Notes under the pieces: generated by a model
What the model was told of the DNA's origin: nothing
Databases searched by the model: none
Seen by the model: the letters and a program-made list of their open reading frames with translations, nothing else
Position numbers and translations under genes: made by a program
Sequence record: OQ349392.1
Strand: one strand, 5' to 3'
Length of the DNA: 64,000 bases
DNA from: Escherichia phage KIT06
Shown: positions 1 to 64,000 of the stretch, piece by piece
How positions within the stretch are numbered: position 1 is the first letter of the stretch
Layout of the letters: every line of letters begins with the position of its first letter

Positions 1-204
1 ATGAAATCATATAAAGTAAATTTAGAACTTTTTGATAAAGCAGTTCATCGAGAATATAGAATCATTCAACGCTTTTTCGATATGGGAGAAGCCGAAGAGT
101 TTAAAAACCGCTTTAAGAATATTAGAGATAAAATTCAATCCGACACCGCAACTAAAGATGAACTACTAGAAGTTGCTGAAGTTATTAAACGCAATATGAA
201 TTAA
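1..204 (+). CDS. Small conserved ORF upstream of rIIA (rIIA.1-like, 67 aa); may be 5'-truncated at the window edge
   Basis: ORF track 1..204; position immediately upstream of rIIA as in T-even phages. Confidence 0.5.
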
Positions 205-214
205 TGAGGAAATT

Positions 215-2392
215 ATGATTATCACCACTGAAAAAGAAACTATTCTTGGTAATGGTTCTAAATCAAAAGCATTTAGCATCACAGCATCTCCTAAAGTATT
301 TAAAATTCTGTCATCTGATTTGTATACAAACAAGATTCGCGCAGTAGTACGTGAATTGATTACCAACATGATTGATGCACATGCTCTCAATGGAAATCCT
401 GAAAAATTTATCATTCAAGTTCCAGGACGATTAGATCCGCGATTTGTTTGTCGAGATTTTGGTCCGGGTATGAGCGATTTTGATATTCAAGGTGATGATA
501 ATTCTCCTGGGTTGTATAATTCATACTTTAGTTCATCTAAGGCTGAATCTAACGATTTCATTGGTGGATTTGGTTTAGGTTCTAAATCTCCGTTTAGTTA
601 TACTGATACATTTAGTATTACTTCATATCATAAAGGCGAAATTCGTGGTTATGTAGCTTACATGGATGGTGACGGTCCGCAGATTAAACCTACATTCGTA
701 AAAGAAATGGGTCCAGATGATAAAACTGGTATTGAAATCGTAGTTCCAGTTGAAGAAAAAGACTTTAGAAACTTTGCTTATGAAGTTTCTTATATCATGC
801 GACCATTCAAAGATTTGGCTATCATTAATGGTCTTGACCGTGAAATTGATTATTTTCCGGATTTTGATGACTATTACGGCGTAAATCCAGAAAGATACTG
901 GCCAGATCGTGGTGGATTGTATGCTATCTATGGCGGTATTGTTTATCCTATTGATGGTGTTATTAGAGACCGTAACTGGTTAAGCATCCGCAATGAAGTG
1001 AATTATATTAAGTTTCCAATGGGTTCACTTGATATTGCTCCATCGCGTGAGGCTCTTTCACTAGATGATCGTACTCGTAAAAATATTATTGAGCGTGTTA
1101 AAGAGCTCAGTGAGAAAGCATTTAATGAAGATGTAAAACGATTTAAAGAATCTACATCTCCTCGTCATACATACCGTGAATTGATGAAGATGGGATATTC
1201 TGCTCGAGATTATATGATTAGTAATTCGGTCAAATTCACGACTAAAAATCTGTCATATAAAAAGATGCAGAGCATGTTTGAACCTGACAGTAAGTTATGT
1301 AATGCAGGAGTTGTGTATGAAGTAAATCTTGACCCTCGACTGAAACGCATTAAGCAAAGCCATGAAACTTCAGCCGTTGCATCAAGTTATCGTCTGTTTG
1401 GTATTAATACGACAAAAATTAATATTGTTATTGATAATACTAAAAATCGTGTTAATATTGTCCGTGGATTAGCACGTGCATTAGATGATAGCGAATTTAA
1501 TAACACCTTAAATATTCATCACAATGAGCGGCTTCTGTTTATTAATCCAGAAGTAGAATCGCAGATTGATTTGCTTCCTGATATTATGGCAATGTTTGAA
1601 AGTGATGAAGTTAACATTCATTATTTGTCAGAAATCGAAGCTTTAGTTAAAAGTTATATTCCAAAGGTAGTAAAAAGTGCAGCTCCTCGTCCTAAAGCTG
1701 CTACTGCATTTAAGTTTGAAATTAAAGACGGGCGCTGGGAAAAAGAGGAACTGTTTACGCTCACATCAGAAGCAGATGAAATTACTGGTTATGTAGCATA
1801 TATGCATCGTTCTGATATTTTCTCTATGGATGGTACTACATCGCTTTGTAATCCATCTACGAGTATTTTGACCCGTATGGCTAATCTTATTGGCATTAAT
1901 GAATTTTATGTTATTCGTCCACTTTTGCAGAAAAAGGTAAAAGAACTTGGTCAGTGTCAATGTATTTTTGAAACTTTGCGTGATTTATATGTAGATGCTT
2001 TTGATGATGTAGATTATGATAAGTATGTAGGTTATTCAAGTTCAGCTAAACGATATATTGATAAAATTATCAAGTATCCTGAGTTAGATTTTATGATGAA
2101 GTACTTCAGTGTAGATGAAGTTTCCGAAGAATATACTCGCCTTGGTAATATGGTTAGTTCATTGCAGGGTATATATTTCAACGGTGGAAAAGGTACCATC
2201 GGTCATGACATCTGGACAGTAACTAATCTTTTTGAAACACTATCATATAATGCTTCAAAAAACAGTGATAAAATGGTTGCTGAGTTTACCAAGAAATTCC
2301 GTATTGTTTCCGACTTCATCGGATATCGCAACTCTTTAAGTGATGATGAAGTTTCCCAAATCGCTAAAACTATGAAGGCCCTTGCGGCCTAA
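215..2392 (+). CDS. rIIA: rIIA membrane-associated protein (725 aa), GHKL-ATPase-like N-terminal region
   Basis: 725 aa ORF, same length as T4 rIIA as I recall; recognised sequence; followed directly by rIIB. Confidence 0.93.
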
Positions 2393-2403
2393 TAAGGAAA
2401 ATT

Positions 2404-3342
2404 ATGTACAATATTAAATGCCTGACCAAAAACGAACAAGCTGAAATTGTCAAACTGTATTCAAGTGGTAATTATACCCAACAGGAATTGGCTTATTGGA
2501 AAGATGTATCGGTGGACACAATCCGTCGTGTTTTGAAAAATGCTGAAGAAGCTGAACGCTCTAAAGTTACCATTAGCGGTGACATTACAGTTACAGTTAA
2601 TAGCGATGCAGTTATTGCTCCAGTTGCTAAATCTGACATTATTTGGAATGCATCTAAAAAATTCATTTCAATTACTGTTGACGGTGTAACTTATAACGCA
2701 ACTCCTAATACTCATTCAAACTTCCAAGAAATTCTTAATCTGCTTGTAGCGGATAAGTTGGAAGAAGCGGCACAAAAAATTAACGTTCGTCGCGCTGTTG
2801 AAAAATATATTTCCGGTGATGTTCGAATTGAAGGTGGAAGCTTGTTCTATCAAAATATTGAATTACGGTCTGGTTTAGTTGATCGTATTCTCGATTCGAT
2901 GGAAAAAGGCGAAAACTTTGAATTTTATTTTCCGTTCTTGGAAAATCTGTTGGAAAACCCAAGCCAAAAAGCGGTATCTCGACTCTTTGATTTCTTGGTA
3001 GCAAACGATATTGAAATTACAGAAGACGGCTACTTCTATGCTTGGAAAGTAGTTCGCAGCAATTACTTTGACTGTCATTCAAATACTTTTGATAACAGCC
3101 CTGGTAAAGTAGTTAAAATGCCACGTACTCGTGTGAATGACGATGATACACAAACTTGTTCTCGTGGTCTGCATGTGTGTTCTAAATCTTATATTCGTCA
3201 CTTTGGCAGTTCAACCAGTCGAGTTGTAAAAGTTAAAGTGCATCCTCGTGATGTAGTATCAATTCCGATTGATTACAACGATGCTAAAATGCGTACCTGC
3301 CAATACGAAGTAGTTGAAGACGTTACTGAACAATTCAAATAA
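2404..3342 (+). CDS. rIIB: rIIB protein (312 aa)
   Basis: 312 aa ORF, length and position match T4 rIIB; SD-like AGGAAA upstream. Confidence 0.92.
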   Translation: MYNIKCLTKNEQAEIVKLYSSGNYTQQELAYWKDVSVDTIRRVLKNAEEAERSKVTISGDITVTVNSDAVIAPVAKSDIIWNASKKFISITVDGVTYNATPNTHSNFQEILNLLVADKLEEAAQKINVRRAVEKYISGDVRIEGGSLFYQNIELRSGLVDRILDSMEKGENFEFYFPFLENLLENPSQKAVSRLFDFLVANDIEITEDGYFYAWKVVRSNYFDCHSNTFDNSPGKVVKMPRTRVNDDDTQTCSRGLHVCSKSYIRHFGSSTSRVVKVKVHPRDVVSIPIDYNDAKMRTCQYEVVEDVTEQFK

Positions 3343-3370
3343 GGGCTTCGGCCCTTAACTAAGGAAAATT

Positions 3371-3565
3371 ATGTTAGGTTATCAAGCACGAGTAAAAGAA
3401 GAATACGATCAATTAATGCTCAAAATTAACGCACTGAGCAAATTTTTAGAAAGTGAAAAGTTTTCAACGGTTAATGCAGTTGAGCAAGAACTGTTGCTTT
3501 CGCAGTTTATCTCAATGAAATCTTACGCAGATTGTTTAGAGAAAAGAATTGCACAATTCAAATAA
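3371..3565 (+). CDS. Hypothetical small protein (64 aa), rIIB-adjacent
   Basis: ORF with SD AAGGAAA before ATG; followed by hairpin terminator. Confidence 0.5.
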   Translation: MLGYQARVKEEYDQLMLKINALSKFLESEKFSTVNAVEQELLLSQFISMKSYADCLEKRIAQFK

Positions 3566-3569
3566 AGTA

Positions 3570-3591
3570 AAGGGCTTCGGCCCTTTTGTTT
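3570..3591 (+). terminator. Rho-independent terminator, AAGGGC-TTCG-GCCCTT hairpin plus T-run
   Basis: Perfect 6 bp stem with UUCG tetraloop followed by TTTTGTTTT. Confidence 0.6.
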
Positions 3592-3651
3592 TAAGGGAAA
3601 CTATGATTTATTATATTAACATCAGTGATTCCGACGTAAAAGGAAAGTTTA

Positions 3652-4209
3652 ATGCAGAAAACGAATCCGGGTTTACAGAGACTATTTCAGATTCCGACAT
3701 TTACCCTATCGAACAGTGACTTGACTAGTGAAATGAAGGTCAAAATTGCTGACACAGCAAGATACTCTTTAAAACAAAACCCGAACCAGGATAAAGCAGA
3801 AGTTATCGAAAGATGCCGTATCGCTGTGTATGCAGAGTTTTTTGTAGCAGATTGGCTGAGTGGGTATGTTAATAAAGGTCAAGAGGATGTTAATGACCCG
3901 TATACATATGCGTGGGATGTACTGGCGCATCCAAAATACTGTGGGCTTCGTGTAGAAGTCAAAACACATCAAACTGACTCACGTTGGATTTCGGTAACAA
4001 CCGGATGCAGCGGGGAGTATCCATATGGTTCTGGAATAAATCTAGGGCCCATTCTGAATCATCAGGTCGCTGACTGTATAATTATATTCAACACTAAAGA
4101 AATTCATCCAGGTGTCATCCAGTACACTCCGAAGTTCATCGGTGATAGAGAAGACCTTCGTAAGGTTGTAAGAAAAAGCAACTACAGCGGATGGTATCTT
4201 TCCATTTAA
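3652..4209 (+). CDS. denB: Endonuclease IV (185 aa)
   Basis: 185 aa, same length as T4 DenB as I recall; position between rIIB and ndd. Confidence 0.8.
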   Translation: MQKTNPGLQRLFQIPTFTLSNSDLTSEMKVKIADTARYSLKQNPNQDKAEVIERCRIAVYAEFFVADWLSGYVNKGQEDVNDPYTYAWDVLAHPKYCGLRVEVKTHQTDSRWISVTTGCSGEYPYGSGINLGPILNHQVADCIIIFNTKEIHPGVIQYTPKFIGDREDLRKVVRKSNYSGWYLSI

Positions 4210-4225
4210 AAATTTTCACAAAACG

Positions 4226-4264
4226 GTTTACATACCACAAGGACTGTGGTACTATACAACTATC
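4226..4264 (+). promoter_or_regulatory. T4-type early promoter (GTTTAC, 18 bp spacer, TACTAT) including conserved 20-mer TGTGGTACTATACAACTATC
   Basis: GTTTAC at 4226-4231, TACTAT at 4250-4255, upstream A-rich tract; 20-mer shared with 3 other sites. Confidence 0.6.
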
Positions 4265-4282
4265 AGCTACGGAGGAGTAAAA

Positions 4283-4546
4283 ATGAAATTTAAATTTTAT
4301 TACGCTAAACATAAAATAACTGATGAGTTTGTGTCAGTTGAATATTCTAGCGATGATGAAGGTATGATTTATACTCGTTTGGGACTATCGCATTGGGAGT
4401 CTGATACGCCTTATTTTTCAACTCCTGAAGAAATTACACGCTTAGTTAATGGTCATATGAATGACCACTGGGATGTAATTCTTACAGATAGTCTTAAAGC
4501 GGCTATTAATAGTAATGAAATGAAAATCGCTGAGATTGAACTATGA
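4283..4546 (+). CDS. Hypothetical protein (87 aa)
   Basis: ORF with SD GGAGGAG 8 nt upstream of ATG. Confidence 0.5.
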   Translation: MKFKFYYAKHKITDEFVSVEYSSDDEGMIYTRLGLSHWESDTPYFSTPEEITRLVNGHMNDHWDVILTDSLKAAINSNEMKIAEIEL

Positions 4547-4731
4547 GTTCATTATGGTGGTGTTTTGTTTGGTTAATTAGTATTCCATTAATTTGTTTAA
4601 CATTTACTTTTGTGATGAGGTTATTATGAAAATTTTGAATTCTGTACTTATTGCTTGTGCGTGGTGGGTTGCGCAAGTTTCGGCAGTAGTGATTGGTATT
4701 CACATTTATTACGAATATTTTTAAAAAAGTT

Positions 4732-4770
4732 GTTTACAAGACTGTTCCTCTGTGGTACTATACAACTATC
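4732..4770 (+). promoter_or_regulatory. T4-type early promoter (GTTTAC-N18-TACTAT) with conserved 20-mer
   Basis: GTTTAC 4732-4737, TACTAT 4756-4761, 20-mer 4751-4770. Confidence 0.6.
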
Positions 4771-4789
4771 AACTACGGAGGAACAGAAA

Positions 4790-4903
4790 ATGAAAAAGAT
4801 TGTTAAAGCTATATGGAATGTAGTTATAATACTAGTAGTTTTGAGTATATTCCCAATCGTTTTAATGATTGATGTATTAAACGCTTACTTTGGATTTATG
4901 TGA
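4790..4903 (+). CDS. Small hydrophobic peptide (37 aa, predicted single transmembrane helix)
   Basis: ATG at 4790 preceded by SD GGAGGA; inside longer track ORF 4655..4903. Confidence 0.35.
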   Translation: MKKIVKAIWNVVIILVVLSIFPIVLMIDVLNAYFGFM

Positions 4904-4910
4904 GGAAAAT

Positions 4911-5108
4911 ATGAAGCGTAAACGCAGTGCTTTTACATTTATGGAATGGTTTTTCGATAATATTTTTCCAGCTTTATTCATTTTCATGCTGATTTTTGCC
5001 TTAGGTTCAGTTGTAGTTGGAATCTATTTGATGGCAGTTGTCGGAATGGATATTCACCAAAATGGTTTAAAATCTGTGGTTGAAACAATTTGGAATGGTG
5101 TAAAATGA
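4911..5108 (+). CDS. Small membrane protein (65 aa, two hydrophobic segments)
   Basis: ATG at 4911 preceded by GAGGA; track ORF 4890..5108 starts further upstream. Confidence 0.45.
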   Translation: MKRKRSAFTFMEWFFDNIFPALFIFMLIFALGSVVVGIYLMAVVGMDIHQNGLKSVVETIWNGVK

Positions 5109-5223
5109 TGAATTTGCTGAGTGGTTGGTTTTATATTCTTATGTTTTACATTGGTGCAAATTTCCCATATTGGATGGGATGGTCAACAACTGCATTTGGA
5201 TTTTATACTCCTTGAGGTGAATT

Positions 5224-5439
5224 ATGAAAATCTTTAAAGATGTAAAGGTCGGTGAAATTTTTTGCTTAGATAATGGTGATCAGTTAATTCGTATTTCACC
5301 TCTTAAGAGCACTAGCGAGAAAATGACAGTTAACGCTACTTTAGCAAACAACAGCAATGAACGTTTCTGTATTGAAAATGATACTGAAACTTATACTGTA
5401 GAAGAGTTCTGGGAATTGAGTGTTGACTGCGACGATTAA
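5224..5439 (+). CDS. Hypothetical protein (71 aa)
   Basis: ORF with SD GAGGTGA upstream. Confidence 0.5.
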   Translation: MKIFKDVKVGEIFCLDNGDQLIRISPLKSTSEKMTVNATLANNSNERFCIENDTETYTVEEFWELSVDCDD

Positions 5440-5499
5440 TTTAACAGGCCGTGTGTATTCATGCGGCCTTGGAGTAGAAAATAATTAGAGGAAATCAAT

Positions 5500-5955
5500 A
5501 TGAAATACATGACTGTTACTGATCTGAATAATGCAGGTGCTACTGTTATTGGTACAATCAAGGGCGGTGAATGGGTTTTTGGAACTCCACATAAAGACAT
5601 TTTGTCTAACCCTGGATTTTACTTTTTAGTGAGTAAATTTGGTGGTCCATTTGATAGTCCGTGTGTATCTGCGCGATTTTATGTAGGTAATCAGCGTTCT
5701 AAGCAAGGATTCAGTGCAGTTCTAAGTCATATTCGTCAGCGTCGGTCCCAGCTCGCGCGTACTATTGCAAATAACAATGTTCCATACACAGTATTTTATC
5801 TACCTGCTTCTAAGATGAAACCTCTGACGACAGGATTTGGAAAGGGTCAGTTAGCTTTAGCGTTTACTCGTAATCATCATTCTGAGTATCAAACACTTGA
5901 AGAAATGAACCGTATGTTGGCTGATAATTTTAAATTTGTTTTGCAGGCATATTAA
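5500..5955 (+). CDS. ndd: Nucleoid disruption protein (151 aa)
   Basis: 151 aa, length and position (upstream of stp and ac) match T4 Ndd. Confidence 0.8.
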
Positions 5956-6032
5956 TGAGTAATTTCCATAACGAACACGTGATGCAGTTCTATCGTAACA
6001 ATCTTAAAATTAAAGGCGTCTTCGGACGCTAG
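5955..6032 (+). CDS. stp: Stp peptide (25 aa), activator of host PrrC anticodon nuclease
   Basis: Translation [25 protein letters not shown] is near-identical to T4 Stp as I recall; ATG overlaps ndd stop (TAATG). Confidence 0.75.
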
Positions 6033-6042
6033 TGAGGAAAAT

Positions 6043-6198
6043 ATGAATATCGCAAAATTATTAGGAGTTATTTCATTTATTTGTTGGATAGTAGCATGTG
6101 TTTTAACTATCTGTATTGATGTCAGCAGCGTGTTTTCGCAAGCTTTAGCCCAGGGTATGTGTGCATGTTTAACATTTGCGTTGTTATCTAATGATTAA
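6043..6198 (+). CDS. ac: Acriflavine-resistance membrane peptide (51 aa)
   Basis: 51 aa hydrophobic ORF with SD GAGGAAA; position between stp and gene 52. Confidence 0.65.
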   Translation: MNIAKLLGVISFICWIVACVLTICIDVSSVFSQALAQGMCACLTFALLSND

Positions 6199-6331
6199 GA
6201 AAATCTTGGGCTACTCAGTAGCCCTTGCTGCTTTACTGGTAGCACTATATTATGGAGTAATGTTCGGATTAATTCAAGTCGTGCTTTTCATTTCTGATGT
6301 TATTATGGCACTACATTCACTAGTATGGTAA
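6191..6331 (+). CDS. Small hydrophobic peptide (46 aa), 52.1-like
   Basis: ATG overlapping ac 3' end; hydrophobic; ends 5 nt before gene 52. Confidence 0.4.
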   Translation: MIKKILGYSVALAALLVALYYGVMFGLIQVVLFISDVIMALHSLVW

Positions 6332-6335
6332 ATTT

Positions 6336-7664
6336 ATGCAACTGAATAATCGCGATTTAAAAAGTATCATTGATAATGAAGCATTGGCTTATGCTATGTA
6401 CACGGTTGAAAACCGTGCTATTCCAAATATGATTGATGGATTTAAGCCAGTTCAACGATTTGTTATCGCTCGAGCTCTTGATTTGGCACGGGGAAATAAA
6501 GATAAGTTTCACAAACTTGCTTCTATTGCAGGTGGTGTAGCAGACCTTGGATATCATCATGGTGAAAACTCTGCGCAAGACGCGGGGGCTTTGATGGCTA
6601 ACACGTGGAATAATAACTTTCCTTTGTTAGATGGTCAAGGAAACTTTGGTTCTCGTACCGTTCAAAAAGCAGCAGCAAGTCGTTATATTTTTGCTCGTGT
6701 AAGTAAAAATTTCTATAACGTATATAAAGATACTGAATATGCTCCGGTACATCAAGATAAAGAACACATTCCGCCTGCTTTCTATTTGCCTATTATTCCT
6801 ACCGTTCTTCTTAATGGTGTTTCCGGTATTGCAACTGGTTATGCAACTTACATTCTTCCTCATAGTGTTTCTTCTGTCAAGAAAGCTGTACTACAAGCTC
6901 TTCAAGGAAAGAAAGTAACTAAACCGAAGGTAGAATTCCCAGAATTTCGCGGTGAAGTCGTTGAAATTGACGGTCAATATGAAATTCGTGGAACGTACAA
7001 GTTTACTTCACGAACTCAAATGAATATCACTGAGATTCCGTATAAGTATGATCGTGAAACTTATGTGAGTAAAATCTTAGACCCGCTTGAAGATAAAGGC
7101 TTCATTACGTGGGATGATGCTTGCGGCGAGCATGGTTTTGGCTTCAAAGTTAAATTCCGTAAAGAATATTCTTTAAGCGATAACGAAGAAGAACGCCATG
7201 CAAAAATTATGAAAGACTTTGGATTGATTGAGCGTCGTTCTCAGAATATTACAGTCATCAACGAGAAAGGAAAACTGCAAGTTTACGATGACGTAGTTGA
7301 TTTAATCAAAGACTTCGTTGAAGTTCGTAAAACTTATGTCCAAAAACGAATTGATAACAAAATCAAAGAAACTGAATCAGCATTTCGTTTAGCCTTTGCC
7401 AAGGCACATTTCATTAAGAAAGTAATTTCAGGTGAAATTGTTGTGCAAGGTAAAACTCGCAAAGAACTGACCGAAGAACTTTCTAAAATTGATATGTATT
7501 CTTCTTATGTTGATAAACTAGTTGGAATGAATATTTTTCATATGACTTCCGACGAAGCAAAGAAACTTGCTGAAGAAGCTAAAGCTAAAAAAGAAGAAAA
7601 CGAATATTGGAAAACTACTGATGTAGTTACAGAATACACTAAAGATTTAGAGGAAATCAAATGA
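6336..7664 (+). CDS. 52: DNA topoisomerase II medium subunit (GyrA-like, 442 aa)
   Basis: 442 aa; recognised N-terminal sequence; same length as T4 gp52. Confidence 0.93.
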   Translation: MQLNNRDLKSIIDNEALAYAMYTVENRAIPNMIDGFKPVQRFVIARALDLARGNKDKFHKLASIAGGVADLGYHHGENSAQDAGALMANTWNNNFPLLDGQGNFGSRTVQKAAASRYIFARVSKNFYNVYKDTEYAPVHQDKEHIPPAFYLPIIPTVLLNGVSGIATGYATYILPHSVSSVKKAVLQALQGKKVTKPKVEFPEFRGEVVEIDGQYEIRGTYKFTSRTQMNITEIPYKYDRETYVSKILDPLEDKGFITWDDACGEHGFGFKVKFRKEYSLSDNEEERHAKIMKDFGLIERRSQNITVINEKGKLQVYDDVVDLIKDFVEVRKTYVQKRIDNKIKETESAFRLAFAKAHFIKKVISGEIVVQGKTRKELTEELSKIDMYSSYVDKLVGMNIFHMTSDEAKKLAEEAKAKKEENEYWKTTDVVTEYTKDLEEIK

Positions 7665-7810
7665 GTCCATTCATTGGTATTACAAGCGCTGCATTAGTAT
7701 CCGGTAGCATTTTACTGGCGGGTTTAGGTGTTGTTCCAGCCGTAGCAGGAGGTCTTCTTGCGTTCGGAATTCAACGTGTTATCATGACAGTTATCACAGT
7801 CATGCAGTAA
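7661..7810 (+). CDS. Small hydrophobic peptide (49 aa)
   Basis: ATGA overlap with gene 52 stop; glycine/alanine-rich hydrophobic sequence. Confidence 0.4.
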   Translation: MSPFIGITSAALVSGSILLAGLGVVPAVAGGLLAFGIQRVIMTVITVMQ

Positions 7811-7815
7811 TTTTA

Positions 7816-7841
7816 GGGAGAGCCTCGGCTCTCCCTTTTTT
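7816..7841 (+). terminator. Rho-independent terminator (GGGAGAGCC...GGCTCTCCC hairpin plus T6)
   Basis: Near-perfect inverted repeat followed by TTTTTT. Confidence 0.7.
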
Positions 7842-7866
7842 ATTTCAAAATTTTTTTCACAAAACG

Positions 7867-7905
7867 GTTTACAACCAAAGCATACTGTGGTACTATACAA
7901 CTATC
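7867..7905 (+). promoter_or_regulatory. T4-type early promoter upstream of motA (GTTTAC-N18-TACTAT)
   Basis: GTTTAC 7867-7872, TACTAT 7891-7896, conserved 20-mer 7886-7905. Confidence 0.65.
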
Positions 7906-7937
7906 AACTACTGATACAGAATTACGGAGATTAGAAA

Positions 7938-8573
7938 ATGTCTAAAGTAACTTACATCATCAAAGCTTCTAACGATGTTCTGAATGAAAAAACTGCTGCG
8001 ATTTTAATTACTATTGCTAAGAAAGATTTCATTACAGCTGCAGAAGTTCGTGAGGTGCATCCAGATTTAGGTAATGCAGTAGTTAATAGTAATATTGGGG
8101 TATTGATTAAAAAAGGCCTGGTGGAGAAATCTGGTGATGGATTAATCATTACCGGTGAAGCTCAGGATATTATTTCAAATGCAGCAACTTTATACGCACA
8201 GGAAAATGCTCCGGAACTACTGAAAAAACGAGCAACTCGTAAAGCTCGCGAGATTACTTCTGATATGGAAGAAGATAAAGATTTCATGTTAAAACTTTTA
8301 GATGAAAATGGATTTGTTCTTAAAAAAGTTGAAACTTATCGTAGTAACTATCTCGCTATTTTAGAAAAACGCACTCACGGAATTCGTAATTTTGAAATTA
8401 ATAACAATGGAAATATGCGAATTTTTGGATACAAAATGATGGAACATCATATTCAGAAATTTACTGACATTGGTATGTCATGCAAAATCGCTAAAAATGG
8501 TAATGTGTATCTTGACATTAAACGCTCAGTAGAAAACATTGAAGCTGTAATCACTGTAGCATCTGAACTGTGA
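7938..8573 (+). CDS. motA: MotA middle-transcription activator (211 aa)
   Basis: 211 aa, same length as T4 MotA; position adjacent to gene 52. Confidence 0.88.
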   Translation: MSKVTYIIKASNDVLNEKTAAILITIAKKDFITAAEVREVHPDLGNAVVNSNIGVLIKKGLVEKSGDGLIITGEAQDIISNAATLYAQENAPELLKKRATRKAREITSDMEEDKDFMLKLLDENGFVLKKVETYRSNYLAILEKRTHGIRNFEINNNGNMRIFGYKMMEHHIQKFTDIGMSCKIAKNGNVYLDIKRSVENIEAVITVASEL

Positions 8574-8583
8574 GGAATAAATA

Positions 8584-8913
8584 ATGAACAAGTTAGAAAT
8601 TATCAATGAACTTCGCCGTTGTGCAGAACCCACTCAAGAGGGGTGGGACATCTGGTACCACGGAGCTTATCTTGGAACTATCGTAAAGATTAAGACTGGT
8701 AAATACATGATTATTCGTGAAAGTAAAGATGCTCCAGTAGGTATTCGCAATAATTTCATGGCAGCGATAAGTTCTTTTACAGATTCAGCTTACGAAATTT
8801 ACCTTGCTGATTATAAAGAATTTCAGGAATCTCAACCAGTTATTCGCTCAATTGGTGTTAACAAAGCTCAACAGAAAACTTTGTGGCAACGTATTAAAGG
8901 ATGGTTTAAATGA
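8584..8913 (+). CDS. Hypothetical protein (109 aa)
   Basis: ORF, SD GAGGAATAA upstream. Confidence 0.5.
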
Positions 8914-9371
8914 AAACTTTTAAAGAACGTTTAGCTCTGTTAGATAAAGCTTTGTCACGTGAGACTCCAGAAAGTTTGGCGGCTAAATTAGCTTCTTACA
9001 GTGGTGAATACACAGAACAAAATGTTTTAGATGAAGTTCCTGAAATCTGTTGGCAGTCTGCATACTGGGATGAAAACCAAAAGTACCAACGACGGATTGT
9101 TTGCGCAGCCAACCGTTTTAAATTAAAAGATGGACGAACTCTTATTATTCCAGGTGCTCGTCATTATTCTAAAGATATGGCAGCAGTTTTAGATGTAGTT
9201 AAACCTCAATTAGTTACTCAGCAAGTTTGTGATGATGACCAAGGGTTTATTGACCAATATAGTAATTATTGGACACGTGAAGAAGCAATGATTATTGCAA
9301 CTTACGCTGGACAAGTACGTGTTGAACGCGGCGGTAGTGAAAAAGAACTTTACTCTGAGGACCTTTACTAA
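8910..9371 (+). CDS. Hypothetical protein (153 aa)
   Basis: ORF with ATGA overlap to upstream gene. Confidence 0.5.
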
Positions 9372-9667
9372 TGAATATTAAAAAGTTTCAAATTGATGGA
9401 ATTATGAATCAAATCCAGGCATTGGAATATGCCAATAAAATGATGTCAACCAAATGGGGAATTTATGCCAATGAACCGGCATTTCAGTTTTGTAATATGG
9501 AATTCGCTAAAAAGCTCGTAGGAAAAGATTATGTATGTCCATTTAGTTCTCCAATAAATGGAATGCTAAAACCTGCTTTACGCGATCTTTATATCGCGAT
9601 GAACGAAGAAATGATAAAAGAACTAAAACGTCAACTAAAGGTGATTCAATTTGGCCAGGGAAATTAA
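9371..9667 (+). CDS. Hypothetical protein (98 aa)
   Basis: ORF with TAATG overlap to upstream gene. Confidence 0.5.
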   Translation: MNIKKFQIDGIMNQIQALEYANKMMSTKWGIYANEPAFQFCNMEFAKKLVGKDYVCPFSSPINGMLKPALRDLYIAMNEEMIKELKRQLKVIQFGQGN

Positions 9668-9951
9668 TTCAAAATCCGATTATTTTAATTCTCTCAATGA
9701 TAAAGATAAAATCTAATACGGCATTTTATTGTTGAGATGGGATATACTGACACACGTGATTTAAGAGAACATATATTTGAATGTGGTGTAGCTAAAAAGT
9801 TTTCATTCACATGCAAATGTTTAAGAGAGGTAATTCAGCACTATGAACAATTTAGTCGCAAAACATAATTTTAATAAAGCTTCTGTTCATAAAGATAAGA
9901 AGAAAGCGTTTAAAGAATCTAATCGCAAACAGAAACATAAGGGGAAGGTCT

Positions 9952-10230
9952 ATGATTATTGATTCTCAATCTGTGGTTCAATACACAATCAAAATTGATA
10001 TTCTAGAAAAGCTATATAAGTTTCTACCAAATTTATACCACTCAATTGTTAATGAATTAGTTGAAGAACTACATCTCGAGAATAATGATTTCTTGGTTGG
10101 AACTTATAAAGATAACTCAAAGGCGGGATATTTTTACGTAATTCCAGCTCCAGGAAAAAGTATTGATGATGTATTAAAAACTATAATGATTTATGTCCAT
10201 GATTACGAAATTGAAGATTATTTCGAATGA
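9952..10230 (+). CDS. arn: Anti-restriction nuclease inhibitor Arn-like (92 aa, acidic)
   Basis: 92 aa acidic ORF, length and position between motA and asiA match T4 Arn. Confidence 0.6.
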   Translation: MIIDSQSVVQYTIKIDILEKLYKFLPNLYHSIVNELVEELHLENNDFLVGTYKDNSKAGYFYVIPAPGKSIDDVLKTIMIYVHDYEIEDYFE

Positions 10231-10330
10231 GTCATAATCTTGAAATGGTAATCGAGCATAATGTAGCTCAGGAACATGAGTCGTTCAAGGAATTCGTAGA
10301 AAAAATTTTTGAAGAAAATAACACAGACCA

Positions 10331-10360
10331 ATTTACAAATCAAGCGTCTGATGATATTAT
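10331..10360 (+). promoter_or_regulatory. Early-type promoter upstream of asiA (ATTTAC-N18-TATTAT)
   Basis: ATTTAC 10331-10336, TATTAT 10355-10360. Confidence 0.45.
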
Positions 10361-10391
10361 AATAAAGTCAACTAATTGAGTGGTATAGTTA

Positions 10392-10664
10392 ATGAATAAA
10401 AACATTGATACAGTTCGTGAAATTATTACTGTTGCGTCTATTTTGATTAAATTTTCCAGAGAAGATATTGTTGAGAATCGTGCTAATTTTATCGCATTTC
10501 TGAATGAGATTGGAGTAACGCATGAAGGTAGAAAGTTGAATCAGAATTCATTCCGTAAAATTGTTTCTGAATTAACCCAAGAAGATAAGAAAACCCTCAT
10601 CGACGAATTCAACGAGGGTTTTGAGGGTGTATATCGATATCTAGAGATGTATACAAACAAATAA
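10392..10664 (+). CDS. asiA: Anti-sigma-70 factor AsiA (90 aa)
   Basis: 90 aa; sequence MNKNIDTVREIITVASILIKFSRED... recognised as T4 AsiA. Confidence 0.95.
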   Translation: MNKNIDTVREIITVASILIKFSREDIVENRANFIAFLNEIGVTHEGRKLNQNSFRKIVSELTQEDKKTLIDEFNEGFEGVYRYLEMYTNK

Positions 10665-11321
10665 TTATTTAGCCCTTCCTAATATTCTGGCCGCCTGAGA
10701 ACATATTGATTCAAGGCGGTCATTACTTATATGATCATTTCTATACCAGTACATGGTTATTGTTCCAGCATAGATGTTATCCAAATTAAAATATGGACAA
10801 CTGTACATGTAATTTATTTCGGGAGTAGGCTTTTTAGTTGGTAAAAAAGCAAATTTTGAATTGGAATAATAATGACGTCCATTTAAATGGACTGTATATT
10901 CATCCATAGTTTTATCAACAGGATATCCTCCAAGTGATTTTTCGGTTATTGTTGAAGGTAATCTTCCTTCGTATGCTATAATATCAACAAAATAGTTTAA
11001 GTTTTTAGGGCGGAAAGAATACACCGCACTAAAGTCTGCCTCAGATGATATGTGAACTATCTGGAGTTGTTCCAGGGCGACAGATTCAAAGCGTGCATTT
11101 CTTTCCTTTTCAATAATTTCACTGTATGTTTCATACTTTGATTGCTTATAGTACTCAAAGAAACTATCTCCCCTATACCAAACAATCGCCATTATAAACA
11201 AAAGAATTACGACAGCTACCCGGGAAGCAAGAACCTTCCCGGTAGCATTATCTTTGAACAAGCGATCTAGAACACCAAACAGAATATCAGAGGGCGAAAA
11301 TGATATTCTAGGTGCTGCCAT
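10665..11321 (-). CDS. t: Holin T (218 aa)
   Basis: 218 aa; N-terminal TM segment plus large periplasmic domain; matches T4 holin. Confidence 0.93.
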   Translation of the reverse strand: MAAPRISFSPSDILFGVLDRLFKDNATGKVLASRVAVVILLFIMAIVWYRGDSFFEYYKQSKYETYSEIIEKERNARFESVALEQLQIVHISSEADFSAVYSFRPKNLNYFVDIIAYEGRLPSTITEKSLGGYPVDKTMDEYTVHLNGRHYYSNSKFAFLPTKKPTPEINYMYSCPYFNLDNIYAGTITMYWYRNDHISNDRLESICSQAARILGRAK

Positions 11322-11351
11322 AGACCCTCCTTTTAAGGATATTTATTCAAA

Positions 11352-12143
11352 TTATACTCTTGCACCATATATTGTACCAACTTTAGTCCAAGTTGGAGCA
11401 TTACCAGTAACAGCTTTACCCGCAGCACCACCCGAGTGAACAGTTCCTCCAGTACCACCTTGAATATATGAAGATTTGCCAGCAGCTCCCAAATCTCCAC
11501 CATTTCCTCCATAGTGAACCCCAGAAACAGTACCTTTACCAGGAGCAGAAATTGTACCAGCAGATGCTGCCGCGGCACCGCCTCCAGCTTTACCTGCTGC
11601 ACCAAATGGACGACCTCCGCCGCCACCAAATATCATATCCATTTGAGGGAAAGGATGGTATCTAGCACCAGCGCCACCACCACCACCACCACCGATAATA
11701 CCATTATTGTTTATTCTTAAACGAGTTCCAATTCCGTTATTTATTGCAGTTCCTCCTGCTCCACCAGCAGAGTTACTTCCGCCATTTCCTCCTCGACCTA
11801 ATACATGAACCCCGCTATTAATATTTAAGGTAACGTATGCATTAGTTAATGAGCTAGGAAAATCTAAGCATGGAACACCAGTAGATTGAGAAACAATATT
11901 TCCTGTAATAGTAACAACAACAGGAGTACTACCTTGAGATTTGAGATAATTTATTAGCGTGTCTTTATTATAAGAATTGCTAGCACCAATGCTATAATAT
12001 ACTTCTTTAGATTGTCCAGCCATTGAGCTCATCCAACCAGGAACTGAAACACGAACTGCTTTCATTGCAGCGTCCATCCAACGTTGTCCAGTTTCATTCA
12101 CGGCAGATTCACCAATCCAGCCAGGAACACCTACAATTGCCAT
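11352..12143 (-). CDS. 38: Long-tail-fibre tip adhesin gp38, T2/T6 type (263 aa), with polyglycine motifs
   Basis: Glycine runs (GGGGGGGAG, GGGGR, GGNGG) separating variable segments; lies between gene 37 and t. Confidence 0.88.
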   Translation of the reverse strand: MAIVGVPGWIGESAVNETGQRWMDAAMKAVRVSVPGWMSSMAGQSKEVYYSIGASNSYNKDTLINYLKSQGSTPVVVTITGNIVSQSTGVPCLDFPSSLTNAYVTLNINSGVHVLGRGGNGGSNSAGGAGGTAINNGIGTRLRINNNGIIGGGGGGGAGARYHPFPQMDMIFGGGGGRPFGAAGKAGGGAAAASAGTISAPGKGTVSGVHYGGNGGDLGAAGKSSYIQGGTGGTVHSGGAAGKAVTGNAPTWTKVGTIYGARV

Positions 12144-12154
12144 TAAAAATCCTT

Positions 12155-12172
12155 AGAGGGCCGAAGCCCTCT
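12155..12172 (-). promoter_or_regulatory. Intercistronic hairpin between gene 37 stop and gene 38 start
   Basis: AGAGGGC-CGAA-GCCCTCT inverted repeat on the plus strand. Confidence 0.4.
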
Positions 12173-12173
12173 T

Positions 12174-15100
12174 TTACATAAGTTTAGATTCAAGTTCTTT
12201 TACACGAGCAGAAAGTGTTTTCACAGCTTCAACCAGAAGAGCAATCTGGGCTTGAGAAGAAACAGTGAGTATTTTATTACCCTTAATATCTTCAACTTCA
12301 CGAACTGCTTCAGGTAAAACATCTTGCAGTGTTTGAGCCACAATACCCGCTTCAGTCTGAACAATTTCACCACCTATATAGTCAGCTTTATCATAGATTA
12401 AACCATCAAGCTGTTCAACCTTTTCAAGAGCATTTTCAATAGGTCTGAAATTAGATTTCAAACGAATATCAGAACGAATATAAACGTTTGGGGCGTTTAT
12501 ATTCATGTCAGAATAGGTGTCACCTGTCTGGAATCTCATTCGGCGAGCTGCATTGGTCCAAACTTCTAAAAGACCGTCGCCAACCTGTCTGAAACCAGTA
12601 TCACTATCACCTATTACAATTGAGTTACCACCAAATCCGTTGCTTGTGTTAACACCAAGCGCCCCGGTAGAACCACAAGTCAATTTAGGGGTATAGAATG
12701 TACCGTCCATATCAAAAGTCCAACGAGCCTGTTGCCCTGATGCACTGTCACCACGCATGCGAATCATGCCTTGGCGCCAAGTACCAGGAACACCTAACCA
12801 TCCAAACTCAAACGATTGGCGATAACCCGCGTCAGTTAAAAGACTGTATCCAGAAAATAACGGGTAATAAGCTTGACTTGTCTTGGGAATGCTGCCAGTA
12901 TTCGCTAAGAATGCAGAACGGTCACGAGTCACATCAGAAATATCACCAAAGCTAGTGGACCACTGTCCTGCAACTTTAACTCGTGAATTAATGTTTCCAT
13001 TAATAGTAACATCTTTACCAAAAGAAGTATTTTCGTCAAGACGAACAGTACCAGCAGTCATATCAATTGAAAATGGTCGTTTTCCATTCCAACCACCTTC
13101 TGTTGCTGTGTTATCGCCGTCTGAAGCGTTTTTGTCGGTCAGTAAAATATAGAAGGTTCCACCATCATTTCGAAATAAAGCAGAATTAGAACCTGACCTA
13201 TCAGAATTACTCGTAATACGAATACCGGTTTGGTTATTAATAGCAATTTCAGATTCTGCTACATAACGCTTAACTTTACCGCGATCAACCAAGTTATTAA
13301 GAACATTAGCAACTTGACCGTTAACTGCTGTATCTGGAAGAGCATCTACAGGTGATTGTGTAGATGAGTTAATACCAATAACGCTAACAGTAGCATTTTC
13401 GGTACATGACCATTCACACGCTAGTTGATTACAATATGTTCCGGCATAAACATAAATGTCATATGTATTTCCAGAGACATTGTTAACTGCAATATTTCTA
13501 AATGCTGCGCTATACAGTCCAGATGTTCTTGTATATAATACAGCATTTAAGTCAGCAGGTCTTTCATTACCAGTACGTAAAATAATTTCAGCAATATTGC
13601 ATTGTGTGAATAATCCACTATTAAATCCAGAACCACCGGCTATTTTAAAGAAGACCGTAGAAGTAGATTGTGGCATTGTTACTGTTGCAAACTTATACCA
13701 TCCAGAGGTTGCTCCATAAGTAATAAATCCAGAATTAACTTTACGATTTAGCGTGGTATTTAAGTTGGCAAAGTTTCCTGAACCATTGGTAATATTACCG
13801 TCAGTTCCTAGTTGGGCATTGCCGACTTTAAGAGGCTTAGTAATATCGACAGAATCAGAATTTAATGCAATACCATGTGAATGTGTGTAGCTGTGCATAC
13901 GAACGACATTGCCGCCATCACCAATACCCAAATACCATTTAGGCACATCAGCCTTACGTCCTTGAATGAAGTTAGAAGACTCTTGTGTTGGAGCATTTAT
14001 TCTAATAGCATCGCTACTTGCATTAACTGTAATACGTTGACCAGCCGTAGTTCCAGCCACTTCTACTTTAAATCTTCCACCACCGATATCTACATCATGA
14101 TCCATGGAAACTTTACCATTACTTAATGTAATATAGAATGGACGTAAATTAGAAATGCCGCCTGATTCACCGGCATTCTGCGGAGTTGGAATAATATAAA
14201 ACTTATCTTCAGAACGACGGAAAATTGCGCCATATTCAGCATTCCAAATTCTTAATGCATCTGATGTTCCGCCGATTTTAACTTGCCCAGTAATAGAAGA
14301 ACCACCTTGGACAAACAAGCCGTTCTTCATTGTAACATTACCGTTTAAAGTGCTTAAACCATCAACTTTAAGATTTCCTGCAGTGCTAATAGAACCGTTA
14401 GCATTAACTGGTCCATTGAACTGGGTTACAACGGGCCCAACAGTTTCAGAACCTTCTGGGCGCTGGCGTTGTGAATAAAAATAATAACCTTGTGAATCAT
14501 ATACTTCAAATACAGTTTCTCTAATACCGGGAACTGAGTTAAAGGCATTACCCCATGCTTTAATTGAAACAGTATTTTTATTCTGTCCGTTACGAGTGCC
14601 TGCATCCCAGTTAATAGTTTTTGTCCCGTCAACACCTGTAGGCGCTTTAAATGACAAAGCATTGGTATTATCATCACCTGATAAAAATAATCCAGTACGC
14701 ATTGAAATACGTCGGGTTGAGTCAAATGTACCATCTGCTCTAATAGCAACTCTGTTAGAACCAGTGTTAATATCTAAAATTCCTGGTTCAACAAGGAGAC
14801 CTTGGGACATACCAACAGCCATACGACCTGTACCGCGGAAATAGTGATACATTTTAGAATTACTGTTATAACCGATATGAGTCTGACCATCGCCGTTATT
14901 ATTACCATCAATATCGGTACGCGCAGTAAACATTGCTTGGTTGTTATTTGGGAAATCCCAAGTAGAACCGGAATCTCGACTATAACCAACCATCAATTTT
15001 TTAGTACTATTAATACCATTATTCAAAATGGTAGCGGATGAAATACCGTTAGCCATCAGGTCATAAACGCCATCGCGGACCCATTTAATACCGGTATCGT

Positions 15101-16085
15101 TATCGCCAATCGCAATACCAATAGAAATTGCAGAATCAAGTGGATAACGGCCATTTGTACCACTATCAGGAAGACCTACTGAAATAGATTTACCTGCGGT
15201 AATACGTCCAGTGGTATCAAATGCCCACTGGAAAGACGAAGGTCCTACGCCGGTCCACCAAGAAATTTCTTGTGGCTTTCCTGAACGACAGTCAACTATT
15301 TCATGGAAAATGCTAGAAGTATTTGAAGCCCGCATTTTACGCATGTAGTTCAATCCGTTTGTATCACGGTCAGAACCATCTGCTGGTGGATTATAAATCC
15401 AAGTAGGTAAAGAAACAATGTCATAACCCGTGTCATTATTCGGTATAAAGGTTTTAGAACTCAGGTTAATATTTTTTGTATTGACGCGCGGTGCAGAAAC
15501 AAATCCAGTTGCCGAGTTAATATTGCCTGATGCAGAAATATTACCTGCACGGACTTCAATACTGCCATTATCTACAATAAAACTACCGTTACGATTAAAA
15601 GTCCAATATTTTGAATCACCAGATTCATTGATATATTGAATTTTAAAACTACCTTCGTTTACTAACGTACCAACAGAAAAAGTTCCATCTTTATAGCGTT
15701 GTTTAATTAGCGGATGGTATTCTGAAGTAGAAGTCGTTGAACTCAAATCGGTAAAGATAGGAGCTTTATTTTTATGTTGATTTGCCCAAGCACCATTACC
15801 AGCAGTTTTAGGTAAAAATTCAATATATTTTCCTGCATAAACAAACTGATTTCCATTAAGATTATATGTACCGTTCTGTAAATAATCTCCAGTTTGAGTG
15901 ATATTTCCACTGATATTACCGCCAGCGGAAATGCTTAAGTCAATGATATTTCCTGAATCATCTTTAGTAAAAATTGTTCTATCTTTTAAGTTTATAGCCA
16001 ATTCACCTTCGGCTAATACTGAAGCAGCAGGACGTGCACCTGCGGTTTTGCTTCTTTTAAATTGTATTTGTTTTAAAGTAGCCAT
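12174..16085 (-). CDS. 37: Long tail fibre distal subunit gp37 (1303 aa) with C-terminal intramolecular chaperone domain
   Basis: N-terminal half matches T4 gp37; C-terminus has S-D-I-R-L-K self-cleavage-like motif followed by coiled-coil tail. Confidence 0.9.
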   Translation of the reverse strand: MATLKQIQFKRSKTAGARPAASVLAEGELAINLKDRTIFTKDDSGNIIDLSISAGGNISGNITQTGDYLQNGTYNLNGNQFVYAGKYIEFLPKTAGNGAWANQHKNKAPIFTDLSSTTSTSEYHPLIKQRYKDGTFSVGTLVNEGSFKIQYINESGDSKYWTFNRNGSFIVDNGSIEVRAGNISASGNINSATGFVSAPRVNTKNINLSSKTFIPNNDTGYDIVSLPTWIYNPPADGSDRDTNGLNYMRKMRASNTSSIFHEIVDCRSGKPQEISWWTGVGPSSFQWAFDTTGRITAGKSISVGLPDSGTNGRYPLDSAISIGIAIGDNDTGIKWVRDGVYDLMANGISSATILNNGINSTKKLMVGYSRDSGSTWDFPNNNQAMFTARTDIDGNNNGDGQTHIGYNSNSKMYHYFRGTGRMAVGMSQGLLVEPGILDINTGSNRVAIRADGTFDSTRRISMRTGLFLSGDDNTNALSFKAPTGVDGTKTINWDAGTRNGQNKNTVSIKAWGNAFNSVPGIRETVFEVYDSQGYYFYSQRQRPEGSETVGPVVTQFNGPVNANGSISTAGNLKVDGLSTLNGNVTMKNGLFVQGGSSITGQVKIGGTSDALRIWNAEYGAIFRRSEDKFYIIPTPQNAGESGGISNLRPFYITLSNGKVSMDHDVDIGGGRFKVEVAGTTAGQRITVNASSDAIRINAPTQESSNFIQGRKADVPKWYLGIGDGGNVVRMHSYTHSHGIALNSDSVDITKPLKVGNAQLGTDGNITNGSGNFANLNTTLNRKVNSGFITYGATSGWYKFATVTMPQSTSTVFFKIAGGSGFNSGLFTQCNIAEIILRTGNERPADLNAVLYTRTSGLYSAAFRNIAVNNVSGNTYDIYVYAGTYCNQLACEWSCTENATVSVIGINSSTQSPVDALPDTAVNGQVANVLNNLVDRGKVKRYVAESEIAINNQTGIRITSNSDRSGSNSALFRNDGGTFYILLTDKNASDGDNTATEGGWNGKRPFSIDMTAGTVRLDENTSFGKDVTINGNINSRVKVAGQWSTSFGDISDVTRDRSAFLANTGSIPKTSQAYYPLFSGYSLLTDAGYRQSFEFGWLGVPGTWRQGMIRMRGDSASGQQARWTFDMDGTFYTPKLTCGSTGALGVNTSNGFGGNSIVIGDSDTGFRQVGDGLLEVWTNAARRMRFQTGDTYSDMNINAPNVYIRSDIRLKSNFRPIENALEKVEQLDGLIYDKADYIGGEIVQTEAGIVAQTLQDVLPEAVREVEDIKGNKILTVSSQAQIALLVEAVKTLSARVKELESKLM

Positions 16086-16093
16086 AAGTCCTC

Positions 16094-16756
16094 TTAATAA
16101 TAGCCGAAATCTTGAACAGAATCCTTAATTACGATTTGGTCAAATCGTGGAACGTGTGAAGGTTGAGATGCAGGATTCTGCGAGAAAAAGTTTGGTGCGG
16201 TTAAGTTTCCCGTCATAGTGTCACCAGATCGTAACACTCTAGAGTTCGCATTTGCCGTAACAGTATTTATTGCTCCATCAACATAGTCCTTCCTAGTAAG
16301 GTCATTAGCTGATACAGGAGAAACTGCATTACTTCTTATTTGACCTACTGCTGTCACGACGCCTTTTGTACTAATATCACCATTACGTGCATTAATTACA
16401 ACAGTTCGGTCTGCTGAACCTTGTGATGATTTAAAACCAATACCATTCCACGAAACGATGTCAATATTTGCCATAGCAAAAGTAGCTGCATCACCGTTGC
16501 CTGGATAAACACCGCACTGTTGACTACTACCTATAGTAGGAACATGTACTCCTCCATTAAATCGAACAGTCGCGGCATAAGTACCACCATTAGCTTTAGA
16601 AACGAAATCGTTATCTGCAGCTTGTGGTTTATTATATTCTGAATATATTTTAAATGATTTATAGAGTACATCGTCACCGGCTGGATTCAATGGAAAATTT
16701 CCTTGATGCCAAATGACAGAGCCTCCAGTTGTTGAACCTACTTTTAAATCAGCCAT
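16094..16756 (-). CDS. 36: Long tail fibre hinge subunit gp36 (220 aa)
   Basis: Length and position match T4 gp36. Confidence 0.85.
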   Translation of the reverse strand: MADLKVGSTTGGSVIWHQGNFPLNPAGDDVLYKSFKIYSEYNKPQAADNDFVSKANGGTYAATVRFNGGVHVPTIGSSQQCGVYPGNGDAATFAMANIDIVSWNGIGFKSSQGSADRTVVINARNGDISTKGVVTAVGQIRSNAVSPVSANDLTRKDYVDGAINTVTANANSRVLRSGDTMTGNLTAPNFFSQNPASQPSHVPRFDQIVIKDSVQDFGYY

Positions 16757-16779
16757 TGTATGCCCCTTTATTTTAATAG

Positions 16780-16787
16780 TATTTATA
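16780..16787 (-). promoter_or_regulatory. Late promoter TATAAATA for genes 36-37-38
   Basis: Plus-strand TATTTATA is TATAAATA on the minus strand, about 24 nt upstream of the gene 36 ATG. Confidence 0.6.
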
Positions 16788-16794
16788 AAGAAAA

Positions 16795-16822
16795 AGGGAA
16801 CCCGAAGGCTCCCTCAATTTAT
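16795..16822 (-). terminator. Hairpin terminator downstream of gene 35
   Basis: AGGGAGCC-TTCG-GGTTCCCT hairpin (one G-U pair) plus T-run on the minus strand. Confidence 0.5.
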
Positions 16823-17934
16823 ACTTCTCTAAATTCTTGCCCAAACACTTTACCAGTTTTAGACGATGCTTGTGTAGGAAGTACCATTATATCCGGAGGT
16901 GAAGCAGATTCACAGATATAATTAACGCGAATGCCGTTGACGCCAAATTCAGCAGGTTTCGAAATACCTCCATTTCTTGACACTTCAGAAAAGCTTAAAT
17001 TTCTCATGCCACCTTGACCAGCTTGCGCAGTTCTTTGCGCGTATATCGTAAATCCCACAGCGTTTTCTGGAACAACCACATAATCTTCCTTTAATTCCCA
17101 AGACCCAGCTTGTCCGGTAAACTCAGCTTGTGTCGAGGAAATATATCCATTAGATGCATTATAAAAGCGGATAGATATATTTGTAGTTCCAAGCGCAAGT
17201 AAATCTGCATCGGCATATAACTGAGCTTTAAGATAAAGAACATCGCCAGGAATTAAATTATAATCAGAGAGTTTACTTATAGCAGCTGAAGTTGGCAATC
17301 GCGCAATTTCGTTATTGGTTCCGCCAACTGCCGACATAAATTGATCAACGCTTTCATATGTTCTTTTTGGAAACCCGGTAGCTCCAACGTCTTCTAAACT
17401 GTCAAATACAACATCTAAAATAGTTTGATAATCATCTGTGCTTTTTCTATTACTTAATTTGACATGCTCTAATGCAATAGCTCTTTTAGAAGAAGTGTAA
17501 AAAGCAGCATATGATACGTCGAATCTTGACAATATAGAATCAGATGGAAAAGCAGACGTTCCTGCGGTTCTTAGCCAAGATACTACTTCAGGAGGAAAAT
17601 TAACCTTTCCGCTAGTTAATATAGCAACAAGTCTATTATTCGTCAAAGAATTCATGAAACTAACAAAAGCAGCTGATGTAGTATCATTTGAAGTAGAAAA
17701 AGCATATGACTTACTATCAACTAATGCTCCTGTGGAAGGGTCAAAAACTCTTAAATGAAGACCTGCGCTAAATGTTTGACTTCCGACAGGATTATCCTGA
17801 AATTTAACGTACGGTCCTGCAGTAGAAAGCGGGCAAGAACCCGCTATACTTATTTTGTATCTTACTGAATTACTTTCCGATAAAAATGGCGTTTGGACAT
17901 ATCCTTGTCCAAACTCTGCCATAAATTTTTCCAT
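16819..17934 (-). CDS. 35: Long tail fibre hinge connector gp35 (371 aa)
   Basis: Length and position match T4 gp35. Confidence 0.85.
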   Translation of the reverse strand: MEKFMAEFGQGYVQTPFLSESNSVRYKISIAGSCPLSTAGPYVKFQDNPVGSQTFSAGLHLRVFDPSTGALVDSKSYAFSTSNDTTSAAFVSFMNSLTNNRLVAILTSGKVNFPPEVVSWLRTAGTSAFPSDSILSRFDVSYAAFYTSSKRAIALEHVKLSNRKSTDDYQTILDVVFDSLEDVGATGFPKRTYESVDQFMSAVGGTNNEIARLPTSAAISKLSDYNLIPGDVLYLKAQLYADADLLALGTTNISIRFYNASNGYISSTQAEFTGQAGSWELKEDYVVVPENAVGFTIYAQRTAQAGQGGMRNLSFSEVSRNGGISKPAEFGVNGIRVNYICESASPPDIMVLPTQASSKTGKVFGQEFREV

Positions 17935-17942
17935 AATACCTC

Positions 17943-20900
17943 TTATTCAACCCATTCAAATTTAACCGTTTTATTCGCTGGGTCAGGAATAATGCGAACA
18001 TTACCAATTCGTAAGAAATCACGAATAGTAAGATTCCCCATTGTAGCATTATCAGATGGTAAAGCACCAATATCAGATGGTTGAGGAGGGTTACCTCCGT
18101 CAAATACCTGAACAAAACTCGACCAAGAGTTTTTGGTTTTCTGCCATGTACGTGTCCAGCGAGTGGTACGTGCTTCTGGAGTCGTTGGATAAGTAATCCA
18201 ATCTTGGTAAAGCGAATCAAGTGTGTTACCAAATTGAGTCAATGTACCAGGAGATTTAACTTCTTCGCCACGTTCTAAGTATGGAAGTCCAGTCACTTCA
18301 TTAGTTTTTTCAACCATTTTAAAATAACCCGGGAATTGGTTATAAGTAGCTGAATCATTAATATCGATTGACCAGAATCCTACAGTATCAGATGTTGGCG
18401 CACGGGTATATAAGTCAGATGTTTTAATGCCCTGAGAACGAATTCTCGAGTTAACAGTTAAGCCACCTGAGTTTATAGTAACACCTTTGGCAACGATTAA
18501 GCCTTCACCAATCGTTACTTGACCGGATGCATTGTTAATAGCTAAAGGACGTAATCCATTAAAACCACCAGTTTGGTCACCTGAATTAGTTAGCATAAAA
18601 TAGACATTAGCACCATCATTACGAATAAAGAATCCGTAATTACCACTAATAGCTCTAAAAGCATTCGATGATTTGCTAATGAATTCACCATTGGCTGTAA
18701 CTGAACGACCGAATGTTGCAGTGCCATTCACATTCATCAAACCGGAAGCATTAACATTTATTGGCATTACAGTACCATTAATGATAAACGCTATACTACC
18801 ATCTTTATTGCGTTGAGAATAAAAGTGATGAGATGTTTCATCGCCAACTTCAAACACGGTAGAACGAGTCGTATCCGAGCCGCCGCCAAACTGATTTCCC
18901 CATACTCTGATAGTCATCGTCTGTGCTGGGTTAGTTCCAGTTTGAGGTCCTTTTTCAAAAATCAGACGAGTTGCTGTTCCAGAGTTAGAAATAGTTAATG
19001 TACTATTTGCCGAAACTGAACCACCAAACGTAGCAGTACTAGATGATACAAGAGGGGCACTCAGATTCGTTTGTTGGGTTAAGGTTAGTGAACCATTAAC
19101 CGTCTGTGCAATATCCCTACGAATGAACTGGGATGAATCTAGACCATCCAGTAAATTACTATCTACGGCTTTTGCTTTTAATGGCAAGTAATTTGCTAAT
19201 ACACGGTTTAATTCATACGGTGATACTGCATAGCTATTTTTCTCGTATAATTCTAACGACTGTGTTGAACCAACTGTATCATTACCAACGAATGTAATTG
19301 AACCAGATGAAGTTTTAACAAAGCCTCTTATCGCAGTAGTAGCTGCCCAAGTAGGTTCACTCTGCGCAATCCATTTTAAATTTTTTGGAGATACAGCAGT
19401 ATTTGCTGACGTTCCAGCCACAGTTTCAGTCTGAGTTGCAACTTTAATAACACCTTCTTGCGATTCGGTAGATTTAGTACCTAAAAGCTTTTTAGGAGTT
19501 ATTAAAACATTATCCAATGTTCCTGCAGCAGCTTCAACTTGTGTAGCTACACGAAGTGTACCACGCTGTGTCTCATTTGCTTCAAGAATATTAAGGGTAT
19601 AATGGTCCCAGAGAGTTCCTGATTCAACTAATCCAGATAGAGCAACAACAGAAGTACGATCAGTACTATTAAATCTGGTTTTAATTTTTAATGGTGTAGA
19701 GATACGAGTATCGTCGACGCCCGCGTCGAATTCAACTTGTGTAGCAATTTCAGCTATACCACTTAAACTTTCAGTTGCTATACGGTCATTTAAAGTTTTA
19801 GGAGTGACTGCACGAGTATAATCAGTTCCTGTATTAACTTCACTTTGCGTAGCAATTTCAATTAAACCAATTCTTCCATCAGTTGATGTCTTTTTATGTA
19901 ACGTTTCTGGCGTTACAACAGCATTTGCCCATCCTTGCTGACTTTGTCCAGCAATTACTTCACTTTCAACTGCTAAAATTACTGCACCCTGTTGAGTAGG
20001 CGTAGCTTTATACTGATCCAAAGCTTTAGGTGAAACAACTAAATTATTAGTGTTTTTATTATAAACGTTTGTACCATTTAATTCACGACTAGAAGCTGGA
20101 GTAGCTCCTGCGGTAGATACAAAGGTTACAATACCAGATAATGATTCAGAACCTTGACGAGCTTGAAGCTTTTTAGGAGTGATGATTGTAGTATCATCAG
20201 TACCTGCATTAGTTTCCTGTTGCGTAGCAATTTCAGCAACACCTCTGCGAGTTTCAGTAGCAGTTCTTTCATTCAGCTTTTTAGGAGTGATGATAATATC
20301 GTCAGCAAAAGAGAATGTGGTGTTCTGATTCACTTGAGCAGTAGTTGCTATTCTTGCAATACCTCTGCGAGTTTCAGTAGCAGTGCGATTAGCTAACGTT
20401 TCTGGAGTAATTGCTAATTCTTTTTGTGGAGAATTTTCTAAATCGACGTTAGCTTGAGCTTGTGTAGCTAAAGCAATTACGCCTAATCTTGCTCTAGTAG
20501 AATCATTTAAAGAATCAACTCTTTCTACGGTTGGAACGTTTTGCTGTACAACCCAATATTTTCCATCAGAATCTTCTATATAAGCAAGCTCTAAAACTGG
20601 AACATAATTAGTTTCACCGTTAAAAACCAATTCTTGAACAGTTACCCATTTAGTTTCAGGCGGATATTCTGAACGTTTTGGGAATTGCAGCAATTGAACT
20701 GAAGAAGCAATTTTATCTTCACCGGCAGCTTTGATTTTAACTGTTTGTCCTTTTCTCATGTAATTCATGGAAATTTTAACAGTATCACCAACAGAAATAT
20801 TAGTTGGAAGCTGAAGTTCAATTGTTTGAGCTGTTCCGTTATTCGCACCAAATACCATAACTTCTTCATTTGGACGAATATTTGAATTAGTTGTTATAAT

Positions 20901-21812
20901 ACGTAAACGTGCTTTATTATCCCCGTCAAACAATCTCCACAATTTCTCATTATCATCAAACATCAAGAAACCGTCAATCGTTGTACGGCCTTCAATGGAA
21001 TGAGTTCCAACTTCTTGTATTGAAGTCGTTTCATCGTATGTAGTAACAATTGTATGATAAAGCGGATTTAGTTTATCTAAATCGACGAAATTAATAATAT
21101 CGCCATGATTAGCAAATCTTGGAAGTTTAACATTAATTGGTGCAGCAGAAGTAAATCTACGCACGATAAAATCGTTGGATTGCGCTTGATAAGTATTCGC
21201 TGGTGTTACAACTATAGCTTCTCTACTATAATCAGCAACATACATTTGCCACAGACGATTACTAAAAATTAAAACTAACTGTGATTTTGGATGAGTCATT
21301 AGTACTGAACGTACTTGTTCGCCTCTGAAGTTTACAATACTTTGCACTGGAGCTACAATTAAAACTTGGTTAACTCCAGGTTTTCCTCCAATATCTTGGA
21401 GAACGATAGTGTCACCGTCAATTGGGGAAGATGGTAAAGTAAATGTAATATCATTACCAGCTGCAGTGTTAACCGAAATAGCTTCACCGGATTTTAATTG
21501 ATATGAACCAGATGAAACTGTGATCCAGTTAGCATCAGTACGCAATGCTCTCCAGCGTCCACTATTAAAAGTTCCTGCCGGTTTTGGAATATCATTTATA
21601 GCAGCCCAAAAGCGGTTATCATAAATGATTACAAAATCTTTTAAATATCCACGAGTTGGATCATATTGTTGAACTGTGTTTTCTTGAATTAGGTAATCAA
21701 CGTTAACACCGTCAGTTCCTACGGCACGATCAGCTAAAGCTACGTTGATTATTTTATCGCCACCTGCGTCCAGACCATCTTCTGCTCTGAACTTTCTTTT
21801 AATCTCGGCCAT
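17943..21812 (-). CDS. 34: Long tail fibre proximal subunit gp34 (1289 aa)
   Basis: 1289 aa, same length as T4 gp34; internal roughly 36-40 aa repeats. Confidence 0.9.
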   Translation of the reverse strand: MAEIKRKFRAEDGLDAGGDKIINVALADRAVGTDGVNVDYLIQENTVQQYDPTRGYLKDFVIIYDNRFWAAINDIPKPAGTFNSGRWRALRTDANWITVSSGSYQLKSGEAISVNTAAGNDITFTLPSSPIDGDTIVLQDIGGKPGVNQVLIVAPVQSIVNFRGEQVRSVLMTHPKSQLVLIFSNRLWQMYVADYSREAIVVTPANTYQAQSNDFIVRRFTSAAPINVKLPRFANHGDIINFVDLDKLNPLYHTIVTTYDETTSIQEVGTHSIEGRTTIDGFLMFDDNEKLWRLFDGDNKARLRIITTNSNIRPNEEVMVFGANNGTAQTIELQLPTNISVGDTVKISMNYMRKGQTVKIKAAGEDKIASSVQLLQFPKRSEYPPETKWVTVQELVFNGETNYVPVLELAYIEDSDGKYWVVQQNVPTVERVDSLNDSTRARLGVIALATQAQANVDLENSPQKELAITPETLANRTATETRRGIARIATTAQVNQNTTFSFADDIIITPKKLNERTATETRRGVAEIATQQETNAGTDDTTIITPKKLQARQGSESLSGIVTFVSTAGATPASSRELNGTNVYNKNTNNLVVSPKALDQYKATPTQQGAVILAVESEVIAGQSQQGWANAVVTPETLHKKTSTDGRIGLIEIATQSEVNTGTDYTRAVTPKTLNDRIATESLSGIAEIATQVEFDAGVDDTRISTPLKIKTRFNSTDRTSVVALSGLVESGTLWDHYTLNILEANETQRGTLRVATQVEAAAGTLDNVLITPKKLLGTKSTESQEGVIKVATQTETVAGTSANTAVSPKNLKWIAQSEPTWAATTAIRGFVKTSSGSITFVGNDTVGSTQSLELYEKNSYAVSPYELNRVLANYLPLKAKAVDSNLLDGLDSSQFIRRDIAQTVNGSLTLTQQTNLSAPLVSSSTATFGGSVSANSTLTISNSGTATRLIFEKGPQTGTNPAQTMTIRVWGNQFGGGSDTTRSTVFEVGDETSHHFYSQRNKDGSIAFIINGTVMPINVNASGLMNVNGTATFGRSVTANGEFISKSSNAFRAISGNYGFFIRNDGANVYFMLTNSGDQTGGFNGLRPLAINNASGQVTIGEGLIVAKGVTINSGGLTVNSRIRSQGIKTSDLYTRAPTSDTVGFWSIDINDSATYNQFPGYFKMVEKTNEVTGLPYLERGEEVKSPGTLTQFGNTLDSLYQDWITYPTTPEARTTRWTRTWQKTKNSWSSFVQVFDGGNPPQPSDIGALPSDNATMGNLTIRDFLRIGNVRIIPDPANKTVKFEWVE
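19400..20460 (-). repeat. Degenerate intragenic tandem repeats (about 110 bp units) within gene 34
   Basis: Recurring TTTTAGGAGTGATGAT and CCTCTGCGAGTTTCAGTAGCAGT blocks; repeated I-T-P-K-K-L...A-T-Q motifs in the protein. Confidence 0.6.
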
Positions 21813-21845
21813 TCTCCCGGGCTCCTATTGTGTTTTCAATAATAA

Positions 21846-21853
21846 GTATTTAT
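21846..21853 (-). promoter_or_regulatory. Late promoter TATAAATA for gene 34
   Basis: Plus-strand TATTTATA about 34 nt upstream of the gene 34 ATG (minus strand). Confidence 0.6.
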
Positions 21854-21856
21854 ACT

Positions 21857-21886
21857 TGTTTACTTTAAGATTCGGATGGTATATAA
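21857..21886 (+). promoter_or_regulatory. Early promoter for rnh (GTTTAC-N18-TATAAT)
   Basis: GTTTAC 21857-21862, TATAAT 21881-21886. Confidence 0.65.
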
Positions 21887-21916
21887 TAGAAATCTCACTA
21901 ATTGAACGAGGTTCAT

Positions 21917-22834
21917 ATGGATTTAGAAATGATGCTAGATGAAGATTACAAAGAAGGAATCTGCTTAATTGACTTTAGTCAAATTGCGCTTTCAACTGCT
22001 CTAGTAAACTTCCCAGATAAAGAAAAAATTAATTTATCAATGGTTCGTCATTTGATATTGAACTCAATTAAGTTTAATGTCAAAAAAGCAAAAACTCTTG
22101 GATATACTAAAATTGTATTGTGTATAGATAACGCGAAATCTGGATACTGGCGTCGTGATTTCGCTTATTACTATAAGAAAAACCGTGGAAAAGCACGAGA
22201 AGAATCTACTTGGGACTGGGAAGGTTATTTTGAATCCAGCCATAAAGTTATAGATGAATTGAAAGCTTATATGCCATACATTGTTATGGATATTGATAAG
22301 TATGAAGCAGATGACCATATTGCTGTTTTGGTTAAAAAGTTCTCTTTAGAAGGACACAAGATTTTAATCATTTCATCGGATGGTGACTTTACTCAACTTC
22401 ACAAATACCCAAATGTTAAGCAATGGTCACCGATGCACAAGAAATGGGTTAAAATTAAAAGCGGTTCTGCTGAAATTGACTGTATGACTAAAATTCTTAA
22501 GGGCGATAAAAAGGATAACGTTGCTTCAGTTAAAGTACGATCTGACTTTTGGTTTACCAGAGTTGAAGGCGAACGAACTCCTTCAATGAAAACCTCTATT
22601 GTTGAAGCTATTGCTAATGACCGTGAGCAAGCTAAGGTGCTTCTCACCGAATCTGAGTATAATCGATACAAAGAAAATTTAGTTCTAATTGATTTTGATT
22701 ATATTCCTGATAATATTGCTTCAAACATTGTGAATTACTATAATTCATATAAATTACCACCGCGCGGCAAAATTTATTCATATTTTGTAAAAGCGGGTCT
22801 TTCTAAATTAACTAATAGCATTAATGAATTTTGA
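21917..22834 (+). CDS. rnh: RNase H / 5'-3' flap exonuclease (305 aa)
   Basis: Starts MDLEMMLDEDYKEG as T4 RNase H; SD GAGGT 6 nt upstream; track ORF begins 15 nt earlier. Confidence 0.9.
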   Translation: MDLEMMLDEDYKEGICLIDFSQIALSTALVNFPDKEKINLSMVRHLILNSIKFNVKKAKTLGYTKIVLCIDNAKSGYWRRDFAYYYKKNRGKAREESTWDWEGYFESSHKVIDELKAYMPYIVMDIDKYEADDHIAVLVKKFSLEGHKILIISSDGDFTQLHKYPNVKQWSPMHKKWVKIKSGSAEIDCMTKILKGDKKDNVASVKVRSDFWFTRVEGERTPSMKTSIVEAIANDREQAKVLLTESEYNRYKENLVLIDFDYIPDNIASNIVNYYNSYKLPPRGKIYSYFVKAGLSKLTNSINEF

Positions 22835-22842
22835 GGTGAATA

Positions 22843-23112
22843 ATGGCTAAAAAAGAAATGGTTGAATTTGATGAAGCTATCCATGGCGAAGACTTAGCTA
22901 AATTTATCAAAGAAGCATCTGATCATAAACTGAAAATTTCCGGTTATAATGAATTGATTAAAGACATTCGAATTCGTGCCAAAGATGAACTTGGCGTTGA
23001 TGGCAAGATGTTTAATCGTCTATTAGCTTTGTATCATAAAGATAACCGTGATGTGTTTGAAGCTGAAACTGAAGAGGTAGTTGAACTTTATGACACAGTT
23101 TTCTCTAAATGA
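22843..23112 (+). CDS. dsbA: Double-stranded DNA binding protein DsbA (89 aa)
   Basis: 89 aa, length and position between rnh and gene 33. Confidence 0.75.
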   Translation: MAKKEMVEFDEAIHGEDLAKFIKEASDHKLKISGYNELIKDIRIRAKDELGVDGKMFNRLLALYHKDNRDVFEAETEEVVELYDTVFSK

Positions 23113-23428
23113 TATTCGTCCGGTCGATGAGACCGGTCTTTCAGAAAAAGAACTTTCAATTAAGAAAGAAAAGGATGAAATTGCAAAGCTTCTTGACCGT
23201 CAAGAAAATGGATTTATTATTGAAAAAATGGTAGAAGAGTTTGGAATGAGTTATCTTGAAGCTACAACAGCATTCTTAGAAGAAAATTCTATTCCTGAAA
23301 CTCAATTTGCTAAATTTATTCCTTCGGGTATAATTGAAAAAATTCAGTCAGAAGCTATTGACGAAAATCTTTTACGTCCTTCTGTTGTTCGTTGTGAAAA
23401 AACTAATACATTAGATTTTCTACTATGA
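23090..23428 (+). CDS. 33: Late-transcription co-activator gp33 (112 aa)
   Basis: ATG at 23090 gives 112 aa (T4 gp33 length); track ORF uses upstream TTG. Confidence 0.8.
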   Translation: MTQFSLNDIRPVDETGLSEKELSIKKEKDEIAKLLDRQENGFIIEKMVEEFGMSYLEATTAFLEENSIPETQFAKFIPSGIIEKIQSEAIDENLLRPSVVRCEKTNTLDFLL

Positions 23429-24078
23429 TTAAACTCCGCATGCCTGCTGGTGGTGAAAGATACATTGATGGTAAATCAGTTTATAAATTATACTTAATGA
23501 TAAAACAACATATGAATGGAAAGTATGATGTAATTAAGTATAATTGGTGCATGCGGGTGTCTGATGCCGCTTATCAAAAGCGAAGGGATAAGTATTTTTT
23601 CCAGAAGTTATCAGAAAAATATAAATTAAAGGAACTTGCTTTAATCTTTATAAGCAATCTTGTTGCTAACCAAGATGCTTGGATTGGTGACATCTCTGAC
23701 GCTGATGCACTTGTGTTTTATCGTGAATATATCGGACGCTTAAAGCAAATTAAATTTAAGTTTGAAGAAGATATTCGCAACATTTATTATTTTAGTAAAA
23801 AAGTTGAAGTTTCTGCTTTTAAAGAAATCTTTGAGTATAATCCAAAAGTTCAATCAAGTTATATTTTTAAACTACTTCAATCGAATATAATTTCGTTTGA
23901 GACGTTTATCTTGCTTGATTCGTTTTTAAATATAATTGATAAACATGATGAACAGACTGATAATTTAGTCTGGAATAATTATTCTATAAAGTTAAAGGCT
24001 TATAGAAAAATTTTAAATATTGACTCACAGAAAGCTAAAAGTGTTTTTATTGAAACTGTGAAATCTTGTAAGTACTAA
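23425..24078 (+). CDS. 59: Helicase loader gp59 (217 aa)
   Basis: 217 aa; ATGA overlap with gene 33; precedes gene 32. Confidence 0.85.
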   Translation: MIKLRMPAGGERYIDGKSVYKLYLMIKQHMNGKYDVIKYNWCMRVSDAAYQKRRDKYFFQKLSEKYKLKELALIFISNLVANQDAWIGDISDADALVFYREYIGRLKQIKFKFEEDIRNIYYFSKKVEVSAFKEIFEYNPKVQSSYIFKLLQSNIISFETFILLDSFLNIIDKHDEQTDNLVWNNYSIKLKAYRKILNIDSQKAKSVFIETVKSCKY

Positions 24079-24079
24079 T

Positions 24080-24103
24080 TGCTTATTATAAATAGATTAT
24101 AAT
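24080..24103 (+). promoter_or_regulatory. Promoter region upstream of gene 32 with MotA-box-like TGCTT, a TATAAATA octamer and TATAAT
   Basis: TGCTTA 24080-24085, TATAAATA 24087-24094, TATAAT 24098-24103. Confidence 0.5.
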
Positions 24104-24177
24104 TATCTCACTGACCAGCTATGAGGTCATACATCGTCATAGCACCAACTGTTAATTAAATTAAAAAGGAAATAAAA

Positions 24178-25086
24178 ATGTTTAAACGTAAATCTACTGC
24201 TGAACTCGCTGCGCAAATGGCTAAACTGGCTGGAAATAAAGGTGGTTTTTCTTCTGAAGATAAAGGCGAGTGGAAACTGAAACTCGATAATGCGGGTAAC
24301 GGCCAAGCAGTAATTCGTTTTCTTCCGTCTAAAAATGATGAACAAGCACCATTCGCCATTCTTGTAAATCACGGTTTCAAGAAAAATGGTAAATGGTATA
24401 TTGAAAACTGTTCATCTACCCACGGTGATTACGATTCTTGTCCAGTATGTCAGTACATCAGTAAAAATGATTTGTATAACACTGACAATAAAGAGTACGG
24501 TCTTGTTAAACGTAAAACTTCTTACTGGGCTAACATTCTTGTAGTAAAAGACCCAGCTGCTCCAGAAAATGAAGGTAAAGTATTTAAATACCGCTTCGGT
24601 AAGAAAATCTGGGATAAAATCAATGCAATGATTGCAGTTGATGTTGAAATGGGTGAAACTCCGGTTGATGTAACTTGTCCGTGGGAAGGTGCTAACTTTG
24701 TACTGAAAGTTAAACAAGTTTCTGGTTTTAGTAACTACGACGAATCTAAATTCCTGAATCAATCTGCGATTCCAAACATTGATGATGAATCTTTCCAGAA
24801 AGAACTGTTTGAACAGATGGTTGACCTTTCTGAAATGACTTCTAAAGATAAATTCAAATCGTTTGAAGAACTGAGCACTAAGTTCAGTCAAGTTATGGGA
24901 ACTGCTGCTATGGGTGGTGCCGCAGCAACTGCTGCTAAGAAAGCTGATAAAGTTGCTGATGATTTGGATGCATTCAATGTTGATGACTTCAAAACAAAAA
25001 CTGAAGATGATTTTATGAGCTCAAGCTCTGGCAGTTCATCTAGTGCTGATGACACGGACCTGGATGACCTTTTGAATGACCTTTAA
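24178..25086 (+). CDS. 32: Single-stranded DNA binding protein gp32 (302 aa)
   Basis: Recognised sequence incl. acidic Ser/Asp-rich C-terminus; SD AAGGAAA upstream. Confidence 0.95.
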
Positions 25087-25108
25087 TAGATTATATTACT
25101 AATTAATT

Positions 25109-25133
25109 GGGGACCCTAGAGGTCCCCTTTTTT
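25109..25133 (+). terminator. Rho-independent terminator after gene 32
   Basis: GGGGACC-CTAGA-GGTCCCC hairpin plus TTTTTT. Confidence 0.7.
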
Positions 25134-25158
25134 ATTTCAAAAATTTTTTCACAAAACG

Positions 25159-25197
25159 GTTTACAACCAAAGCATACTGTGGTACTATACAACTATC
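25159..25197 (+). promoter_or_regulatory. T4-type early promoter (GTTTAC-N18-TACTAT), near-identical copy of the motA promoter cassette
   Basis: GTTTAC 25159-25164, TACTAT 25183-25188; 70 bp identical to 7836-7905 except 1 nt. Confidence 0.65.
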
Positions 25198-25210
25198 GGC
25201 AATACTGCTG

Positions 25211-25462
25211 ATGATGATTAAAGAGGAAAATAACATGGCTAAAATTGATATTGATGTTGTTGATTTTGAATATATTGAAGAAATTATTCGTAATCGTTAT
25301 CCTGAACTCCGTATTACAAGCGCACTAAATGACCCCAATTGCAATGTTTCAGTTGTTATTGAAGGTCCTTTAAATCGTCTTAAACAATTTATGGTTAATG
25401 AATATTGTGACGGTATGGATGCTGAAGATGTAGAATTTTACACAGGATTTATTGAGCAGTAA
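25211..25462 (+). CDS. Hypothetical protein (83 aa), frd-region small ORF
   Basis: ORF with SD upstream. Confidence 0.5.
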
Positions 25463-25506
25463 TTATTAAGGGGCTATCAAGCCCCTATTAAAATGAGGAA
25501 AACGCA

Positions 25507-25887
25507 ATGTATACTGGTAGAAAATATGAACTTGTTCCAAGACTTATTGATACATTTATTAATTATAGTCCACGTTCTAATTCATCAATAGTTAAAGCTA
25601 TTCGAGATAATGGCGGATGGTTTGAAGTTAAAGAAGTTTCCTTCGCTAATGGATATAAAGCAGTAAAACACATTGAATGCGCAAATGGAAAGCATTTTTA
25701 CCTTAAAGATAGACTTTTAGAAATTTGTGAAGACGAATTTCATTGTTTTCGCGAGTATAAAGAATCGATTTCTGAAGAAGATGAAGTCAAAGACAAGGTT
25801 TCTGGCGTAACAAAAATTCACTGCATTGTAGACGAAAACAATGTAGATGAAATCATTGAACTTTTGCGAAAAACTTTCAAAAAGTAG
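25507..25887 (+). CDS. Hypothetical protein (126 aa)
   Basis: ORF with SD GAGGAAAA upstream. Confidence 0.5.
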   Translation: MYTGRKYELVPRLIDTFINYSPRSNSSIVKAIRDNGGWFEVKEVSFANGYKAVKHIECANGKHFYLKDRLLEICEDEFHCFREYKESISEEDEVKDKVSGVTKIHCIVDENNVDEIIELLRKTFKK

Positions 25888-25916
25888 TTTACAGAAGGGT
25901 AGTAGTGTGATACTAT
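25887..25916 (+). promoter_or_regulatory. Early promoter with internal inverted repeat (GTTTAC-N18-TACTAT)
   Basis: GTTTAC 25887-25892, TACTAT 25911-25916, GGGTAGTAGT/ACTATTACCC inverted repeat. Confidence 0.55.
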
Positions 25917-25941
25917 TACCCTATCAACTAAGGAGAATAAA

Positions 25942-26184
25942 ATGAGATTACAACGCCAGAGCATCAAAGATTCAGAAGTTAAAGGTAAATGGTATTTTAA
26001 TATCATCGGTAAAGATTCTGAACTTGTTGAAAAAGCTGAACATCTTTTGCGTGATATGGGATGGGAAGATGAATGTGATGGATGCCCTCTTTATGAGGAT
26101 GGAGAAAGCGCAGGATTTTGGATTTACCATTCTGACGTTGAACAGTTTAAAGCTGATTGGAAAATTGTGAAAAAGTCTGTTTAA
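25942..26184 (+). CDS. Hypothetical protein (80 aa)
   Basis: ORF with SD AAGGAGAA upstream. Confidence 0.5.
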   Translation: MRLQRQSIKDSEVKGKWYFNIIGKDSELVEKAEHLLRDMGWEDECDGCPLYEDGESAGFWIYHSDVEQFKADWKIVKKSV

Positions 26185-26194
26185 GGAAAATAAT

Positions 26195-27021
<827 letters not shown>

Positions 27022-27029
27022 AATAACGC

Positions 27030-27389
27030 GTGGCGGAAAATATGAACTTTAATTATTATCCTATTCTATTAGAAAAAGACGCAAAACAACCAAAATGGCA
27101 GGGTCCTCAGTTTATTAAAGGCGTCTATCAATTAGTAGTTCCTAAAGACAAGGTTTATAGCAGTTGTTTCACTGAATCCGCTTGCAGTATTTTCGGTAAT
27201 AGTTCTCCGTATTGGAATTTTGATATAAAGCTTGACAGAAATATCGATATTTGGTTGAAAGCTATGGATATCGGCAATATCACGTTTGATGAGAATAACT
27301 ATCATATTATTGGTCGCTTTTCCAAACGTGGTAAAGAATTATATTTTACGCCTGAAATTGAAAGAAAATTTGATGCTAAACCGTATTGA
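27030..27389 (+). CDS. Hypothetical protein (119 aa) inserted between frd and td
   Basis: ORF with own start 9 nt after frd stop; no recognisable motif. Confidence 0.5.
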   Translation: MAENMNFNYYPILLEKDAKQPKWQGPQFIKGVYQLVVPKDKVYSSCFTESACSIFGNSSPYWNFDIKLDRNIDIWLKAMDIGNITFDENNYHIIGRFSKRGKELYFTPEIERKFDAKPY

Positions 27390-27434
27390 TTATTTAGCTT
27401 CATAAAATGTATTATAATTTATATAAGGTACTAA

Positions 27435-28295
27435 ATGAAACAATACCAAGATTTAATTAAAGACATTTTTGAAAATGGCTATGAAACCGATGACCGAACG
27501 GGCACAGGAACAATTGCTTTGTTCGGTACTAAATTACGCTGGGATTTAACTAAAGGTTTTCCTGCAGTAACAACTAAGAAGCTCGCTTGGAAAGCTTGCA
27601 TTGCTGAGCTCCTTTGGTTTTTATCAGGAAGCACAAATGTCAATGATTTACGATTAATTCAGCATGATTCGTTAATTCAAGGCAAAACAGTCTGGGATGA
27701 AAATTACGAAAATCAAGCAAAAGATTTAGGATATCATAGTGGTGAACTTGGTCCAATTTATGGAAAACAATGGCGTGATTTTGGCGGTGTAGACCAAATT
27801 GTAGAAGTTATTGATCGTATTAAAAAACTGCCAAATGATAGACGTCAAATTGTTTCTGCATGGAATCCAGCTGAACTTAAATATATGGCATTACCGCCTT
27901 GTCATATGTTCTATCAGTTTAATGTGCGTAATGGCTATTTGGATTTGCAGTGGTATCAACGTTCTGTAGATGTTTTTCTTGGTCTTCCATTTAATATTGC
28001 ATCATATGCTGCGTTAGTTCATATTGTAGCTAAGATGTGTAATCTTATTCCAGGAGATTTGATATTTTCTGGCGGTAATACTCATATCTATATGAATCAC
28101 GTAGAACAATGTAAAGAAATTTTGCGTCGTGAACCTAAAGAGCTTTGTGAACTGGTAATAGGCGGATTACCTTATAAATTTCGTTATCTTTCTACTAAAG
28201 AACAATTGGAATACATTCTTAAACTCAGGCCTAAAGATTTCGTTCTCAAAGATTATCAGTCCCACGGTGTCTTGAAAGGAAAAATGGCGGTATAA
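27435..28295 (+). CDS. td: Thymidylate synthase, uninterrupted (286 aa)
   Basis: Continuous 286 aa ORF with ThyA motifs (catalytic PPCH); no intron. Confidence 0.95.
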   Translation: MKQYQDLIKDIFENGYETDDRTGTGTIALFGTKLRWDLTKGFPAVTTKKLAWKACIAELLWFLSGSTNVNDLRLIQHDSLIQGKTVWDENYENQAKDLGYHSGELGPIYGKQWRDFGGVDQIVEVIDRIKKLPNDRRQIVSAWNPAELKYMALPPCHMFYQFNVRNGYLDLQWYQRSVDVFLGLPFNIASYAALVHIVAKMCNLIPGDLIFSGGNTHIYMNHVEQCKEILRREPKELCELVIGGLPYKFRYLSTKEQLEYILKLRPKDFVLKDYQSHGVLKGKMAV

Positions 28296-28318
28296 TTTTA
28301 ATTTAATTGCGAGGATAT

Positions 28319-28582
28319 ATGATTTTACGATTTAAGGATACTTCTGGTGTCGTTCTTTTTACACTTCCTAATCCAAGCGAGTTAGAAGTTCCAGGACCAG
28401 AACAGCCTATTATCATTTATGGCAAAAAATATTATACTCATAAAATGACTCGTGAGTATTTTGATAATAAAATTTCCACAGTTAAAACTTCTTCTGATTG
28501 TTATTATGATATTACTGTTTTAACGGAAAAACAATATGACGAACTATTACCGCGCGGGCCGTCTATGTCGGGTAGTGAATAA
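28319..28582 (+). CDS. Hypothetical protein (87 aa)
   Basis: ATG at 28319 with SD GAGGA; track ORF uses upstream TTG at 28307. Confidence 0.5.
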
Positions 28583-28862
28583 ATATAAATCCGACTTTGA
28601 TGTTAATATTCACCGTGGTACATTTTGGGGAAATTACGTCGGTAAAGATGCTGGCAGCCGGGAGGCTGCCATTGAATTATTCAAAAAAGATTTTATACGT
28701 CGAATTAAATCCGGAGAAATAACTAAAGCACATTTAGAGCCTTTACGTGGAATGAGGCTAGGATGCACATGTAAACCAAAGCCGTGTCATGGTGATATAA
28801 TAGCTCATATAGTTAACCGATTGTTTAAAGACGATTTTCAAGTTGAGGACTTATGCAATTAA
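28536..28862 (+). CDS. Hypothetical Cys/His-containing protein (108 aa)
   Basis: ORF overlapping the upstream ORF; C-T-C-K-P-K-P-C-H motif. Confidence 0.5.
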
Positions 28863-31117
28863 TTAATGTTATCAAAAGTAGTGGTGTTTCTCAGAGCTTT
28901 GATCCGCAAAAAATTATTAAAGTTTTATCTTGGGCAGCTGAAGGAACATCTGTAGATCCTTATGAATTATATGAAAATATTAAATCATATCTCCGTGATG
29001 GAATGACAACTGATGACATTCAGACTATTGTCATTAAGGCTGCTGCGAATTCTATTTCAGTTGAAGAGCCTGATTATCAATACGTAGCTGCGCGCTGTTT
29101 AATGTTCGCTCTTCGTAAGCATGTTTACGGGCAATATGAACCACGTTCATTTATTGACCATATTTCTTACTGTGTAAATGAAGGTAAATATGACCCTGAA
29201 TTGTTGTCAAAATATTCTGCAGAAGAAATTACATTTTTAGAATCAAAAATTAAGCACGAGCGGGATATGGAATTTACTTATTCCGGGGCGATGCAATTAA
29301 AAGAAAAATATCTAGTTAAAGATAAAACCACTGGTCAAATTTATGAAACTCCACAGTTTGCATTTATGACTATTGGAATGGCATTACATCAAGATGAACC
29401 TGTTGATAGATTAAAACACGTTATTCGTTTTTATGAAGCAGTATCTACTCGACAGATTTCACTGCCAACTCCTATTATGGCTGGTTGTCGTACTCCAACT
29501 CGGCAGTTTAGTTCATGTGTTGTTATTGAGGCAGGTGATTCGCTGAAGTCTATTAACAAAGCTTCTGCTTCAATTGTTGAATATATCTCCAAACGCGCTG
29601 GAATTGGTATTAACGTTGGTATGATTCGTGCCGAAGGTTCTAAGATTGGCACAGGTGAAGTACGCCATACTGGCGTTATTCCTTTTTGGAAACATTTTCA
29701 GACTGCTGTTAAATCATGTTCACAGGGTGGAATTCGTGGCGGCGCTGCTACTGCTTATTATCCTATTTGGCATTTGGAAGTTGAAAATCTTCTCGTTTTG
29801 AAAAATAACAAAGGCGTAGAAGAAAACCGTATTCGTCATATGGATTATGGCGTCCAGCTGAATGATTTGATGATGGAACGTTTTGGAAAGAACGACTACA
29901 TTACTTTGTTCAGTCCACATGAAATGGGTGGTGAGCTTTATTATTCTTATTTTAAAGACCAAGACCGTTTCCGTGAATTATACGAAGCCGCAGAAAAAGA
30001 CCCTAATATTCGTAAAAAGCGCATTAAAGCCCGTGAACTGTTTGAATTGCTCATGACTGAACGCTCAGGAACAGCAAGGATTTATGTACAGTTCATTGAT
30101 AATACGAATAACTATACTCCATTTATTCGTGAAAAGGCACCTATTCGTCAGAGTAACTTGTGTTGTGAAATTGCTATTCCAACAAATGATGTGAATAGTC
30201 CTGATGCTGAAATTGGATTGTGCACGTTATCTGCATTTGTGTTGGATAACTTCGATTGGCAAGACCAAGATAAAATTAATGAATTAGCAGAAGTTCAAGT
30301 TCGCGCTCTTGATAATCTTTTGGATTACCAAGGATATCCAGTTCCTGAAGCAGAAAAAGCTAAAAAGCGTCGAAATCTTGGTGTAGGTGTTACCAACTAT
30401 GCAGCTTGGCTGGCAAGTAACTTTGCTTCTTATGAAGATGCTAACGATTTAACACATGAACTATTTGAGAGATTACAGTATGGACTCATTAAAGCATCCA
30501 TTAAGCTCGCCAAAGAAAAAGGACCTTGCGAATATTATTCAGACACTCGTTGGTCTCGAGGCGAATTACCTATCGACTGGTACAATAAAAAGATTGACCA
30601 AATCGCAGCTCCAAAATACGTTTGTGACTGGTCGTCGCTGCGGGAAGACCTTAAGCTCTTTGGCATCCGTAATAGCACATTATCAGCACTTATGCCATGT
30701 GAGTCATCTTCCCAAGTTTCTAACAGTACAAACGGTATCGAGCCTCCACGTGGACCAGTCTCTGTTAAAGAATCAAAAGAGGGTTCCTTTAATCAAGTCG
30801 TGCCCAATATTGAGCATAACATAGACCTATATGATTATACGTGGAAATTAGCTAAGAAAGGTAATAAACCTTATCTTACACAGGTAGCTATTATGCTTAA
30901 ATGGGTGTGTCAATCAGCTTCAGCGAATACATATTATGACCCGCAGATTTTTCCAAAAGGAAAGGTTCCAATGTCTGTAATGATTGATGACCTTTTGTAC
31001 TTTTGGTATTTTGGCGGAAAAAATTTCTATTATCATAATACCCGTGACGGTTCTGGTACTGATGATTATGAAATAGAAACTCCAAAAGCTGAAGATTGTT
31101 CATCCTGTAAATTATGA
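28853..31117 (+). CDS. nrdA: Aerobic ribonucleotide reductase large subunit (754 aa)
   Basis: 754 aa; ATP-cone N-terminus, class I RNR motifs; same length as T4 NrdA. Confidence 0.95.
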   Translation: MQLINVIKSSGVSQSFDPQKIIKVLSWAAEGTSVDPYELYENIKSYLRDGMTTDDIQTIVIKAAANSISVEEPDYQYVAARCLMFALRKHVYGQYEPRSFIDHISYCVNEGKYDPELLSKYSAEEITFLESKIKHERDMEFTYSGAMQLKEKYLVKDKTTGQIYETPQFAFMTIGMALHQDEPVDRLKHVIRFYEAVSTRQISLPTPIMAGCRTPTRQFSSCVVIEAGDSLKSINKASASIVEYISKRAGIGINVGMIRAEGSKIGTGEVRHTGVIPFWKHFQTAVKSCSQGGIRGGAATAYYPIWHLEVENLLVLKNNKGVEENRIRHMDYGVQLNDLMMERFGKNDYITLFSPHEMGGELYYSYFKDQDRFRELYEAAEKDPNIRKKRIKARELFELLMTERSGTARIYVQFIDNTNNYTPFIREKAPIRQSNLCCEIAIPTNDVNSPDAEIGLCTLSAFVLDNFDWQDQDKINELAEVQVRALDNLLDYQGYPVPEAEKAKKRRNLGVGVTNYAAWLASNFASYEDANDLTHELFERLQYGLIKASIKLAKEKGPCEYYSDTRWSRGELPIDWYNKKIDQIAAPKYVCDWSSLREDLKLFGIRNSTLSALMPCESSSQVSNSTNGIEPPRGPVSVKESKEGSFNQVVPNIEHNIDLYDYTWKLAKKGNKPYLTQVAIMLKWVCQSASANTYYDPQIFPKGKVPMSVMIDDLLYFWYFGGKNFYYHNTRDGSGTDDYEIETPKAEDCSSCKL

Positions 31118-31168
31118 TATAATTTGACTCACGGACGAGTCACTATCTATTAACTAAGCGGAAAATTT

Positions 31169-32347
31169 ATGAGCACAGTTTTTAATACAAATCCAGTTGA
31201 TGTTTTAAAAGAACCTATGTTCTTCGGTTCAGGTCTTGGTATTGCACGTTATGATATTCAACGCCATAAAGTTTTTGAAGATTTAACCGAAAAGCAATTG
31301 TCATTTTTCTGGCGTCCTGAAGAAGTAAACTTGATGATGGATGCTGCACAATTTAACAAGCTTCCTCAGTATCAGCAAGATATTTTTACTAATAACCTGA
31401 AGTATCAATCACTTCTAGATAGCATTCAGGGTCGTGCACCGTCTGCTGTACTTATGTCATTAATTTCAGATCCAAGCCTTGATACATGGGTTGCTACATG
31501 GACTTTTAGTGAAACTATTCACAGTCGTTCATATACTCATATCATGCGAAATCTTTATACTGATCCATCGAAGGTATTTGATGAGATTGTACTAGATGAA
31601 GCTATCATGAAACGTGCTGAATCTATCGGTCGCTATTATGATGATGTTCTGACTAAAACCCGTGAATGGGAAAATGCTAAAGAATTTACAGAACTAGCTA
31701 AAGAATCTCCTGATGCTGTTTTTCGTTTAAATCGAGCTATTAAACAAGAAGCCGAAGCTAAACGAGCACTAATGAAATCTCTTTACCTCTGTTTGCACGT
31801 TATTAATGCCTTAGAAGCTATTCGTTTTTATGTATCTTTTGCATGTACCTTTAACTTCCATAAGAACATGGAAATCATGGAAGGTAATGCCAAGATTATG
31901 AAGTTCATTGCGCGTGATGAGCAGCTTCACCTTAAAGGCACTCAATATATTATTCGTCAACTTCAATCCGGTACTGATGGTGATGAATGGGTTAAAATTG
32001 CTCAAGAGTGTGAACAAGAAGCAGTTGATATTTTCATGGAAGTTAACCGCCAAGAAAAAGATTGGGCAGTTCATTTATTTAAAGATGGCGATGTTCCTGG
32101 ATTAAATACAAATAGCATGTGGAGCTTTATTGATTACTTAACTGTATCTCGTATGAAACAGTGCGGTCTTCCATGCCCAATTACTGATGCTCCGGTTAAA
32201 CATCCGTATCCTTGGATTCGTGAATACCTTAATTCTGATAATGTTCAATCCGCGCCGCAAGAAGTAGAACTGTCATCTTACCTTGTAGCACAGATTGATA
32301 ATGATGTTGATGATAAAGTTATGATGAGTTTTAAAAAATATTTTTAA
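31169..32347 (+). CDS. nrdB: Aerobic ribonucleotide reductase small subunit, uninterrupted (392 aa)
   Basis: Continuous ORF with di-iron ferritin-like motifs; no intron. Confidence 0.93.
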   Translation: MSTVFNTNPVDVLKEPMFFGSGLGIARYDIQRHKVFEDLTEKQLSFFWRPEEVNLMMDAAQFNKLPQYQQDIFTNNLKYQSLLDSIQGRAPSAVLMSLISDPSLDTWVATWTFSETIHSRSYTHIMRNLYTDPSKVFDEIVLDEAIMKRAESIGRYYDDVLTKTREWENAKEFTELAKESPDAVFRLNRAIKQEAEAKRALMKSLYLCLHVINALEAIRFYVSFACTFNFHKNMEIMEGNAKIMKFIARDEQLHLKGTQYIIRQLQSGTDGDEWVKIAQECEQEAVDIFMEVNRQEKDWAVHLFKDGDVPGLNTNSMWSFIDYLTVSRMKQCGLPCPITDAPVKHPYPWIREYLNSDNVQSAPQEVELSSYLVAQIDNDVDDKVMMSFKKYF

Positions 32348-32351
32348 GGAG

Positions 32352-32374
32352 TGGGCCGCAAGGCCCATTTTATT

Positions 32375-32375
<1 letters not shown>
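32352..32375 (+). terminator. Hairpin terminator after nrdB
   Basis: TGGGCC-GCAA-GGCCCA hairpin followed by TTTTATTAT. Confidence 0.55.
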
Positions 32376-33962
<1,587 letters not shown>

Positions 33963-33965
33963 GCT

Positions 33966-34019
33966 GTTTACAAGTCCCTCGTGTTGTGTTACAGTAGTCT
34001 TACTGACATAACATGAGGA
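33966..34019 (+). repeat. 54 bp promoter/5'UTR cassette, copy 1 (GTTTAC, imperfect inverted repeat, SD)
   Basis: Identical 54-mer also at 49061-49114. Confidence 0.8.
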
Positions 34020-34023
34020 CTTT

Positions 34024-34530
34024 ATGATGGATTTACAGCTTATTACTACTGAAATGGTCGTTGAAGCATACGGTGATACTACAGATGGGATTTCTGTATT
34101 TAAAGGAAATCGTCGAGTTGGATATATCACCGATCTTAAGAAAGATTTAGCTAAGCAAGTCAAGCGGAAAACGACTATTAAAGAATATCGAAATCGTCGC
34201 CTTGAGCAAGCCCGTGATATGCTTCCTGATGCGGTTGAGGAGATGAAAGTCTTTTTAGAAAATCAGCTTGCGAAATATGATTGTGATGTGTTCATTAATC
34301 AGACTCAACCTAATGTTCATATTAATAGCTGTAAATGCTACATCATCGTTAATCCTTTGACGGGAAAACATCGTCTTGGAATTAGTAATCCAAATCGTAG
34401 TGCATCAGATATGGCAGAAGATGTTGAGGCATGCTTTAAAATTTCTAAATCTCCGGCTGAACATCATATTTTAATTAACGGTCTTTCTCAAGACGATATT
34501 GTAGAGGTTATTAAAACTTTATGCATGTAA
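34024..34530 (+). CDS. alc: Alc, inhibitor of host transcription on cytosine DNA (167-168 aa)
   Basis: Length and position between rnlA and pseT-region ORFs; start may be the second ATG at 34027. Confidence 0.78.
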   Translation: MMDLQLITTEMVVEAYGDTTDGISVFKGNRRVGYITDLKKDLAKQVKRKTTIKEYRNRRLEQARDMLPDAVEEMKVFLENQLAKYDCDVFINQTQPNVHINSCKCYIIVNPLTGKHRLGISNPNRSASDMAEDVEACFKISKSPAEHHILINGLSQDDIVEVIKTLCM

Positions 34531-34874
34531 GTAATTTTACAGCTGGATTGCTATTACTTGTAATAGCATTTGGTGGAACATCTATTATTTTAAAAAATAA
34601 GGTAGAAAGATTAGAAACATCGGTTACTGAAATTACAAAAACGGCCAATGAAAACGCTTTAGCATTAGATAATTTGCGAATTCAGTATAATTATATTGAT
34701 GCGATGAATAATAAAAATCGTGAGGCAATTGCTGCTATTGAGCGTGAAAATGAAAAACTGCGCAAAGATGCAAAGAAGGCGGATGTGGTGGCTCATAAGC
34801 CAGGATTGGTTGAAAAACAAATCAACAACTCCTTCAACAAGTTCGCAGAAGACATCCAGGACCTTTCTAAATGA
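34521..34874 (+). CDS. Spanin inner-membrane subunit (Rz-like, 117 aa)
   Basis: N-terminal TM helix followed by coiled-coil-rich periplasmic domain; T4 pseT.3 position. Confidence 0.65.
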   Translation: MHVSNFTAGLLLLVIAFGGTSIILKNKVERLETSVTEITKTANENALALDNLRIQYNYIDAMNNKNREAIAAIERENEKLRKDAKKADVVAHKPGLVEKQINNSFNKFAEDIQDLSK

Positions 34875-35170
34875 TTAAACTATCGGCAGTAATATTATCT
34901 ATTGGTCTTCTAGTTGGTTGTTCGACAAAGCCTCTAGAAGTAAAGAAAGAAACAGTTCATCCTAATTGGCCTGTGCAAATAAAGTCATATGATGAAGCTA
35001 AACTATCTTGGCAAGTTAAAGTTATTGATGGTAAAGCTTGGGTCGGTATGCCATTTGAAGATTCCCAGGAATTTCGTATTTGGCTTAATGATGTAAAACG
35101 ATATGTACATGACCAAAAAACTATGATATGTTATTATCGTCAAGAGCTAAAAGAGGATAAATGTAAATGA
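34871..35170 (+). CDS. Spanin outer-membrane lipoprotein subunit (Rz1-like, 99 aa)
   Basis: Signal peptide with lipobox LVGC; immediately after the i-spanin, ATGA overlap. Confidence 0.65.
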   Translation: MIKLSAVILSIGLLVGCSTKPLEVKKETVHPNWPVQIKSYDEAKLSWQVKVIDGKAWVGMPFEDSQEFRIWLNDVKRYVHDQKTMICYYRQELKEDKCK

Positions 35171-35394
35171 TTTCATGGCATCAATTTGAACATCTCAAAG
35201 GATTGATTTATGAATCCGAGATGGCTGCAATGATTTATGGACGCCAGATTCAACGATTAGAATCTTTGCCTCCAACTAATGATGTTTTATTAGCTCAATC
35301 ACGCGCTAATCTTAAAAATGAATACCAAAATAAGTGGGGGTAAAGCATCTAAAGACCTGCATGATTATATTCAATCATTGGTTGAGAAAAATAA

Positions 35395-36602
<1,208 letters not shown>

Positions 36603-36666
36603 TGGCTTGGCACCATGAAACTTTGTCTATTATTGATTGGCTTGAAGAAAATTATGTGAGGTAAAT

Positions 36667-36942
36667 ATGTTTCCGACTTACTCTAAAATCGTAGAAGTAG
36701 TGTTTAGTCAAATTATCGCTAATAACATGTTTGAAAAGCTTGATAATGCAGCTGAGCTTCGAATCCACGCTCAAGTGACTCATGTATTGAACGCTTTGCT
36801 TCCAGACCAAGTGGATTCTATTGCAATTACGCTGTATCCAGGTTCCGCGCATATCATTGTCGTATTTGGTCTTGATGCTGAGCTAGTCATCAAAGGCGAT
36901 ATTCGTTTTGAATCGCAGACATCAGAATTCAAAGCAATTTAA
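36667..36942 (+). CDS. Hypothetical protein (91 aa)
   Basis: ORF with SD upstream. Confidence 0.5.
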   Translation: MFPTYSKIVEVVFSQIIANNMFEKLDNAAELRIHAQVTHVLNALLPDQVDSIAITLYPGSAHIIVVFGLDAELVIKGDIRFESQTSEFKAI

Positions 36943-36944
36943 TA

Positions 36945-36974
36945 GTTTACTTTACGGTAGAGTTGTGATATTAT
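36945..36974 (+). promoter_or_regulatory. Early promoter with stem-loop (GTTTAC-N18-TATTAT)
   Basis: GTTTAC 36945-36950, TATTAT 36969-36974, GGTAGAG/CTCTACC inverted repeat. Confidence 0.55.
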
Positions 36975-37003
36975 AGCTCTACCAAACAAATGAGGAAATT
37001 GAA

Positions 37004-37240
37004 ATGCTAAGTGAAAAACCAATTACTGTTAAAGAATTCCAAGAAAAAGTTAAACTATTTGCTCAGGAATTGGTAAATAAAGTTTCTGAACGATTTCCTG
37101 AAACATCGGTTCGTGTTATTACCGAAACTCCTCGTTCAGTATTAGTAATTGTGAATCCAGGTGATGGTGACCAAATAACACATCTCAAATTGGATTTTGA
37201 TGGATTAGTTGAAGCACAAAGGGTGTATGGCGTACTATGA
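37004..37240 (+). CDS. Hypothetical protein (78 aa)
   Basis: ORF with SD TGAGGAAA upstream. Confidence 0.5.
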   Translation: MLSEKPITVKEFQEKVKLFAQELVNKVSERFPETSVRVITETPRSVLVIVNPGDGDQITHLKLDFDGLVEAQRVYGVL

Positions 37241-37575
37241 TGAATTTAACTGATATAATTGATAATTGTCTTGAAAATGATACTGGCGATCATAGAGCGC
37301 TTGACTCTGAAACAGCACAGTTCATTAGAATAACTTTAATGAATGATACTCTAGTGAATAGTATTCATCCTTCTGTGTATGATGCTATTATTGTGACGAA
37401 GTATCCAGTTGAGCTTCACAAAAAGATGGCTGGTGCAATTTTTATTGATAAGAAAAACCGCTTTAAAGATGGGCAGAATATAATTAGTTCTGTTATTAAA
37501 AGTATAACTAAACTTCGTCACGAAATTTATCGTGTTGAAACCGCTAAATCTGCTTATCTGGTGATTATGAAATGA
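37237..37575 (+). CDS. Hypothetical protein (112 aa)
   Basis: ORF with ATGA overlap. Confidence 0.5.
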   Translation: MMNLTDIIDNCLENDTGDHRALDSETAQFIRITLMNDTLVNSIHPSVYDAIIVTKYPVELHKKMAGAIFIDKKNRFKDGQNIISSVIKSITKLRHEIYRVETAKSAYLVIMK

Positions 37576-38153
37576 AAGCGAGTACAGTACTTCAAATTGC
37601 ATATTTAGTATCACAAGAATCCAAATGTTGCTCCTGGAAGGTAGGAGCAGTAATTGAAAAGAATGGACGTATTATTTCTACTGGATATAACGGTTCTCCG
37701 GCAGGTGGTGTGAATTGCTGTGATTATGCTGCCGAGCAAGGTTGGTTGTTGAATAAACCTAAACATACTATCATTCAAGGTCATAAGCCCGAATGTGTAT
37801 CATTTAGTTCAACTGAACGTTTTGTCTTAGCGAAAGAACACCGTAGTGCTCACTCTGAATGGTCGTCTAAAAATGAAATTCACGCTGAACTAAATGCAAT
37901 TTTGTTTGCTGCACGAAATGGTTCTTCAATTGAAGGCGCTACTATGTATGTAACACTTTCTCCTTGCCCAGATTGTGCAAAAGCAATAGCTCAATCTGGA
38001 ATTAAAAAGTTGGTTTATTGTGAAACGTACGATAAAAATAAACCTGGCTGGGATGATATTCTGCGAAATGCGGGTATTGAAGTGTTTAATGTTCCTAAGA
38101 AAAACTTGAATAAGTTAAACTGGGAAAATATCAACGAATTCTGCGGTGAATAA
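37572..38153 (+). CDS. cd: dCMP deaminase (193 aa)
   Basis: Zinc-binding H-A-E and P-C-x-x-C deaminase motifs; same length as T4 Cd. Confidence 0.9.
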   Translation: MKASTVLQIAYLVSQESKCCSWKVGAVIEKNGRIISTGYNGSPAGGVNCCDYAAEQGWLLNKPKHTIIQGHKPECVSFSSTERFVLAKEHRSAHSEWSSKNEIHAELNAILFAARNGSSIEGATMYVTLSPCPDCAKAIAQSGIKKLVYCETYDKNKPGWDDILRNAGIEVFNVPKKNLNKLNWENINEFCGE

Positions 38154-38389
38154 TGAAATTTCGTTTGGTACAACTCACAGCAATTAGTTCTTATTCTAAT
38201 GAGAACATTTCATTTGCTGTAGAGTATAAGAAGCATTTTTTCTCTAAATGGAAGCAGTATTATAAGTCAAACTGGGTTTGTATTGATAATCCACATAGTT
38301 GGAAATCTGATTTAGAAAAATGCCAAAAATTGCTTTCCACTCTTAAAGAACGTGGAACAACTCATATTAAAACTGTGATAGGTAAATAA
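38153..38389 (+). CDS. Hypothetical protein (78 aa)
   Basis: ORF with TAATG overlap. Confidence 0.5.
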   Translation: MKFRLVQLTAISSYSNENISFAVEYKKHFFSKWKQYYKSNWVCIDNPHSWKSDLEKCQKLLSTLKERGTTHIKTVIGK

Positions 38390-38698
38390 ATGAAACTGAC
38401 GACTGAACAGAAAGTAGCAATTCGTGAAATTTTGAAAACTAAATTGTCCATGGGTATTTCAAACGTAGTTTTTGAAAAGTCTGATGGTACTATTCGTACT
38501 ATGAAAGGCACTCGTGATGCAGACTTTATGCCAACCATGCAAACCGGTAAATTGACTGAATCGACTCGGAAAGAATCTACTGATATGATTCCAGTATTTG
38601 ATGTTGAGCTTGGTGCATGGCGAGGTTTTTCTATTGACAAATTGATTTCCGTTAATGGTATGAAAGTTGAGCATTTGCTTCAATTTATTGGTAAATAA
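38390..38698 (+). CDS. Hypothetical protein (102 aa)
   Basis: ORF directly after the preceding stop. Confidence 0.5.
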   Translation: MKLTTEQKVAIREILKTKLSMGISNVVFEKSDGTIRTMKGTRDADFMPTMQTGKLTESTRKESTDMIPVFDVELGAWRGFSIDKLISVNGMKVEHLLQFIGK

Positions 38699-38754
38699 AT
38701 GCTTTAAGAATTATTTGTTATTATTAATTCATCTGTTAACAAAAAGGAAAAACG

Positions 38755-39090
38755 ATGTCTGAAGTACAACAGCTACCAATTCGTGCTGTCGGTGAATATG
38801 TTATTTTAGTTTCTGAACCTGCACAAGCCGGTGATGAAGAAGTCACAGAATCAGGACTCATTATCGGTAAACGTGTTCAAGGTGAAGTTCCTGAACTGTG
38901 TGTAGTTCACTCTGTTGGTCCTGATGTTCCTGAAGGTTTCTGCGAAGTTGGTGATTTGACTTCTCTTCCAGTTGGTCAAATTCGAAACGTTCCGCATCCT
39001 TTTGTAGCTCTGGGTCTTAAGCAGCCAAAAGAAATTAAACAAAAATTCGTTACCTGTCACTATAAAGCTATTCCGTGTCTTTATAAGTGA
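38755..39090 (+). CDS. 31: Co-chaperonin gp31 (GroES analogue, 111 aa)
   Basis: 111 aa; recognised sequence; position next to rIII. Confidence 0.9.
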
Positions 39091-39237
39091 TATAAATAAT
39101 AATATGAATTGGGTGTCGGAATAATAAGTTAACCGAACAATTCTATGTGGTAGTCTACAACTGAGAGATCTGTCGAAAGAAGATGAAATTCAGAAGAACG
39201 TGACTACCGAGTTTTAATCTCTAACGAGAATTTTTAA

Positions 39238-39486
39238 ATGATTAAACAATTACAACACGCTCTTGAACTGCAACGAAACGCATGGAATAATGGTCACGAA
39301 AACTATGGCGCATCTATTGATGTTGAAGCCGAAGCTCTTGAAATCCTGCGTTATTTCAAACATCTGAATCCTGCTCAAACTGCATTAGCTGCTGAGCTCC
39401 AGGAAAAAGATGAACTTAAGTATGCTAAGCCTCTGGCTTCTGCTGCACGAAAAGCAGTTCGTCACTTTGTGGTAACACTGAAGTAA
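39238..39486 (+). CDS. rIII: rIII lysis-inhibition accessory protein (82 aa)
   Basis: 82 aa, length and position match T4 rIII. Confidence 0.82.
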   Translation: MIKQLQHALELQRNAWNNGHENYGASIDVEAEALEILRYFKHLNPAQTALAAELQEKDELKYAKPLASAARKAVRHFVVTLK

Positions 39487-39841
39487 TTTATTGGAGATTC
39501 ACTGCCTTAGTGTGAGCTAAAATCGAGGAGCCGTCGAACTGTCTGATTAATGATTTGCGAATCATTATAGTTTTAAGACCCCGGCAGTTTTACGGTGTAC
39601 CTCTTGAATGTTATTCTTATAGCGGCAAGTGCATGCTACCCCGAGGTGATGGCTAATCGGGAGTACGCCTCAAGGCCTATATATCCATCAGTATATATCT
39701 TATCCTCGAGAAATCGAACCCGGAACCTTTAAGCTAACGGTGTGCAACAGATAAGAGCTATAAGGTATGATGACGGGTTTATGGTTATCCTGTCGGTAAA
39801 TATTCAAAACCTAAGTACCCCTTTGAGGGCTTTCGCAGGCA

Positions 39842-40060
39842 ATGCCAATAAGTCCTGCATTTTCATTTAAAAGAGAATTTATAATGGCAAAACAAGCTAA
39901 AGCAAAGAAAGCAGTTGAAAAGAAAGTTGGTGATTCTAAACGCGCTGGCTACAAGCGTGGGTCGAACTCTCGTATCAATCAAACTGTTGAGAAGATCATG
40001 CGCCGAGCACGTGCGGTTCTTCGAGATGATGCTTCTCGTTTTGGTAAGCAGAAAGCATAA
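39842..40060 (+). CDS. Hypothetical basic protein (72 aa; possibly 58 aa from ATG 39884)
   Basis: Lys/Arg-rich ORF followed by strong terminator; start uncertain. Confidence 0.45.
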   Translation: MPISPAFSFKREFIMAKQAKAKKAVEKKVGDSKRAGYKRGSNSRINQTVEKIMRRARAVLRDDASRFGKQKA

Positions 40061-40065
40061 GTTGA

Positions 40066-40090
40066 GGACTCCTTCGGGAGTCCTTTTTTA
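40066..40090 (+). terminator. Rho-independent terminator
   Basis: GGACTCC-TTCG-GGAGTCC hairpin plus TTTTTTA. Confidence 0.7.
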
Positions 40091-40113
40091 TTTTCCAAAG
40101 ATTGCACAAAGTT

Positions 40114-40143
40114 GTTTACAGTATAGTTCCTTTGTGATAGTAT
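40114..40143 (+). promoter_or_regulatory. Early promoter (GTTTAC-N18-TAGTAT)
   Basis: GTTTAC 40114-40119, TAGTAT 40138-40143. Confidence 0.55.
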
Positions 40144-40170
40144 TATCTTACACAAACAAAGGAGAATAAA

Positions 40171-40503
40171 ATGAAAACGATTAATCTGAACGCTACAGTT
40201 AAAACTAAATGCTTCAATGGTAAATATGATGAAACTATGTGGTTCTTAATGGCAGTTGAAGGTGATATTATTGAAGTAGAAACAACAGAAGGTATGGGAA
40301 CAGATTTCACCTTTACAATTCAAGTTCATAATTTCTTTACTGGTTGGATTTATGAATTGAATACAGTAATCGTTGGAAAAATTGAACAAAATGAATTGGG
40401 TGAATGGTATTATGTTACAGCTCGCCAGCGTGCCGAACGCTTAATTGAGAAGATGAAAAAAGTTGGTAAACTTGACATGCAGCACTGGAAAGTAGTAAAA
40501 TAA
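40171..40503 (+). CDS. Hypothetical protein (110 aa)
   Basis: ORF with SD AAGGAGAA. Confidence 0.5.
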   Translation: MKTINLNATVKTKCFNGKYDETMWFLMAVEGDIIEVETTEGMGTDFTFTIQVHNFFTGWIYELNTVIVGKIEQNELGEWYYVTARQRAERLIEKMKKVGKLDMQHWKVVK

Positions 40504-40505
40504 TT

Positions 40506-40536
40506 GTTTACTTTGGTACAGGATATGATATTATAT
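40506..40536 (+). promoter_or_regulatory. Early promoter with stem-loop (GTTTAC, GGTACAGG/CCTGTACC inverted repeat)
   Basis: GTTTAC 40506-40511; A/T-rich -10 region about 18 bp downstream. Confidence 0.5.
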
Positions 40537-40571
40537 ACCTGTACCGCAATTAAACATCTCGGAGAATAAAA

Positions 40572-40937
40572 ATGAACTACATCAACTTTGAACGTAAATA
40601 TGTTTCTAATGGTATTGCAGGTTCTATTGATACTATCTGCCTTTGGAAACATCAAAATGGATCAGTATGCGAAATTGAACAGTATATGACTCCTAACTAC
40701 GTTTATATGCGATTTGAAAATGGCATCACGGTTTCAATCACGAAAGAAGGTTCTTCTTTTAAAATCGCATTAGATGATGATTTCCGTCAACGTGATTTAG
40801 GTACCCATCCTTGCTGGAACGGCGTTAATCGTAAGCTTCTGGTTAAAACTTGGATTCGTCATATTCTGAGTAACAGAGCTAAACCTGAGCATCTTGAAGC
40901 GATCTTTGATGTAGTTCTTAACGAATTTGATATTTAA
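40572..40937 (+). CDS. Hypothetical protein (121 aa)
   Basis: ORF with SD GGAGAATAAA. Confidence 0.5.
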   Translation: MNYINFERKYVSNGIAGSIDTICLWKHQNGSVCEIEQYMTPNYVYMRFENGITVSITKEGSSFKIALDDDFRQRDLGTHPCWNGVNRKLLVKTWIRHILSNRAKPEHLEAIFDVVLNEFDI

Positions 40938-40977
40938 AATAAAACAGGGGCTTCGGCCCCTTACTGAGGAAAATACT

Positions 40978-41265
40978 ATGTTTATGACTACTTATTTTGA
41001 TACCCGTAAAAACTTCTGTGAAGTAGTTTTCTCTAAGGCGCCTAAAGACCTTCCTGCTCATTTGCAACCTACCAGTGAATCAATTAAAAACTACGTTAAT
41101 GTAGTCTGCCCTTTAGAGTTTCGTACTGTAAATGGGCGTGATACTCTAGCTATCACTAAACTTAATCGTGAAATTGACATTGACCCTTCAATTGCGCGTG
41201 AAATTAACATTTCTGATATTGGCGGCGGTAATGTTAAATCGCATGGTTTTCAGATGAGGTTCTAA
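40978..41265 (+). CDS. Hypothetical protein (95 aa)
   Basis: ATG at 40978 with SD TGAGGA; track ORF 40927.. would run through the GGGGC-TTCG-GCCCC hairpin at 40947-40960. Confidence 0.45.
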   Translation: MFMTTYFDTRKNFCEVVFSKAPKDLPAHLQPTSESIKNYVNVVCPLEFRTVNGRDTLAITKLNREIDIDPSIAREINISDIGGGNVKSHGFQMRF

Positions 41266-41462
41266 TGAAATTCTTTTTAGGTCAAACTGTTGAATTAAAG
41301 GGAGTTGGTATACCTGGATTAATTTCTAAGGTTCTATCTCCATTTAAATGGAGTGGTATTCAAATAAAAGAGGCTTATATTGTTTCCTGGGTAGATGGAA
41401 ATGAAGACCTTCGTATGGGCGATGAATTATCTCCTATCTATGGATTAAAGGAATTAGTATGA
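41265..41462 (+). CDS. Hypothetical protein (65 aa)
   Basis: ORF with TAATG overlap. Confidence 0.45.
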   Translation: MKFFLGQTVELKGVGIPGLISKVLSPFKWSGIQIKEAYIVSWVDGNEDLRMGDELSPIYGLKELV

Positions 41463-41665
41463 ATATAATTAATAAGATTTTTGGAATTCAGTACATTAAG
41501 GTCACATATAAAGTAACGTATAAAGGTCCGTATACCGATGAACATGAAGAGCCGCAAGTTAAGTCTATTATATTAGAAAAGGACCCTAACTGGCCAATTG
41601 AATTTCGTCTTCCTTGCTATGGTCATTGGGCTGATGTTGAAATTATAAGTATTGAAAATGTCTGA
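41459..41665 (+). CDS. Hypothetical protein (68 aa)
   Basis: ORF with ATGA overlap. Confidence 0.45.
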   Translation: MNIINKIFGIQYIKVTYKVTYKGPYTDEHEEPQVKSIILEKDPNWPIEFRLPCYGHWADVEIISIENV

Positions 41666-42116
41666 GTTAGAGATTAGAAGCAATTTTAGATGGCCATCAT
41701 GTGCATTAAGTAATTTCGCCCAATGGCCTTTTGTTATGGATGGTATCCAATTTGGAGGTCTCGAAGGATTCCTCCAAGGATGCAAGGTGAAAAATGTTGA
41801 ACAACAGCGTCGTATATTTGGGTTATCCGGGCTTGCCGCCCAACAAGCTGGAAGGTCTTATGCAAGAGCTCAGGACCATGGCACGTTGTTCTGGCTTGGA
41901 ACTCCGTTTTCAAGATATTCCGAAGCATGGAAAGAATTATACACAAATGCATATTTTGAAGCCGCGATCCAAAACAAGGGGTTTCGTGATGCCTTACAAG
42001 CCTCTAAAGGAAAAATTTTGAAGCACAGCATGGCTAGCGGTCTAACAAAAGATGATACAATACTAACCGAAGCTGAATTTATTGATGTGTTAAACCTATT
42101 AAGAGACTCTCTATGA
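41652..42116 (+). CDS. NADAR (YbiA-like) domain protein (154 aa)
   Basis: Motif LSNFAQWPFVMDGIQFGGLEGFLQGCK resembles the NADAR signature FSNFxxWP..DG......EhyfQaxK of E. coli YbiA. Confidence 0.6.
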   Translation: MKMSELEIRSNFRWPSCALSNFAQWPFVMDGIQFGGLEGFLQGCKVKNVEQQRRIFGLSGLAAQQAGRSYARAQDHGTLFWLGTPFSRYSEAWKELYTNAYFEAAIQNKGFRDALQASKGKILKHSMASGLTKDDTILTEAEFIDVLNLLRDSL

Positions 42117-42943
42117 AGCCAACTATTTTGACTGATATTGATGGAGTATGTTTAAGCTGGCAATCAGGCCTTCCTTATTTTGCTCAGAAATATAATCTTC
42201 CGTTAGAACATATTTTAAAAATGATCCAAGATGAGAAATTTATTTCTCCAGGTAAACTCTTTAATTGTGACGAAGAACTTGGCGTCAAGTTAATTGAAAA
42301 ATACAATCGTTCAGATTTTATTCGTTACTTGTCTCCGTATAAAGATGCCCTGTGTGTAATTAACAAATTAAAAGAAGATTATAATTTTGTAGCTGTTACA
42401 GCATTGGGTGATTCTATTGACGCTCTGTTGAATCGTCAATTTAATTTGAATGCTCTTTTTCCTGGTGCTTTCTCGGAAGTAATGATGTGTGGTCATGATT
42501 CTTCAAAAGAAGAGCTGTTCAAAAAGGCAAAAGAGAAATATAACGTAATTTGTTATATTGACGATCTCGCTCATCACTGCGATCATGCGAGTGAAATATT
42601 AAATGTTCCTGTTTATTGGATGGCTCGAGGGGAGCGTGATAATATTCCAAAAACTGCTCAGCGAGTTTATACATGGAATGATGTAGAAAATAAGCTTTTT
42701 TCGCCGAAGGAAAATAAAGAAAGTTTTGATAGTGAAAAAGCTATAAAAGATTTAATTGAGAAGATGGTTAAAAACGATTCTTTTCCTTGGAACACTACCT
42801 GGAGAACGCCTGGATTAAATCCTTATAATCATCCATATCAGACACATCCGTTTCAGACATGGAACTATATTAAACCTGGTGGCATAGAGTATTTGTATAA
42901 TAGACCTACTAGTGGTGATAATATTTTTCAAGGAGCATTCTAA
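42113..42943 (+). CDS. HAD-superfamily hydrolase-like protein (276 aa)
   Basis: N-terminal ILTDIDGV motif (HAD motif I, DxDG). Confidence 0.55.
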   Translation: MKPTILTDIDGVCLSWQSGLPYFAQKYNLPLEHILKMIQDEKFISPGKLFNCDEELGVKLIEKYNRSDFIRYLSPYKDALCVINKLKEDYNFVAVTALGDSIDALLNRQFNLNALFPGAFSEVMMCGHDSSKEELFKKAKEKYNVICYIDDLAHHCDHASEILNVPVYWMARGERDNIPKTAQRVYTWNDVENKLFSPKENKESFDSEKAIKDLIEKMVKNDSFPWNTTWRTPGLNPYNHPYQTHPFQTWNYIKPGGIEYLYNRPTSGDNIFQGAF

Positions 42944-43209
42944 TGTTTGTTGTTCATACTATTTATGAAAATGAAGGTAATACTACACGTGATTACGGTC
43001 ACGTAAATCAATTTTTTAGATGCAATCCAGAATTCCGTGCTCAAAAAGACGAACGAATTTTTAAAAAATGTGTAGAACAAGGTTTCATTTACGTCAAGCA
43101 CTGGATGCAAGGAAATAAAGTTAGAACTACATATCATAAGTCTTTGCCTGAGCTTAATGATGAATTGATTTATAATAGAGCTGTAAACCAAACCTTGAAG
43201 GATGAATAA
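42943..43209 (+). CDS. Hypothetical protein (88 aa)
   Basis: ORF with TAATG overlap; directly precedes ligase. Confidence 0.5.
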   Translation: MFVVHTIYENEGNTTRDYGHVNQFFRCNPEFRAQKDERIFKKCVEQGFIYVKHWMQGNKVRTTYHKSLPELNDELIYNRAVNQTLKDE

Positions 43210-44669
43210 TGATTCTTAAAATTCTGAATGAAATAGCATCTATTGGTTCAACTAAGCAGAAGCAAGCAATTCTTGAAAAGAATAAAGATAATGAATTGCT
43301 TAAACGAGTATATCGTCTGACTTATTCTCGTGGGTTACAGTATTATATCAAGAAATGGCCTAAACCTGGTATTGCTACCCAGAGTTTTGGAATGCTGACT
43401 ATTACCGATATGCTTGACTTCATTGAATTCACGTTAGCTACTCGGAAATTAACTGGCAATGCAGCAATTGAGGAATTAACTGGATATATCACCGATGGTA
43501 AAAAGGATGATGTTGAAGTTTTGCGTCGAGTTATGATGCGAGACCTTGAATGCGGTGCTTCAGTATCTATTGCAAACAAAGTTTGGCCAGGTTTAATTCC
43601 TGAACAACCTCAAATGCTGGCAAGTTCTTATGATGAAAAAGGCATTAGTAAGAATATCAAGTTTCCAGCTTTTGCGCAGTTAAAAGCAGATGGAGCTCGG
43701 TGTTTTGCTGAAGTCCGAGGTGATGAATTAGATGATGTTCGTCTTTTATCACGAGCTGGCAATGAATACCTAGGATTAGATCTTCTTAAGGAAGAGTTAA
43801 TCAAAATGACTGCTGAAGCCCGCCAGATTCATCCAGAAGGTGTGTTAATTGATGGCGAATTGGTATACCATGAGCAAGTTGAAAAGGAACCAGAAGGCCT
43901 AGATTTTCTTTTTGATGCTCCTGAAATCAGTAAAGCTAAAGAATTCGCCGAAGTAGCTGAATCACGTACTGCTTCTAATGGAATCGCCAATAAATCTTTA
44001 AAGGGAACTATTTCAGAAAAAGAAGCCAAATGTATGAAGTTTCAGGTCTGGGATTATGTTCCGTTGGTAGAAATATACGGTCTTCCGGCGTTTCGTTTAA
44101 AATATGATGTACGTTTTTCTAAACTAGAACAAATGACATCAGGATATGATAAAGTAATTTTAATTGAAAACCAAGTAGTAAATAACCTAGATGAAGCTAA
44201 GGTAATTTATAAAAAATATATTGACCAAGGTCTTGAAGGTATTATTCTCAAAAATACCGATGGATTGTGGGAAAATGCTCGTTCAAAAAATCTCTATAAA
44301 TTTAAAGAAGTAATTGATGTTGATTTAAAAATTGTAGGAATTTATCCTCACCGTAAAGACCCTACTAAAGCAGGTGGATTTATTCTTGAGTCAGAGTGTG
44401 GAAAAATTAAAGTAAATGCTGGTTCAGGCTTAAAAGATAAAGCCGGTGTAAAATCACATGAACTTGACCGTACTCGCATTATGGAAAACCAAAATTATTA
44501 TATTGGAAAAATTCTAGAGTGCGAATGCAACGGTTGGCTAAAATCTGATGGCCGCACTGATTACGTAAAATTATTTCTTCCAATTGCGATTCGTTTGCGT
44601 GAAGATAAAACAAAAGCTAATACATTCGAGGATGTATTTGGTGATTTTCATGAGGTAACTGGTCTATGA
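43209..44669 (+). CDS. 30: ATP-dependent DNA ligase (486 aa)
   Basis: Recognised as T4 DNA ligase (MILKILNEIASIGSTKQKQAILEKNKDNELLKRVYRL...); adenylation lysine motif in FAQLKADGAR. Confidence 0.95.
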   Translation: MILKILNEIASIGSTKQKQAILEKNKDNELLKRVYRLTYSRGLQYYIKKWPKPGIATQSFGMLTITDMLDFIEFTLATRKLTGNAAIEELTGYITDGKKDDVEVLRRVMMRDLECGASVSIANKVWPGLIPEQPQMLASSYDEKGISKNIKFPAFAQLKADGARCFAEVRGDELDDVRLLSRAGNEYLGLDLLKEELIKMTAEARQIHPEGVLIDGELVYHEQVEKEPEGLDFLFDAPEISKAKEFAEVAESRTASNGIANKSLKGTISEKEAKCMKFQVWDYVPLVEIYGLPAFRLKYDVRFSKLEQMTSGYDKVILIENQVVNNLDEAKVIYKKYIDQGLEGIILKNTDGLWENARSKNLYKFKEVIDVDLKIVGIYPHRKDPTKAGGFILESECGKIKVNAGSGLKDKAGVKSHELDRTRIMENQNYYIGKILECECNGWLKSDGRTDYVKLFLPIAIRLREDKTKANTFEDVFGDFHEVTGL

Positions 44670-44854
44670 AAGCTTACTTAGAAACAATTGTCATTGCTCA
44701 AAAAGAAGGTGGAGATGTTTCTACTTCTGTATCACAAGTCATTCTCGAATTTGTAGATGCATATGCTTATAATAAATTTACAGAAACATTTGATGCCTAC
44801 GAAAAAGGTCCAAAGTTTGAAATATATCGTACTCTCTTACCATTAGATTATTAA
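44666..44854 (+). CDS. Hypothetical protein (62 aa)
   Basis: ORF with ATGA overlap to ligase; followed by hairpin terminator. Confidence 0.45.
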   Translation: MKAYLETIVIAQKEGGDVSTSVSQVILEFVDAYAYNKFTETFDAYEKGPKFEIYRTLLPLDY

Positions 44855-44876
44855 AGGCCTTCGGGCCTTTAATTTT
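44853..44876 (+). terminator. Hairpin terminator
   Basis: AAAGGCC-TTCG-GGCCTTT hairpin followed by AATTTT. Confidence 0.55.
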
Positions 44877-44883
44877 ATAAATA
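44876..44883 (+). promoter_or_regulatory. Late promoter TATAAATA upstream of alt
   Basis: Exact TATAAATA about 20 nt upstream of the alt ATG. Confidence 0.6.
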
Positions 44884-44903
44884 GAATAAACACTAGAGAG
44901 GAT

Positions 44904-47000
44904 ATGATGGAACTCATTACAGAATTATTTGACGAAGATACTACTCTTCCGATTACAAACTTAAATCCAAAGAAGAAAATACCGCAAATTTTTTCAGTTC
45001 ATGTTGATGACGCAATTGAACAACCAGGCTTTCGTTTATGTACCTATACATCTGGAGGTGATACTAACCGTGATCTAAAGATGGGCGATAAAATGATGCA
45101 CATTGTTCCTTTTACATTAACTGCTAAAGGTTCAATTGCTAAATTGAAAGGTCTCGGTCCAAGCCCAATTAATTACATCAATTCAGTTTTTACTGTTGCG
45201 ATGCAAACGATGCGTCAGTATAAAATTGATGCCTGCATGCTTCGTATTCTTAAGTCTAAAACTGCCGGTCAAGCTCGACAAATTCAAGTTATTGCTGATA
45301 GACTTATCCGTAGTCGTTCGGGTGGCAGATACGTCCTTCTTAAGGAACTCTGGGATTACGATAAAAAGTACGCATATATTCTTATACATCGCAAAAATGT
45401 ATCACTAGAAGACATTCCAGGAGTTCCGGAAATTAGTACCGAGCTCTTTACTAAAGTTGAATCGAAAGTCGGCGATGTTTATATCAATAAAGATACTGGA
45501 GCTCAAGTAACTAAAAATGAGGCAATTGCTGCATCTATTGCGCAAGAAAATGATAAGCGTTCTGACCAAGCTGTAATCGTTAAAGTTAAAATTTCCCGTA
45601 GAGCAATTGCGCAAAGTCAGTCATTGGAATCTTCTAGATTTGAAAGCGAATTATTCCAGAAATATGAATCTACCGCAGCTAATTTCAATAAACCCGCTAC
45701 AGCTCCTTTAATTCCCGAAGCAGAAGAAATGAAGCTTGGAATTAATTCATTAGCTTCTAAAACTAAGGCAGCAAAAATTATTGCTGAAGGAACTGCAGAT
45801 GAACTTCACTATGACTATAAATTCTTTTCAAAAAGTGAGGTTAATGAAGTTTCTGAAAAAATTAAAGACGTAATTCTTAATGCGATTAAAAATGAACCAA
45901 CTACTTCAATAAAATGTTTAGAGAAGTATGCAGCAGCTATTAATAAATTCTTTGAAGAATATAAAGATACTTGGCTTGATAAACATAATAAAACCCGTAA
46001 AGGACAGCCAGATGAAGTCTGGGAAGAAATAACTAAAAATTCCTGGAACGCAGCAAAAACTAAATTCCTCAAACGAATGATTTATAGCTTTTCTGGAATT
46101 GGTGCAGGTCCAATGATTGATATTACTATTGCCCGTGATGGTTCTAAATATACTCCATCACAAAAGCGCGGCATTAGAGAATATTGTGGTTCAGGATATA
46201 CTGACATCAATAATCTTCTTTTAGGACGCTACAATCCAGAACGATATGATGTAATGAGTGAAAAAGAAATTGAATCTGCGATAAATAATTTAGATTCAGC
46301 CTTTGAAAATGGTGACCGTATACCAGAAGGCATTACAGTTTATCGTGCTCAAAGTATGACTGCTCCTATATACGAAGCGCTAGTTAAAAATAAAGTGTTC
46401 TATTTCAGAAATTTTGTATCTACTTCTTTAACTCCTATCATTTTTGGACGTTTTGGAATTACACATGCTGGTATCGGTCTTTTAGAACCAGAAGCTCGTA
46501 ATGAATTAACAGTTGATAAAAATGAAGAAGGAATAACTATTAATCCGAACGAAATAAGAGCGTATAAAGAAAATCCTGAATACGTTAAAGTTCAAATAGG
46601 ATGGGCAATTGATGGAGCTCATAAAGTTAATGTTGTATATCCAGGGAGTCTCGGAATAGCAACAGAAGCTGAAGTAATTCTACCACGCGGATTGATGGTC
46701 AAAGTTAATAAAATAACTGATGCTTCTAATAATGACGGAACAACATCTAATAACACAAAACTCATTCAAGCTGAAGTTATGACTACGGAAGAACTCACCG
46801 AATCAGTAATTTATGACGGTGACCGTCTAATGGAAACTGGTGAAGTAGTTGCAATGACAGATGATATTGAAATAGAAGACAGAGTTGACTTTGCATCATT
46901 TGTTTCATCAAATGTTAAACAGAAAGCAGAATCATCTCTCGGAATTATTGCGTCTTGCATAGATATTACAAACATGCCTTACAAGTTCGTTCAAGGATAA
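44904..47000 (+). CDS. alt: ADP-ribosyltransferase Alt (about 697 aa), capsid-packaged
   Basis: N-terminus MELITELFDEDTTLPITNL as T4 Alt; C-terminal half has R / S-T-S / E-x-E ART signatures (YR, FVSTSL, EAEV); start probably ATG 44907. Confidence 0.85.
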   Translation: MMELITELFDEDTTLPITNLNPKKKIPQIFSVHVDDAIEQPGFRLCTYTSGGDTNRDLKMGDKMMHIVPFTLTAKGSIAKLKGLGPSPINYINSVFTVAMQTMRQYKIDACMLRILKSKTAGQARQIQVIADRLIRSRSGGRYVLLKELWDYDKKYAYILIHRKNVSLEDIPGVPEISTELFTKVESKVGDVYINKDTGAQVTKNEAIAASIAQENDKRSDQAVIVKVKISRRAIAQSQSLESSRFESELFQKYESTAANFNKPATAPLIPEAEEMKLGINSLASKTKAAKIIAEGTADELHYDYKFFSKSEVNEVSEKIKDVILNAIKNEPTTSIKCLEKYAAAINKFFEEYKDTWLDKHNKTRKGQPDEVWEEITKNSWNAAKTKFLKRMIYSFSGIGAGPMIDITIARDGSKYTPSQKRGIREYCGSGYTDINNLLLGRYNPERYDVMSEKEIESAINNLDSAFENGDRIPEGITVYRAQSMTAPIYEALVKNKVFYFRNFVSTSLTPIIFGRFGITHAGIGLLEPEARNELTVDKNEEGITINPNEIRAYKENPEYVKVQIGWAIDGAHKVNVVYPGSLGIATEAEVILPRGLMVKVNKITDASNNDGTTSNNTKLIQAEVMTTEELTESVIYDGDRLMETGEVVAMTDDIEIEDRVDFASFVSSNVKQKAESSLGIIASCIDITNMPYKFVQG

Positions 47001-47003
47001 ATC

Positions 47004-49061
47004 ATGGAACTTATTACAGAATTATTTGACGGCGCTTCGGCGCCGGTTGTTAACTTAAATCCTAAGCATAAAATACCTCAAATTTTTGCTATTCAAGCCG
47101 GCGAAGAAAGTGTGCTTCCTGGATTTAGATTTTGTACATACACCTCTGGCGGTGATACAAATAAAAACGTTAAGCCAGGCGATAAAATGATGCATATCGT
47201 AATGATAGGTGTTAATGAGAAACTATCATTAGTTAAACTTAAAAACTTGGGTGGAAATCCAATTGGTGTCATTAATGCAGTTTTTGATACTGCTCTTCAA
47301 ACAATGAAACAGTATAAAATTGACGCATGCTTATTCCGCGTACTAAAGAGTAAAACAAATGGCGCTGCTCGTCAAATGCAAGTTATTGCCGACCGTTTAG
47401 TACGTACTAAAGGAGCAGGTCGATATGTTCTTTTAAAGGAAATCTGGGACTATGATAAGAAATATGCATATATTATGGTTTACCGTAAAAATGCCAATTT
47501 AGAAGACATTCCAGGTGTACCTCCTATTTCAACTGAGTTATTCACAAAAGTTGAATCAAAGGTTGGTGATGTTTATGTAGATGTTAAAACAGGTAATGCT
47601 GTTCCTAAAGCTGTTGCTGTTGCTGCTTCTATTGCTTTAGAAAATGATAAGCGTACGGATCAAGCTGTTATTCAGAAAACTAAAATTAGCCGTCGATTAG
47701 CAGCTCAGGCTCAATATTCTACTGTCGATGCTTCACTTCAGGGTGATAGCTTCGCTGCTAAGAAATATCAAGAGTTTGAATCTAAAGTTCCGGTATATAA
47801 AGCAGAAGGACCAATGAACTCTGGCGTTATTCAGGTTGGTTCAAACTTCAGTAAAGGAGCTATCGGTGGTATGAGAAGTGCTTCTCGTTTTAAATCTAGT
47901 GATTATGAACTAGAAAGCTTCAGAAATCATATTGCATTGGCTCATGCACGTTTACGTGATCCATCTATCAAGTTACAGAGCGATATAACATATCAAGGTT
48001 CTCAGGAATATTTAAAGAATAAAGAATTTTTTGATTATAAAACTGATAAAATTTTAAGCGATCTCGCTGACATTAATATTTCTAATAGCTTTGATGTTAT
48101 TAAGAAAATTATCAATGATTTAGTTAAAGGTTCTAAAGCCACGCCAGATGAAAAGGTAGCTATTGTTCAATTTGTCATGAATGGCATTTATAAATTGATT
48201 AATGAGTCTGCTTCTCAAGCGTATGAATATGCAAGTACTGAAGTACCCCCAAAAGGATTAACTCGGGCTGAGTCTGATGTAATTGAAGATTATTGCGCAG
48301 ATTCATATGTTGAAATGAACTCGTTCCTTTTAGGTAAACCAGATTCTACTCGTGAAGAATACATGGAACGAGCTATTAAACACATCGAGACAATGGATTC
48401 TGCCTTTGCCAAAGGATCAGTTCTTCCTCCAGGAACTACGCTTTATCGTGGACAAGAAGTTACTTTTAAAACTTTACGCCATAATATTGAAAATAAAATG
48501 TTCTATTTCAAGAACTTCGTATCAACATCGCTTAAACCAAATATCTTCGGTGAGTATGGTAAAAACTATATGGCCCTAGATGATTCTGGTGCAGTATTTT
48601 CTGGTGAAGGAGAAGGTTCAGTTGATGCTGAAGATTTAATGCATATGGGCAGTCACTCTGCTTACGCGAATGAAGATGCTGAAACTAGCGTGGGTATGGT
48701 AATTAAAGGGGCTGAGCGAATCAAAGTTATCGTTCCAGGTCATTTATCAGGATTTCCATCAGAAGCTGAAGTTATTCTACCGCGCGGAATTTTACTGAAG
48801 ATTAATAAAGTAAGTACGTACTTTATGAAAGAAACTGCTTATAACAAGTATCTAATAGAAGGTACAATCGTTCCTCCTTCTGAACAATTAGAGGAATCGG
48901 TATATGATGGCGAGCATCTAATGGAAACTGGCGAAGTTCGTCCAATGGCTGGATTTAATCAATTCCTTGTAGAAGAATCAAAAGAAGAGGAAAACGAAGT
49001 TTCTCAAATCTTGGCTTCTTTGGTTAACATCAACGGAATGTCTAAAAAGTTCAAAATGTAG
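47004..49061 (+). CDS. Second Alt-like ADP-ribosyltransferase paralog (685 aa)
   Basis: N-terminal ~230 aa closely parallel the upstream alt; divergent C-terminal half keeps YR...FVSTSL...EAEVILPRG motifs. Confidence 0.7.
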   Translation: MELITELFDGASAPVVNLNPKHKIPQIFAIQAGEESVLPGFRFCTYTSGGDTNKNVKPGDKMMHIVMIGVNEKLSLVKLKNLGGNPIGVINAVFDTALQTMKQYKIDACLFRVLKSKTNGAARQMQVIADRLVRTKGAGRYVLLKEIWDYDKKYAYIMVYRKNANLEDIPGVPPISTELFTKVESKVGDVYVDVKTGNAVPKAVAVAASIALENDKRTDQAVIQKTKISRRLAAQAQYSTVDASLQGDSFAAKKYQEFESKVPVYKAEGPMNSGVIQVGSNFSKGAIGGMRSASRFKSSDYELESFRNHIALAHARLRDPSIKLQSDITYQGSQEYLKNKEFFDYKTDKILSDLADINISNSFDVIKKIINDLVKGSKATPDEKVAIVQFVMNGIYKLINESASQAYEYASTEVPPKGLTRAESDVIEDYCADSYVEMNSFLLGKPDSTREEYMERAIKHIETMDSAFAKGSVLPPGTTLYRGQEVTFKTLRHNIENKMFYFKNFVSTSLKPNIFGEYGKNYMALDDSGAVFSGEGEGSVDAEDLMHMGSHSAYANEDAETSVGMVIKGAERIKVIVPGHLSGFPSEAEVILPRGILLKINKVSTYFMKETAYNKYLIEGTIVPPSEQLEESVYDGEHLMETGEVRPMAGFNQFLVEESKEEENEVSQILASLVNINGMSKKFKM

Positions 49062-49114
49062 TTTACAAGTCCCTCGTGTTGTGTTACAGTAGTCTTACTG
49101 ACATAACATGAGGA
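49061..49114 (+). repeat. 54 bp promoter/5'UTR cassette, copy 2
   Basis: Identical to 33966-34019. Confidence 0.8.
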
Positions 49115-49121
49115 ACACAAA

Positions 49122-49412
49122 ATGAAATCTTCTTTACGCTTTTTAGGTCAAGAACTTGTAGTTGAAGGCGTTATTCCTGCTGATAATGCTTTTAATGAAG
49201 CAGTTTACGATGAATTTATTAAAATTTTTGGAACAGATAAAAAGTTCGGAATTTTTCCTTCTGAAAATTTTTCAAAGCCAGAACAGACTGAAAGCATTTT
49301 CCAAGGTGTAGTAACAGGCAAATTTGAGTCAGAAGCTCCGGTAAAAATTGAAGTTTATATTGAAGACAGTTTAGTTGCTTCAGTTGCTGCTTTTATTTCA
49401 TTCCGTAAATAA
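49122..49412 (+). CDS. Hypothetical protein (96 aa)
   Basis: ORF with SD GAGGAACA; followed by bidirectional hairpin. Confidence 0.5.
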   Translation: MKSSLRFLGQELVVEGVIPADNAFNEAVYDEFIKIFGTDKKFGIFPSENFSKPEQTESIFQGVVTGKFESEAPVKIEVYIEDSLVASVAAFISFRK

Positions 49413-49418
49413 AAACAT

Positions 49419-49436
49419 GGGGACCGAAAGGTCCCC
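49419..49436. terminator. Bidirectional hairpin terminator between convergent genes
   Basis: GGGGACC-GAAA-GGTCCCC perfect 7 bp stem; A-run upstream and T-rich downstream. Confidence 0.6.
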
Positions 49437-49440
49437 GTTG

Positions 49441-50406
49441 TTATATTGCTCCTAATATTTTACTCTGCGAATTGACAATCCCTGTCATAGTATTAATGTT
49501 TGAAATGCTTCCCGCAGTTCCTCCTAATCTACTAAGTCGTGAAAGCGAATTAGATAGTCCAGTAACACCTCCGCTATTTCCGAGAACGCTTTGAATGCCA
49601 TTTATAGCAGCAGATTCAAGCCATTCAAGCGCAGCTTGTCTATCAACCGACCCAGCCTGCATGACTCTATACGCAAAAGTAACATCAAATGTAGTTATTT
49701 GGTTATCTCCATCATATGATAACTCAGGAGCGCTCACTGACACTGGAATGCATCCGGTGAACATCACCGCAGTATGAGGCAATCCATTGCGAGCATGAAG
49801 ATTAACTTGAATATCTGCCTCGACATCTTGTGGCAAAGCACGCAATCCAGTTACTGGGTCTTGAACAGCGTTAACCCAGTCTTGCATTGCACGATAGTTA
49901 CATGCTTCTGAATCCATTCTAAATGAAATAACCAAAGGGTCTAATTCTCTTCCGGTTATGCGAATATTAGGAGAATTGTAGTTCCAGTCAGTTTCATAGG
50001 ATAATCTATTCTCTGGCATTTTTACAGAATATATCATCAATCCAGATGAGTTATATGCCATGTTAAAGAAGTCAATTAAATATGTACCAACTGTAAATGA
50101 GCCCAATAAACTTTGAACCGTACGTTGACTCATGGCACCAATAAGATATTTACTAACCCCTGATTTTCTTATCAGTTTTTGTGTGCCAGCTGTAATTAGC
50201 GTAGTAATTCCCTGATTAATATCACCTTGAGTTAATCCTAACCAATCTGAATTTAGGCCCAAGTTATTATAAGAAAAGTTGCTAATTGAACTTATCAACG
50301 AAGAGCTTTTAGTTGATGGAGTTGTTGCAAAAACGCAGCTAAACATATTATTACGTTGGAAATCTGCGTTTATTGCTTGATTATTAAATTCCTCTAAAGA
50401 ATACAT
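49441..50406 (-). CDS. 54: Baseplate tail-tube initiator gp54 (321 aa)
   Basis: Length and position in the 51-27-28-29-48-54 block. Confidence 0.85.
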   Translation of the reverse strand: MYSLEEFNNQAINADFQRNNMFSCVFATTPSTKSSSLISSISNFSYNNLGLNSDWLGLTQGDINQGITTLITAGTQKLIRKSGVSKYLIGAMSQRTVQSLLGSFTVGTYLIDFFNMAYNSSGLMIYSVKMPENRLSYETDWNYNSPNIRITGRELDPLVISFRMDSEACNYRAMQDWVNAVQDPVTGLRALPQDVEADIQVNLHARNGLPHTAVMFTGCIPVSVSAPELSYDGDNQITTFDVTFAYRVMQAGSVDRQAALEWLESAAINGIQSVLGNSGGVTGLSNSLSRLSRLGGTAGSISNINTMTGIVNSQSKILGAI

Positions 50407-51500
50407 TAAAAAGTCCCCGCATATAAAGAAGCACGGTTTAACGTGATAATTTCTCTCATAGTAATCTCGAGAGTAAATGTACTAGGGAGGTTTGGAGCAA
50501 TAGCTAATCCGTTAAAGTTACCATTAGGTGTTTTATCAAATCTAATGCTCTGTATTTGGCATGGACCAAATATTTCCGTTTTTCCATCAAACTTAGATGT
50601 TGCACCAAAGTTTTTCACCATCCAAACTGTCGGGTTTGAAACTACAAGAACGTTCGTTAAACTTGCTGTCATTTTCTCAAATAGTGTTTTATTTTTAGCT
50701 GCGTCTTCCGGAGATAAAGGTTCAATTAATGTAGAACGATACCAATCATCTAAATACCCCTTTATTTCAGCAGCATATTGAGATTTGCCAGTTTCACCAT
50801 AAGAAAAATAGTTAAAATATTGATAGATATTGATAATAGCCATCAAATCTTCTGTTGAACGTGGAGTCAAATCCCATGTAAACACTTTAGTTCTATTTTC
50901 AGCACCACCATACATACTTCTGGCTGTCGTATAAATCTGCTCATTATTATCAGCCATTATACCTTGTGTTATACTTTCCAGTGCCCCAAATACTGCGGTT
51001 GAAGCAATATTACTTAGCACACCAGTAGCAGTACCTCCGCCTCTACTAATAAGACTTTCTTGAACATCATTAAATCTATGTGATGATGTGTCAACATCAG
51101 ATTTAGATCTCGGTAAAAGAATGTTTGCGACAGGAGCTTTACTTATTGTTCCTGAATTGTTATTTGATATTAATCCATTTGATAGTTTTGATACTGTACT
51201 ACTAATAGTGTTTCTAGCTGTACTTAAAATACTCGAAGATGAAGAAGAGTAGTTAGATCTCATCGATCTAAGACTTCCAGAATCCCTAGATGACATATTG
51301 TATGCAGTAAATAATAATCCATTCTTATATAGATCTGTTACCTGGAAGTCCCCTGTAGTGTCATTACCACTAGCACGCCCAGTTGGAAACTGGGCGGTGT
51401 ATGTTTTAGTTGCTACTTCTGATTTAGTACTCTGTCCGGCTGAAATTTTCTCACCGGACTTTTTAATTAAATCAGCAGTTATTTCTTTAACAATTGCCAT
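50406..51500 (-). CDS. 48: Baseplate tail-tube cap protein gp48 (364 aa)
   Basis: 364 aa as T4 gp48; gene order. Confidence 0.85.
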   Translation of the reverse strand: MAIVKEITADLIKKSGEKISAGQSTKSEVATKTYTAQFPTGRASGNDTTGDFQVTDLYKNGLLFTAYNMSSRDSGSLRSMRSNYSSSSSSILSTARNTISSTVSKLSNGLISNNNSGTISKAPVANILLPRSKSDVDTSSHRFNDVQESLISRGGGTATGVLSNIASTAVFGALESITQGIMADNNEQIYTTARSMYGGAENRTKVFTWDLTPRSTEDLMAIINIYQYFNYFSYGETGKSQYAAEIKGYLDDWYRSTLIEPLSPEDAAKNKTLFEKMTASLTNVLVVSNPTVWMVKNFGATSKFDGKTEIFGPCQIQSIRFDKTPNGNFNGLAIAPNLPSTFTLEITMREIITLNRASLYAGTF

Positions 51501-51508
51501 ATTATTCC

Positions 51509-53281
51509 TTAATTAACTCCAGTCGCATCAAATACACCAGGAGCAGTTGTACTCGTAACAGGTGTCATATTATGAACGACAGTATTTTTCTTAACAACAT
51601 TATTAGTATTATTGATCGAAGGAGATGCTTGTTGAACAGGAGCTTGTTGTGCTTTGTTCTTTTCAATAACCTGGACCTGTTTAGCTTCTGGTGATTTAGC
51701 AGAAGTTTCAGGTTTGGCATTAGGCTGATTTTTCTTGAGCTCTTGATAAGTAGCATCAATTTTAGAAAATCTAGCAGCAAGTTCTTTTTTAACTGCCGGT
51801 GAATTATTTAAATCAGGGTCATCCATCCGTTTTTTAAGGTCTTCATAGGCAGCTTCAACTGATTTAACTGTTGAGTCTTTACTCATATCAGCCGAATCAG
51901 CATATTTTTCAAAGCGAATCATTGCGGCACGGGCTTCATTAGCCTTCATTAAAGCATTTTTTCTTTCTTCTGGTGAAAGTTGCTTTAATTTTTCTTCTTC
52001 TGCTGCACGTTCTTCGTCGGTAGTTAGTGCTTCTTTATTATCAACGCCACGAATCCAGTTAGATGCACGAGTTTTCCAATTAGCAATTTTATCTAATCCT
52101 TTTGCTATCGGACCAAGGTCTCCGTTCATTCGTTTATCTTGATAATTTGCAACTTTTTCCTGGTCTTCTTTATTGAGAGATGCTCCAGTAGAATTTTGGA
52201 AATTTTCTAGTGCTCTTCCTTCTACTTCATCAGCAGTATCCTTCATACCAGGAATGACTCGAAGAATTGCCGCAGATAATTTAGCCATACCTAATTGAAT
52301 AAGTTCACCTAAATTGTAAAGAACCTTTCCAAGCCCTTCTACAATAGCTACCGTCAAACCACCCCAATCTCCCTCTTCCCAGAATTTTTTAATTTCATCA
52401 ATAGAACTAAAGATGCTCTGTAATAAAGGACCCCATGTTCCGGTTTCGCTAGAGAATTTAGTAAAGTTTGAACTAAACAAATCCCAAGCCTGCGAAAATT
52501 TATCTGACCAATATTTAAAGTGAACCATCAGCAGATCTATTCCAACAACAACAGCCAATATCATTGCAGTCATTTTAGCGGCTTCAATAGCAGCACTGAC
52601 AGTATACTTAAATAACATGCTTGATATTTTATCAGTAATTGAAATGGATTTCTTAAATCCAAAATCAACAGTCTTTGTTAATTTATCTAAAGCTTGAGAT
52701 AATTTTAAGTTAAATGCGTCTTTTTTCTGTTTTTCTTCTGGCGATTCTTGTTTGGGCTCAACTGGCTGAGGGGTAGGGAAAAAATCAGCATCAGGATCAT
52801 TATTAACTGCTTCAGGAGCTGGTAATAAAGGACCAACAGATTCAGCTGTATCATCCTCAACAACTTTAACAGGAATAGCGCTTTCAACCGTGGCTAAACT
52901 AGTTCCTGTTTGTTGAATTCCGGCTGTCTGAATTTTTTGCTCTAGTAAACTCGTTAATTTATCTAATTTGCTCCCGAGTGATTCACCGATTTCTTTATTA
53001 ATATTATTGCCAATTTCGACAGTTTCAGCAATTAACTCAGAACCAGCAGTAGTATCACTCACTGCGTTTTCTACGCTGTCAATTGCTCCAATTATTTCAT
53101 TCGATTTTTCTTCGACAGTTTGAGCAATTAACTCAGAAGCAGCTTGAGCATCATCCAATTTCGTAGATATATCGTTAAGTCCAGATAAAGTGTTAGAAGC
53201 GGATTTAGCCGCTTCCTGTGTTGGTTTATTATCTGAAATAACTTTTCTACGCATCGTTTGCATTTCTTGTGGCTTTTTCAT
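51509..53281 (-). CDS. 29: Baseplate hub / tail-length determinator gp29 (590 aa)
   Basis: 590 aa as T4 gp29; gene order. Confidence 0.85.
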   Translation of the reverse strand: MKKPQEMQTMRRKVISDNKPTQEAAKSASNTLSGLNDISTKLDDAQAASELIAQTVEEKSNEIIGAIDSVENAVSDTTAGSELIAETVEIGNNINKEIGESLGSKLDKLTSLLEQKIQTAGIQQTGTSLATVESAIPVKVVEDDTAESVGPLLPAPEAVNNDPDADFFPTPQPVEPKQESPEEKQKKDAFNLKLSQALDKLTKTVDFGFKKSISITDKISSMLFKYTVSAAIEAAKMTAMILAVVVGIDLLMVHFKYWSDKFSQAWDLFSSNFTKFSSETGTWGPLLQSIFSSIDEIKKFWEEGDWGGLTVAIVEGLGKVLYNLGELIQLGMAKLSAAILRVIPGMKDTADEVEGRALENFQNSTGASLNKEDQEKVANYQDKRMNGDLGPIAKGLDKIANWKTRASNWIRGVDNKEALTTDEERAAEEEKLKQLSPEERKNALMKANEARAAMIRFEKYADSADMSKDSTVKSVEAAYEDLKKRMDDPDLNNSPAVKKELAARFSKIDATYQELKKNQPNAKPETSAKSPEAKQVQVIEKNKAQQAPVQQASPSINNTNNVVKKNTVVHNMTPVTSTTAPGVFDATGVN

Positions 53282-53811
53282 TCAAATAATCCAATAATAT
53301 TGCCAATTCCGGTTATTGGACCATTAGGGCCAGGAATTGCTAAAGTTGTAAAAATATCATTTGCCCATTTTAAAACGAATGCTGGCATCTCAAGAAAATT
53401 AATTTCTTTAACTTCATCATTGACCTTAAGCAAGCATTTGGATAACATATCGCTCACCGTTAAAAATTGTTCAAATTTTCCAGGAGGTCTAAAATAAAAT
53501 GTATTTCCTTGGTATTGAAATTCTAATCTTTGGCACACATAAACATCATTAATGTCATAAGTATAACCATCTATTTCTTTACGAGATTTAATCTTTCCAT
53601 TAAATTCCAATAAATGAATAGAAACGAAATCAACTTCTGCCGGTGATAAATTCGGACAAATAGAATCAATAAGAAGTTTTAAATTTTCATCAGGACCTTT
53701 AACATCTTTTAAAATGTTATAGTGTTTAAGACCCATTTTAGGAATAGAAACTTCTTTATTGCTTATTGGAAGAACTACTTTCTTCAGTGGTAGTATCAGA
53801 TTTAAATTCAT
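53278..53811 (-). CDS. 28: Baseplate hub distal subunit gp28 (177 aa)
   Basis: 177 aa as T4 gp28; overlaps the gene 27 3' end, so start may be internal. Confidence 0.8.
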
Positions 53812-54931
53812 TTTTAACCTTAACTGGGTCTATTGTTTCCAGTTTCGTTGCATTAGTGAACATATATAGATGAGTTACTGAATTATTATTGGATAATTCA
53901 TGGATGACTTCATCAACGTAAAATTCTGTTTTAAATTGGTTTTTACTATCATTAAAAATAATTTTAACGCCAGGTGTCAAGTTAAAATTACCGACAGTGG
54001 AACATTTAGCATAGCCGTCATATTGCGCCATAGTTTGAAGACGAATAGCTTCTTCATATCCATTCCTATAAGTCATTTCAGAATAAGCACCTGACCTTGA
54101 CACTACAATAGAGTTTTCTCCCTTTCCTGTAGTAATCATTGGCAATGAAGAATCTAAAAATGAATGCGCGTAGATAGTAGCGTTTTTCATTGGGTCGCGT
54201 TTGTGAGGATTCGATTTAGTCAACCAAACGAAATCATATGCTAATGGATATTTTAATTCTTGGATGAATTGACCTATTAAAGATGGCTCACCGACAATCA
54301 TTGGATACGGTTCTTGATTTATCATCATATCATAGTCCATCATGTTAACTCCCATGATGTCTTGCCACACAAATACAAATTTGTCACTTCCTACAGCTAG
54401 AGCAACTTCTCTAACATACGACAAATAGTTTTCAAATGTGCTAGTCCATGGAATATCAGGAACATAAGCATTTATAGCATTTATTGCTGGAGTTAATAAC
54501 GTGCGATCTTGATAAATGACGCCAAGCATTTCCTTTATAGATTCACCTGCATCAGGGAAAAACGGTCTGCCAAATTTAAGATTTTCTATAGAATGAATAG
54601 TTCCCAATTCAATAGCAATGATGTTATCACCCTTTGAATCTACTGACACGGAAAAATGCTTACATCCATAAATTCGTGTTTTAACATTATTAATATCGTT
54701 TGCATTAGCTACAGAAATCTGAATTATTTCATTTCCATCCATTTTTGTATGGATATTTTTAGAATCATAAAACTGCAGCATTCCTTCATTTCGACCATAA
54801 AGAGAATCCCGCATAGTTAATGTGGTAATAGTAGCAGCTAATTCAACAAATCTATTATTACTCCAAGCGTCGTAGCTATCAAATAATTTAACGCTGAGAT
54901 TTGGATATCCTGGGCGTTGCAACATACTCAT
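53756..54931 (-). CDS. 27: Baseplate hub subunit gp27 (391 aa)
   Basis: 391 aa as T4 gp27; gene order. Confidence 0.88.
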
Positions 54932-55680
54932 TATTGTTTATCCTTCTCAATCAGTTTTAATACGAATCCGCGCTCGGCAGGAATCATTTTCATTATTGAA
55001 TTTAAGCTATAATTACTTTTTACGAGTGTGTGATTAATTTGATAAAAAGTAAATATTTCATCTGGGTTAACTAATAGCTTAAATACATCTACTATATCAG
55101 TGTATTTTTTTACATACTTATTACAACACGACATATGCAATGTTAAATTAATAGGATTCATTGCATCGAGAATTTTTTCTAATGTTTCTATCTCGATTGC
55201 ATCAACAAGTTCTATTTGACTTGATTCGCTAATTTCCTTCCAATCATACCATGTTTCATCTACTTGAACAGAATGAATATTTTCAGTAATCATCTTTGCT
55301 TTATTTTCATAAAACTCAGAAGGAAACTTTAATTTAATTTTAACATTAGCTACATCAAAAACAGGTTCCTTTAATTCTTTTTGATATATTTCAAATGGAA
55401 CTGTCTTTTCTTTTTTACATTTTGGACATACAAATGTGACCGGTACTTTAGTTTTACCTATTGACCCTACAAATACCTGCAAAAATATAAATGGTTGCCA
55501 AGTCTTCGGATAGTCTCCAAAATAATCGGCAATTAAATCAGCAATTATTTCTTTTTGTTCTTGTGGTGACCGATGTTCTATATCGTTTCGAACTAACAAA
55601 AAATCTCGATAATCTTCTACCGTAAATGGTTTAAAACGATGAACACCATCTGGTAATTTACAACGAATAATGTTTGCCAT
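54931..55680 (-). CDS. 51: Baseplate hub assembly catalyst gp51 (249 aa)
   Basis: 249 aa as T4 gp51; Cys-rich; gene order. Confidence 0.85.
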
Positions 55681-55697
55681 AGATGCTCCTTTTATTC

Positions 55698-55705
55698 TAT
55701 TTATA
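55698..55705 (-). promoter_or_regulatory. Late promoter TATAAATA for gene 51 operon
   Basis: Plus-strand TATTTATA; overlaps the divergent gene 26 late promoter. Confidence 0.55.
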
Positions 55706-55709
55706 AATA
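55702..55709 (+). promoter_or_regulatory. Late promoter TATAAATA for genes 26-25
   Basis: Exact TATAAATA about 22 nt upstream of the gene 26 ATG. Confidence 0.55.
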
Positions 55710-55730
55710 TGATAAATAAAGGAGCTAAAT

Positions 55731-56357
55731 ATGTATGAATACAAATTTGATGTGAGAGTTGGTTCTAAAATAATCAACTGTCGCGCATTTACTCTTAAAG
55801 AATATCTAGAACTTATTACTGCTAAAAAGAACGGTTCAGTAGAAGAGATCGTTAAAAAGCTAATCAAAGAATGCACAAATGCAAAAGATTTAAACCGCCA
55901 AGAATCAGAACTACTATTGATTCATTTATGGGCACATTCTCTTGGAGAAGTTAATCACGAAAACTCCTGGAAGTGCACCTGCGGAACTGAAATACCAACC
56001 CATATAAATCTATTACATACACAAATAGATGCACCAGAAGACCTCTGGTATACACTGGGTGACATTAAAATTAAGTTCCATTACCCTAAAATTTTTGATG
56101 ATAAAAATATAGCCCACATGATAGTATCATGTATAGAAACGATTCATGCTAACGGTGAAAGCATTCCAATTGAAGACTTGAATGAAAAAGAGTTGGAAGA
56201 TTTATATTCTATCATCACAGAGTCAGATATTGTAGCTATAAAAGATATGCTTTTAAAGCCTACTGTTTATTTGGCTGTTCCAATTAAATGTCCAGAGTGT
56301 GGAAAATCTCACGCTCATGTAATAAGAGGACTCAAAGAATTCTTTGAGCTATTGTAA
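55731..56357 (+). CDS. 26: Baseplate hub subunit gp26 (208 aa)
   Basis: 208 aa as T4 gp26; divergent from gene 51. Confidence 0.85.
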
Positions 56358-56755
56358 TGGCAAATATTAATAAGCTTTATTCTGACATTGACCCAGAAAT
56401 GAAAATGGATTGGGACAAAGACGTTTCCAGATCTCTTGGATTAAGGTCAATTAAAAATAGTCTTTTAGGAATTATTACAACCAGGAAAGGGTCAAGGCCA
56501 TTTGACCCGGAATTTGGATGTGATTTATCTGACCAGCTTTTTGAGAATATGACTCCTCTTACTGCTGATACTGTTGAGCGTAACATTGAAAGCGCAGTAA
56601 GAAACTACGAGCCACGTATTGATAAATTAGCAGTTAATGTAATACCAGTTTATGATGATTATACTCTGATAGTAGAAATACGCTTTTCAGTCATCGATAA
56701 CCCTGATGATATTGAGCAGATAAAACTACAACTGGCTTCCAGTAACAGAGTATAA
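56357..56755 (+). CDS. 25: Baseplate wedge subunit gp25 (132 aa)
   Basis: 132 aa as T4 gp25; TAATG overlap with gene 26. Confidence 0.88.
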   Translation: MANINKLYSDIDPEMKMDWDKDVSRSLGLRSIKNSLLGIITTRKGSRPFDPEFGCDLSDQLFENMTPLTADTVERNIESAVRNYEPRIDKLAVNVIPVYDDYTLIVEIRFSVIDNPDDIEQIKLQLASSNRV

Positions 56756-56781
56756 TGCTTCACGTATAAACGTGGTATAAT
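56756..56781 (+). promoter_or_regulatory. MotA-dependent middle promoter-like element upstream of uvsY
   Basis: TGCTT 56756-56760, then TGGTATAAT extended -10 at 56773-56781. Confidence 0.55.
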
Positions 56782-56821
56782 GAATCTAAGTCCATCCAAT
56801 AACAATTGAATAGAGAACAAT

Positions 56822-57235
56822 ATGAAATTAGAAGATCTTCAAGAAGAATTGAAGAAAGATGTGTTTATAGATTCGACTAAATTACAGTATGAAGCAGCTA
56901 ATAATGTGATGTTATATAGTAAATGGCTTAATAAGCATTCAAGTATTAAAAAGGAAATGCTTAGAATTGAAGCACAGAAAAAAGTTGCTCTTAAAGCTAA
57001 ATTAGACTACTACTCGGGACGAGGAGATGGTGATGAATTTAGTATGGATCGTTATGAAAAATCAGAAATGAAGACAGTTCTATCAGCTGATAAGGATGTT
57101 TTAAAAGTTGATACTTCATTACAATATTGGGGAATTTTATTAGATTTCTGTAGCGGAGCTCTTGATGCTATTAAATCACGCGGATTTGCTATTAAGCATA
57201 TTCAAGACATGCGAGCATTTGAGGCTGGAAAATAA
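56822..57235 (+). CDS. uvsY: Recombination mediator UvsY (137 aa)
   Basis: 137 aa; recognised sequence. Confidence 0.9.
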   Translation: MKLEDLQEELKKDVFIDSTKLQYEAANNVMLYSKWLNKHSSIKKEMLRIEAQKKVALKAKLDYYSGRGDGDEFSMDRYEKSEMKTVLSADKDVLKVDTSLQYWGILLDFCSGALDAIKSRGFAIKHIQDMRAFEAGK

Positions 57236-57459
57236 TGAGATATAGCATTGATGATGCTTTTAATTATGAAGAAGAATTTGAAACGGAAATTCAATTCTTA
57301 ATGAAAAAGTATAATCTCAAGCGTCAGGATATTCGTATCCTGGCCGACCACCCATGCGGTGAAGATGTCCTTTATATTAAAGGAAAATTTGCCGGATATC
57401 TTGATGAATATTTTTATTCTAAAGATATGGGCATTGATATGCATATGAGAGTTATATAA
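57235..57459 (+). CDS. Hypothetical protein (74 aa)
   Basis: ORF with TAATG overlap to uvsY. Confidence 0.5.
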   Translation: MRYSIDDAFNYEEEFETEIQFLMKKYNLKRQDIRILADHPCGEDVLYIKGKFAGYLDEYFYSKDMGIDMHMRVI

Positions 57460-57487
57460 ATAGATATATAATTTAGAGGAGACAATC

Positions 57488-57655
57488 ATGTCAGATAAGA
57501 TTTGTGTTGTCTGTAAAACTCCAATCGATTCTGCATTGGTTGTTGAAACAGACAAAGGTCCTGTGCATCCTGGGCCTTGTTATAATTACATTAAAGAACT
57601 ACCAGTTTCAGAAAGTTCGGAAGAACAATTAAATGAAACACAACTTTTGCTATAG
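57488..57655 (+). CDS. Hypothetical small Cys-containing protein (55 aa)
   Basis: ATG with SD GAGGAGA; C-x-x-C ... P-G-P-C pattern; below the track's 60 aa cutoff. Confidence 0.4.
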   Translation: MSDKICVVCKTPIDSALVVETDKGPVHPGPCYNYIKELPVSESSEEQLNETQLLL

Positions 57656-57677
57656 TGTGACCTTTAGTCTATAGTTT

Positions 57678-57706
57678 TGGCCCTTCCTTTTTGGTTGGGC
57701 CTTTTT
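57678..57706 (+). terminator. Hairpin plus T6 terminator
   Basis: GGCCC...GGGCC stem with 13 nt loop followed by TTTTTT. Confidence 0.45.
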
Positions 57707-57710
57707 TAAT

Positions 57711-57953
57711 TTAAAAGCTTTCTTCTACTTCATCGTCTGAATCTTCTAATTCAGCTCTTTTTCCTGCCAAAGCATCTCTCACAGAGATGTCATCAGTATC
57801 TTTTAATTCAGTTTCTTTAACTCTTTTCTTGTAATAAGCTTCAAGTTCTTCTAGACCTTCTAATGTTTGACAAGAGGCAATTTTACCCATAAATTCATCA
57901 ATAGAAGCTTCATAAAGAAATTGTTTAAATTCTAGTAACATCTTTTTCTCCAA
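57711..57953 (-). CDS. UvsW.1-like small acidic protein (80 aa)
   Basis: Immediately downstream of uvsW on the minus strand. Confidence 0.6.
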   Translation of the reverse strand: MEKKMLLEFKQFLYEASIDEFMGKIASCQTLEGLEELEAYYKKRVKETELKDTDDISVRDALAGKRAELEDSDDEVEESF

Positions 57954-57966
57954 AGGGCCGGAGCCC

Positions 57967-59478
57967 TTATAAATTAACTGTTTTCATTACGTAATTAAAT
58001 TTTTCATCTGCGTAGCGCTGAATACGATCAATGCCGTGTTTTAAAAGATAGTTCAAATGAACGTATTTCTTTTTCGTATTAGCAGATTTTGGTCTAACGC
58101 CCGCGTCATCTATAAGATCCCAGACCGTTGCGATTGTTTTAGAACCATGCTTACGTAATACGCGACCTATTGTTTGCAATACAATAATTTTAGATTTAAC
58201 ACCGTGTGCTAAAACAACGTGATGCAGATTTTTAACTGAAATACCGGTAGAAAATACACCATAACTAGCTACTATAATTATTCCTTTACCGTTTTCAGCT
58301 AAGGTTTTCATTACGTTGCGTGTTTCGGTATCAACTTCCCCTGATACGTAATAAACTTTATCGTATTCATTTTTAATTAAATCGAAAATAGCTTTACCGT
58401 GCGATACGTGTTTAAACATGACAAAAGCGTTTTCATCTTTTTGCGCAAGTTTAATAGCTAATTTAGCGATCCATTTATTTCTTTTACTGAGCCCAGTAAT
58501 AATTTTTATTTCTTCTTGGTAAGTTTTTCCCTTTAATTTAGTAGTGAACTCATCGGGATAGCGAAGAAAAATACTATTAATTTTTAACTCAGTTACTTGT
58601 CCATCTTCCATTAATTTAGAAGTCGTTACTGGCTTAAATATTTCACCAAACATTCCAACATACTGCATGATATTAGCTTTGCCATCACGTAATGAACCAG
58701 ACAAACCAAATTTAAACATACAGTTATTTAAACCTGATATGATAGATGAAATACTTTTTCCTGTAGCAAGATGGCATTCATCATTCATCATCATTCCAAA
58801 CTGTGAGAACCATTCTTTTGGTTGTTTTACTACAGTTTGCCATGTACCAACAACGACTGGTGCATCATTTTTATATTTATCATCTTTTGATGCTCCACCA
58901 CCGATTTTCTTTATCATTGCATGACTGAATAAACGATAGTCAACAAAGTCATCAGCCATCTGAGTTGTCAGAGCAGTTGTTGGAACAATGATAAGAATTT
59001 TACCTTCATAATTTTCCAAATAATAACGTGCAAGCAAAGCTTGAATTAAAGATTTACCTGCGGATGTTGGAAGATTAAGAATTCTACGACGATTAACTAA
59101 TCCTTCGAACACTGCATCTTTTTGATACCAGTGTGGTTCAATTCTTTTATTTCCTGAATAGATTTCTAATTTAGAAAGCCATTCATCAAAATCTTTTCTT
59201 GATAATTCTTCTTTTTCGTTAATCTGTGGGTCAATCCAAGCTTTATAGCCAAAGTTATCGCAGAACTTTTTAATTTGCCCGACTAAGCCGAATGGAAGAA
59301 GGCGATTATAATCTAAAAGACGGATTCGTCCATCCCAGTGGCCATATTTGTACTTCGGATTAAAACGATACCCATCAGCTTCAAAGCTAAAGAAATCACG
59401 GAGTTCATGAAATGTACTTTCTTCACAATCAATTCTCACGTGACTAAAATCATAAAAATGTACTTTAATGTCAGTCAT
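57967..59478 (-). CDS. uvsW: UvsW SF2 DNA helicase (503 aa)
   Basis: Walker A PTSAGKS, DECH box; length matches T4 UvsW. Confidence 0.9.
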   Translation of the reverse strand: MTDIKVHFYDFSHVRIDCEESTFHELRDFFSFEADGYRFNPKYKYGHWDGRIRLLDYNRLLPFGLVGQIKKFCDNFGYKAWIDPQINEKEELSRKDFDEWLSKLEIYSGNKRIEPHWYQKDAVFEGLVNRRRILNLPTSAGKSLIQALLARYYLENYEGKILIIVPTTALTTQMADDFVDYRLFSHAMIKKIGGGASKDDKYKNDAPVVVGTWQTVVKQPKEWFSQFGMMMNDECHLATGKSISSIISGLNNCMFKFGLSGSLRDGKANIMQYVGMFGEIFKPVTTSKLMEDGQVTELKINSIFLRYPDEFTTKLKGKTYQEEIKIITGLSKRNKWIAKLAIKLAQKDENAFVMFKHVSHGKAIFDLIKNEYDKVYYVSGEVDTETRNVMKTLAENGKGIIIVASYGVFSTGISVKNLHHVVLAHGVKSKIIVLQTIGRVLRKHGSKTIATVWDLIDDAGVRPKSANTKKKYVHLNYLLKHGIDRIQRYADEKFNYVMKTVNL

Positions 59479-59507
59479 GTCTAAATACCATGTAATAAAT
59501 ATATCTA

Positions 59508-59515
59508 TATTTATA
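59508..59515 (-). promoter_or_regulatory. Late promoter TATAAATA for uvsW
   Basis: Plus-strand TATTTATA about 30 nt upstream of the uvsW ATG (minus strand). Confidence 0.55.
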
Positions 59516-59528
59516 CTGAGGAAATATT

Positions 59529-60209
59529 ATGATAGATAAAGATTATATTGCAGAGCTGAAGGCTCTTGATGATAATAAAGAAGCTAAGGCTAAATTAGCT
59601 GAATATGCTGAACAGTTTGGTATAAAGGTCAAAAAGAATAAATCTTTTGATAATATCGTTAATGATATTGAAGAAGCCCTCCAGAAGCTCGCTAGTGAAC
59701 CTATGCCAGAGACTGATGGGTTATCTATTAAAGACTTAATCAATGCTGCTGATGCTGCAGAGGGATTAAAATATGACGATGAAGAAGTCAATCCAGAGGC
59801 AGCACTTCTGATTGATTCTCCGGTTAAATCTGATATTAAAATTGAAGTAGTCGAAACGGATAAAATTCCTGAAAATACCGATGTTTTGATTGAAGATACT
59901 CCTTTTGTTGAAGAAAAATTCGAACAGGCTGTAGCTGAGATTATTGAATCTGAAAAGCCGTCTGTATTTACTCTTCCGGAAAACTTTAGTCCGAATCTTC
60001 AGCTGATTGGAAAAAATCCAGGATTCTGCACTGTTCCTTGGTGGATTTACCAGTGGATTGCTGAAACTCCGGATTGGAAATCTCACCCAACTAGTTTTGA
60101 ACACGCGTCGGCACATCAAACTTTATTTAGCTTAATTTATTACATTAATCGCGACGGATCAGTTCTAATTCGTGAAACACGCAATTCTTCTTTCGTAACA
60201 TTAAAATAA
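59529..60209 (+). CDS. inh: Inh, inhibitor of prohead protease (226 aa)
   Basis: 226 aa as T4 Inh; position between uvsW and hoc. Confidence 0.7.
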   Translation: MIDKDYIAELKALDDNKEAKAKLAEYAEQFGIKVKKNKSFDNIVNDIEEALQKLASEPMPETDGLSIKDLINAADAAEGLKYDDEEVNPEAALLIDSPVKSDIKIEVVETDKIPENTDVLIEDTPFVEEKFEQAVAEIIESEKPSVFTLPENFSPNLQLIGKNPGFCTVPWWIYQWIAETPDWKSHPTSFEHASAHQTLFSLIYYINRDGSVLIRETRNSSFVTLK

Positions 60210-60218
60210 GGATAACTT

Positions 60219-61070
60219 ATGGCTTTTACAGTTGATATAACTCCTAAAACACCTACTGGAGTTATAGATCAGACTCAGCAGTTTACTGCTACACCCAGTG
60301 GTGAAACTGGAGGTGGAACTATTACCTATGCTTGGACTGTAGACGATGTTCCACAGGATGGAGCTGAAGCAACTTTTAGTTATGTACTAAAAGGACCTGC
60401 CGGTCAAAAGACTATTAAAGTAGTTGCAACAAACACAGTTCCAGATACTGATGCTGAAACAGCAGAAGCTACTACAACTATCACGGTTCAAAATAAGACA
60501 CAGACAACTACCTTAGCTGTAACTCCTGATAGTCCTGCTGCTGGAGTGATTGGAACTCCTGTTGAATTTACTGCTGCTTTAGCTTCTCAACCATCAGGCG
60601 CATCTGCTACGTATCAATGGTATGTAGATGATTCACAAGTTGGTGGAGAAACTAACTCTACATTTAATTACACTCCTTCCACAAGCGGAGTTAAAACAAT
60701 TAAGTGTGTGGCTCAAGTAACCGCGACAGATTATGATGCAAAGGAAGTTACTTCGAATGAAGTATCACTGACTGTGACTGATAAAGTTGCTCCAGAACCA
60801 GAAGGTGAACTACCTTATGTTCATCCTCTTCCACATCGTACTTCAGCTTATATCTGGTGCGGTTGGTGGGTTATGGATGAAATCCAAAAAATGACTGAAG
60901 AAGGTAAAGATTGGAAAACTGAAGATCCAGATAGTAAATACTACCTGCATCGTTACACTCTTCAGAAGATGTTGAAAGACTATCCAGAAGTTGATGTTCA
61001 AGAATCACGTAATGGATACATCATTCATAAAACTGCTTTAGAAACTGGTATCATCTATACCTATCCATAA
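60219..61070 (+). CDS. hoc: Highly immunogenic outer capsid protein Hoc, short form (283 aa)
   Basis: N-terminus MAFTVDITPKTPTGVIDQTQQFTATPSGETGGGTITYAWTV and C-terminal capsid-binding domain recognised; fewer Ig-like repeats than T4 Hoc. Confidence 0.88.
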   Translation: MAFTVDITPKTPTGVIDQTQQFTATPSGETGGGTITYAWTVDDVPQDGAEATFSYVLKGPAGQKTIKVVATNTVPDTDAETAEATTTITVQNKTQTTTLAVTPDSPAAGVIGTPVEFTAALASQPSGASATYQWYVDDSQVGGETNSTFNYTPSTSGVKTIKCVAQVTATDYDAKEVTSNEVSLTVTDKVAPEPEGELPYVHPLPHRTSAYIWCGWWVMDEIQKMTEEGKDWKTEDPDSKYYLHRYTLQKMLKDYPEVDVQESRNGYIIHKTALETGIIYTYP

Positions 61071-61074
61071 TCTA

Positions 61075-61100
61075 AGGGGCTTCGGCCCCTTTCTTCATTT
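61075..61100 (+). terminator. Rho-independent terminator after hoc
   Basis: AGGGGC-TTCG-GCCCCT hairpin followed by T-rich tract. Confidence 0.65.
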
Positions 61101-61158
61101 TGAAAGCACACAAAACACAATCAGAAAACGATGTATATAATGGCACCAACTCGATAAC

Positions 61159-61374
61159 ATGAGATTGATTATGAGAACTGAGGTTGTGGTGTTTACACTC
61201 CATGAGTCTGGAAAGTCATTCATTGAAATTGCTCGTGAATTGAACTTACAGGCAAAAGAAGTGGCTGTATTATGGGCTCGAGCTATGACTGCTAAGAATA
61301 AATTTGAGACTCGAGAAAAAGTTGTCTATAGAAAAAGACATATTAATAAAAAGGTGAAAAATGGAACAGTATGA
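61159..61374 (+). CDS. Hypothetical protein (71 aa), possible helix-turn-helix
   Basis: ORF; segment SGKSFIEIARELNLQAKEVAVLWARA looks HTH-like (weak). Confidence 0.4.
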   Translation: MRLIMRTEVVVFTLHESGKSFIEIARELNLQAKEVAVLWARAMTAKNKFETREKVVYRKRHINKKVKNGTV

Positions 61375-61639
61375 TCTTTATGAAAATGAATCTTTTGCTA
61401 ATCAATTACGCGAAAAAGCGCTTAAAAGTAAACAGTTTAAACTAGAGTGTTTTATCAAAGATTTTTCGGAACTTGCTAATAAAGCAGCTGAGCAAGGTAA
61501 AACATATTTTAGTTATTATTGTACCGCTCGTGATAAATTGATTACTGAAGAAATTGGTGATTGGCTGAGAAAAGAAGGATTTAGCTTTAAAGTCAATAGT
61601 GACCAGCGTGATGGTGATTGGTTAGAAATTACATTTTGA
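61361..61639 (+). CDS. Hypothetical protein (92 aa)
   Basis: ORF overlapping the upstream ORF end. Confidence 0.5.
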   Translation: MEQYDLYENESFANQLREKALKSKQFKLECFIKDFSELANKAAEQGKTYFSYYCTARDKLITEEIGDWLRKEGFSFKVNSDQRDGDWLEITF

Positions 61640-61648
61640 GGATTAATT

Positions 61649-62653
61649 ATGTTTAAAAAGTATAGCAGTCTTGAAAATCATTATAATTCTAAATTCATTG
61701 AAAAACTTTATAGTTTAGGATTGACTGGCGGCGAATGGGTAGCTCGTGAAAAGATTCATGGTACAAATTTCTCACTGATTATTGAGCGTGATAAAGCAAC
61801 TTGTGCTAAACGTACTGGACCGATTCTTCCTGCTGAAGATTTCTTTGGGTATGAAATTATTCTAAAGAATTACGCTGATTCCATTAAAGCAGTACAAGAT
61901 ATTATGGAAACTTCGGCAGTTGTATCTTATCAAGTCTTCGGCGAATTCGCTGGACCTGGCATTCAGAAGAATGTCGATTATGGTGATAAAGATTTTTATG
62001 TATTTGACATTATTGTTACTACAGAAAGTGGTGATGTGACTTATGTCGATGATTATATGATGGAATCATTCTGTAATACATTCAAATTTAAAATGGCTCC
62101 ACTTTTAGGTCGCGGTAAATTTGAAGAGCTTATTAAATTGCCAAATGATTTAGATTCTGTCGTCCAAGATTATAATTTTACAGTAGACCATGCCGGATTA
62201 GTTGATGCAAATAAATGCGTCTGGAATGCCGAAGCAAAAGGCGAAGTATTTACCGCTGAAGGTTATGTATTGAAACCTTGTTATCCTTCTTGGATGCCTA
62301 ATGGCAATCGTGTAGCTATTAAATGCAAGAACTCTAAATTTAGCGAAAAGAAAAAGTCTGATAAGCCTATTAAAGCTAAAGTTGAACTGTCAGAAGCTGA
62401 TAACAAGCTGATGGGAATTTTAGCTTGTTACGTTACACTGAACCGAGTAAATAACGTTATTTCTAAAATTGGCGAAATTGGTCCAAAAGATTTTGGAAAG
62501 GTGATGGGACTAACTGTTCAAGATATTTTGGAAGAAACTTCTCGTGAAGGTATTACTCTAACTCAAGCGGATAATCCTTCTTTAGTTAAAAAGGAATTAG
62601 TTAAAATGGTACAAGATGTACTTCGTCCGGCTTGGATTGAATTGGTAAGTTAA
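61649..62653 (+). CDS. rnlB: RNA ligase 2 (334 aa)
   Basis: Recognised as T4 Rnl2 ([23 protein letters not shown]...); nucleotidyltransferase lysine motif in EKIHGTN. Confidence 0.92.
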
Positions 62654-62655
62654 AT

Positions 62656-62685
62656 AAAAAGGGACCTTTCGGTCCCTTTGTTTTA
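62656..62685. terminator. Bidirectional terminator between rnlB and gene 24
   Basis: A5-GGGACC-TTTC-GGTCCC-T-run; symmetric A/T flanks. Confidence 0.7.
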
Positions 62686-63966
62686 TTCATCAACGATAAT
62701 TTTTGGTAGCTTAACACCTAATAAAACAGACAAATCTGAACGACCCGCCATTTTATCCATGTCTCCGCCATCAATTATTCTTGCTTCTTTTTCGTCTTTT
62801 GCTACAGTGTAAGGATTTGCAGATAAAGCATATCTAACCAATAAACCGATAGATGGCTGCAAACTTTCTGGATCAACTACAACTTTAAATGCACCTACAT
62901 GTTCAGGGTCATCTAAGTCAAGACCTTCTGTATACGGAGCATAGAAAATTGATCCGACAATTTCTTTTTCACCAATATTTTCTACTACACCAACGATTAC
63001 ATAATCTAATGGGCTGTTAGTATCGCAATAAAGCGGTAAACCATTAGCTAAGAACCCGTAGGCATTTTGTGAAAGATATTTATCATCTTCTGGTTTATGT
63101 TTTAACCAACCTGATGCAGCAAGAATCGCAGCGGCACGAGCTGAAGCAACACAGAACGTTGCTGTATAAGTTGATTCTTTTTGGATATGCGAAACCATTT
63201 CACATACCATTCGGTATAATGAACGACCGGCTTCAGGTGCAGATGCATAACTCAAATCAATGAATCCGGTATCAGTAATTCCTGTAACTTTATAGCGTTT
63301 TGACACTGTAATCAAAGACTGTAGAATATCTTTATTGATTTCATCCGCCATTTCAGTTGCAAGCAAATCTTCCAAGAAATTAGGAGCATCGAATCCATTT
63401 GCTTCTAAATCTTGTGCTAATTCAACTGTGATGCCAGTTTTAAGTTTACGAGATTTGACTGAAGTTTGCCATTTATTAATCTGGAATCTAGCATCAGCAA
63501 TTTCGCTATCAGAGCTTTCAAATTTGCTCGTTGACGCTGCATCAGAAAATAGACGAACCTTTAAAAGAACAATTGCAATCTGAAGAGCTAGTTCTAAATC
63601 GCTTTCTTCAATGGTAGCAAATGGTGTATCTTCTAATACTTTATAAACGATATTATTGTATTTGAATAAATCGCCTTTATTGAGAGTTAATTTAGACTCT
63701 TCTGTTAATTCTGTGATTTGTTCTCGGTCTACATATCCAGCTTCGCCAGCGTAAGTAGCACCAGTTTTAAATGTAAATTCATTATCTGGGTTAAGGTATT
63801 TGATACCATAAAAAGCAGCAACAGGTTGATTAGTTCTTTGCGTTGCTACAATGTCAGAATATATTAATTTAGTGGTAGCGCGAGTCAAAGCAACGAGATT
63901 TGGGCGACCGATTGAGTTGCTATTCGTTGTGGTTGATTCGCGCAGAAGTTCGTTGATTTTAGCCAT
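62683..63966 (-). CDS. 24: Capsid vertex protein gp24 (427 aa)
   Basis: 427 aa as T4 gp24; major-capsid-protein-like fold family; gene order next to rnlB. Confidence 0.9.
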   Translation of the reverse strand: MAKINELLRESTTTNSNSIGRPNLVALTRATTKLIYSDIVATQRTNQPVAAFYGIKYLNPDNEFTFKTGATYAGEAGYVDREQITELTEESKLTLNKGDLFKYNNIVYKVLEDTPFATIEESDLELALQIAIVLLKVRLFSDAASTSKFESSDSEIADARFQINKWQTSVKSRKLKTGITVELAQDLEANGFDAPNFLEDLLATEMADEINKDILQSLITVSKRYKVTGITDTGFIDLSYASAPEAGRSLYRMVCEMVSHIQKESTYTATFCVASARAAAILAASGWLKHKPEDDKYLSQNAYGFLANGLPLYCDTNSPLDYVIVGVVENIGEKEIVGSIFYAPYTEGLDLDDPEHVGAFKVVVDPESLQPSIGLLVRYALSANPYTVAKDEKEARIIDGGDMDKMAGRSDLSVLLGVKLPKIIVDE

Positions 63967-64000
63967 TGCGCTTTCCTTGTTGAGAGTATATGTTTATTTA

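Follow-up and report, generated by a model that had tools for sequence, protein, structure and literature searches.

The locus described here lies within the window, i.e., the whole stretch of 64,000 nucleotides of Escherichia phage KIT06 (OQ349392.1) that was analyzed, and it contains two adjacent alt-like genes, hereafter copy 1 and copy 2. The gene order is gene 30, alt.1, copy 1, copy 2 and alt.-3, then genes 54, 48 and 29 on the opposite strand. Both copies thus occupy the slot of the Alt-like family, between gene 30/alt.1 and alt.-3/gene 54. The genes and neighboring elements are as follows:

43209-44669: DNA ligase gene 30, directly upstream of the alt.1 homologue
44666-44854, plus strand: alt.1 homologue of 62 aa (Pfam Phage_blade, 1.9e-29), in the alt.1 position of T4 and PP01
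44853-44871, plus strand: G+C-rich hairpin AAAGGCCTTCGGGCCTTT followed by a T-run, resembling a terminator, as read from the sequence
44876-44883, plus strand: T4 late-promoter consensus TATAAATA, found by pattern search, 31 nt ahead of the ATG of copy 1
44907-47000, plus strand: copy 1, 697 aa
47004-49061, plus strand: copy 2, 685 aa
49062-49090, plus strand: site resembling a sigma-70/early-type promoter (TTTACA-17-TACAGT with TG), located upstream of alt.-3, a consensus match only
49122-49412, plus strand: alt.-3 homologue of 96 aa (DUF5498, Pfam 1.4e-64), in the position it has in T4 and PP01
49417-49438, no strand assigned: hairpin resembling a bidirectional terminator, in the gap between alt.-3 and gene 54
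49441-50406, minus strand: gene 54, convergent with alt.-3

A synteny comparison of the alt locus showed the same order in T4, PP01, T2, AR1 and RB27. The hairpin AAAGGCCTTCGGGCCTTT also occurs in T4, identical over the overlap of both reads; a terminator scan did not pick it up at 44853-44871. The motif TATAAATA was the sole one of its kind when positions 43001-49600 were searched on both strands, and T4 has an identical motif at the identical position. From this consensus match, it would be the late promoter of copy 1. The total number of sigma-70/early-type promoter-like sites in the region was not above that of shuffles. Translation of copy 1 from the ATG at 44907 gives 697 aa, and from the in-frame ATG at 44904 gives 698 aa. 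The copy 1 stop and the copy 2 ATG are separated by 3 nt on the same strand, and an AAGGA Shine-Dalgarno sequence for copy 2 sits within the end of copy 1.

Both copies are three-part proteins: an N-terminal domain of about 240 aa is followed by a helical, variable linker and then, at the C-terminus, by an R-S-ExE ADP-ribosyltransferase (ART) domain of the Alt/VIP2/C3 type. Their parts are located as follows:

44907-45623, plus strand: copy 1 N-terminal domain (aa 1-239), whose MELITE is a candidate I-x-E site for the prohead protease
46152-46781, plus strand: copy 1 ART domain, aa 416-625 (Pfam PF03496)
46344-46346, 46419-46427 and 46665-46673, plus strand: copy 1 catalytic codons for R480, STS and ExE, checked by translation
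46827-46844 (copy 1) and 48918-48935 (copy 2), plus strand: LMETGE within a conserved YDG[DE]HLMETGE motif, candidate L-x-E protease site of hypothetical function
47004-47720, plus strand: copy 2 N-terminal domain, aa 1-239 (AlphaFold model, pLDDT 84, pTM 0.82)
48252-48863, plus strand: copy 2 ART domain, Pfam match over aa 417-620
48447-48449, 48522-48530 and 48762-48770, plus strand: copy 2 catalytic codons for R482, STS and ExE, checked by translation

Aligned by BLASTP, the two proteins are 41% identical over 718 columns (E 2e-156), well above what chance would give. Identity is 68% in the N-terminal ~239 aa, 19% in the linker, 36% in the ART domain and 37% in the C-tail. These values bear out the initial annotation, which had proposed tandem alt paralogues with a conserved N-terminus and diverged catalytic halves. 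Both proteins start with MELITELFD, and the DNA of the first six codons (MELITE) is identical between the copies, an 18-nt run. The stretch between STS and ExE is only 9–16% identical, and at the ARTT position, 3 residues ahead of ExE, the copy 2 type has an aromatic residue (Phe584 in copy 2, counted from the first Glu) and the Alt type Pro or Ile. Copy 1 matched the phrog_802 profile ('Alt-like RNA polymerase ADP-ribosyltransferase') at 3e-272, and all thirds of copy 2 matched it as well (4e-118, 1.5e-17 and 5e-106). Both copies can therefore be assigned, by sequence, to the Alt-like phage ADP-ribosyltransferases (phrog_802; Alt/VIP2 family, R-S-E clade).

Copy 1 is 72% identical to T4 Alt (gpAlt, NP_049811), the NAD+–arginine ADP-ribosyltransferase packaged in the head, over the full length. 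It is the positional orthologue of T4 alt, between alt.1 and the second gene, with the same late promoter and hairpin upstream. Identity with T4 Alt is 100% in aa 1-239 and 91% for the C-tail but falls to 65% in the ART domain and to 32% in the linker, so that the linker and ART cassette of T4 represents a different allele. The copy 1 cassette matches instead gene b of Dhakavirus WG01, with 66% aa identity in the linker, and 95% aa and 87–93% nt identity in the ART domain. Because position, N-terminal domain and tail agree with T4 while the linker and ART domain are nearer to WG01 b, copy 1 appears as a mosaic orthologue. With this mosaic structure, copy 1 can be classed as the T4 alt orthologue in a 'T2-type' allele, and it is 98–99% identical to copy 1 of T2, RB27 and PP01.

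Copy 2 resembles T4 Alt in being built of three parts, in starting with MELITE and in having R-STS-ExE as well as the YDGxxLMETGE motif, and is 43% identical to it over the full length; the ART domains, however, are only 37% identical and the ARTT loops differ. Its true counterpart in T4 is found at the same position, between alt and alt.-3, where alt.-1 and alt.-2 (NP_049810, NP_049809) correspond to copy 2 codons 1 to ~115 (window 47004-47351) at 96–97% nt identity. The differences that separate the dead T4 gene from the intact copy 2 map to the following positions:

47163, plus strand: 1 nt missing in T4 within an A-run (global alignment of T4 and window)
47343-47351, plus strand: left 9-nt direct microhomology CTAAAGAGT, marking the junction of the T4 deletion
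49042-49050, plus strand: right 9-nt direct microhomology CTAAAAAGT

The 1-nt loss in the A-run leads to a stop and splits the remnant into alt.-1 and alt.-2, and the deletion of 1,699 bp between the 9-nt repeats removes aa ~117-680, including the whole ART domain. Two short profiles, phrog_23015 and phrog_15247 (61 and 67 positions), match copy 2 aa 1-56 and 62-117, and presumably represent the families of the alt.-1 and alt.-2 fragments. The initial annotation had assigned a single alt to T4. This is right insofar as only one intact alt is present, but a decayed second copy persists; a full-length second alt-like gene was looked for in reference T4, and only its first ~115 codons, frameshifted, were found. 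Since only this broken stub of the second gene was kept, T4 is the exception among T-even phages. Copy 2 can be identified as an intact 'alt.-2-type' Alt paralogue.

The initial annotation also implied that the second gene is a peculiarity of this genome, which the distribution contradicts. The copy 2 stretch missing from T4 was detected in 401 phage records at ≥80% coverage, including T2, RB27, AR1 and PP01, vs. 91 phage records in which the T4-type deletion junction is contiguous. In T2, RB27, AR1, PP01 and about 400 other Tequatrovirus records, a second 'Alt-like RNA polymerase ADP-ribosyltransferase' of 685 aa stands at the position of copy 2, without substantive difference from it (98–99% protein identity for PP01, T2, AR1 and RB27), and the window adds one more member. 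Many of these records already annotate two "Alt-like" genes. Most T-even phages thus have two intact alt genes as a rule, and the locus probably represents the ancestral form of their alt cluster, with both genes.

A related assumption was that of a recent tandem duplicate of alt, quickly diverged, as a novelty of the KIT06 genome. The adjacency of the copies on the same strand, the 18-nt identical run at MELITE and the 68% identity of the N-terminal domains would all fit such an event. However, synonymous sites are saturated between the copies, with a dS of about 1.6 in the N-terminal domain (dN 0.28, dN/dS about 0.17), and nt identity is 62–74% even in this domain. Moreover, the same copy 2 is present in about 396 phage records at 95–99% protein identity, and T4 retains a decayed remnant of it. 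Finally, Dhakavirus WG01 carries three tandem alt genes (a, b and c) in the slot between the ligase gene and gene 54. The linker, ART domain and tail of b match those of copy 1, and the same parts of c match those of copy 2. Copy 2 and its type-matched WG01 counterpart are 58% identical in the ART domain and 66% in the tail. The saturation of synonymous sites and the presence of both counterparts in WG01 indicate that the pair is old. The recent-duplication model is refuted by these observations taken together, and we give it almost no credence.

The duplication itself is already known. According to the T4 RefSeq record, alt.-1 and alt.-2 are what is left of an alt duplication, and Nolan et al. 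(2006; PMC1524935) listed alt paralogues and alt duplications in 44RR and RB49, with a full-length duplicate in 44RR. A 2026 paper described the paralogue pair in phage 6phi13/SHFML-11 (43.29% identity) and proposed expanded targets as a speculation (PMC13600099). As a sequence feature, the two-gene alt locus is thus nothing new, being annotated in hundreds of Tequatrovirus genomes, and the idea of 'expanded targets' is already in print.

The catalytic set reads R480 / S505-T-S507 / E587-A-E589 in copy 1 and R482 / S507-T-S509 / E587-A-E589 in copy 2. In both copies these residues align with R478/STS/E574,E576 of T4 Alt (E575/E577 from the upstream ATG), and R, STS and ExE are invariant in alignments of 7 and 19 Alt-like proteins. 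The loss of catalytic residues that might have been feared for copy 2 has therefore not occurred, in agreement with the initial annotation. The second Glu of ExE corresponds to T4 Alt E577 in the numbering from the upstream ATG, and the E577A mutation abolishes the activity of T4 Alt (PMC11404850). In a profile alignment with C3cer (4xsg) and BECa (5h03), the R and ExE motifs are matched to YR and E/QxE. C3-like and binary-toxin ARTs (C3bot, C3cer, Vis, iota Ia, CDTa, BECa, Vip2) have the same R-S-E fold and motifs, with profile matches reaching E 1e-6; they are, however, bacterial secreted toxins that lack the Alt N-terminal domain and linker, and their sequence identity is only 13–20%.

Copy 2 could be regarded as an inactive pseudoenzyme or a non-enzymatic component of the head core, with a structural or decoy role, in view of its PF03496 (ADPrib_exo_Tox) score, which is below that of copy 1 (70.8 bits, 1.3e-19, vs. 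129.2 bits, 1.6e-37; gathering cut-off 23.4 bits). Its intact and invariant catalytic motifs argue against this. Also, the copy 2 AlphaFold model has a pLDDT of about 80–90 for most of the ART region, lower in loops, and Foldseek matched it to active toxins (Vis, C3/C3bot, CDTa, Vip2, BECa; probability 1.0, E 2e-6 to 2e-4), so that copy 2 is predicted to adopt the ART fold. Among copy 2 orthologues, dN/dS over the whole gene is 0.041–0.049; by this estimate (about 0.045), copy 2 is under strong purifying selection. Head assembly, moreover, does not need gpAlt (PMC9958956). A pseudoenzyme is thus extremely unlikely.

T4 gpAlt is a prohead-core protein present in about 40 copies per head, from which gp21 removes a small N-terminal peptide, and it is carried inside the capsid and injected along with the DNA (PMC9958956). 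We consider it probable that the locus, as an ancestral two-gene cluster, encodes two proteins that are both co-transcribed late, packaged and injected, copy 2 having partly different targets. Both genes would be co-transcribed, starting at the late promoter that precedes copy 1, as the motif TATAAATA, the 3-nt gap and the Shine-Dalgarno sequence inside the end of copy 1 suggest. Both products would enter the prohead core via the common N-terminal domain, be trimmed by the gp21 protease after MELITE, and be injected with the DNA to ADP-ribosylate arginines of host proteins, using NAD+, at the very start of infection. For copy 2, packaging in the capsid is suggested by the N-terminal domain and the late promoter. 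A literature search found no report of expression, packaging, cleavage or enzymatic activity of copy 2.

Alternatively, copy 2 might be active but unpackaged, acting late inside the producing cell, as ModA and ModB do from within. These T4 enzymes are small (about 200 aa) and early-expressed, and are not known to carry the Alt N-terminal domain or to be packaged. According to the literature, they are phage ARTs of the R-S-E clade which act on host transcription and translation proteins. The literature consulted (PMC9958956) does not pinpoint the residues that direct Alt to the capsid, which leaves some room for this alternative. Yet the N-terminal domain and the MELITE propeptide are the parts best conserved between the paralogues, under constraint as the dN/dS given above indicates, and a search of 1.84 billion proteins found this domain almost only as an N-terminal fusion to ART domains. 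An unpackaged copy 2 is accordingly very unlikely.

The N-terminal domains cluster by genome, and the catalytic cassettes by paralogue type, across genera. Grouping by genome is what is expected of a part that has to fit the phage's own head core, and it speaks against an unpackaged copy 2. The N-terminal domains of WG01 are only 43–47% identical to those of the window, and the copy 1 cassette is about 91% nt-identical to a Dhakavirus cassette. The LMETGE-containing motif is kept by T4 Alt, by both copies of the window and by the b and c proteins of WG01, and is absent from WG01 a, a shorter protein (631 aa) without the LMETGE tail. A delivery domain that follows the genome, with cassettes that follow the type and are exchanged across genera, makes a tidy case of modular effector evolution, which extends known themes.

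Regarding targets, copy 2 may be redundant with Alt and have none of its own, as about 91 T4-type genomes lack it. It would then modify the same proteins, e.g., RNA polymerase alpha at Arg265, and raise or back up the injected dose. The architecture, the catalytic motifs and the presumed delivery route are indeed all the same as in Alt, and the T4 lineage lost copy 2 and is still a vigorous phage. Against this stand the low identity of the ART domains and of the STS–ExE insert, the aromatic residue at the ARTT position where the Alt type has Pro or Ile, and the fact that strong purifying selection has maintained both paralogue types separately in different genera, as is not usually seen with purely redundant genes. 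Redundancy thus seems rather unlikely to us. With two injected enzymes, as we prefer, the targets of copy 2 would differ at least partly from those of Alt, which is plausible from the 36% ART identity and the ARTT-loop difference. Copy 2 would also be conditionally dispensable, as its loss in the T4 lineage suggests.

A more specific reading, which we put forward tentatively as falling somewhat short of probable, is that copy 2 is a second injected arginine ADP-ribosyltransferase with non-Alt host targets (e.g., a host defense or translation factor), carried by about four in five of the T-even phages sequenced and overlooked in decades of research on T4 because it is deleted there. The Alt N-terminal domain would then be a virion-delivery module evolving with each phage's head, onto which linker/ART cassettes are swapped between genera. 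As T4 lacks copy 2, results on host takeover obtained with T4 may under-describe the first seconds of infection by most T-even phages.

The gene order around the two Alt-like genes follows that of T4 from gene 30 to gene 29, based on ORFs and Pfam assignments:

43209-44669, + strand, DNA ligase gp30
44666-44854, + strand, alt.1 (Pfam Phage_blade)
44904/44907-47000, + strand, copy 1, the positional alt orthologue, ORF of 698/697 aa
47004-49061, + strand, copy 2, ORF of 685 aa
49122-49412, + strand, alt.-3 (DUF5498)
downstream of alt.-3, - strand, genes 54, 48 and 29

In copy 1 (window 44904-44909) and in T4 (7503-7509 of the T4 sequence, L001), ELITE follows two in-frame ATGs in a row; the annotated start differs among databases, AR1 using the first ATG. 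Elsewhere in the window, the gp30.3 homologue (41652-42116; Pfam Phage_30_3, 1e-68) contains in another frame a nested 75-aa ORF (41794-42021), at the same place as the T4-annotated 30.3', and the 30.2 homologue (42113-42943) gave no Pfam match.

The initial annotation had described a tandem duplication of alt with a divergent second copy. Its ORF lengths, common MELITELFD start, kept N-terminal region and diverged remainder all agree with the pairwise alignment and with the identities calculated by region: 68% in the N-domain (aa 1-239), 19% in the linker, 36% in the ADP-ribosyltransferase (ART) domain and 37% in the C-tail. BLASTP aligned the two proteins end to end at 41% identity (E 2e-156), both carry PF03496 (ADPrib_exo_Tox; 129 bits in copy 1 and 71 bits in copy 2, for a cut-off of 23.4), and PHROG 802, "Alt-like RNA polymerase ADP-ribosyltransferase", covers both end to end. 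No NCBIfam model matched either copy.

In T4 (NC_000866) the order is 30, alt.1, alt, alt.-1, alt.-2, alt.-3, 54, and the annotation of this record already explains alt.-1 and alt.-2 as what is left of the duplicated gene. Translated, alt.-1 (61 aa) and alt.-2 (67 aa) differ very little from copy 2 residues 1 to about 115. At the DNA level, T4 is 96-97% identical to window 46995-47351, with two differences. T4 is one nucleotide short in the A-run at window 47163, which gives the stop that divides alt.-1 from alt.-2. Then, the alignment resumes only at window 49042, the two ends of the gap being marked by a 9-nt direct repeat:

47343-47351, left 9-nt direct repeat, CTAAAGAGT
49042-49050, right 9-nt direct repeat, CTAAAAAGT

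T4 consequently lacks 1,699 bp, corresponding to copy 2 codons ~117-680 and including the whole catalytic domain. Thus, the gene is intact in the window, whereas T4 keeps the wreck of copy 2. That T4 has a single alt, as first noted, holds in the sense that no full-length second gene is present, but a remnant of it persists as alt.-1/alt.-2. As the gene was lost in the T4 lineage, a phage can do without copy 2 on at least some hosts, and this loss is compatible with either a conditional role or redundancy.

The intact arrangement is widespread. Among 543 matching phage records, 369 contain the whole 4.9-kb block at a coverage of at least 80%, and two "Alt-like RNA polymerase ADP-ribosyltransferase" genes are annotated in many of these. 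The second gene was seen in the records of PP01, AR1, T2 and RB27, the latter carrying the note "alt.-2". The stretch missing from T4 was present in 401 records (at least 80% coverage, 90-99% nucleotide identity), and the T4-type deletion junction was contiguous in 91. More widely, tblastn detected Alt-like genes in 1,222 phage records, with one to three per genome, and the protein cluster of copy 2 has 772 member sequences in a metagenome-scale protein set. Paralogous alt duplications have been reported for T4 (alt.-1/alt.-2), RB49 (ORF183c) and 44RR (ORF188c), together with a full-length alt duplicate, ORF187c, in 44RR (Nolan et al. 2006, PMC1524935). [quoted passage not shown] Literature searches turned up no pertinent functional or proteomic study of the second copy. 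In T-even genomes, two genes are therefore the usual condition, one already annotated and published: given the record annotations and these two papers, both the finding and its interpretation were already known. The initial reading was right in outline, but the second copy is not a novelty, as the T4 remnant, the phage records and the literature attest.

The catalytic residues, whose codons were verified by translation, are intact in both copies:

copy 1: R480; S505-T-S507; E587-A-E589
copy 2: R482; S507-T-S509; E587-A-E589

The R / S-T-S / E-x-E signatures first noticed in the two ORFs are thus genuine, and the Arg, Ser-Thr-Ser and Glu-x-Glu motifs were invariant in alignments of 7 and of 19 Alt-like proteins. 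Within the R-S-E clade, E-x-E is the arginine-specific form and Q-x-E is that of the Asn-specific C3 enzymes. A search of PDB sequences with copy 2 as single sequence gave no match; toxins of the C3, iota and Vis types were reached only with a 7-sequence profile. In this family profile, the YR and ExE segments align with the corresponding motifs of C3cer (4xsg) and BECa (5h03), with further matches to iota Ia, CDTa, Vis, Certhrax and Vip2. Neither copy 2 nor the Alt-family profile matched a solved structure in the PDB beyond these distant toxins, so that a T4 Alt structure seems absent from the PDB copy searched. The AlphaFold model of copy 2 had a mean pLDDT of 72.5, with ~80-90 for most of the ART region, and was matched by Foldseek to Vis, C3bot, CDTa, Vip2 and BECa with a probability of 1.0. 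In T4 Alt, the ExE motif is E574/E576 in the RefSeq translation, the second Glu being E577 when counted from the upstream in-frame ATG; this ATG explains the numbering in the mutagenesis study, where ADP-ribosylation was abolished in E577A (PMC11404850).

Copy 2 is under strong purifying selection. Its orthologues (window, PP01, T2, AR1, RB27) gave dN/dS values of 0.041-0.049, and copy 2 is thus a functional gene whose coding sequence is conserved; for copy 1, compared within one allele type, the range was 0.03-0.07. Between the copies, the 240 N-terminal codons showed a dS of about 1.6, which is saturated, and a dN of 0.28; the dN/dS of this common N-domain, about 0.17, indicates purifying selection. 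The longest identical nucleotide run between the copies is 18 nt, namely the MELITE codons. This run and the N-domain dS rule out recent gene conversion between the copies, and neither dS nor identical runs showed any sign of a recent duplication.

The Dhakavirus WG01 has three tandem Alt-like genes (a, b, c) in the same slot as the pair of the window. WG01 b shares with copy 1 66% identity in the linker, 95% in the ART domain and 54% in the tail, and WG01 c shares with copy 2 45, 58 and 66%, to be compared with 19, 36 and 37% between copies 1 and 2. As b pairs with copy 1 and c with copy 2, both paralogue types are present in both genera. We read this as evidence for an old origin of the types but, given the exchange of cassettes between genera indicated below, not as proof of strictly vertical descent. 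Copy 1 is identical to T4 Alt over aa 1-239 and 91% identical in the tail, but only 32% in the linker and 65% in the ART domain. Against WG01 b (L007, the WG01 sequence, 2916-4997), copy 1 (44907-47000) reaches 87-93% nucleotide identity over aa 411-624, with 38-63% in the N-domain. By these comparisons copy 1 is a mosaic allele, and they indicate that the catalytic cassette was exchanged between genera fairly recently. At least two alt alleles exist in Tequatrovirus, the T4/AR1 type and the window/T2/RB27/PP01 type.

In the linker, ART domain and tail, the proteins of the two genera cluster according to paralogue type. The N-domains (window 44907-45623 and 47004-47720; WG01, L007 1012-7124) are 68% identical within the window, 64-68% within WG01 and 43-47% across genera, which suggests that these domains evolve in concert, or together with the head core of their own phage. 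The part fitting the head would then evolve with the genome, or be homogenised within it, and the effector part would be exchangeable.

The sequences also point, indirectly, to substrates of copy 2 that may differ from those of Alt: the two copies share only 36% identity in the ART domain and 9-16% in the stretch inserted between STS and ExE, and the ARTT loops (copy 1, 46656-46673; copy 2, 48753-48770) differ in type. The position three residues before ExE is aromatic in proteins of the copy 2 type, with Phe in the window and in T2, Tyr in the c protein of WG01 and Trp in its a protein, and likewise in C3 and iota-type enzymes; in the Alt/copy-1 type it is Pro or Ile. By analogy, this residue is a possible determinant of substrate specificity.

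Concerning expression, one putative late promoter was found, in the arrangement of hairpin and late promoter that T4 has upstream of alt:

44876, + strand, T4 late-promoter consensus TATAAATA, right after a conserved hairpin and 31 nt 5' of the copy 1 ATG

A pattern search found no other late-promoter motif in 43001-49600. Only 3 nt separate the copy 1 stop from the copy 2 start, and an AAGGA Shine-Dalgarno lies within the end of copy 1. In the simplest reading, the two genes would be transcribed together late in infection. A sigma-70 promoter scan gave 19 sites, not above shuffled sequences (17.8 ± 3.9); at this shuffle level, one promoter-like site precedes alt.-3.

The gp21 protease motif is I-x-E, and MELITE, kept in both window proteins, fits it. 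Near the C-terminus, YDG[DE]xLMETGE (46812-46844 in copy 1, 48903-48935 in copy 2) also occurs in T4 Alt and WG01 b and c, amid divergent C-tails; the shorter WG01 a lacks it. Hypothetically, its L-x-E might offer the prohead protease a second site. The prohead core of T4 contains gpAlt, a non-essential protein present in about 40 copies per head. From gpAlt, gp21 takes a small N-terminal peptide, the only trimming mentioned, and after entry gpAlt ADP-ribosylates host RNA polymerase (PMC9958956); it is injected with the DNA (PMC9503650). Because of this behaviour and the kept MELITE, N-domain and LMETGE motif, the products of both copies would be expected to be packaged, trimmed and injected.

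No Pfam model of the release searched matched the N-domain. In precomputed annotations, PF26846 is assigned to nearly all full-length Alt-like proteins but not to the N-terminally truncated P0008 and P0010; it presumably models the Alt N-terminal region. Among 1.84 billion proteins, only 69 cluster representatives matched the N-domain sequence. Most are Alt-like in length, and Pfam found PF03496 in 7 of the 10 scanned. At the sequence level, the N-domain is rare and, judging from the lengths and the 10 scanned, nearly always fused to an ART domain. Among BFVD predicted viral structures, it resembles N-terminal parts of large uncharacterised proteins (probability 1.0, TM 0.4-0.55, 10-16% identity) from Ackermannviridae-like, Vibrio and Agrobacterium jumbo phages; the names of some of these proteins refer to a zeta-toxin, deaminase or ParB/Srx domain. 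The N-domain as a general delivery module for other effectors is thus a lead, its candidate non-ART partners appearing only at the level of predicted structure. The interest of the locus now lies in the biochemistry of the second enzyme and in its modular evolution.
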